Positions 1-32,000 of a DNA stretch of 32,000 bases are shown piece by piece (the first letter of the stretch is position 1; each line of letters begins with the position of its first letter). The stretch spans positions 480,001 through 512,000 of the forward strand of contig JASBSB010000007.1 in NCBI GenBank assembly GCA_030149205.1, in the 5' to 3' direction. The stretch comes from Candidatus Heimdallarchaeota archaeon (GTDB lineage Archaea; Asgardarchaeota; Heimdallarchaeia; Heimdallarchaeales; Kariarchaeaceae). The notes below the pieces were generated by a model. That model saw only the letters and a program-made list of their open reading frames with translations. It searched no databases and was not told the DNA's origin. The position numbers and the translations under genes are program-made.

Positions 1-1
1 A

Positions 2-1033
2 GATCCATCATTTAAGCACGTTTATCAACCTGGATTCCTCTTTACTATGTTTAAGAAAGATAAAACTCACAGTATCGTCAAGGATGGGAAAAAACTTCTT
101 CCAAAGAACACAAACATGATTGAAGAGAAGGTCAAAAAGGTAGAGACAAAGGATAAGGTTGTTATTACAGAAAGTGGAACAAAGGTTCCTTACGATTATT
201 TAGTCATTGCAACCGGTGCTAAACTCTCACCAGAAAAGGTGGATTGGTGGGATGACAGTCTCTATCATTATTACTCTCCCGAGGCAGCAGATCGTCTTTC
301 AGAAAAAATTGAGAATTTCAGAGAAGGAAAGATAATCATCGCCATCGGTGAAATTCCATATAAGTGTCCTCCTGCCCCAATTGAAGGTGCATTGTTGTTA
401 GATGATTATTTCAAAAAGAAAGGGATCAGAGACAAGGTGGAGATACAGTACTGCTCTCCCTTGGATCGAGCCTTCAGTATTAAAACCGTGAATGAGGTTA
501 TTGAACCAATCATGAATGAAAAAGGAATTGAAGTTGAAACCTTTTTCAATGTTGATGATGTGGATACAGAAGAGAAGGTTTTGTACAGCCTTGAAGGGTC
601 GGACTTAGATTATGATCTTCTAATCATGATCCCCCCACACACGGGACAACCTTTCTTACATGAGTCAGGTATTGCCGGGAAATCTGGATGGGTACCGACT
701 GATAGAGAGACATTAAGAGTGCAGGATCAGGAAAACATGTACGCTTTAGGAGACACAACAGATATACCCACCTCCAAGGCAGGATCAACAGCACACTATG
801 AAGCACCAATCATTGCAGAGAACATCTACAAAGATATTATCGGCGACACAAACCTTACTAAATATGATGGGCATGTTCAATGTTTCTTCCTAACAGAATT
901 TGGAAAATCATTATTCATTGATTTTAACTTTGAACATCCTCCCAAACCAGGAAAACCCTCAAGGTTCTGGTGGTGGTTTAAGCTTTTCTTTAAACCCTTT
1001 TATTTCAGAGCAGTTGCCAAGGGATTGGTTTAA
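2..1033 (+). CDS. sqr: NAD(P)/FAD-dependent oxidoreductase, sulfide:quinone oxidoreductase (type III-like); 5' end lies outside the window
   Basis: The frame is open from base 2 (DPSFKHVYQPGFLFT precedes the ORF-track Met), matching the HxYQPG N-terminal SQR motif, so the real start is upstream. Also present: YDYLVIATGA, YKCPPAPIE (first Cys), ALGD (FAD), VQCF (second Cys) and an aromatic amphipathic C-terminal helix (RFWWWFKLFFKPFYF). Confidence 0.8.
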   Translation, partial: DPSFKHVYQPGFLFTMFKKDKTHSIVKDGKKLLPKNTNMIEEKVKKVETKDKVVITESGTKVPYDYLVIATGAKLSPEKVDWWDDSLYHYYSPEAADRLSEKIENFREGKIIIAIGEIPYKCPPAPIEGALLLDDYFKKKGIRDKVEIQYCSPLDRAFSIKTVNEVIEPIMNEKGIEVETFFNVDDVDTEEKVLYSLEGSDLDYDLLIMIPPHTGQPFLHESGIAGKSGWVPTDRETLRVQDQENMYALGDTTDIPTSKAGSTAHYEAPIIAENIYKDIIGDTNLTKYDGHVQCFFLTEFGKSLFIDFNFEHPPKPGKPSRFWWWFKLFFKPFYFRAVAKGLV

Positions 1034-1097
1034 CTTCAATGTATCAAAATTAATTTAAGAAAAACACAAAATTAAATTAAAAATCAAAATTTAACCA

Positions 1098-1868
1098 TTA
1101 AAATTCTAATGTTATACTTATTGGGCAGTGATCGCTTCCCATCACAGAAGAATGAATTTCTGCGGCTTTTAAATGTGGAAGAAGGTCCTTATCTACAAAG
1201 AAATAGTCTATTCTCCACCCTACATTTCTCTCTCTTGCCCCAGATCTTACTGACCACCATGTGTATAATTCAGGTTCTTCGGTAAAATTTCTTAAACTGT
1301 CTACCCACCCTTCTGAAATCAAATTATCTATCCACTCTCTTTCTTGAGGAAGAAATCCAGAGTATTTGGAATTTGGCTTTGGATTGGCCAGGTCTTTCTC
1401 TTTATGCGCTGTGTTAACATCACCACAAACTATGGTTTTTTCACCAGCTTTTCTGAGTCTCTTAAGAAGATCTAAGGTGTGTTGGTAGAAATCCATCTTA
1501 AATTGGAGTCTCTCATCGTCTTTCTTTCCATTTGGGAAGTACACATTAATAAGAGTAAACTCTTCATATTTTGTGATGATGACTCTTCCTTCCTTCTCAT
1601 ATTCTTTAACGCCTATCCCAAATTTCACCTCCTTTGGTTTGATTTTTGAGTATGTCAAAACTCCTGAGTATCCTTTCTTCTCTGCAGCATTATGTATGAG
1701 CTCATACCCTTCAAATTTTATATTCTTGGGAATTTGTTCATCTTGCGCTTTTGTCTCTTGAAGACAAAGGATGTCTGGTTTGGTTGATTCAAACCAATCT
1801 GAGAACCCCTTCTTTGCAACTGCTCTAATCCCATTAACATTCCATGAGAATATCTTATAAGTCGACAT
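1098..1868 (-). CDS. xth: Exodeoxyribonuclease III / class II AP endonuclease
   Basis: Full motif set: SWNVNGIRA, LQETKA, GYSGV, EGRVI, NVYFPNG, GDVNTAH, SGFLPQERE, YTWWS, GWRIDYF, GSDHCP. Confidence 0.96.
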   Translation of the reverse strand: MSTYKIFSWNVNGIRAVAKKGFSDWFESTKPDILCLQETKAQDEQIPKNIKFEGYELIHNAAEKKGYSGVLTYSKIKPKEVKFGIGVKEYEKEGRVIITKYEEFTLINVYFPNGKKDDERLQFKMDFYQHTLDLLKRLRKAGEKTIVCGDVNTAHKEKDLANPKPNSKYSGFLPQEREWIDNLISEGWVDSLRNFTEEPELYTWWSVRSGARERNVGWRIDYFFVDKDLLPHLKAAEIHSSVMGSDHCPISITLEF

Positions 1869-1996
1869 GAAAGAGAGTTTGTAGTCAGTTTATAGACTTT
1901 GAGGAACTATTAGATAAAATTGTTAACTACAAATTTGAATAGTATACCACCACATATGTTAGCAAGATTGAAATAACGTACTGTGAAAGAATTCTT

Positions 1997-2275
1997 ATGG
2001 AGGCATTTGTCTATATCCTGGAATGCCAGGATAACAGCTTCTATACTGGATACACAACGAACCTTCGGAGGAGAATCCTTCAGCACACTAAAGGAGTTGG
2101 TAGTAAATATGTAAGATCAAGGGGGTTTAAACGGCTCCTGTATTGTGAGATGCTTCTATCCAAAAGTATGGCAATGAAGCGAGAAAAACAGATAAAATCT
2201 TTCTCAAGATTGAGAAAATCTCAGCTAATCAGTTCATCACAAAACTTTATTGACACAATAAATATAGGAAAATAA
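1997..2275 (+). CDS. Small GIY-YIG nuclease family protein (UPF0213-like)
   Basis: FVYILECQDNSFYTGYTTNLRRRILQH and the AMKREKQIKS helix; 92 aa standalone domain. Confidence 0.9.
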   Translation: MEAFVYILECQDNSFYTGYTTNLRRRILQHTKGVGSKYVRSRGFKRLLYCEMLLSKSMAMKREKQIKSFSRLRKSQLISSSQNFIDTINIGK

Positions 2276-2276
2276 C

Positions 2277-2293
2277 TTTTTTTTTTTTTTTTT
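2277..2293 (+). terminator. Oligo-T (T17) tract, probable archaeal intrinsic terminator
   Basis: 17 consecutive T begin 1 nt after the GIY-YIG stop codon; a T8 run follows at 2340-2347. The exact length may be affected by homopolymer error. Confidence 0.55.
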
Positions 2294-2406
2294 AGAAAGG
2301 CTACAAACTATGATCTTAAACTGAGGAAACATCAATCAATTTTTTTTGTTAATTTTCAGTTTCTCGACTCTCAAAGGTTAAATATTTGTGTATAAACCGT
2401 TATTCG

Positions 2407-3222
2407 ATGATTTTGCCAAAGCTTGTGGAGATGGAGTCAAAAAAAATCTCTAATAACTATGTATTTGTTGTAACCCCACAATCAACCTTAGCAGAATCAA
2501 TTAGTCTGTTCTTAGATTTTGATATTGATCATCTTCCAGTGTTACGAGGGTCTTCAATAGAGGGTGTTATAACACCTAAATCGATTCTTTCATATCTTTC
2601 AAAAAATAATGATGTGCTCTCTCTCAATCATACAGTAGACGCAGTTCCATTACAAAAACCCGCAGTCCTACGTCCTGAGGCACCAATAGCAGAATCTATT
2701 ATGAAATTACAAAAAGGACATGAAATGGTGGTTCTGTCATCTGAACACATAATCAGGGGATCTATTACCTGCCACGATATACTAGATACCAATTTTCTCT
2801 GGTTAAACAAAGAGAACCATCACTTAGATGAAAGTTTTCTTCTTCCTTTGAAAACTATGTTCGAGCAGCAAGTAAGCCTTGAAACATCGCTCTCTGAGGT
2901 CATTACAAGGATATCACGGTCCCCCTTTAGATTCATACCAGTATTCGATGCAGAGACTCAACTTTGGCAGGGCTTTATCAGTGGAAAAATGATTCTGCAC
3001 CAGATTAGCAATTTGCTTTCATACTCTGAATTAGAACAATTTGATAATATCGACACCATAACTGTGGTTGAAATGCATCCAATCATGCTTAAAAAACCAA
3101 TTTTGATAAAGCAGGTTAGATATGCCCTCTTAGAAACATTAACTGTGCCCATTTTAGATGAAGATAATTTTCCATCTGATTTTGTTATCCCCAGGTCTCT
3201 TCTTAACTATTTACACATTTAA
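2407..3222 (+). CDS. CBS domain-containing protein (probably two Bateman pairs)
   Basis: VTPQSTLAESISLF...DHLPV...GVITPKSIL and later SLETSLSEVI...FRFIPV...GFISGKMIL patterns. The start is uncertain (TTG 2386, ATG 2407 or ATG 2431). Confidence 0.75.
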   Translation: MILPKLVEMESKKISNNYVFVVTPQSTLAESISLFLDFDIDHLPVLRGSSIEGVITPKSILSYLSKNNDVLSLNHTVDAVPLQKPAVLRPEAPIAESIMKLQKGHEMVVLSSEHIIRGSITCHDILDTNFLWLNKENHHLDESFLLPLKTMFEQQVSLETSLSEVITRISRSPFRFIPVFDAETQLWQGFISGKMILHQISNLLSYSELEQFDNIDTITVVEMHPIMLKKPILIKQVRYALLETLTVPILDEDNFPSDFVIPRSLLNYLHI

Positions 3223-3488
3223 AAAATTAAAGTCTGTTTAAATTAGTTAGTTCTATTCTTTTCATATTACTGATACTTTGTAAACTATTAATTTGGTTTT
3301 GGGATCAGATGATTTGAGTTTATTATTCTGTTAATCATTTCTTTTTCTGAGACAGGATTTTCTTCATGTGTACTCCCAAAATTGATTCAGCTCAACGTTA
3401 ATGCCCTCATTCAATTTGTACTAAAACAGAACCTTGAGAATAAAACTCATATCCCAACTCTAATAAGAGTAAACGGGTGTGGTGAATT

Positions 3489-3938
3489 ATGTCTAAAGAA
3501 GTAGAGATTCTAAGCCAATTCATTGGTAGTAAATTGGATTTTGTTCCCTCTAAACTTACAAGATGGTTAAATGGAACGCTTACCGAGGTAAAGAAGGGCT
3601 CAATTGTAATTGAATACAAAGTTACAGAGGATATGCTTAATCCATTCCAGGTCTTGCATGGAGGCGTCATTGCTGCCATGTTAGATGACACTGTTGGTCT
3701 GACAATTTTTACGTCTGGAGAATCATATTTCTATACCACCATTAATCTAAATGTGGACTATTTCTCATCATTAAAGGTCGGTGACATAGCACTCGCAGAG
3801 TCTGAACTTATAAAACACGGTTCAAAGGTCTCAAATCTGATCCTGAGATTAAAAGACTCAAATGAGAAATTAATTGCAATGGCTCATACCAATCTTATTC
3901 GTACCAACATACCTGTAAGCAAATTTTTTCCCGTCTAA
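3489..3938 (+). CDS. PaaI family thioesterase (hotdog fold)
   Basis: NPFQVLHGGVIAAMLDD motif and TINLNVDY strand; GGTGA RBS at 3481-3485. Confidence 0.9.
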   Translation: MSKEVEILSQFIGSKLDFVPSKLTRWLNGTLTEVKKGSIVIEYKVTEDMLNPFQVLHGGVIAAMLDDTVGLTIFTSGESYFYTTINLNVDYFSSLKVGDIALAESELIKHGSKVSNLILRLKDSNEKLIAMAHTNLIRTNIPVSKFFPV

Positions 3939-3963
3939 GCTGGTGTAGAAAAGATAAAATAGA

Positions 3964-4860
3964 TTGTCGCATTCTTTCAGTTACTTGATATCAAATTTAG
4001 AAGAAGGATTTGCGAATGTAAATGAACTCACACTCCATTATGTCAGTCTTGGTGAAAAGGGTGACCCTCTATTAATTCTCCTGCATGGGTTTCCAGAATA
4101 TTGGACGGGATGGCTCAAGGTAGCGGAGAAGTTGGTTATAGAGGGCTTCTTTGTCGTCCTTCCCGATCAAAGGGGATACAATCTAAGTAGCAAACCAAAA
4201 GGAGTAAAAAACTATCAAATTTCGAATTTGGTTTCAGATGTTGTAGAACTTGCAAAACAATTGGGGTACAGTCAGTTTATCCTAGGTGGCCATGATTGGG
4301 GCGCAGGTGTTGCTTGGGCAACTGCATTACTCAAACCAGAGCATGTAACCAAGCTAATAATTGTGAATGTGCCGCATCCAGTATCCATGGTTAAATACCT
4401 TAGAAGGAGCTGGAGACAGAAGTTAAAGTCATGGTACATGTTCATGTTTCAGATCCCTTGGATACCTGAGTTCCTTTCCCAAAGGTTCAACTATTATGTG
4501 TTCCGCAGAACAATCACCAGGTCTTCACTCCCTGAAACTTTTTCACAAGAGGAGATTGAAGAATTAACTCAAACCTGGGGAAAGAAAGGTGCGTTATCCT
4601 CAATAATTAATTGGTATCGAGCCGCATTTAGATTTCCAGCCAAATATGAAAACAAGATCGTTGAGATTCCTACGCTCATCATTTGGGGTAAAAATGACAG
4701 GTTTTTACTAGAAGAAGCTGGAAGAGATAGCCTGAATTACTGTTCTGAGGGGAAGTTTCATCTAATTGAAGATGCAACCCACTGGGTTTTGCATGAGAGA
4801 CCAGAACAGGTAAGAATGGCAATTGTTGATTTTTTGTCCTCTGAAAGAAAACAGAATTGA
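3964..4860 (+). CDS. Alpha/beta hydrolase, epoxide hydrolase-like
   Basis: LLHGFPEYW oxyanion motif, GHDWG nucleophile elbow (Asp), IIWGKNDRFL, HWVLHERP catalytic His; TTG start. Confidence 0.9.
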   Translation: MSHSFSYLISNLEEGFANVNELTLHYVSLGEKGDPLLILLHGFPEYWTGWLKVAEKLVIEGFFVVLPDQRGYNLSSKPKGVKNYQISNLVSDVVELAKQLGYSQFILGGHDWGAGVAWATALLKPEHVTKLIIVNVPHPVSMVKYLRRSWRQKLKSWYMFMFQIPWIPEFLSQRFNYYVFRRTITRSSLPETFSQEEIEELTQTWGKKGALSSIINWYRAAFRFPAKYENKIVEIPTLIIWGKNDRFLLEEAGRDSLNYCSEGKFHLIEDATHWVLHERPEQVRMAIVDFLSSERKQN

Positions 4861-4865
4861 ACAAA

Positions 4866-5987
4866 TTATCTAAATCTAATATTTTTTCTTCTGATAATTG
4901 GAATGATAAGGACAAAAATTAATTGAACTGAGACAAAGGGGTAATCTAGAAATTGCGCCTTGGGAAAAGGTGGTGCTGTGAATGTGCTCAGAGCACCACC
5001 ATAAGAGTCCAACAGTGTCCCGTTGATGGTAGAATACTGGAAGAAACTTGAATTACTGCTTGTGACCAACACTGAAGTGCCTCTCCAATCAAAGTTGTGA
5101 ATTCTATAAGATGGTGTCTTAAATTCTAGCCTCTTTGTGAGGTCTGTTTTGTTCCAGACACTCACCACCCCTCCTTCATCCCCAAGAATCAGCTCAGAGT
5201 GGTTGAAATTAAAGGCGAAAGCGGTCACATTTTTTGAGTTCTTCAACACCGTGCTTTTACCATCAAAAAACCGTATCTCGTTGCGAACACTAACTACCAA
5301 GGTTTGATTATCCCATCCGATTGCCTTCGGTATGTGCTGGAACCCATAGGATTGTTGCTGGGTGCCATTTATGATGACAACCGTGCTGTTTTTTAAAAGG
5401 AGTGCCACCTGATTGTTTGTGTTCACCTTGATGTCTAAGATTGTGGCATTGGTTTTCAGGATTGGAGTTATACTCCCATTCATCATGTTAGGTCTTGCAA
5501 GAACCGCGGTTTTGTTTAGTGATAAATATGGGTCAACTAAGTTCTCCCCCACCAGTAACCCAAGCAGGAAGCCATCTTTAAACCACGACATAGCACTAAA
5601 AGAGTAACCTGCAGGATGGAATGTTGTCTTTTTGTGGTAACTTGCATTCCAGATATGTAATCCATCTAACCAGCTCATTCCCGCAAGATAAGTTCCATTT
5701 GATGACCAGGCTAATCCTGAAACTCTATCACGGGGGAGACTATCCATAAGTGGTGATTTGTAGAGACCAGTGCCTGAAGAAGAGTTTTTCACGCTCCAAA
5801 TGATTATATTTGAATCACCACCCCCAGAGACTATCGTTGACCCATCTGGGCTCCATACAGCAAAAATGACGGGGCCGATATGTCCATATCTGTATACAAT
5901 TCCTGGAATTGAGGCAAAAGAACCTGTGGTAAGGGAAATTACTAGTATTGAGACTAATATCAGTTTATTTTTCTGAGATAATTTCAA
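4866..5987 (-). CDS. Secreted, C-terminally membrane-anchored WD40 beta-propeller protein
   Basis: Signal peptide (KNKLILVSILVISLTTGSFA). WD40 repeats GHIGPVIFAVWSPDGSTIVSGGGDSNIIIW, VSGLAWSSNGTYLA...IW and VTAFAF...LILGDEGGVVSVW. 14 N-x-S/T sequons. C-terminal hydrophobic stretch plus RRKNIRFR tail. TTG start preceded by GAGGTGA and overlapping the upstream TGA. Confidence 0.8.
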   Translation of the reverse strand: MKLSQKNKLILVSILVISLTTGSFASIPGIVYRYGHIGPVIFAVWSPDGSTIVSGGGDSNIIIWSVKNSSSGTGLYKSPLMDSLPRDRVSGLAWSSNGTYLAGMSWLDGLHIWNASYHKKTTFHPAGYSFSAMSWFKDGFLLGLLVGENLVDPYLSLNKTAVLARPNMMNGSITPILKTNATILDIKVNTNNQVALLLKNSTVVIINGTQQQSYGFQHIPKAIGWDNQTLVVSVRNEIRFFDGKSTVLKNSKNVTAFAFNFNHSELILGDEGGVVSVWNKTDLTKRLEFKTPSYRIHNFDWRGTSVLVTSSNSSFFQYSTINGTLLDSYGGALSTFTAPPFPKAQFLDYPFVSVQLIFVLIIPIIRRKNIRFR

Positions 5988-7665
5988 ATGTTCACCTCAC
6001 TCATGAGCTTAGGTGTGATTGATTCAAAAACTTGATCCAGTATTCTGAGTTCCCACCATTTACCATCACCTACCCACCAAAACTTTGAATAAAATGAATT
6101 GGGACCTGAATTTTTCCAAGAAAATGTAAACATTACAGAGTAAGGTCTATTACCCCAATCGTACGCTTCCCCTTTCCCAGAAATGTACCATTTCAAAATG
6201 GTAAACGTATGTCCTAATTCATGTAAAGCAACAGACTTGATTTTCTCATCATCTGTACGCCAATTGTTCCATGTAGGGAGGTCTCGGATAGCCTGAACTG
6301 CGATAAACGCGACAGGATAAAACTCATAGTGGGTTCCATTATCATCTAATGCTAAATTCCATCCTAACGCCCCATCATCCTGTTTGTTACCAAAAAGCAT
6401 GTATCTGTGGTTATCTGGGTGACCTGTTTTTACCCAGCTCTTGGTGTCATAGTAAGATCTAAGTGTTGGTTGAGACATATATTCCACACTATTCACCATT
6501 GTACTACTGACGTGAAACACAAGTCTTTCATAGCCATTCGATTCATAATAAGTCTCCATGTAATTTATCACTGCATCAGATGGTTTGTATCCATCCATCC
6601 AATCGACCTCAACATGTATTGCCTCATAGTTAATTTTAAGCAAATTAAGAACCCAGCCCTTTTCCACAGCAGCTCCAGATCTTATGATTAGGGTTAATCT
6701 GTGACTGCTTCGAGGCTCAAAATCAGAGAGGCTAAAGGAAGTGAGTGAATAGCTGTTATAAACTGCGGTCTCAGGTACTACAATCTTGTTATCAACCTCC
6801 ACTGAAAAAAACCTTCCATAAGAATCGAGACTTTTCTCAATTTTAAGCGATAATCTTGTGTCTTTTCCTCCAATAAAATCGGTTTCTATCTTTGAAATGT
6901 ATGACTTTGGAAAAAACTGTGTATCTAATACTCTGGCATCATTTCCAGATGATGTCTCTAGGTATGCATAGTCTAACATCCAACCATGTTCCACATAGCC
7001 TCCCCAAGTTATTTCAAACCTTATCTCAGCTTTTGAACCAGACAGAAATTGCCCAATATCAATTTTTATTTTGTTATTTACATCAGAAAGAGTATATTGG
7101 TTTAAAACAATCTTTCCTGCACAATATATGGTTAATAGTCGATTGTATGTATCACTAATTTTTCTGATGTTTGCTTTCAATACCCATACTTGTTCGCTAC
7201 CAAAGGATCTGGTTGTTCCTAAAATTATTTGAGAGGTGCCAGCTTTTGGGAAGTAACTTCCCTCTTTTGTTAAGAACTGTGCATTATCATCACTAAAATT
7301 CTTATCAATAGTATTTATTGTACTTGCTGCAAATGTTGGAGCTGTACCTGACTTCAATGAGACAGGTCTGCTTAGGTTGGCTACGTTTTGTGTGTTATTC
7401 GAAAACTCATTCTGATCTTGTGTATTTTGGGATTGAGGCAGATTGTTCTGTTGATACTGCCTAGATTTAATTTTGGAATGGTTTCCACCCTTTAATTGCT
7501 GGAGAGGTATAATCTGTTCTGATTCTCCCTGTTCTGAGTCTACTTCATTCAATTTTTCATCGTCTGTACTTAAATATCTTTTGTCATCTAAAACTGTGCC
7601 CCCCCCCCCGCGAATTGACTAACATTTAGCAATAATATAAGTAAAAGGCTATTTATTTTGATCAT
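5984..7665 (-). CDS. Secreted zinc metalloprotease (HExxH, metzincin-like), frameshifted at a G11 tract just after the signal peptide
   Basis: HELGH at 6223-6209 and YSVM Met-turn-like motif. The main frame is open from 7618. ATG 7665 encodes MIKINSLLLILLLNVSQFAGGG, then runs to TAG at 7590-7588 with 11 G. With 9 or 12 G it joins the main frame (560 aa with 12 G). Confidence 0.72.
7599..7609 (-). repeat. G11 homopolymer (C11 on +) inside the coding region
   Basis: gtgcc cccccccccg on the + strand; the only long G/C run seen in this AT-rich window. Confidence 0.95.
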
Positions 7666-7967
7666 TTCTATATGATAACCAATTCATATTATTAAACATT
7701 TAGATTATAGAAACTAGAATCTGTGTTGTAGTATCTAACTATAAGACCATACGCTTCTAATCAATAACTTTTCACCTTTTAAATGTCGAAATTAATTTCT
7801 AGAGTTAGTTATCAATGTTCCTCTGAACTAGTTACAAATAAAATAATGAAGTCATTGATTTTGCATGTCTATAATTTCCATTAACAATATTCTCAAAATG
7901 TATTCAGGTTTACTGAAACTGAGTAGAAGCAGATAATTTGATATATAACAATAAGATTTATTTTTTA

Positions 7968-8969
7968 TTGAGGATACTAGTCTTTGGAGATACTCATTTT
8001 GGTCTAAAGCTTGGTAAAACTGGGTATTCCAAGGCTCAATCCATCAAGGAAGCGTTTAAAGCCTTCGAGCAAATTATTAACCTAACAGAAACGGAAAAAA
8101 TTGATGTGGTAATTCATGTTGGAGACGTCTTTGATCGCTCTAAACCAGACAAAAAAATCGTGCATAAGGCTTATTCTCTCTTTGAACGGCTTCTGAATAC
8201 CGGGGTTAAATTTATAATCATCCCCGGAAATCATGACAGATCAACCCTTGATAACACTCTTCTTGAACAAATTTATCCAAATTTTCATATATTGAATTCA
8301 CTAGGTTCTGTGAACTACGAGGATTGGAATTTTGTAGGGTTTCCATTTACAAAAAGTCCACAACAAACTTTAGAACTTGCGTTTCAAATTGCTGAGGAGA
8401 AGAAACAGTTTAAAACAATAGTTTTTTGCCATCAAACTTTTATTGGAGCTGAGGTGGGACCACAAAACTTCAAATTTAATCTAAAACATAACGCAGTTGT
8501 CGTCAATAAATTACCAGTAAATGTACCTTTCATTGTTTCTGGTCACATACATCGTGCTCAAATTTTGCAAGATGGAAAAGTGATATATCCTGGTTCAGTT
8601 ATTAGAACAAGCTTTCAGGAGTATATTGAGCCAAAAGGTGTTCTTATTATAGATGAAGAGGGAGGAACCTTAACAGTCAATTTCAAAGAAATAGAATCAT
8701 CAACATTGGAGGTGGTTGAGGTTAGGTATGATGAACTGGATAAGACACTCAGAGAGATAGATCCACAAATTAGAACCCTAGTCCGGGTCATAGACAAATC
8801 CTTTGAACGTCATGAGTTAATAGAAATGTACAAAAAGGTCTCCTTATCTCAATTACCCTTGTTACACCTATCACCTAACCAAGAGAATGTTGTTTTAAAA
8901 CCCCTGTATTCGACTTATAAAGGCAGTTTCCTTCCTTTTCATCATACTCTTGACCTGCATCTTGTATGA
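7968..8969 (+). CDS. Metallophosphoesterase, SbcD/Mre11-like DNA repair nuclease
   Basis: GDTHFG, HVGDVFD, IPGNHD, CHQ, SGHIH and YPGS motifs. Probable TTG start at 7968 (MRILVFGDTH), with ATATATAA at 7941-7948 upstream; the ORF track starts at 7938. Confidence 0.85.
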   Translation: MRILVFGDTHFGLKLGKTGYSKAQSIKEAFKAFEQIINLTETEKIDVVIHVGDVFDRSKPDKKIVHKAYSLFERLLNTGVKFIIIPGNHDRSTLDNTLLEQIYPNFHILNSLGSVNYEDWNFVGFPFTKSPQQTLELAFQIAEEKKQFKTIVFCHQTFIGAEVGPQNFKFNLKHNAVVVNKLPVNVPFIVSGHIHRAQILQDGKVIYPGSVIRTSFQEYIEPKGVLIIDEEGGTLTVNFKEIESSTLEVVEVRYDELDKTLREIDPQIRTLVRVIDKSFERHELIEMYKKVSLSQLPLLHLSPNQENVVLKPLYSTYKGSFLPFHHTLDLHLV

Positions 8970-9135
8970 ATTGACAATCCTCAGAATATCTTATTTTTTG
9001 ACTCAAAGCAATTATGTGTACAAATCCCAAAAATTACATATTCGAAAATGCTTTACAATAAGATCTTTAGCAAAATTCTAAATTACAAATTTGGAATGGA
9101 GGTTTTTGTGTTTTTACTATTGGTTAAATAAGAGC

Positions 9136-9145
9136 ATATATATAA
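9136..9145 (+). promoter_or_regulatory. Archaeal TATA box for the M13 peptidase gene (probably a leaderless mRNA)
   Basis: ATATATATAA ends 22 nt before ATG 9168; no RBS is visible. Confidence 0.6.
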
Positions 9146-9167
9146 TAACTGACTGTTAACCCTTCTT

Positions 9168-11111
9168 ATGCTTCAAGAGAAGTTTGAGGATACAATGGAT
9201 CCCACTGTAAAACCTCAAGATGATTTTTATCGATATGCCAATGGTAAATGGTTGAAAAATACAGAGATTCCCCCAGATAAAAGTAGATGGGGGTCATTTA
9301 CTGTGTTACGGGACAGGTCTCTGGATGATGTTAAATCACTCTTAGAAACTGAGTTTACCTCAGGTGAATACAAGAATGCCAGTGTGTTTTTTAAGGTTGG
9401 AATGGACTCCTCCAGATTAGATCAAGAGGATTATACCCCGATTAAACCTTTTTTGGAACAGATCAATGCAATTCAAACCCGAGATGAGCTAAAAGAGGTC
9501 ATAATCACGCTAGAAGACAAGGGATTACTTGGATACACTGGGTTCTCGTCAAACCAAGACAGGAAAAATACAGATATTGAGATTCCTCATTTTTCCTCAG
9601 GTGGATTAAGTCTTCCATCATCGAGGTTCGGAAACAGGGACTTCTATCTTGAGGAGGATAAAGAACCAATTAGAGAAGAATACTTGAAATATCTTGAAAA
9701 ACTCTTTGGATTTATAGGGGAAAATGACCCAAGCGCTTTAGCTCAACGTGTCTTGAGTTTTGAAAAAAGCTTGGCAGAGAAACATTATACTCAGGTACAA
9801 AAAAGAGATCCAGAGCTTTCATACAACAAGATGGATTTCTCCGAATTTAAGACAAAATACTCAAACTTTCTATGGGATACCTATGTCTCAAAATTTACAG
9901 ATGTGGAATTAAGTGACATTGTTGTTGATAATCCCCCATTTTTTGAATTTATAAATAACCAGATCGAGGAGGAGGACTTAGAAAATTGGAAGACCTATCT
10001 TAAGGCAAGAGTAATGAACAGGTCTGCAAGTTATCTCAGCCAAAGATTTGAAGAAGCATCTTTTGATTTTTATGGTAAGGTCATTAGTGGACAGAAAGAG
10101 ATGGAAGACCGCTGGAAACGTGTTGTGGGGATGATGAACAACCGGTTCATACTAGGTGAGCTTGTGGGTAAACTATATGTCGAAAAATTCTTCCCTGCCT
10201 CTTCAAAGGCGAAAATGCTCGATTTGGTTAATAATCTAATAGAGGCATTGGAACAGCGTATTCACAACTTGGACTGGATGGGTGAAGAAACCAAGAAAAA
10301 GGCACTGGTCAAACTTAAAGCCTTTAATGTAAAAATAGGGTATCCTGATGAATGGGAGGACTATTCATCTCTTGATTTAGATGAAAGTGACAGTTACCTC
10401 AATATCTTGAACAAATGCACAAGACTGCAGAGAGACAATATGCTCAGCAGGTTATACAAGGCTCCTGATAGAAAGAAATGGTTTATGTCACCTCAGACAG
10501 TTAACGCGTACTACTCACCTCTTAAGAATGAGATCGTTTTTCCAGCTGCTATCCTACAGTTCCCATTTTTCGACCCCAACATGACAGACGCAGAAAATTA
10601 CGGTGGGATTGGTGCTGTGATTGGACATGAGATCAGTCATGGTTATGATGACAAAGGGAGTATGTTTGACGCTAATGGAAACATGAACAACTGGTGGACA
10701 GATGAAGACAGAAGGCAGTTTAATGAACGAAGTGAACACTTCATGCAAGAGTATGAAAAATTCTTGGTAAATGGAAAACCTCTAATTGGAAAACTTACCT
10801 TGGGTGAAAACATAGGTGATCTAGGAGGACTGAGGATTTCCTTCCATGCTATGGAAAACAATTATAAGAAACTTGGTCGTGAAGAGTCTGGCGATTACAC
10901 GAAAGAACAACTCTTTTTTATGTCTTATGCCAGAATATGGAGATCATTGAGCAGACCAGAAATTGCAGAAATGTTAAGGGTAAGTGACCCTCACTCTCCA
11001 CCCGAGGCTAGAGTAAACGTTGCATTGGCAAACATCCCTGAATTCCACCAAACTTACCCAACCAAGCCTGGGGATGGAATGCATAGAGAGACGATAGTTG
11101 AACTCTGGTAA
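9168..11111 (+). CDS. pepO: M13 family metallopeptidase (PepO/neprilysin-like), cytoplasmic
   Basis: PQDDFYRYANGKW, TVNAYYSP, GHEISHGYDD (HExxH), GENIGDLGG, DPHSP..RVN; no signal peptide. Confidence 0.95.
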   Translation: MLQEKFEDTMDPTVKPQDDFYRYANGKWLKNTEIPPDKSRWGSFTVLRDRSLDDVKSLLETEFTSGEYKNASVFFKVGMDSSRLDQEDYTPIKPFLEQINAIQTRDELKEVIITLEDKGLLGYTGFSSNQDRKNTDIEIPHFSSGGLSLPSSRFGNRDFYLEEDKEPIREEYLKYLEKLFGFIGENDPSALAQRVLSFEKSLAEKHYTQVQKRDPELSYNKMDFSEFKTKYSNFLWDTYVSKFTDVELSDIVVDNPPFFEFINNQIEEEDLENWKTYLKARVMNRSASYLSQRFEEASFDFYGKVISGQKEMEDRWKRVVGMMNNRFILGELVGKLYVEKFFPASSKAKMLDLVNNLIEALEQRIHNLDWMGEETKKKALVKLKAFNVKIGYPDEWEDYSSLDLDESDSYLNILNKCTRLQRDNMLSRLYKAPDRKKWFMSPQTVNAYYSPLKNEIVFPAAILQFPFFDPNMTDAENYGGIGAVIGHEISHGYDDKGSMFDANGNMNNWWTDEDRRQFNERSEHFMQEYEKFLVNGKPLIGKLTLGENIGDLGGLRISFHAMENNYKKLGREESGDYTKEQLFFMSYARIWRSLSRPEIAEMLRVSDPHSPPEARVNVALANIPEFHQTYPTKPGDGMHRETIVELW

Positions 11112-11212
11112 ATGACAGTAAACTCTAAGAAAAAGTTATGTTTATCTTATAATAATGTAACGTTCCACAAGTCATGAGAAAAAATCAAATATTAACTTAT
11201 TACTAGTCATTT

Positions 11213-11611
11213 ATGAAAGTCTCTGTAATGATGATAATCATGTTTGCTACAACCGTGGGAACTCTCCTCGCTTTGTTTTTGATTGAGAATCTTAAGATAA
11301 CTCAACTAGGCTCGTTAACCCAAACTCAGATCAATTTGATATTCATGGCTCTAATATGGTTTCTTATTTGTGTGATAACCTGGTTTGGAGCTACACGAGT
11401 AGAAGATAATTCTTTTGGGTTAATCTCACCTGGCTTTTTCATTGGTTGGGTTTTCTGCAATTTAGGGTACATAATTGGATATCTTTTATTTTTCCTGATC
11501 AGGACCAGTTCGATTACAATTCAATTTGATGCCTTGACAACATCATTTCTCACTGCTTTACCACTCACAATTGGGCCGACACTTGCTGCGTCTTCTGGAT
11601 TGAAAAAATAG
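11213..11611 (+). CDS. Hypothetical integral membrane protein (~4 TM)
   Basis: 132-aa ORF filling the gap between genes, with four hydrophobic segments; no family recognised. Confidence 0.7.
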   Translation: MKVSVMMIIMFATTVGTLLALFLIENLKITQLGSLTQTQINLIFMALIWFLICVITWFGATRVEDNSFGLISPGFFIGWVFCNLGYIIGYLLFFLIRTSSITIQFDALTTSFLTALPLTIGPTLAASSGLKK

Positions 11612-11636
11612 GGGATTGTAATAATTCTTAGTAGAT

Positions 11637-13571
11637 TCACAACTGACCAGAAGTACTTAAAATTTCAACTAAAACGGGTCCTTTGGTGTTAATTCCCTCA
11701 TCCAATGTTTTTTTTAAGTCGTTTACTGTTTTAATTTTCAACCCTGTACCACCACAATTATTGGCAAACTCGGCAAAGTCTGGGTTGGTTAAATTGGTCT
11801 CCCAAACCTGAAAGCCAGAATTCCTTTGTTCCCTCGTGATTTTTCCGAACTCATTGTTATTCAGAAGTATTAAGGTTATATTGAGGTCATATTTGACTGC
11901 AGTAGTGAATTCTGCCATATATTGACCAAAGCCACCATCACCCGCAATTGCGATAATCTTTTCATCTGGTTTCGCAACAGCTGCACCAATAGCAGCAGGA
12001 AATGCGAAGCCAATTGACCCAAGGTATCCTGACATTAGGATATGTTGGTTTTTTGATTCAAAATATATCCCAAATGAATATGTGTTATTTCCCACATCCA
12101 CAGCAATCACTGAATTCTGTGGTATAAGCTCTGATAAGGTATGAAAAATCAAAGCATTACTTGGAAGATCTTGAGAGACTAGTTGTTCTCTCTTTATTTT
12201 CTCTTCCCTCCATTTTATCCATCTGGTTGCAATATATTTAACTGAGGCTGTGTGGTCTAACTTTGGAATACGATCCAAAAGTAACTCAACAGTGGTCTCA
12301 ATTTCACCCCAAACTGGTAAAGTAACTGGATGAAATTTTGCCAGCATATTTTTATCAAAATCAATTTGAATGATAGGTTTGTGTGAATTAATGCTGGTGT
12401 GATTACTGAAACTTGCTCCTATAACAATTAGCAAATCTGATCTGTTCATGGCAGCAGAAGCAACAGGTGTCCCACTACGACCTAGAACCCCACAAGCTAA
12501 GGGATGAGAATCAGCAACAATACCTTTTGCTTTAAATGTCGTTATTATCGGAACTTCAATGTGCTCCGCGAACTTGATTATAACATCGGCATGGTTTCTT
12601 CCCCCGTTACCAACAATCAGAACAGGTCTCTTTGCTTCCAAGATTAGTTTGATCATTTTTTCTATGTCTTCGATAGGTGGTCGAATACTATTGTTTGCTA
12701 ATCGTCCCTTCGGGAGAGAAATTTCACAATTTGGATCTGCGGGTAAGGTTTGTACCTCATCAGGAAAAATCAGGTGTCCCACTCCCTTTTTATTAATTGC
12801 ATGTTTAACTGCTAATGCCGTAAGTTCAGTCGCGTTTGAAGTGGTTAATACTTGTTGACTCCAGACTGTTACAGCTTCATATGCCTTCAAAAGTGGGATC
12901 TCTTGGAATGCACCAGGTCCTAAAACCTGTGTATTCACCTGTCCTGTTAGTGCTAAAATCGGAACATTATCTAGGTTAGCATCCCATAACCCGGTAAGCA
13001 TGTTAGTTGCTCCAGGGCCAGCTATTGAGAAACAAGCTGCTGGTCTTCCTGTCAGCTTTGCATAAGCAGAAGCAGCAAAGGATGCAGCACCCTCATGTCT
13101 GACACCTATGTAATTTAATTTTCCCTTCTGTGCAGCCTTGGCAATAGAATTTGCTAATCCAAGATTGCTGTGTCCAACAATTCCAAAAACTTTTGTGATG
13201 CCCCATTCAACCATTGTTTCTACAACTTGATCCATCAATGTCTTTTCTTGAATCTTTTGTTCTACACCTATGTATATCCCATCTTCTCGCACCTCCACTG
13301 GAAAGCTTTTGGCTTTATCTTCGTAACCCTCAGGTGCATTTCCTGTCTTTGGGTCAAACTCATATCCATGCCACGGACATACAACATACCCATTCTGAAG
13401 AAAACCATCACCCAAGGGTCCACCCTGATGAGGGCATTGATTACAAATAGCTCCGTATCCCTCTTTTGTCCTTGTTAAACAAATTGTTTCAGTTTCTGCG
13501 GTTACAGTCGTCACTCTTCCTATCTCAATAAAATCCTTGTCTCCAACCCTTATCCAATGTCGTTTTTCCAT
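11637..13571 (-). CDS. TPP-dependent enzyme (pyruvate oxidase/acetolactate synthase family) with an N-terminal Rieske [2Fe-2S] domain
   Basis: Rieske boxes CPHQGGPL and CPWHG; RHEGAASFAA (TPP-activating Glu); TTFKAKG; GDGG...NN TPP-Mg motif. ATG 13571 is preferred over GTG 13625 because TTTTTAT lies ~20-28 nt upstream and the extra residues look unconserved. Confidence 0.88.
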   Translation of the reverse strand: MEKRHWIRVGDKDFIEIGRVTTVTAETETICLTRTKEGYGAICNQCPHQGGPLGDGFLQNGYVVCPWHGYEFDPKTGNAPEGYEDKAKSFPVEVREDGIYIGVEQKIQEKTLMDQVVETMVEWGITKVFGIVGHSNLGLANSIAKAAQKGKLNYIGVRHEGAASFAASAYAKLTGRPAACFSIAGPGATNMLTGLWDANLDNVPILALTGQVNTQVLGPGAFQEIPLLKAYEAVTVWSQQVLTTSNATELTALAVKHAINKKGVGHLIFPDEVQTLPADPNCEISLPKGRLANNSIRPPIEDIEKMIKLILEAKRPVLIVGNGGRNHADVIIKFAEHIEVPIITTFKAKGIVADSHPLACGVLGRSGTPVASAAMNRSDLLIVIGASFSNHTSINSHKPIIQIDFDKNMLAKFHPVTLPVWGEIETTVELLLDRIPKLDHTASVKYIATRWIKWREEKIKREQLVSQDLPSNALIFHTLSELIPQNSVIAVDVGNNTYSFGIYFESKNQHILMSGYLGSIGFAFPAAIGAAVAKPDEKIIAIAGDGGFGQYMAEFTTAVKYDLNITLILLNNNEFGKITREQRNSGFQVWETNLTNPDFAEFANNCGGTGLKIKTVNDLKKTLDEGINTKGPVLVEILSTSGQL

Positions 13572-13884
13572 ACGATGATATCCATAACAATCATAAAAAC
13601 GTTGTTGATTTTTTTTAGTAGTCACTTCTTACTTGTTGATTTAAATTTCTGAGATCATCTTTCATTGAACCCAATGACTCGCCTCTTTAATTGAAATTTA
13701 AAACTGAAAACTATGAACTATATTTCATATTCATGATTTTTGGTTTTGATCTGCCCCAATTATTTTCATACCTAATGTAGTATCTATAGAAGGTCTAAAT
13801 CTAAAAACAGTCTATTTAAGCATGTGCTGTTGCAATGGTATCTAAGTATTCTCTGAGGTGATGAAAAGAATTTATTATCTTTAA

Positions 13885-14295
13885 TTACATTACTTCAAGG
13901 TGTGATACATGCTTTGATTCGCCAGAGCAACATGACCCATCCTTTGGTTTTGGAAAGCTAATTAATTGTTTATCTTCATATAAATTAATTATCTCCTTTA
14001 AATTTGCATTCTTTTCAGCTTGATAAACTGGAAATCCCTCTGAATAAAATGAATCGTAAGCATGGCTTCCGATATGAGCTACTACCACACCTTCTCCCTT
14101 AATTTTCTTTATCATATCAATAAATGAATCAGAACCACCTTGATGATGATTTGTGTTCTTTAAGAACTCTAAGCTCTTCATTGCAGTGTCATAGATTGCA
14201 AACTCATTTGTTCTCCCAAATCTTGGTTCAATTCTGATTTTTTGTAAATCAGTTTCATTCTCCTCTCGCTTGACTGGAATAAATAATCGTGTCAT
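13885..14295 (-). CDS. NifB/NifX family (dinitrogenase FeMo-cofactor-binding domain) protein
   Basis: PRFGRTNEFAIYD, VVVAHIGSHAY..F...GFPVY pattern; C-terminal GSCCSGESKH tail. Confidence 0.75.
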   Translation of the reverse strand: MTRLFIPVKREENETDLQKIRIEPRFGRTNEFAIYDTAMKSLEFLKNTNHHQGGSDSFIDMIKKIKGEGVVVAHIGSHAYDSFYSEGFPVYQAEKNANLKEIINLYEDKQLISFPKPKDGSCCSGESKHVSHLEVM

Positions 14296-14407
14296 AATTC
14301 TTGATATTTGCTATAAAATATAAATCTTTTTTCATTGCGTATCAATTATTGATATATTGTCCTAAAATTTCTTACCTTATTACGATGAACTTGAAACCTA
14401 AACAACA

Positions 14408-15397
14408 TTAGTTAAGTTTTGATAGAAGACTCTCTATGACTTCCAATGAAGTGTACCTTCCTTTCTGATCTCGAGTTAACACTGACTTAGATATACATTC
14501 ATTTATCACATTATGCAACTTAATAGCGAGACTCTCTTCTCTTAAGTACCTGAGAAGCATGATAGCAGCAAATAAAGTTGCATATGGATTAACTATTCCT
14601 TTACCTGCTATGTCCGGTGCAGATCCATGAACTGGTTCAAAAACAGCATGAGTACTTCCTATATTAGCGGATGCAGCGAATCCCAAACCAGATTGTTTAC
14701 CAGCTGTTAGATCTGAAATAATATCGCCAAACATATTGCTGGTGACGATAACATCAAAATTGCTTGGATTAACAACGAGCTTCATAGCCAATGAATCGAC
14801 CAGCTGGTTATTCATTTCAATCCAAGGATTCTGTTTTGAAATCTCATTGAAAATATTCAAAAACATTCCATCTGACTTTCTAAGGATGTTGGCCTTATGA
14901 GCAAGAGTTATTTTATTTCTTCGATTCTCTTTTGAATACCTTAAAGCAAATTCAATTATTCTTCTGCAGCCTTTTGGACTTAATATCCTTTGTCCAACAA
15001 CTGTTCCGTTTTTAAGAACCTCTTCCTTTCCAAGATATAACCCCTCGGTGTTCTCTCGAATGATTGTTAAGTCAAAGTCACTTATTGTGGGAATTCTAGG
15101 AAATGGCCTGACATTTGCGTAAAGGTCAAAGGATTGCCTTAATTGTAGAATTGGGCTGGTATATTCATTAATGTTAGGTGGGGTAGTGACCGCACCAAAT
15201 AGTGCAACCTTTATTTCATTAAACCTTTCAACAGTTTCCTGAGGAAGAGGGTTTCCAAAGTTTTTGTATGCTCCAAACCCAATGTGTCCAAAGACAGGTT
15301 CAAAATTTAATCCCAAAGCTTCTAAAACTTTAACTGTTAGTGGTACGACCTCCTTTCCCACACCATCTCCAGGTAGAATAAGAATTTTATGGTGCAT
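14408..15397 (-). CDS. aksF: Homoisocitrate dehydrogenase (isocitrate/isopropylmalate dehydrogenase family, AksF/HICDH type)
   Basis: GDGVGKEV, LFGAV, YTSPILQLRQ..DLYANVRP, RENTEGLY, HKANIL, NMFGDIISD, EPVHGSAPDIAG; 11-nt overlap with the small-subunit gene. Confidence 0.85.
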   Translation of the reverse strand: MHHKILILPGDGVGKEVVPLTVKVLEALGLNFEPVFGHIGFGAYKNFGNPLPQETVERFNEIKVALFGAVTTPPNINEYTSPILQLRQSFDLYANVRPFPRIPTISDFDLTIIRENTEGLYLGKEEVLKNGTVVGQRILSPKGCRRIIEFALRYSKENRRNKITLAHKANILRKSDGMFLNIFNEISKQNPWIEMNNQLVDSLAMKLVVNPSNFDVIVTSNMFGDIISDLTAGKQSGLGFAASANIGSTHAVFEPVHGSAPDIAGKGIVNPYATLFAAIMLLRYLREESLAIKLHNVINECISKSVLTRDQKGRYTSLEVIESLLSKLN

Positions 15398-15881
15398 TTT
15401 CTAACTCACTTATGTCGTGATTTCTAAGAAATTCAACTATACCTCCAGATTCTATTATACGCCTGATAAACGGTGGTAAGCGAGATGCGTGATACTTCCT
15501 TCCATTGACTGTGACTTCTCCTGTATCGAAACTAACCTCAATTATGTCATCTGAAGTCACATTTATCAGGTCTGGAACCTCCAATATCGGTAGACCGATA
15601 TTAATTGCGTTTCGATAAAAAATTCTGGCATAACTCCGAGCAATTACTGCCTTCACCTTCGATCCTTTAATTGCAATTGGAGCATGTTCTCGGCTGCTCC
15701 CACAGCCAAAATTCTTTCCTGCCACAATAATATCCCCTGTTTGAGCCTGCTCAGAAAACTCTGGACAGACCTCATAAAATGCATGCTGCGCAAGTTCTTG
15801 TTCATCAGTGGTAACGTTATATCGACCTGGGATAATTTCATCAGTATTTACGTCATCCCCAAAAACCCAAACATTTGTCAT
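15387..15881 (-). CDS. hacB: Homoaconitase / 3-isopropylmalate dehydratase small subunit
   Basis: [42 protein letters not shown]; GGAGGTG RBS and TAATG overlap with hacA. Confidence 0.92.
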
Positions 15882-17113
15882 TAAACTTGCACCTCCCTTG
15901 GATCTGCTATTTTTCCTTTGATAGCAGAGTATGCAATAGTTGCTGGAGACCCAAGGTAGATCTCTGCTTCAGGTGAACCCATACGTCCTTGAAAGTTTCT
16001 GTTCATAGTTGTTAAGGCTACCTCTTCAGGGGCTAGAACTCCTTGATGTCTGCCAATACAGGGGCCACATCCAGGGTTGGGAACTACAGCCCCAGCCTCA
16101 GTAAAAATATCAATATAGCCTCTCAGATAGGCCTCTTTTAGTACACTTTGAGATGCAGGAACAACGACCATTCTGGTCTCTGGATGAATCTTTTGCCCTT
16201 TTAGAATTTTTGCAGCAACCTCTAGATCAGACAGTCTCCCGTTAGTGCAAGTCCCTAAAAAGACCTGATCAACGTTTAAGTCGGTGAATTGGTCTATGTC
16301 ATGAACATTGTCAACTCTGTGAGGTGCAGCAATCTTTGGAACAATATCCTCTGCTTGAAACTCCAGAGTTTGCTGGTATTTTGGGTTAACTGGATGAATT
16401 GGATTTCCTTGGCCTCCAGTGTATTCCATGGTTATTTTATCAGCCTGAACCATACCTGCTTTGGCACCCATTTCAACAGCCATGCTTGTAAGTGTCATTC
16501 TTTCTTCTACAGACATGTTCTGAGCAGTCTCTCCAGTGTATTCAAGGGCACGATATGTTGCACCATCGGCCCCAACCCTTCTTACCATCTCCAAGATCAG
16601 ATCCTTTGGATAAACCCCCTCAGCAAATTTTCCCTCTGTAAGCAACTGAATTGTTTCTGGAACTTTTAACCAGGTTTTCCCTGTTGCATAAGCTACTGCC
16701 ACATCAGTAGAACCCATCCCAGTAGAAAATGCACCAACAGCCCCATGTGTGCATGAATGACTGTCAGCTCCTACAATTACAGCTCCTGGGAGTGCAAAAT
16801 GTTTTTCTACCATAATTTGATGACATACTCCCTCCTGATAAAAATTTGAGATATTGCTTTGATTTACAAAGCTTTTAACCTTTTTCTGTAACATAGCAGC
16901 TTTGATTGATGGTGCAGGGACAATATGATCGAAGACTACAACTGCTTTGTCGGGATTCCAAGGGCCCTTGTTTAGTGCATCCAGTGCATTTATTATGAGT
17001 GGTGTGGTGGTGTCATGGCTCATCACATAATCAACATCTGTGATTATAATGTCTCCTGAGTGGACCTCCCTTCCAAGCTTATTTGTTAAGATTTCTTCCG
17101 TTAATGTTCCCAT
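15881..17113 (-). CDS. hacA: Homoaconitase / 3-isopropylmalate dehydratase large subunit
   Basis: DHIVP, GVCHQ, GADSHSCTHGA, FLGTCTNGR and PGCGPCIG ([4Fe-4S] ligands), TMNRNFQGRMG. Confidence 0.93.
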   Translation of the reverse strand: MGTLTEEILTNKLGREVHSGDIIITDVDYVMSHDTTTPLIINALDALNKGPWNPDKAVVVFDHIVPAPSIKAAMLQKKVKSFVNQSNISNFYQEGVCHQIMVEKHFALPGAVIVGADSHSCTHGAVGAFSTGMGSTDVAVAYATGKTWLKVPETIQLLTEGKFAEGVYPKDLILEMVRRVGADGATYRALEYTGETAQNMSVEERMTLTSMAVEMGAKAGMVQADKITMEYTGGQGNPIHPVNPKYQQTLEFQAEDIVPKIAAPHRVDNVHDIDQFTDLNVDQVFLGTCTNGRLSDLEVAAKILKGQKIHPETRMVVVPASQSVLKEAYLRGYIDIFTEAGAVVPNPGCGPCIGRHQGVLAPEEVALTTMNRNFQGRMGSPEAEIYLGSPATIAYSAIKGKIADPREVQV

Positions 17114-17114
17114 G

Positions 17115-18233
17115 TTAGGACCTCTCCTGTGTTAATATCTGTCCAGTTATCTGTACTAGCGAATCATCAGAAACTCCTCCGTTAGCATCTGAAAATATCT
17201 TTACTTCGTTTACGATAGACATAAGCGTTTCATTTGAAATAGAATATCCAAGTGACTCTAACCTTTTCTTAACAGCTAATCTGCCCGTGTAACGATCTAT
17301 CACGATTTCTCGCTCTCTCCCTATAATTTTTGGGTTATATGGCTCATAGGTGTCAGGTGATTTTAATACCCCATCTGTGTGAACCCCACTCTTATGTGCG
17401 AAAGCGTTTCTTCCAATCACTGGGGAATTGTAGCCGATTGGGATATTTGTTGCACTTTCTATAAACTCGTAAATTTCAGGGAGCATATCTAACTTGTAAC
17501 CAGAAGTAGAATATCCATGTACCTTTGTTGACATGACAAGTGGTGCAAGATCAACTATCCCACATCTTTCACCCAATCCATTTACTGTTGTATGTACGCA
17601 GGTTGCACCAGCATTGATCCCGGCCAAAGCATTAGCTAAGGCTAATCCGAGGTCGTTATGACAGTGAACATCTAACTCAACATTCACGGAATCCGAGACC
17701 GTTCTGACGATATTTTCCATCAGAGCTGGGGTTGCAATCCCTACTGTATCAGCAATACTTACTCTGTCTGCTCCACATTCTGTTGCTTGGCGTGCGACCT
17801 CGACAAGAAACCCGATATCTGTTCGTGTTGCATCCTCAGGGGTGTATCTGACATTAACTCCATGATCCCGGGTATATTCAACAGCCTGAGTGATCATATC
17901 CAAAACCTGCTGTCTGTTCTTACCGAGCTTTTTTTCAAGGTGTACATCAGAAGTTGGCAAGAAAATTACAATTCGATCTACATCACAAGCTAAGGCATTA
18001 TCAATGTCGGATTTGACCGCCCTGACGTGTGCTACCACCTCTGCATTTAAATCCTCTTTAGCAATTGCCTTTACAGCTTCGTGTATCTGAGGTGACACGT
18101 TAGGATGACCAACTTCCAGCATCTCTACCCCAAAATCATCTATAAGTTTAGCAAAAGCGATTTTTTGTTCAATAGAAAATGAAACCCCTTTTGTTTGTTC
18201 TCCCTCTCTTAATGTGCTGTCAAGAATAATCAA
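17115..18233 (-). CDS. hcs: Homocitrate synthase (DRE-TIM family; LysS/AksA/NifV-like), no C-terminal regulatory domain
   Basis: LDSTLREGEQ, EVGHP.VS, AHVRAVKSDI, EDATR, SIADTVG, HCHNDLG, NGLGER, AFAHKSGVH, IDRYTG. From memory this resembles Sulfolobus-type HCS. TTG start with a GGTGA RBS 6 nt upstream. Confidence 0.85.
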   Translation of the reverse strand: MIILDSTLREGEQTKGVSFSIEQKIAFAKLIDDFGVEMLEVGHPNVSPQIHEAVKAIAKEDLNAEVVAHVRAVKSDIDNALACDVDRIVIFLPTSDVHLEKKLGKNRQQVLDMITQAVEYTRDHGVNVRYTPEDATRTDIGFLVEVARQATECGADRVSIADTVGIATPALMENIVRTVSDSVNVELDVHCHNDLGLALANALAGINAGATCVHTTVNGLGERCGIVDLAPLVMSTKVHGYSTSGYKLDMLPEIYEFIESATNIPIGYNSPVIGRNAFAHKSGVHTDGVLKSPDTYEPYNPKIIGREREIVIDRYTGRLAVKKRLESLGYSISNETLMSIVNEVKIFSDANGGVSDDSLVQITGQILTQERS

Positions 18234-18444
18234 AATTTTTCACCGTATACATCCAAACTCGAAATGCCCCCATAAAAACAAATCGTTATTATTATAACAA
18301 CCTGTTATTTTTAGGGTGTGGGATTCTTATCTTTATCTTGAGATTTCTGAATTCTTAGGAGAACTGTGTAATAAATCACAAATTAAAGTGAATAGTATTG
18401 TTAAATTTCAAACGGAACATCAACCAAATAGTAATATCTAATCC

Positions 18445-20358
18445 TTAATCTTCTATTGTGCTCAAATCCCCAGGGTCTAATCCCTGTGCCTTAGCTTTAA
18501 GAACTCTTCTCATGATTTTTCCGCTTCTTGTCTTAGGGAGTGATAATACGAAGTTTACCTTCTCTGGTACTGCTATTGGCCCCATTTCATGTCTTACATG
18601 ATCTTTAATCTCCTTTTCAAGGGTTGTTGTAACCTCTGTCCCCTCATTTAGGATGCAAAATGCATGAATAGCGTTTCCTTTGATATCATGAGGTAAGGCA
18701 ATAACTGCAGCCTCTGCGACCTTTGGAAAACTGACGAGAGCAGACTCGATCTCAGCTGTTCCTAATCTGTAACCTGAAACTTTGATTACATCATCCAACC
18801 TAGCAATTACCCAGAAGTAACCCTCTTCATCTCTTCTTGCGGAATCGCCGGCTAAGTACCACCCTTGCTTTTCAAACTTGCTCCAATATACCTGCTTATA
18901 ACGGTCATCATCCTTATAGATTGTTCTTGCCATACCTGGCCATGGTTTTTTAATAACCAATATTCCTTCTTCACCGGGTGCTGTGCTGTTACCTTCCTCA
19001 TCGACCACGTCAGCATCAATTCCAAATAGAGGTAGAGTGGCTGATCCAGGCTTCAAAGGTGTGATTGGATAAGGGCTGATCATGAACCCCCCTGTTTCGG
19101 TCTGCCACCAAGTATCCATTATTGGACATTTCTCCTGTCCAATAACCCTGTGATACCACTCCCATGCAGCGGGATTAATGGGTTCTCCAACGGTACCGAG
19201 TAATCGAAGAGAGCTGAGGTCATGCTGCTTCACCCAACTGTTTCCAAATCTCATGAATCCTCGTATAGCTGTGGGTGATGTGTAAAACACGTTGATACCA
19301 TATTTATCAACCATAGACCAAACCCTGTCTGGGTTTGGGTACGTTGGGGCTCCTTCGTAAAGAAGAGTGGTTGCCCCCAGTATTAAAGGTGCATAGACAA
19401 TGAAAGAGTGTCCAGTTATCCAACCAGGGTCAGCTAAACACCACCATCTATCAATTGGTTTTAAATCAAACACCATTCTCAGTACGGTTGATGTGTAAAG
19501 ACTGTATCCCCCGTGTGTGTGTATCACTCCCTTCGGTTTCCCAGTGGTACCTGAGGTGTACAGTATGAATAGCATGTCTTCAGCATCCATCTCAACAGTT
19601 GGACATTTGTTGTTTACGAAGGGCTCCTCACAAAGGTTATGATACCAAAAATCACGTTCAACCTCCATTTTGACATCTTGACCAGTCCTTTTAACCACAA
19701 TACATTTTTCTATGCTTGGGGATTTTTCCACTGCCTCATTTGCAATTGATTTTAAATCCACAATTTTTCCCCTTCTAAACCCACCATCAGCAGTGATCAA
19801 CAATTTAGAACTTGCATCATTAATTCGATCGGCAAGTGCAGTACTACTGAAACCGGCATATACTACAGAATGAGCAGCCCCAATTTTTGCACATGCCAGC
19901 ATCGAAAAGATAAGTTCTGGTATCTGAGGCATATAGATGGTTACAATATCCCCCTTTGATACTCCCATTGAGGCAATGATATTTGCCATCTTGGTTACTT
20001 CACGATTCACGGCATTATATGAAAACGACCTGACATCTCCAGGTTCACCCTCCCAGATAAAAGCAACCTTGTTTCTGTTTATTGTTTTTAAGTGACGATC
20101 TATCGCATTATGGATGATATTTGTCTTTGCACCAACAAACCACTTGTAAAAAGGTTTGTTAGAATCATCTAAGACTTTGTCCCACTTTTTGTACCATTCA
20201 AGATTTTCTTCAGCCAGTTTTCCCCAAAACTTCTCAGGCTCTTCAATGGAAAACCTGTAGGTGTTGGGGTACTCCTTGACTGTTGCGTTTTCTACCACCT
20301 CTACTGAGGGATAATATTTCTTTGATTCTGTTGTTTTTAATTCATTGTTGTCAGAAAT
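18445..20358 (-). CDS. acs: Acetate--CoA ligase (AMP-forming acetyl-CoA synthetase)
   Basis: YTSGTTGKPKG, ADPGWITGHS, TVGEPINP, DTWWQTETGG, PKTRSGKIMRR (acetylatable Lys). The frame stays open upstream of GTG 20298; the proposed start is ATT 20358, 9 nt after GGAGG. Confidence 0.95.
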   Translation of the reverse strand: MSDNNELKTTESKKYYPSVEVVENATVKEYPNTYRFSIEEPEKFWGKLAEENLEWYKKWDKVLDDSNKPFYKWFVGAKTNIIHNAIDRHLKTINRNKVAFIWEGEPGDVRSFSYNAVNREVTKMANIIASMGVSKGDIVTIYMPQIPELIFSMLACAKIGAAHSVVYAGFSSTALADRINDASSKLLITADGGFRRGKIVDLKSIANEAVEKSPSIEKCIVVKRTGQDVKMEVERDFWYHNLCEEPFVNNKCPTVEMDAEDMLFILYTSGTTGKPKGVIHTHGGYSLYTSTVLRMVFDLKPIDRWWCLADPGWITGHSFIVYAPLILGATTLLYEGAPTYPNPDRVWSMVDKYGINVFYTSPTAIRGFMRFGNSWVKQHDLSSLRLLGTVGEPINPAAWEWYHRVIGQEKCPIMDTWWQTETGGFMISPYPITPLKPGSATLPLFGIDADVVDEEGNSTAPGEEGILVIKKPWPGMARTIYKDDDRYKQVYWSKFEKQGWYLAGDSARRDEEGYFWVIARLDDVIKVSGYRLGTAEIESALVSFPKVAEAAVIALPHDIKGNAIHAFCILNEGTEVTTTLEKEIKDHVRHEMGPIAVPEKVNFVLSLPKTRSGKIMRRVLKAKAQGLDPGDLSTIED

Positions 20359-20367
20359 AATGGACTT

Positions 20368-20373
20368 CCTCCT
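20368..20373 (-). promoter_or_regulatory. Shine-Dalgarno AGGAGG for acs
   Basis: Perfect AGGAGG 6 and 9 nt ahead of two in-frame ATT codons; no ATG, GTG or TTG at RBS distance. Confidence 0.65.
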
Positions 20374-20462
20374 ATTTAACTAATAAAAAAACATCCTGAG
20401 CTATAAATAAATTTCGTGTCCAGTTGAAGCTATCGTGTAAAATTGCAACAAATTTTATAGTG

Positions 20463-21212
20463 TTATACAAAGCTAAATCCAAGGTTTTCTAATTCAGGCT
20501 TAAGGTTTGGTCTTCTGGGCTGAGAGAATCTCTTTCCTATAATACCCGTCCAAGCTTCATCTGGGGTGTTTCTACCTGTTTTTTTGTAAAACTCAGCCAA
20601 TTCTGAATCATATCTTTTTAGTCTGGTGACGGAGTCTTTATCGTATGTTTCATGATGGGTGATAAGTTCTGTTTCCATTCTTGGTTTCTGTTCTGGATGC
20701 TCCTCAGGCCATCCAACACAAAGGCCAAATAAAGCAAATGAACCATTTGGCAGATTCACAAGCTTTGCTACCTGTTCTGGGTGATTTCTGATCCCACCTA
20801 TCATCACAGAACCCAATCCAACGGATTCTGCAGCCAGAGAGAGTGCCATCCCAAAAAGGCTTGCATCAACACTAGCAATTAGAAAACTTTCAAGATTAGG
20901 GTGGAATACTGTTCCCTGAGTTTCACAGGCATAGGCCACCCTTGAGCTATCTGCACAAACCAACATAAAAACAGGGCAATCTCTAATATGCTGTTGGTTT
21001 CCTGCAAGCTCTGCCAACTTATCCTTCCTGGCTTGATCTCTAACAACTATTAATGAATATGCCTGTAAATTGCTGCTTGTGGGTGCCCTTTTTGCTGAGG
21101 TAATGATTTTTGTTAATAGTTCTTCTCCTACTTCTTCCTCAGTATATTTTCTGACACTTACCCGATTTTCAAGGCTTTGGATTACAGAGTTTGATCTAAA
21201 AATTTTCTCCAT
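20463..21212 (-). CDS. Nitroreductase family NADPH-dependent flavin oxidoreductase (NfsA/NfrA-like)
   Basis: RVSVRKY, APTSSNLQAYS, VDASL, GSVMIGGIRN, GLCVGWP, QKPR. ATG 21212 is preferred (the track starts at 21233). Confidence 0.9.
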   Translation of the reverse strand: MEKIFRSNSVIQSLENRVSVRKYTEEEVGEELLTKIITSAKRAPTSSNLQAYSLIVVRDQARKDKLAELAGNQQHIRDCPVFMLVCADSSRVAYACETQGTVFHPNLESFLIASVDASLFGMALSLAAESVGLGSVMIGGIRNHPEQVAKLVNLPNGSFALFGLCVGWPEEHPEQKPRMETELITHHETYDKDSVTRLKRYDSELAEFYKKTGRNTPDEAWTGIIGKRFSQPRRPNLKPELENLGFSFV

Positions 21213-21301
21213 ATTCTTCAAAGCTAGACACATTTAAAGAAATTTTAGCTTTAGGCAAAGGACTCGTTACTTAAATTCAATTAATCTCTCTCAGTTGGTT
21301 C

Positions 21302-23119
21302 TTAATCGGCAGTGGGTCTTTTTTGTGCTGGTGCTGGTTTACTATCCAATCCCTGCCAAAGGTGCCTCATCTCTTCACAGCGATTCAGGAGATCCACCAA
21401 ATTTCCCACATCCAATAATCTTCCTTCTTTGATAACAAAAATTGTGTCTGCTCTGTTAAGTACAAACTTCCTGTGAGATGTGACCAGAAAGGTTTTTGTG
21501 GTATCTTTAAACAACTTATCCCAGAGCTGTTCTTCTGTTTTCACATCAAGAGCAGAACTTAAATCATCAAAAATATAGAGCTGTGGGTCTCTTGCAAACA
21601 TTCTCGCAGCTGCTATTCTATGTTTCTGTCCCCCTGAGAGTCGAACGCCCTTTGGTCCAACTTTTGTGTTGTATCCCTCTTCAAAATCCATGATCTCCTC
21701 TCGAACAACTGCTAAATCTGTGGCTCTCTGTAGCAAGGATTCTTCATCAGGCAACCCCCAAAGAATATTTTCCTTTACTGAGTCCGAGAATAAGCTGGGG
21801 ACTTGTGAGGTATAGGAGATTCTTGGAGGTCTTAAGTAAGTTGATGGGTCAACTTGTTTTTCATTCCAAAACACTTTTCCATCAGCAGGTAACAGGCCTA
21901 ATATTGACTTTAACAGAGTACTCTTTCCTGACCCAACTCTACCCACAATTACATTAAGGGTGCCTCTTTTAATGTTTAAATTAATGTTAAATATTCCCTC
22001 TTGTGTATCAGGATAAGTATATGATAAATTCTCAGTTCGTAAGTTTCTAAACTCCTCTACACCTTCTAAGGGAAAAACCTCTGGATAGGTTTTCTTAACA
22101 TATAGCTCTCCCTTTTCTAAGAGAAAGTCTTGTGAAGGTGATCCGGAAGGTCCTTGTGTTATTTTCAAGATTCTGGAAAAGGAAACCCTGTTTCTTTGGA
22201 ACCATGCAAGAAATTCACCTACATAATAAATGAAATCAGTTAACCAACCTAATAGAAATATAAATAAAGTAAAATCTCCTATTGTGAATCTTCTCTGGTT
22301 CATCTCCGCAGCAGCAACGTATAAAATCACACCTGTGGTTATTGTTACAACTATTCTTCCCAATGACCTAAGCATAGCTTGTAAAGTACTGTCTTTGACA
22401 GCGGCTATCCTTCTTTCCTCATTTAACTTTTGAAAATGGTTGATGACATGCTTCTCTGCAGATGCTATTTTTATTGACTGAATTGCATTGAAGCTTTCTC
22501 CAACCGCACCTGTTACACGTCCTGCAGCTTTTCTGTTTGCATCATTAAATCTTACAATGACGCGATCAGCCAAAACAATCAGAGATACAACGAAGAGAAA
22601 CGGTATAAAAACTATATAGGTGATTGTTGAATTAATGTTAACCATTAAAATAAATGAGATTACTGCAAATACAAAATAAGCTGAGATGTCAGAAATTAAT
22701 AACGTGAACCAAACAATAGATTCATTGTCTCCTCGAAACCTAGAAATTGCCTCCCCAGGACTTTTTTCAAGGGCATTTGCTCCAGGTTGCTGAAAAACCC
22801 CACGAATCATGTTTTTACGAAGAAGGATCTGATTTCTCAAAGTAAACTTGTTAGCAATTATACTAAACAACACATCAGTAACTAATTGTATAACATAAGC
22901 AAGTGGTAACAACCATATCAATGTCCAGATATCAAATGTGAACACAGCTTCTCCAGAAAGTATATTAAATATTTCTCGAATAATTAATGCTATACCAAGA
23001 GGAGTAACAAAAAACAGCATCGACACCAAAAACGTCATTATGAAAGCCTTCCACTCGTAACGAATAAGATGTGCAGCAGCCTTTAAGACAAATCTTCTAC
23101 TTGCAACTTCTTTACTCAA
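21302..23119 (-). CDS. ABC exporter half-transporter (TMD-NBD), degenerate Walker B
   Basis: Six-TM N-terminal domain; GRVGSGKST, LSGGQ, IFDDLSSALD (DD instead of DE), TSHR. TTG start with GGAGGTG RBS, overlapping the partner's TGA. Confidence 0.92.
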   Translation of the reverse strand: MSKEVASRRFVLKAAAHLIRYEWKAFIMTFLVSMLFFVTPLGIALIIREIFNILSGEAVFTFDIWTLIWLLPLAYVIQLVTDVLFSIIANKFTLRNQILLRKNMIRGVFQQPGANALEKSPGEAISRFRGDNESIVWFTLLISDISAYFVFAVISFILMVNINSTITYIVFIPFLFVVSLIVLADRVIVRFNDANRKAAGRVTGAVGESFNAIQSIKIASAEKHVINHFQKLNEERRIAAVKDSTLQAMLRSLGRIVVTITTGVILYVAAAEMNQRRFTIGDFTLFIFLLGWLTDFIYYVGEFLAWFQRNRVSFSRILKITQGPSGSPSQDFLLEKGELYVKKTYPEVFPLEGVEEFRNLRTENLSYTYPDTQEGIFNINLNIKRGTLNVIVGRVGSGKSTLLKSILGLLPADGKVFWNEKQVDPSTYLRPPRISYTSQVPSLFSDSVKENILWGLPDEESLLQRATDLAVVREEIMDFEEGYNTKVGPKGVRLSGGQKHRIAAARMFARDPQLYIFDDLSSALDVKTEEQLWDKLFKDTTKTFLVTSHRKFVLNRADTIFVIKEGRLLDVGNLVDLLNRCEEMRHLWQGLDSKPAPAQKRPTAD

Positions 23120-24858
23120 GAAAAAGCCACCTCCAATCCGACCTCTAAAAGCTCTGAGTAGTAGGAACCTGGGTCATTTTTCAACTTCTCACGTTCCCCA
23201 AACTCTTTGACCTCTCCCTCATCTAGAAGTAAAATAAGGTCTGTACGATTCAAAGTCTCCAATCTATGAGCAATTATAATAGAAGTTCGTCCCTCTAACA
23301 ACTTCTGCATTGCTAAATCTATCATAGATTCTGTTGCTGGATCAAGTCTGCTGGATGCTTCATCTAGAATCACCAATGAGGGATCTGCAAGAAAGGCTCT
23401 GGAAAGAGAAAGTAGCTGGGCCTGTCCAGAAGAGAGGGAATCTTTATCGATTTCTGTGTTTAATCCCTTTTCTTGATTTTTAAGCCATGAGTCAAGCCCA
23501 ACCTTCTCTAATACATCTTGAACCTGAATATCTGTAATATTTGGATCAAAAAAGGTCACATTATCTCTGATTGATGCATGAAAAATTTCAACATCCTGTG
23601 GAACCATTTCAATAATTCTTCTTAGGTCATTTATTTTAATTTCATCAATCGGGAGATTGTTTAGGGATATCCCACCCTTTTGAATATCGTAAAGTCTAAA
23701 GAGCAGTTTTGAGATGGTGCTTTTTCCACTCCCTGTTTTTCCAATCAACCCAAGTTTCTTACCAGCAGGTAATTCGAAAGAAATGTTCTTAAGGACGGGG
23801 TCTTCGTTGTATCCAAAGGTTACATCTTTAAATTCAATGTCAATGGCCCTTCCTCGAAGATTTAAGATTGAGTGAACCCCGTTGTCCTGTACAGAAGATT
23901 CTGTTGCGAACAGCTCATTTACTCTCTCTATTGAGGCATCTGCCTGTTGTACCTGCTGAATTTGTCTAAGAATCTGAAAGATTGGAACCAATAGTAAATT
24001 AAAATAATATGAAAAGAGGTATAATGTGCCCAAAGAGATGGTGTTGGGAACCATGGGAACCCCTATGGCAAAGGTTAATGTTGTCCCTACCCCAATGAGA
24101 AAGAAAACAATCATTGGTGTAATTCTTGATTTTAGGATGGCTTTGTTGATATTATCATATTCGAATCGAGAAAGCTGATGAAATTTCTGATAAACCTTCT
24201 CTTCACCAGCGTTTGCTTTAATCTCTTCTGTACTTCCAAGACTCTCCTCAATAAAACCCATCAGTTCAGAAGTGGATTGCCTACTTTCCTTCCATTGTTC
24301 AATTGCAATTAATCTGCTCTTTATCATTAAAACCAAGGACAAAGTTACCAAAATAGTAAACAGTGAACCTATTATGATGTTGGCCAGAAATACTGCAGTT
24401 AGTATCCCAATGATCAACAAAAGGTTAGAAATGATCATCAGAGAAAAAATTGAGATGAAGTTTGAGAGTGCATTTACATCACCATCAACTCTTTCAATCA
24501 TTTCTCCTGGTTTGTATTTATTTTGAAAATTCATATCTAAACCAATCGTTTTGGTGAATAGGTCTATTCTCAATCTATTGCTTAAAATCCATGCAAGATC
24601 AACACTGAGGTATACATTGATGATGTAGACAACCTCTTGAGCGATTGCCATTATAATAAAAAGTAATGCTGCATTTTGTATAACGGTAATATCTGTGACT
24701 TTTGTCACACTATCCAAATAAAATCTTATAATCTGTGGATTTACAACCTGTATCCCAACATTTATCAGAATCAGAGCCCCAATTAGGCTAAGCCTTCTTC
24801 TTTTATCATGAAGATAAGGAAGAAACAAATTAATATGCTTTCCTAAAGGGATTTTCAT
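23116..24858 (-). CDS. ABC exporter half-transporter (TMD-NBD)
   Basis: GKTGSGKST, LSSGQ, ILDEASSRLD, IAHRL; TTTTATAA at 24888-24881 upstream. Confidence 0.92.
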   Translation of the reverse strand: MKIPLGKHINLFLPYLHDKRRRLSLIGALILINVGIQVVNPQIIRFYLDSVTKVTDITVIQNAALLFIIMAIAQEVVYIINVYLSVDLAWILSNRLRIDLFTKTIGLDMNFQNKYKPGEMIERVDGDVNALSNFISIFSLMIISNLLLIIGILTAVFLANIIIGSLFTILVTLSLVLMIKSRLIAIEQWKESRQSTSELMGFIEESLGSTEEIKANAGEEKVYQKFHQLSRFEYDNINKAILKSRITPMIVFFLIGVGTTLTFAIGVPMVPNTISLGTLYLFSYYFNLLLVPIFQILRQIQQVQQADASIERVNELFATESSVQDNGVHSILNLRGRAIDIEFKDVTFGYNEDPVLKNISFELPAGKKLGLIGKTGSGKSTISKLLFRLYDIQKGGISLNNLPIDEIKINDLRRIIEMVPQDVEIFHASIRDNVTFFDPNITDIQVQDVLEKVGLDSWLKNQEKGLNTEIDKDSLSSGQAQLLSLSRAFLADPSLVILDEASSRLDPATESMIDLAMQKLLEGRTSIIIAHRLETLNRTDLILLLDEGEVKEFGEREKLKNDPGSYYSELLEVGLEVAFS

Positions 24859-24952
24859 TACTTAGAAAGAACATCACAGCTTATAAAAATACATATCCTA
24901 TACGGGCTCAATCATCATCTGCTTCTATACAATTGATGTAAATACCTCATTT

Positions 24953-26437
24953 TCAAGAACAAATCATCTGTGCAATGGTAGTTTTTCCTCCTATATAAGC
25001 ACCGGAGTAGGATAATGTATTTGGGTTAATCTTTAAGATAAATCCATCAGAAACCCCATGGATGTCGTTAATCATTTTAAATTTAAATACCGATTTTGTG
25101 TACCCTGCAACAAAAAAGGTAGCATCTGTAGAACCCACAATGTCAAAATAAGTTATAGGCATTAAGACAAGAGCAGGTTTTGCTTGCTCGAGACTGACTT
25201 TGTTTAGCTCAAGTGCAAAGCTAGAACCACCGTTTTGACCTGTGCCAAAGACAGTGTAATTATTAACTGATTGAAAATTACTGCCCTGAAGAAGTTCTCC
25301 TGAAACCAAGAGATTGTTCTTTGAGAGAGCAATTTTTTTAATTATAGTTTTGATATTTCCTAAGACCTTAAACTTAGGGGGATAGTTCTTGTTTTTATAG
25401 GATTGTTCAATGTGGTATTTTGCAATAGTTGAGTAATCATGTACCAAAAACACGTCAAAAATTTCATTGTTAATAAATCCAACTTCAATTTTTTGCTCAG
25501 GATTTAAACTCTGATCTAAAATTCTTGTATCTGAAATAGCAAAACTTGTGAGATTCCAAACCATTGAGATTTTTAATTGTTCTGAAAATTGAATAACATG
25601 TAACCCTTTTGAGATGTTTCCAAGATTGTTAGATGTAAAATTTGAAATAGACCTAATTAAAAGATAAAAATTTTGATTAAAATGGAAAGCTTTGAAAAAA
25701 GATATGGGTAATATTCCTAGATCAATCGAAGTCAGAAAGTAACCGGATTGATCATATAACAGTATAGAGCGATTAATTGGCCGGTTTTCAAAATTAAAAT
25801 CCGGGAGCAGATTAAAAAGAAATATTTGACCATATATCCCAGTTTTTACTCTTAATCTCTGATCCAAAATTGGCTCTAAGGCCTTTGAAAATAGAATATC
25901 TCCCAATTGGTTGATTTTGATTAAATAATCTCGATAATTGGTAGAACTACTATTAGAGCCACCAGTTTGATAAAAATCACCAGAGATACCAGAGGCTATT
26001 AGAATTAAGTTTCCCGACGAGTCTGTCGTAGAATCTATGTAATTAGCATCATTATTTGTTCCACCTAGGGCGATAGTCCATTTACTTCTTAAATCTGGTG
26101 AAACAAGAGAAATAAAGAGAAAATCAATCGATCTAGTAATATTTGGATTAAATCCAGTATTACTGTAATATGGTTTAGATAAGGATATTGGATATGTGTC
26201 ATTCCATTTCAAACCTTGTATGGTTCGAAGAGACCCGATAACAAAATGATTTCCTAATCCATCTCTCTCCACATTTAGAATTTTCTCGTTTTCAAAATAT
26301 CCAGTAATACTACACCCTCCTAAACCGTTAAATGACATAAGTGCTAGAAAAAAAGAACCTACAATGCCAAGCAGAAGTAATAAAATAAAGGATAAAGACA
26401 GAATAACTGACAATTCAGAATACCTTTTATTTCCCAT
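24953..26437 (-). CDS. Hypothetical N-terminally anchored surface protein, beta-propeller-like (SBBP-like blades)
   Basis: N-terminal TM helix; WTIALGGTNND...DSSGNLIL blade motif; VAGYT and SDGFILKIN; about 8 N-x-S/T sequons; visibly lower GC. Confidence 0.65.
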   Translation of the reverse strand: MGNKRYSELSVILSLSFILLLLLGIVGSFFLALMSFNGLGGCSITGYFENEKILNVERDGLGNHFVIGSLRTIQGLKWNDTYPISLSKPYYSNTGFNPNITRSIDFLFISLVSPDLRSKWTIALGGTNNDANYIDSTTDSSGNLILIASGISGDFYQTGGSNSSSTNYRDYLIKINQLGDILFSKALEPILDQRLRVKTGIYGQIFLFNLLPDFNFENRPINRSILLYDQSGYFLTSIDLGILPISFFKAFHFNQNFYLLIRSISNFTSNNLGNISKGLHVIQFSEQLKISMVWNLTSFAISDTRILDQSLNPEQKIEVGFINNEIFDVFLVHDYSTIAKYHIEQSYKNKNYPPKFKVLGNIKTIIKKIALSKNNLLVSGELLQGSNFQSVNNYTVFGTGQNGGSSFALELNKVSLEQAKPALVLMPITYFDIVGSTDATFFVAGYTKSVFKFKMINDIHGVSDGFILKINPNTLSYSGAYIGGKTTIAQMICS

Positions 26438-26707
26438 AACCTGTATTTAGCATTAGAGATAATTAAATATACTGTTTTCTGATTTAACTCTCTTGACAGA
26501 ATTGAGACAGCCATAAATGAAAATTATTTATATTTAAGGTAAAGCAGTTTCAATGCTTAATGAGTGCAGAGTATCCTATCAGCATTAAACTTATTGGGAT
26601 AAATTATTTCAATTAATACCTCAAAGATTGTTTTATGTTTTAATGAGAAAACTTCAGCTAGATTTTGAATGAGTGCTTTCAGATACCAATTTAATTGTTT
26701 TTGCTTA

Positions 26708-27124
26708 TTAAAAGCAAATCCCACCCATGGAGAGAGGGGAATTTCCCCCGATATACACCCCAGAATACAACTGTGAGGCAGGATTGATTAATAAAACAAA
26801 TCCATCCGATAATCCATGTATTTTGTTTCCCATTGTAAATGAGAATTCAGAGTTGGTGTATCCAGCAACAAGAAATTGCTCTTTTGATGGTCCCACAATG
26901 TCTAAGTACTGAAACTGCATTATGGAAATTGCTGGCATTACTTGTAACAATGAAGACTTATCTAAGCTAAGAGCAAAAAAATTTTGATAATTTTTAAAGG
27001 TGTTATAGAGATAATATTCACCAAAATCTGAATTGTAGAAAATCCTTCCTGAGACCAAAAGTATATTGTTTCTTAATTTGATTTTATCGATATATAAGTT
27101 AAAAAGTAAATATCTAATTTTCAA
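26708..27124 (-). CDS. Short paralogue of the C-terminal ~135 aa of the 24953-26437 protein (free module or 5'-truncated gene)
   Basis: Manual ungapped alignment from FAL to YIGG gives 45/78 identical residues. TTG start; in-frame TAA at 27163-27161; no signal peptide. Confidence 0.65.
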   Translation of the reverse strand: MKIRYLLFNLYIDKIKLRNNILLVSGRIFYNSDFGEYYLYNTFKNYQNFFALSLDKSSLLQVMPAISIMQFQYLDIVGPSKEQFLVAGYTNSEFSFTMGNKIHGLSDGFVLLINPASQLYSGVYIGGNSPLSMGGICF

Positions 27125-27265
27125 AAAGATATTATAAATAGTTGTTTTACTTTTGGCGTTTTAAAAAAGTATACGTGTTTCTCCTAAAGGAAAATTCAAA
27201 TTGTTATATTTGACTTTTCCCAAAGGTATTTATCAACCTTTAAGATATGAATAATGTGAGATAGT

Positions 27266-28144
27266 TTGGATGAATCAGATTTAGAGATACTACAGATGCT
27301 ATTTTTCAATTCTAGAATAACAAACAGAGAACTCTCCAGAAAATTGAATATCTCTCCAAGTGCAGTCCATAAGCGTATCAAAGCAATGGAAACCGAAAAA
27401 ATTATACAAAGATACATTGCACGACCCTCTATTTTGGCACTAAATTCTATACCTGTAGTCATAATTGGGCGATCTTCAGCAACTGATCTTTCTCAGATGA
27501 TAAAGGATCTAGGGGCCGTGGAACAGGTTTTTGCTGTAGCCATGGGGAGCGCAAATATTATGTATGTGTCTGTGATGTTAAGATCAATTGCTGAGATGCA
27601 AGAGGTAAGCTCCCTTATTGATAAAAAGGGAATGCTCACAGATACATTGGTAGGGATTGTAACAGAGCCTTACTCTAAAATTCCAATCTCATTGTCAAAG
27701 ATGGAGCTGTCTATTATCAAATCATTGAATAAGGATGCAAGAAAATCAGTAAATGAAGTAGCAACAGAGTTAAATGTTTCTGCAAAAACAATCAAAAGAC
27801 ACCTTATTAAGATGGAGGATGAAAATAAGGTAAACTTTACAATTGAGTGGGCTCCTCTTCATCATGATAGTTTTATCACAGTGTTTCATATCCATACTGC
27901 ACAGAATGTAGATGTTAATAAAAAGGTTAAAGAGCTCTATCTAAGGTATAAATCCAACACAATCATATGTGTTGCATTTAGTAATATTCCTAATTTCATA
28001 CTCTTTGAAATCTGGAGCAAAAGTCCGAGAATCTCCCAAATAATATTAGAAGAACTTCAAAAGGAGTTTGAACAGGTTGTCCCACATGTGCTAATGAACA
28101 TCCTATGGTTTAGATCTTGGATGGACACTATGTTAGAGAACTAA
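27266..28144 (+). CDS. Lrp/AsnC-family transcriptional regulator with two tandem winged-HTH modules
   Basis: MDESDLEILQML..NSRITNRELSRKLNISPSAVHKRIKAM and LSKMELSIIKSL.KDARKSVNEVATELNVSAKTIKRHL. Confidence 0.88.
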   Translation: MDESDLEILQMLFFNSRITNRELSRKLNISPSAVHKRIKAMETEKIIQRYIARPSILALNSIPVVIIGRSSATDLSQMIKDLGAVEQVFAVAMGSANIMYVSVMLRSIAEMQEVSSLIDKKGMLTDTLVGIVTEPYSKIPISLSKMELSIIKSLNKDARKSVNEVATELNVSAKTIKRHLIKMEDENKVNFTIEWAPLHHDSFITVFHIHTAQNVDVNKKVKELYLRYKSNTIICVAFSNIPNFILFEIWSKSPRISQIILEELQKEFEQVVPHVLMNILWFRSWMDTMLEN

Positions 28145-28145
28145 T

Positions 28146-28820
28146 TTAATTCATAGAAGTAAAGTTTTTGGATTTGATGATAAGATAAATCCCCATGCTT
28201 AATTCTGCTAAAGAGGCTGGTATCATTGCAATTGGGTACAATATTTGAAGTAGGTCAACAGGTATAAAGAATCCTCCAAAAATGGTAATGACATAACTAA
28301 AAGACGCTATAATCATAAACCATCCAAGTCCGGAAAAAACTTTGTCTGACTTGATAGATAAGTAACCCAAAATAAACAAGTGTGGGATTAAAAACAGATA
28401 ACCAACAAGAATGCCTAAAATATATGTTTCAACCATAAAGAAAAGCAATGCCAGAAGGCTAAAGGCAGTGGTAAGGACAAAAAAGATCCTTAGTGTCGAC
28501 ATTGAGATGGTGATTTTTCTATTTACATCTTTGAACAGAGGGAACAGTCCTACAGCGATGAATGTATCTAAAACCAAAATAACAAAATAACTCACAATTC
28601 CAAAATATAATAATTCTGGGTTCTTTTGAATATTTAGCACAGATAAAGAAATATTTGTTTTAATTATTAATTTCTCTAAAATCAATAACACAGTTGGTAT
28701 TGCAATGAAAAACATAAGAATCCAACTTACGCCAACGATTTTTGAGATGGTTGGAACATCACGGCCAAAAAACGTGATGTTCTGGGTTTGAAAGGTATGT
28801 GTTTTTATTTGAGTTTCCAT
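28146..28820 (-). CDS. DUF4386-like integral membrane protein
   Basis: Six hydrophobic segments; LDTFIAVGLFPLFKDVN, LRIFF, HLFILGYL, AELSMGIYLIIK patterns. ATG 28820 (alternative TTG 28832). Confidence 0.7.
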   Translation of the reverse strand: METQIKTHTFQTQNITFFGRDVPTISKIVGVSWILMFFIAIPTVLLILEKLIIKTNISLSVLNIQKNPELLYFGIVSYFVILVLDTFIAVGLFPLFKDVNRKITISMSTLRIFFVLTTAFSLLALLFFMVETYILGILVGYLFLIPHLFILGYLSIKSDKVFSGLGWFMIIASFSYVITIFGGFFIPVDLLQILYPIAMIPASLAELSMGIYLIIKSKNFTSMN

Positions 28821-28844
28821 AAATCTTCCCAATATAATTTATTC

Positions 28845-28881
28845 TGACCATTAATATAAGTGGATGTTTCCCTAATGGTCA
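28845..28881. promoter_or_regulatory. Inverted repeat TGACCATTA-N19-TAATGGTCA bracketing a TATA box; candidate operator
   Basis: Perfect 9-bp arms at 28845-28853 and 28873-28881; TTATAT (minus strand, 28859-28854) lies in the spacer, upstream of the DUF4386-like gene. Confidence 0.5.
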
Positions 28882-29151
28882 ATAAAATGACCTCATTCCC
28901 ATTAATCCGAGGCATTAAATTCCACCTTTTCAGAGATTTCACCATAATTTCTATAGCAATTCTCAACTTAAAACTATAATTGTGTTCTGGCATGGTTAAG
29001 AAGATGGATGATTAATGTCCGTTTTGTTTACCCTGTTGGAAATAAAACAGTTGTATTGATCTTAAATTAACTATTGAAGATTTTATAACAGAAAGCATTG
29101 TATTAGGATAGAAGTCAGAATAATCTTCTTGCTATTCTTTTTCCAAAATAT

Positions 29152-30708
29152 CTAGTCCTTCGCAAGTTCTCGTTTCAAAATTTTGCCCGTTGCGGTCATT
29201 GGTAGTTGATCTTTTATGTATACTCTCCTTGGATACTTGTAAGCAGCCATTTCGTTTTTGCTCCATTGAATAATCTCTTCTGGTGTCATTGTTTCACCCT
29301 GTTGAAGAATCACGTATGCAGCCACTTCTTCTCCATATTTATCATCCTTCTCACCCACAACAGCTGCAAGTGAGATTTTTGGATGAGTTATGAGTACTTC
29401 CTCCACCTCTCTTGGGTACACATTAAATCCTCCTCTAATGATCATATCCTTTAATCTATCTACAATGTAAAAATATCCCTTCTCATCGCATCTTCCAAGA
29501 TCGCCAGAGTGGAACCAGCCATCTTTGAATGCCTCTTTTGTTGCTTCTTCTTTTTTGTAATACCCTTTCATTATGTTATGCCCTCGTATCACAATCTCTC
29601 CCACCTCGTTTGGGGGTAATTCTTTCCCTTCACCATTAACAATCTTCATTTCAACTCCCATCAATGGAACACCTATTGAACCAGCCACTCGTTCTAGATC
29701 CATCCTTGAGAAGCTGGCAACTGGTGAGGTTTCTGAGAGCCCATATCCCTCAAGAATTGGGATTTTATATTTCTCCTCAAATTTTTTCATTACCTCTACA
29801 GGCATAGCAGACCCTCCAGATACTCCCAATCTGAAGGATTTAGTGATTTTTTCTGTGTCCAAACCTGGAACATCAGTATTTAGCATTGCCCAATACATTG
29901 TTGGCACACCAGCAAAAAAGGTGATTCCTTCCTTCTCGAAGAGTTTTAGAGCCTCAACAGGATCAAATTTAGGTAGAAGGACGAGAGTCGCTCCATAGAA
30001 GAATCCAGCGTTCATCTGAACAGTCTGCCCAAATGAATGAAAGAGTGGAAGGGTCACTAAATGCACATCATTTGACGTAGCACTGAATAATCCCATACAC
30101 TCCATCGCGTTCAAGTAAATATTGTAATGGCTGAGTTCTGCTCCCTTTGGTTGTCCTGTTGTTCCAGAGGTATAAAGTATTACAGCAGTATCGAAGGGTT
30201 CAGTATCTACTGAAGAATATGCGGGAGATTGACCTTGCATCAACATATCAAGGGTCTCTACACCCTCAATTGGAGATTGCATACCAGGTGGTGTTATAAT
30301 CCAAAAGTTTTCACATGTATCAACCTCTTTAAAGCCAGCGTATCCCTCTTGTGCCATTGGAAGCACTTCTGTCCCTATGAAGCAGAAATATGCCTTAGCT
30401 TCTGAGTCTTTCAGGTGATAGGCCACCTCTCTTCTTTTGAAAAGTACATTTAGAGGTACGACAGTTGCACCTGTCTTTAAAATTGCATAATAAACCATTG
30501 GGAAATATGGGAGGTTTAGACATGATAGCGCAATTTTATCACCTTTCCCAAATCCTTTGGCTTGTAAAGCATTTGCAATCATGTTTGACACAGCATTTAA
30601 TTTTGCATATGACATTCTTGTCTCTCCAAAAACAACCGCTGTTTTTTGAGGGTAGTCTCTGGCAGATTGTTCTAATACCATCGCTAAATTTAACTTATTA
30701 ACTGACAT
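29152..30708 (-). CDS. fadD: Long-chain-fatty-acid--CoA ligase
   Basis: YTSGTTGQPKG, LPLFHSFG, EGYGLSETSP, GWFHSGD, DRLKDMIIRGG, TGKILK; TATAAAA at 30737-30731 upstream. Confidence 0.9.
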   Translation of the reverse strand: MSVNKLNLAMVLEQSARDYPQKTAVVFGETRMSYAKLNAVSNMIANALQAKGFGKGDKIALSCLNLPYFPMVYYAILKTGATVVPLNVLFKRREVAYHLKDSEAKAYFCFIGTEVLPMAQEGYAGFKEVDTCENFWIITPPGMQSPIEGVETLDMLMQGQSPAYSSVDTEPFDTAVILYTSGTTGQPKGAELSHYNIYLNAMECMGLFSATSNDVHLVTLPLFHSFGQTVQMNAGFFYGATLVLLPKFDPVEALKLFEKEGITFFAGVPTMYWAMLNTDVPGLDTEKITKSFRLGVSGGSAMPVEVMKKFEEKYKIPILEGYGLSETSPVASFSRMDLERVAGSIGVPLMGVEMKIVNGEGKELPPNEVGEIVIRGHNIMKGYYKKEEATKEAFKDGWFHSGDLGRCDEKGYFYIVDRLKDMIIRGGFNVYPREVEEVLITHPKISLAAVVGEKDDKYGEEVAAYVILQQGETMTPEEIIQWSKNEMAAYKYPRRVYIKDQLPMTATGKILKRELAKD

Positions 30709-30792
30709 GAACGATGATAACCTCGTGTACTTTTATACTTGTTTGGTGGCTTATCTCCAATTAACAAAAATCTTAAGAAAAATTAGGAAATT

Positions 30793-31056
30793 CTAGTCAT
30801 CTAGGTCATTACTTGAAAATCCTTTTCTGTTTCCAAATATCAGATCTAGGAAAGAGTCACATTGACTACATGAGAGAACGTACACAGGAATTGGTTGTTG
30901 AAATTCCTTAGCTCTCTCAAACAAGCCTTGGAAAAACTTAGGCATGAATTGTAATGTACGATCCATGATTTCATAAAATGAATCGTCTATTTGCGAAATG
31001 TATTGAGCTGACAATTTTATTCTAAGAGTTGATTTACAGTGGGGACATATGGTCAT
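30793..31056 (-). CDS. Small Zn-ribbon-like hypothetical protein (CPHC...CSQC)
   Basis: Two CxxC pairs about 55 aa apart; GGAGATGA RBS upstream of the ATG; fills the intergenic gap. Confidence 0.7.
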   Translation of the reverse strand: MTICPHCKSTLRIKLSAQYISQIDDSFYEIMDRTLQFMPKFFQGLFERAKEFQQPIPVYVLSCSQCDSFLDLIFGNRKGFSSNDLDD

Positions 31057-31126
31057 GTCGTCATCTCCAATTTATTTCTAAAATAACTTTTCTACTATTA
31101 AATCACTATAAGTTAAATTTCATTAT

Positions 31127-31792
31127 TTATCGTCTGCTTATCTTCAATAGCTCATGCTCTTTGGAGAGCAGGTCTCCCTCATTATTGTAGTGACTTAAAT
31201 CATTTATAGTCTTGATGTAATTGGTTCCATCCTCCATTGTACTTAGTATACTAAGACTGCAATTATCTATTCTAATATCAAGCTTAGACTTTTGCTCATC
31301 AGTTAAGCCTAGCCAATTGTGAATAATTGACACACTTGTCTGTGAGTGTGAAACTATGATTCCCGTCTCTTCATTTCTATCTTTGAGCGTTTCCATGAAC
31401 TTAATAATCCTTCTATCAAACTCTCTCCAGGTCTCAGATGCTGGATATGGTCTCCAATCCAAAATAGGGTGTGATTTAATTGCCTTGATCTTTAGTGCAT
31501 CCTCTCTGGACATATCTTCTGCAACTCCTTGAGAAATCTCTCTAAGTAAGGGTTCATACACCAAAGGAACCTGCAACCTGTTCATTATGATCTCTGCTGT
31601 TTGTGCAGATCTTTTAATATCACTGGAAAGAATAACTGCATCATTTGAAACTATATCTGATAATCTTTTTGCTAGGTGCTGTGCCTGTTTAATTCCAAGC
31701 TCTGTTAGCTCAGCATCACTCCATCCTCCCACGAAGCTTTCTGCCTGATGTCTGCCTTCACCATGTCTGATTAAAATCAGATTTCTTAACAC
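31127..31792 (-). CDS. Histidine phosphatase family protein (phosphoglycerate mutase-like)
   Basis: LIRHGEG, GWSDAELTELG, SSD.KRS.QTA, LREIS.G, VSHS; GTG start. Confidence 0.9.
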   Translation of the reverse strand: MLRNLILIRHGEGRHQAESFVGGWSDAELTELGIKQAQHLAKRLSDIVSNDAVILSSDIKRSAQTAEIIMNRLQVPLVYEPLLREISQGVAEDMSREDALKIKAIKSHPILDWRPYPASETWREFDRRIIKFMETLKDRNEETGIIVSHSQTSVSIIHNWLGLTDEQKSKLDIRIDNCSLSILSTMEDGTNYIKTINDLSHYNNEGDLLSKEHELLKISRR

Positions 31793-32000
31793 AATTCTTC
31801 AAACATTCTTTGATTGAAAACAATTATCAAAGAGGTTATCTCTATATGCTTTCATCCCAAATAGGTTTAATTACGAGTTTAATTCTATGAAAATGAAAAA
31901 CTGAGAATAAACATTTTTGTATGATATTCAATTCACCTTGTTCCTGTATGCCCTATATTATTTCGTCTTTAAACCCTAGGGCATTCTTTTTAGGTTCCCG

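Follow-up and report, generated by a model that had tools for sequence, protein, structure and literature searches.

Slippage-driven phase variation is regarded as a form of bacterial bet-hedging, known mostly from host-associated species. Campylobacter jejuni, Haemophilus and Helicobacter carry tens of poly-G/C contingency tracts per genome, mainly in genes with surface or secreted functions. In Neisseria, a poly-G tract lies in the signal-peptide coding region of pilC, and changes in its length switch the gene ON and OFF, as shown by experiment. The homopolymers of the porA and opc genes of N. meningitidis are instead located in the promoter spacer, where they set the spacing between the -35 and -10 elements.

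A more recent example is provided by the sortase-dependent pilus genes of Bifidobacterium breve UCC2003, the expression of which depends on slippage at an intragenic G tract (Penno et al. 2022, PMC9187656). Tracts of various lengths are present in the population, and slippage was measured by maximum-depth sequencing (PMC9187656). Statistical surveys have covered archaea (PMC2831843), and a review of 2025 leaves the archaeal distribution of phase variation to future work (PMC11868660). An earlier note on the locus described here had called such switches poorly documented in archaea; our literature search gave no paper linking slippage phase variation to Asgard archaea. The only established frameshift recoding in archaea is that of the fucA1 gene of Sulfolobus solfataricus, a programmed -1 ribosomal frameshift at an A-rich slippery heptamer (PMC1616953; review PMC8211752), which differs from the present case in both site and mechanism.

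Here we describe a run of 11 G between the signal peptide and the body of a putative zinc protease gene in an Asgard archaeon of the Heimdall group, from sediment. The locus lies in a stretch of 32,000 nucleotides ("the window", contig JASBSB010000007.1 of assembly GCA_030149205.1). It most likely represents an on/off gate worked by slippage, of a kind well known in bacteria and, as far as we found, not described in archaea. As in Neisseria pilC, a G homopolymer is found at the signal-peptide end of a gene for a surface or secreted protein; pilC however belongs to a bacterial pathogen, whereas the G11 gene belongs to an Asgard archaeon, has a probably leaderless start and is known from assembled sequence. 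The B. breve system is similar in its non-pathogenic host, its intragenic G tract and the recurrence of equivalent tracts in related genes across the genus (PMC9187656). It differs in being bacterial, in having the tract in pilus genes and away from the signal-peptide junction, and in that slippage was measured there. Several homopolymer loci per genome, associated with surface or secreted functions, are also a feature of C. jejuni, Haemophilus and Helicobacter, but the archaeal genomes have only about 2-6 runs of at least nine, and only some of these lie at the 5' end of secreted-protein genes.

Results

The genome (3.31 Mb in 12 contigs, 35.5% GC) carries an archaeal SSU rRNA, consistent with the archaeal host proposed in the earlier note. 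The features of the locus, in window coordinates, are as follows.

7687 to 7696, minus strand: TATA-like box tttaataata, read from the sequence; its start is 31 nt upstream of ATG 7665
7588 to 7665, minus strand: signal-peptide mini-ORF of 25 codons plus TAG 7590-7588, read from the sequence
7599 to 7609, minus strand: G11 homopolymer, the putative frame gate, read from the sequence and identical in the Logan contig of run X1
7619 to 7621, minus strand: TAG closing the protease frame upstream, three codons ahead of the tract
5984 to 7618, minus strand: protease body, 544 open codons ending at TGA 5986-5984, from the sequence and its translation
6209 to 6223, minus strand: HELGH zinc-binding motif, residues 466-470 of the protein P0001, from a 15-sequence alignment
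6167 to 6169, minus strand: invariant Glu 484, candidate third zinc ligand (predicted role)
4866 to 5987, minus strand: WD40 beta-propeller gene with an N-terminal hydrophobic segment, downstream of the protease gene

The minus strand read from ATG 7665 encodes MIKINSLLLILLLNVSQFAGGGAQF and is terminated by TAG 7590-7588. The tract, exactly 11 G at 7609-7599, lies 19 codons past this ATG, and the protease frame is -1 relative to the signal-peptide frame. The stops at 7621-7619 and 7590-7588 thus confine the frame change to 7618-7588, a segment of 31 nt that includes the tract. With 12 G or 9 G, the signal peptide and the body are in one frame; 11 G is the OFF state. Translation with two G skipped yields MIKINSLLLILLLNVSQFAGGGTVLDD..., with an uninterrupted N-terminus continuing as ...SQFAGGGTVLDD.... 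The first start codon of the long frame itself is TTG 7552, after which neither a signal peptide nor a hydrophobic segment is found. At the other end of the gene, the TTG start of the WD40 gene overlaps the protease TGA (TTGA). Every coordinate given in the earlier note for the signal-peptide ORF, the tract, the two stops and the protease frame was recovered when we re-read the minus strand, and its arithmetic, by which 9 or 12 G join the frames and 11 G does not, follows from the frames and stops.

The TATA-like 7-mers of this genome are concentrated in a sharp peak at -30 to -27 relative to well-defined ATG starts, indicating that many of its genes are leaderless. The box tttaataata at 7696-7687, also recognized in the earlier note as lying upstream of the ATG, sits on this genome-wide peak and thereby supports ATG 7665 as a real start. 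By inspection, the encoded peptide presents the parts of a signal peptide: a charged n-region (MIK), a hydrophobic core INSLLLILLLNV, the residues SQFA and then the Gly codons. Its highest Kyte-Doolittle hydropathy over nine residues is 3.1. The Gln at -3 of the presumed cleavage site is, again by inspection, not ideal for a Sec-type signal peptide. All full-length homologues possess an in-frame N-terminal signal or anchor peptide, which suggests that the body in the window would need the upstream peptide for its export.

In the predicted layout of the body, a low-complexity or disordered linker (about 120 residues) is followed by two beta-sandwich domains and, at the C-terminus, the HExxH domain; the mean pLDDT of the AlphaFold model is 55. 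In the alignment of 15 sequences, E467, G469 and E484 do not vary, and H466 and H470 are almost invariant. Homologues exhibit 38-43% identity over 77-91% of the length and form a small family, with 42 representatives among 1.8 billion proteins. The best Pfam match is Reprolysin_5 (E = 0.02, 15.6 bits against a cutoff of 27), and other members of the family have sub-threshold matches to M43, M12 and M10, all of them zinc metallopeptidases. A profile search of the PDB gave no significant match (best E about 0.4, to MMP-14), and a Foldseek search with the AlphaFold model returned beta-sandwich or CBM-like matches with TM of at most 0.22 and no protease fold. Based on the HExxH motif and the sub-threshold family matches only, the product is likely a zinc protease. 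The pairing of the protease gene with a WD40 gene is conserved beside homologues in other genomes as well as at a decayed paralogue on contig C9.

The earlier note had described the tract as the only long G/C run in an AT-rich window, and it is indeed the sole G/C run of at least 7 there. In the whole genome we found three G/C runs of at least 9 (lengths 9, 11 and 13), one of which is the G11; the other long tracts are in unrelated contexts. The G13 on the minus strand of contig C5 was considered as the head of a gene of the same family and rejected, there being no ORF after the tract. From the base composition, about 0.03 runs of at least 11 are expected in the genome. GGG accounts for 20% of the Gly codons. 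Long ORFs contain 243 runs of exactly three Gly codons, not one of which is all-GGG. The tract exceeds chance expectation and, since all-GGG runs are otherwise avoided, itself needs an explanation.

We scanned all G runs of at least 7 in the genome (n = 56) for the same layout, namely an ATG, a hydrophobic peptide, the tract, a frame break and an ORF of at least 200 codons. This design is present at two of the 56: the G11 protease gene, and a G8 before a 445-codon subtilase on contig C6. A control scan of C runs of at least 7 and of A and T runs of at least 9 gave two matches, both with non-hydrophobic peptides. The C6 gene is thus from the same organism and has the same succession of ATG, signal peptide, G run, frame break and protease body, but it encodes a serine rather than a zinc protease, lies on another contig, has a shorter tract and is corrected by -1 nt where the G11 gene requires +1 nt. 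The genus has an expanded subtilase family, each genome giving 7 to 13 matches. Five broken paralogues were identified in four genomes, all out of frame with their own signal peptide:

Genome G000, contig C6: G8, intragenic, out of frame
Genome G001, contig C33: G15, intragenic, out of frame
Genome G001, contig C153: G10, intragenic, out of frame
Genome G003, contig C26: G8, intragenic, out of frame
Genome G007, contig C319: G8, inside the signal peptide, out of frame

Tract length varies from 8 to 15 among these genes. All nine of the nine subtilase paralogues that lack a tract have an in-frame signal peptide. Three related broken subtilases, with 68-77% protein identity, exhibit dN/dS values of 0.07-0.09 at saturated dS. 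Such low ratios at saturated synonymous divergence indicate that these three copies are not pseudogenes and that the broken layout has been kept in working genes, purifying selection having acted on their bodies over a long period. For this subtilase clade, the comparison excludes both pseudogene formation and sequence error, and it raises the prior for reading the G11 gene in the same way.

In its homologues, the G11 family exhibits tracts at a different position. Throughout the full-length homologues from the genus and from two further metagenome-assembled genomes, a homopolymer is located just 5' of every ATG, between a TATA-like box and the start codon; it is G6, G7, G9, G10, G11 or, on the other strand, C9. 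A conserved BRE/TATA element resembling AGGAAAAAYATTAAATAT lies ahead of these promoter tracts. No tract is found before the ATG at three homologue loci that are more distant (two genes, one of them in two assemblies). The arrangement is found also in two subtilase genes of another genus, which read TATA-C10-ATG and TATA-G8-ATG. The TATA box of the relatives, counted in part by hand, starts at -22 (G6), -24 (G7), -24 (C9), -26 (G9), -27 (G10), -27 (G9), -28 (C10) and -29 (G11), the genome optimum being -30 to -27. Tract length thus sets the distance between TATA box and ATG, and in leaderless genes a change in length would decide whether or not transcription begins at the start codon. The upstream G tracts were also considered as Shine-Dalgarno elements, a reading set aside because two of the loci have C tracts there. 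These loci show, as far as the sequences compared go, that the 5' ends of genes in both protease families are preferred sites of G/C tracts. Several tract loci are seen at the level of genomes: two signal-peptide junction tracts in the present one, five in the subtilases of four genomes, and promoter tracts in both protease families.

The promoter tracts resemble those of porA and opc in being G/C tracts of variable length within a core promoter, although this likeness concerns the relatives of the gene in the window and not the gene itself. Unlike the porA and opc spacers, the tracts of the relatives separate an archaeal TATA box from the start codon of a probably leaderless mRNA, and would set the transcript start relative to the ATG. 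We know of no description of such a TATA-tract-ATG promoter variant. An alignment of the 5' flank of the G11 gene with the promoter and tract region of the homologues gave no convincing positional homology, and no descent of the intragenic tract from a promoter tract is claimed here. In the comparison with orthologues suggested in the earlier note, homologues carry G/C tracts before the ATG. A close orthologue of the G11 gene with an intragenic tract was not found among the homologues searched, and scans of JGI metagenomes with the family alignment and with a conserved 24-nt DNA word gave no match.

Discussion

We consider that the G11 design is real and probably functional. Our preferred reading, to which we give an even chance, is that the tract is a maintained slippage gate subject to heritable phase variation and now OFF. 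The transcript would start at or beside ATG 7665 and would be leaderless, the TATA box starting at -31. Translation of the 11-G form would end after 25 codons and no protease would be exported; the downstream WD40 gene, being translationally coupled, would probably be under-translated as well. The gain of one G or the loss of two would fuse the signal peptide to the body in a preproprotein of about 560 residues. Slippage would occur chiefly during replication and be heritable, as it is in bacterial contingency loci, and the sampled population would be mostly OFF. Three elements of this reading are inferred, namely a useful rate of change in tract length, the existence of ON cells and the export of the product as a protease. 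Of the stochastic ON/OFF switch put forward in the earlier note, the comparative data support one part, a slippage-dependent design that has been maintained, as against a dead gene, and the heritable nature of the switching belongs to what we infer.

Differences in tract length, from 6 to 15, are seen only between paralogues or species. Within the material at hand, which consists of assembled contigs only, no polymorphism was seen. On either side of the tract, the contigs of runs X2 and X3, at a depth of 3-5, break off some 20-24 nt before reaching it, and they have no bearing on its length. Second assemblies of homologue loci have equal tract lengths, most of them being near-identical DNA that probably comes from the same samples. 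Two strains that differ at 0.6% of bases both have G6 at a homologue locus. All six intragenic tracts are OFF in the consensus and no ON allele was found, although the chance of this is about 0.09 and not significant; a mechanism with fixed-OFF DNA and correction in the RNA would predict such a pattern. The genome encodes a full-length MutS, so that loss of mismatch repair was rejected as the cause of the tracts, and mismatch repair may damp slippage; a search of the genome for NucS found none.

A different mechanism would leave the DNA fixed in the OFF state and correct the frame at the RNA level, where stutter of the RNA polymerase or a -1 slip of the ribosome would give a small and constant amount of product. 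The frame break would then limit the dosage of a secreted protease that could be harmful, with no heritable switch. Several observations agree with this idea, which we nevertheless regard as unlikely. The six intragenic tracts are all out of frame in the consensus, yet strong purifying selection acts on the bodies behind them. In the G11 gene the shift from the signal-peptide frame to the protease frame is exactly -1, and the slippery heptamer G_GGG_GGG, present in the tract, lets both tRNAs re-pair. Programmed -1 frameshifting does exist in archaea, as in fucA1 of S. solfataricus (PMC1616953, PMC8211752), in which two ORFs are likewise connected by a -1 shift. At such sites a stimulatory structure is expected 5-9 nt downstream, and none was found after the tract: folding of 7612-7500 gave z = -0.9 against shuffled sequences, with a centroid devoid of any strong hairpin. 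The sister loci, moreover, need different shift directions, the correction being +1 nt for G11, G15 and one G8, and -1 nt for G8, G10 and G8. In these two respects the G11 gene departs from fucA1. Mixed directions of correction together with the lack of downstream structure fit polymerase slippage better than one specific ribosomal frameshift; they count against a ribosomal mechanism and not against slippage of the RNA polymerase. Against correction at the RNA level in general, the paralogue tracts have lengths of 8, 10, 11 and 15, which indicates that the length changes in the DNA over evolutionary time, and the G-tract-gated expression of B. breve has been attributed to replication slippage (PMC9187656).

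We next consider that the gene was inactivated recently, an ordinary Gly-coding G run having slipped by one base. The gene would then be a young or incipient pseudogene, with no adaptive switching. The OFF consensus and the failure to see an ON allele are compatible with this, and homopolymers are the likeliest sites of first-hit frameshifts. Copies of this gene do decay: its sole paralogue in the genome, on contig C9, is a pseudogene in which the ATG has become AAG and about 450 codons are deleted, and which has lost the purity of its tract, now an interrupted 10-mer (AGGGTGTGGT). (A 36-nt piece of an X2 contig resembles this paralogue, with an interrupted 10-nt tract.) In the window, however, the body is still open over 544 codons in a genome of 35.5% GC. 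A relative from run X2, about 91% identical and covering 6629-7579, differs from it mostly at third codon positions: among the 10 differences listed out of 88, eight are at third positions (binomial P = 0.003 for at least 8 of 10) and six are synonymous. Judged in this way from its sequence, the body is intact and constrained. Also at odds with inactivation are the persistence of the broken design in the subtilase paralogues, at dN/dS below 0.1 and saturated synonymous divergence, and the presence of a pure-GGG run, of a kind otherwise avoided and thus in need of explanation. Recent inactivation appears to us improbable.

The last alternative is a sequencing or assembly error, which the earlier note had regarded as the main one. 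Overlaps of exactly 141 nt, with 100% identity, are found between the contig ends and indicate a short-read de Bruijn assembly, so that the homopolymer errors of long reads are not the issue. A separate Logan assembly (k = 31) of run X1 contains a 115 kb contig, at a depth of about 81, that matches the window without a difference from 5900 to 8300, the 11 G included; X1 is the probable source run, and this contig therefore checks the assembler and not the reads. Eleven G is thus the majority length in two assemblies of what are probably the same run's reads. Genome-wide, about 546 long homopolymer sites include only six candidate frame breaks, and the other G8/C8 runs inside ORFs of at least 255 codons are all in frame (6/6). 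The tract is real and unlikely to be an error. That its true length is 12 or 9 G in an ordinary, constitutive secreted protease gene is very improbable, for although long G runs are difficult on all platforms and the Logan contig, perhaps from the same reads, is not independent as data, two assemblers agree on a short-read assembly at a depth of about 81, homopolymer frame breaks are rare in the genome and located specifically at signal-peptide junctions, and the same design is found in assemblies from other groups and samples.

Returning to the slippage gate, a wider proposal may be made, more tentatively than for the G11 gene itself: G/C homopolymers might be a general gate for secreted proteases in Heimdall-group Asgard archaea, in one of two layouts. 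In the first, the signal peptide is put out of frame by a tract within the gene, as in the G11 gene and the five subtilases. In the second, the tract is located between the TATA box and the ATG of a leaderless gene, and its length would govern whether transcript start and start codon coincide. If true, the latter would amount to promoter phase variation in a form specific to archaea, with a new coupling of tract length to expression through leaderless transcript starts.

Conclusion

If our reading of the locus is true, "frameshifted" genes of this kind in metagenome-assembled Asgard genomes would be neither errors nor pseudogenes, which calls for caution from annotators. Contingency loci would be extended to archaea, and to free-living sediment relatives of the eukaryotic ancestor. 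In such organisms, extracellular proteolysis would be expressed by only a fraction of the cells.

Genomic context and a decayed paralogue of the protease-WD40 module

The genes flanking the window protease are ordinary:

window 3964-4860, + strand, alpha/beta hydrolase
window 7938-8969, + strand, calcineurin-like phosphoesterase, divergent from the protease promoter
window 9168-11111, + strand, M13 (neprilysin-like) peptidase

The same Heimdall-group genome (G000) carries a decayed paralogue of the whole protease-WD40 module on contig C9, at about 105094-106584 (L006:1430-2945). In this copy the ATG of the signal-peptide ORF has become AAG, and the interrupted 10-mer AGGGTGTGGT stands in place of the tract. 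About 90 N-terminal codons of the protease body are left, joined to its last five codons (…SEVNI). After this remnant comes an intact WD40 paralogue of 384 aa, with the same TTGA overlap as in the window module.

Promoter elements and tracts

Five loci of relatives (L002, L003, L005, L008 and L010) have a conserved promoter core, AGGAAAAAYATTAAATAT(gttcaa / atccaa), some 25 nt 5' of their tracts. The AGGAAAAAYATTAAATAT core precedes the G tract both in paralogues and in orthologues whose upstream regions are otherwise dissimilar. At three of these relatives' loci, an ATG falls within the core element and is in frame, across the tract, with the downstream one, making both candidate starts.

Outside the window, a C13 run on G000 contig C5 (C5:7464-7476) ends just before a TATTTAAA box. 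The TTTAAA of this box begins 30 nt upstream of the start ATG for a signal-peptide protein of 380 codons (MKVKTLFMLILLIGMM...). The tract occupies the BRE position. On the opposite strand of this locus no gene follows the tract.

Subtilase family

The subtilase gene on contig C6, with a G8 tract between signal peptide and body, belongs to a family that was compared across G001, G002, G003 and G007. The family has expanded strongly in the sister genomes: those of the same genus exhibit 13, 12 and 7 matches, against a single copy in G000, and the paralogues differ widely in their signal peptides.

Repeats and contig ends

The break points of the G000 assembly are accounted for by a roughly 940-bp IS-like repeat and by stretches of 141 nt and 134 nt shared between contig ends. 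Copies of the repeat are found at:

C3:1-944
C2:2755-3666
C2:371996-372934

A homopolymer of nine C (C2:3257-3265) lies within a copy of the repeat that is diverged and locally GC-rich, where it divides an open frame of 110 codons from another of 93.

Other long G tracts of relatives

Three more long G tracts were identified in relatives, each at an ORF boundary or just past an ATG:

L029 (G002:C229), G11
L044 (G002:C321), G10, immediately 3' of an ATG
L025 (G011:C216), G9, at the 3' end of the ORF of a 280-aa signal-peptide protein

These three loci may represent additional gated genes.
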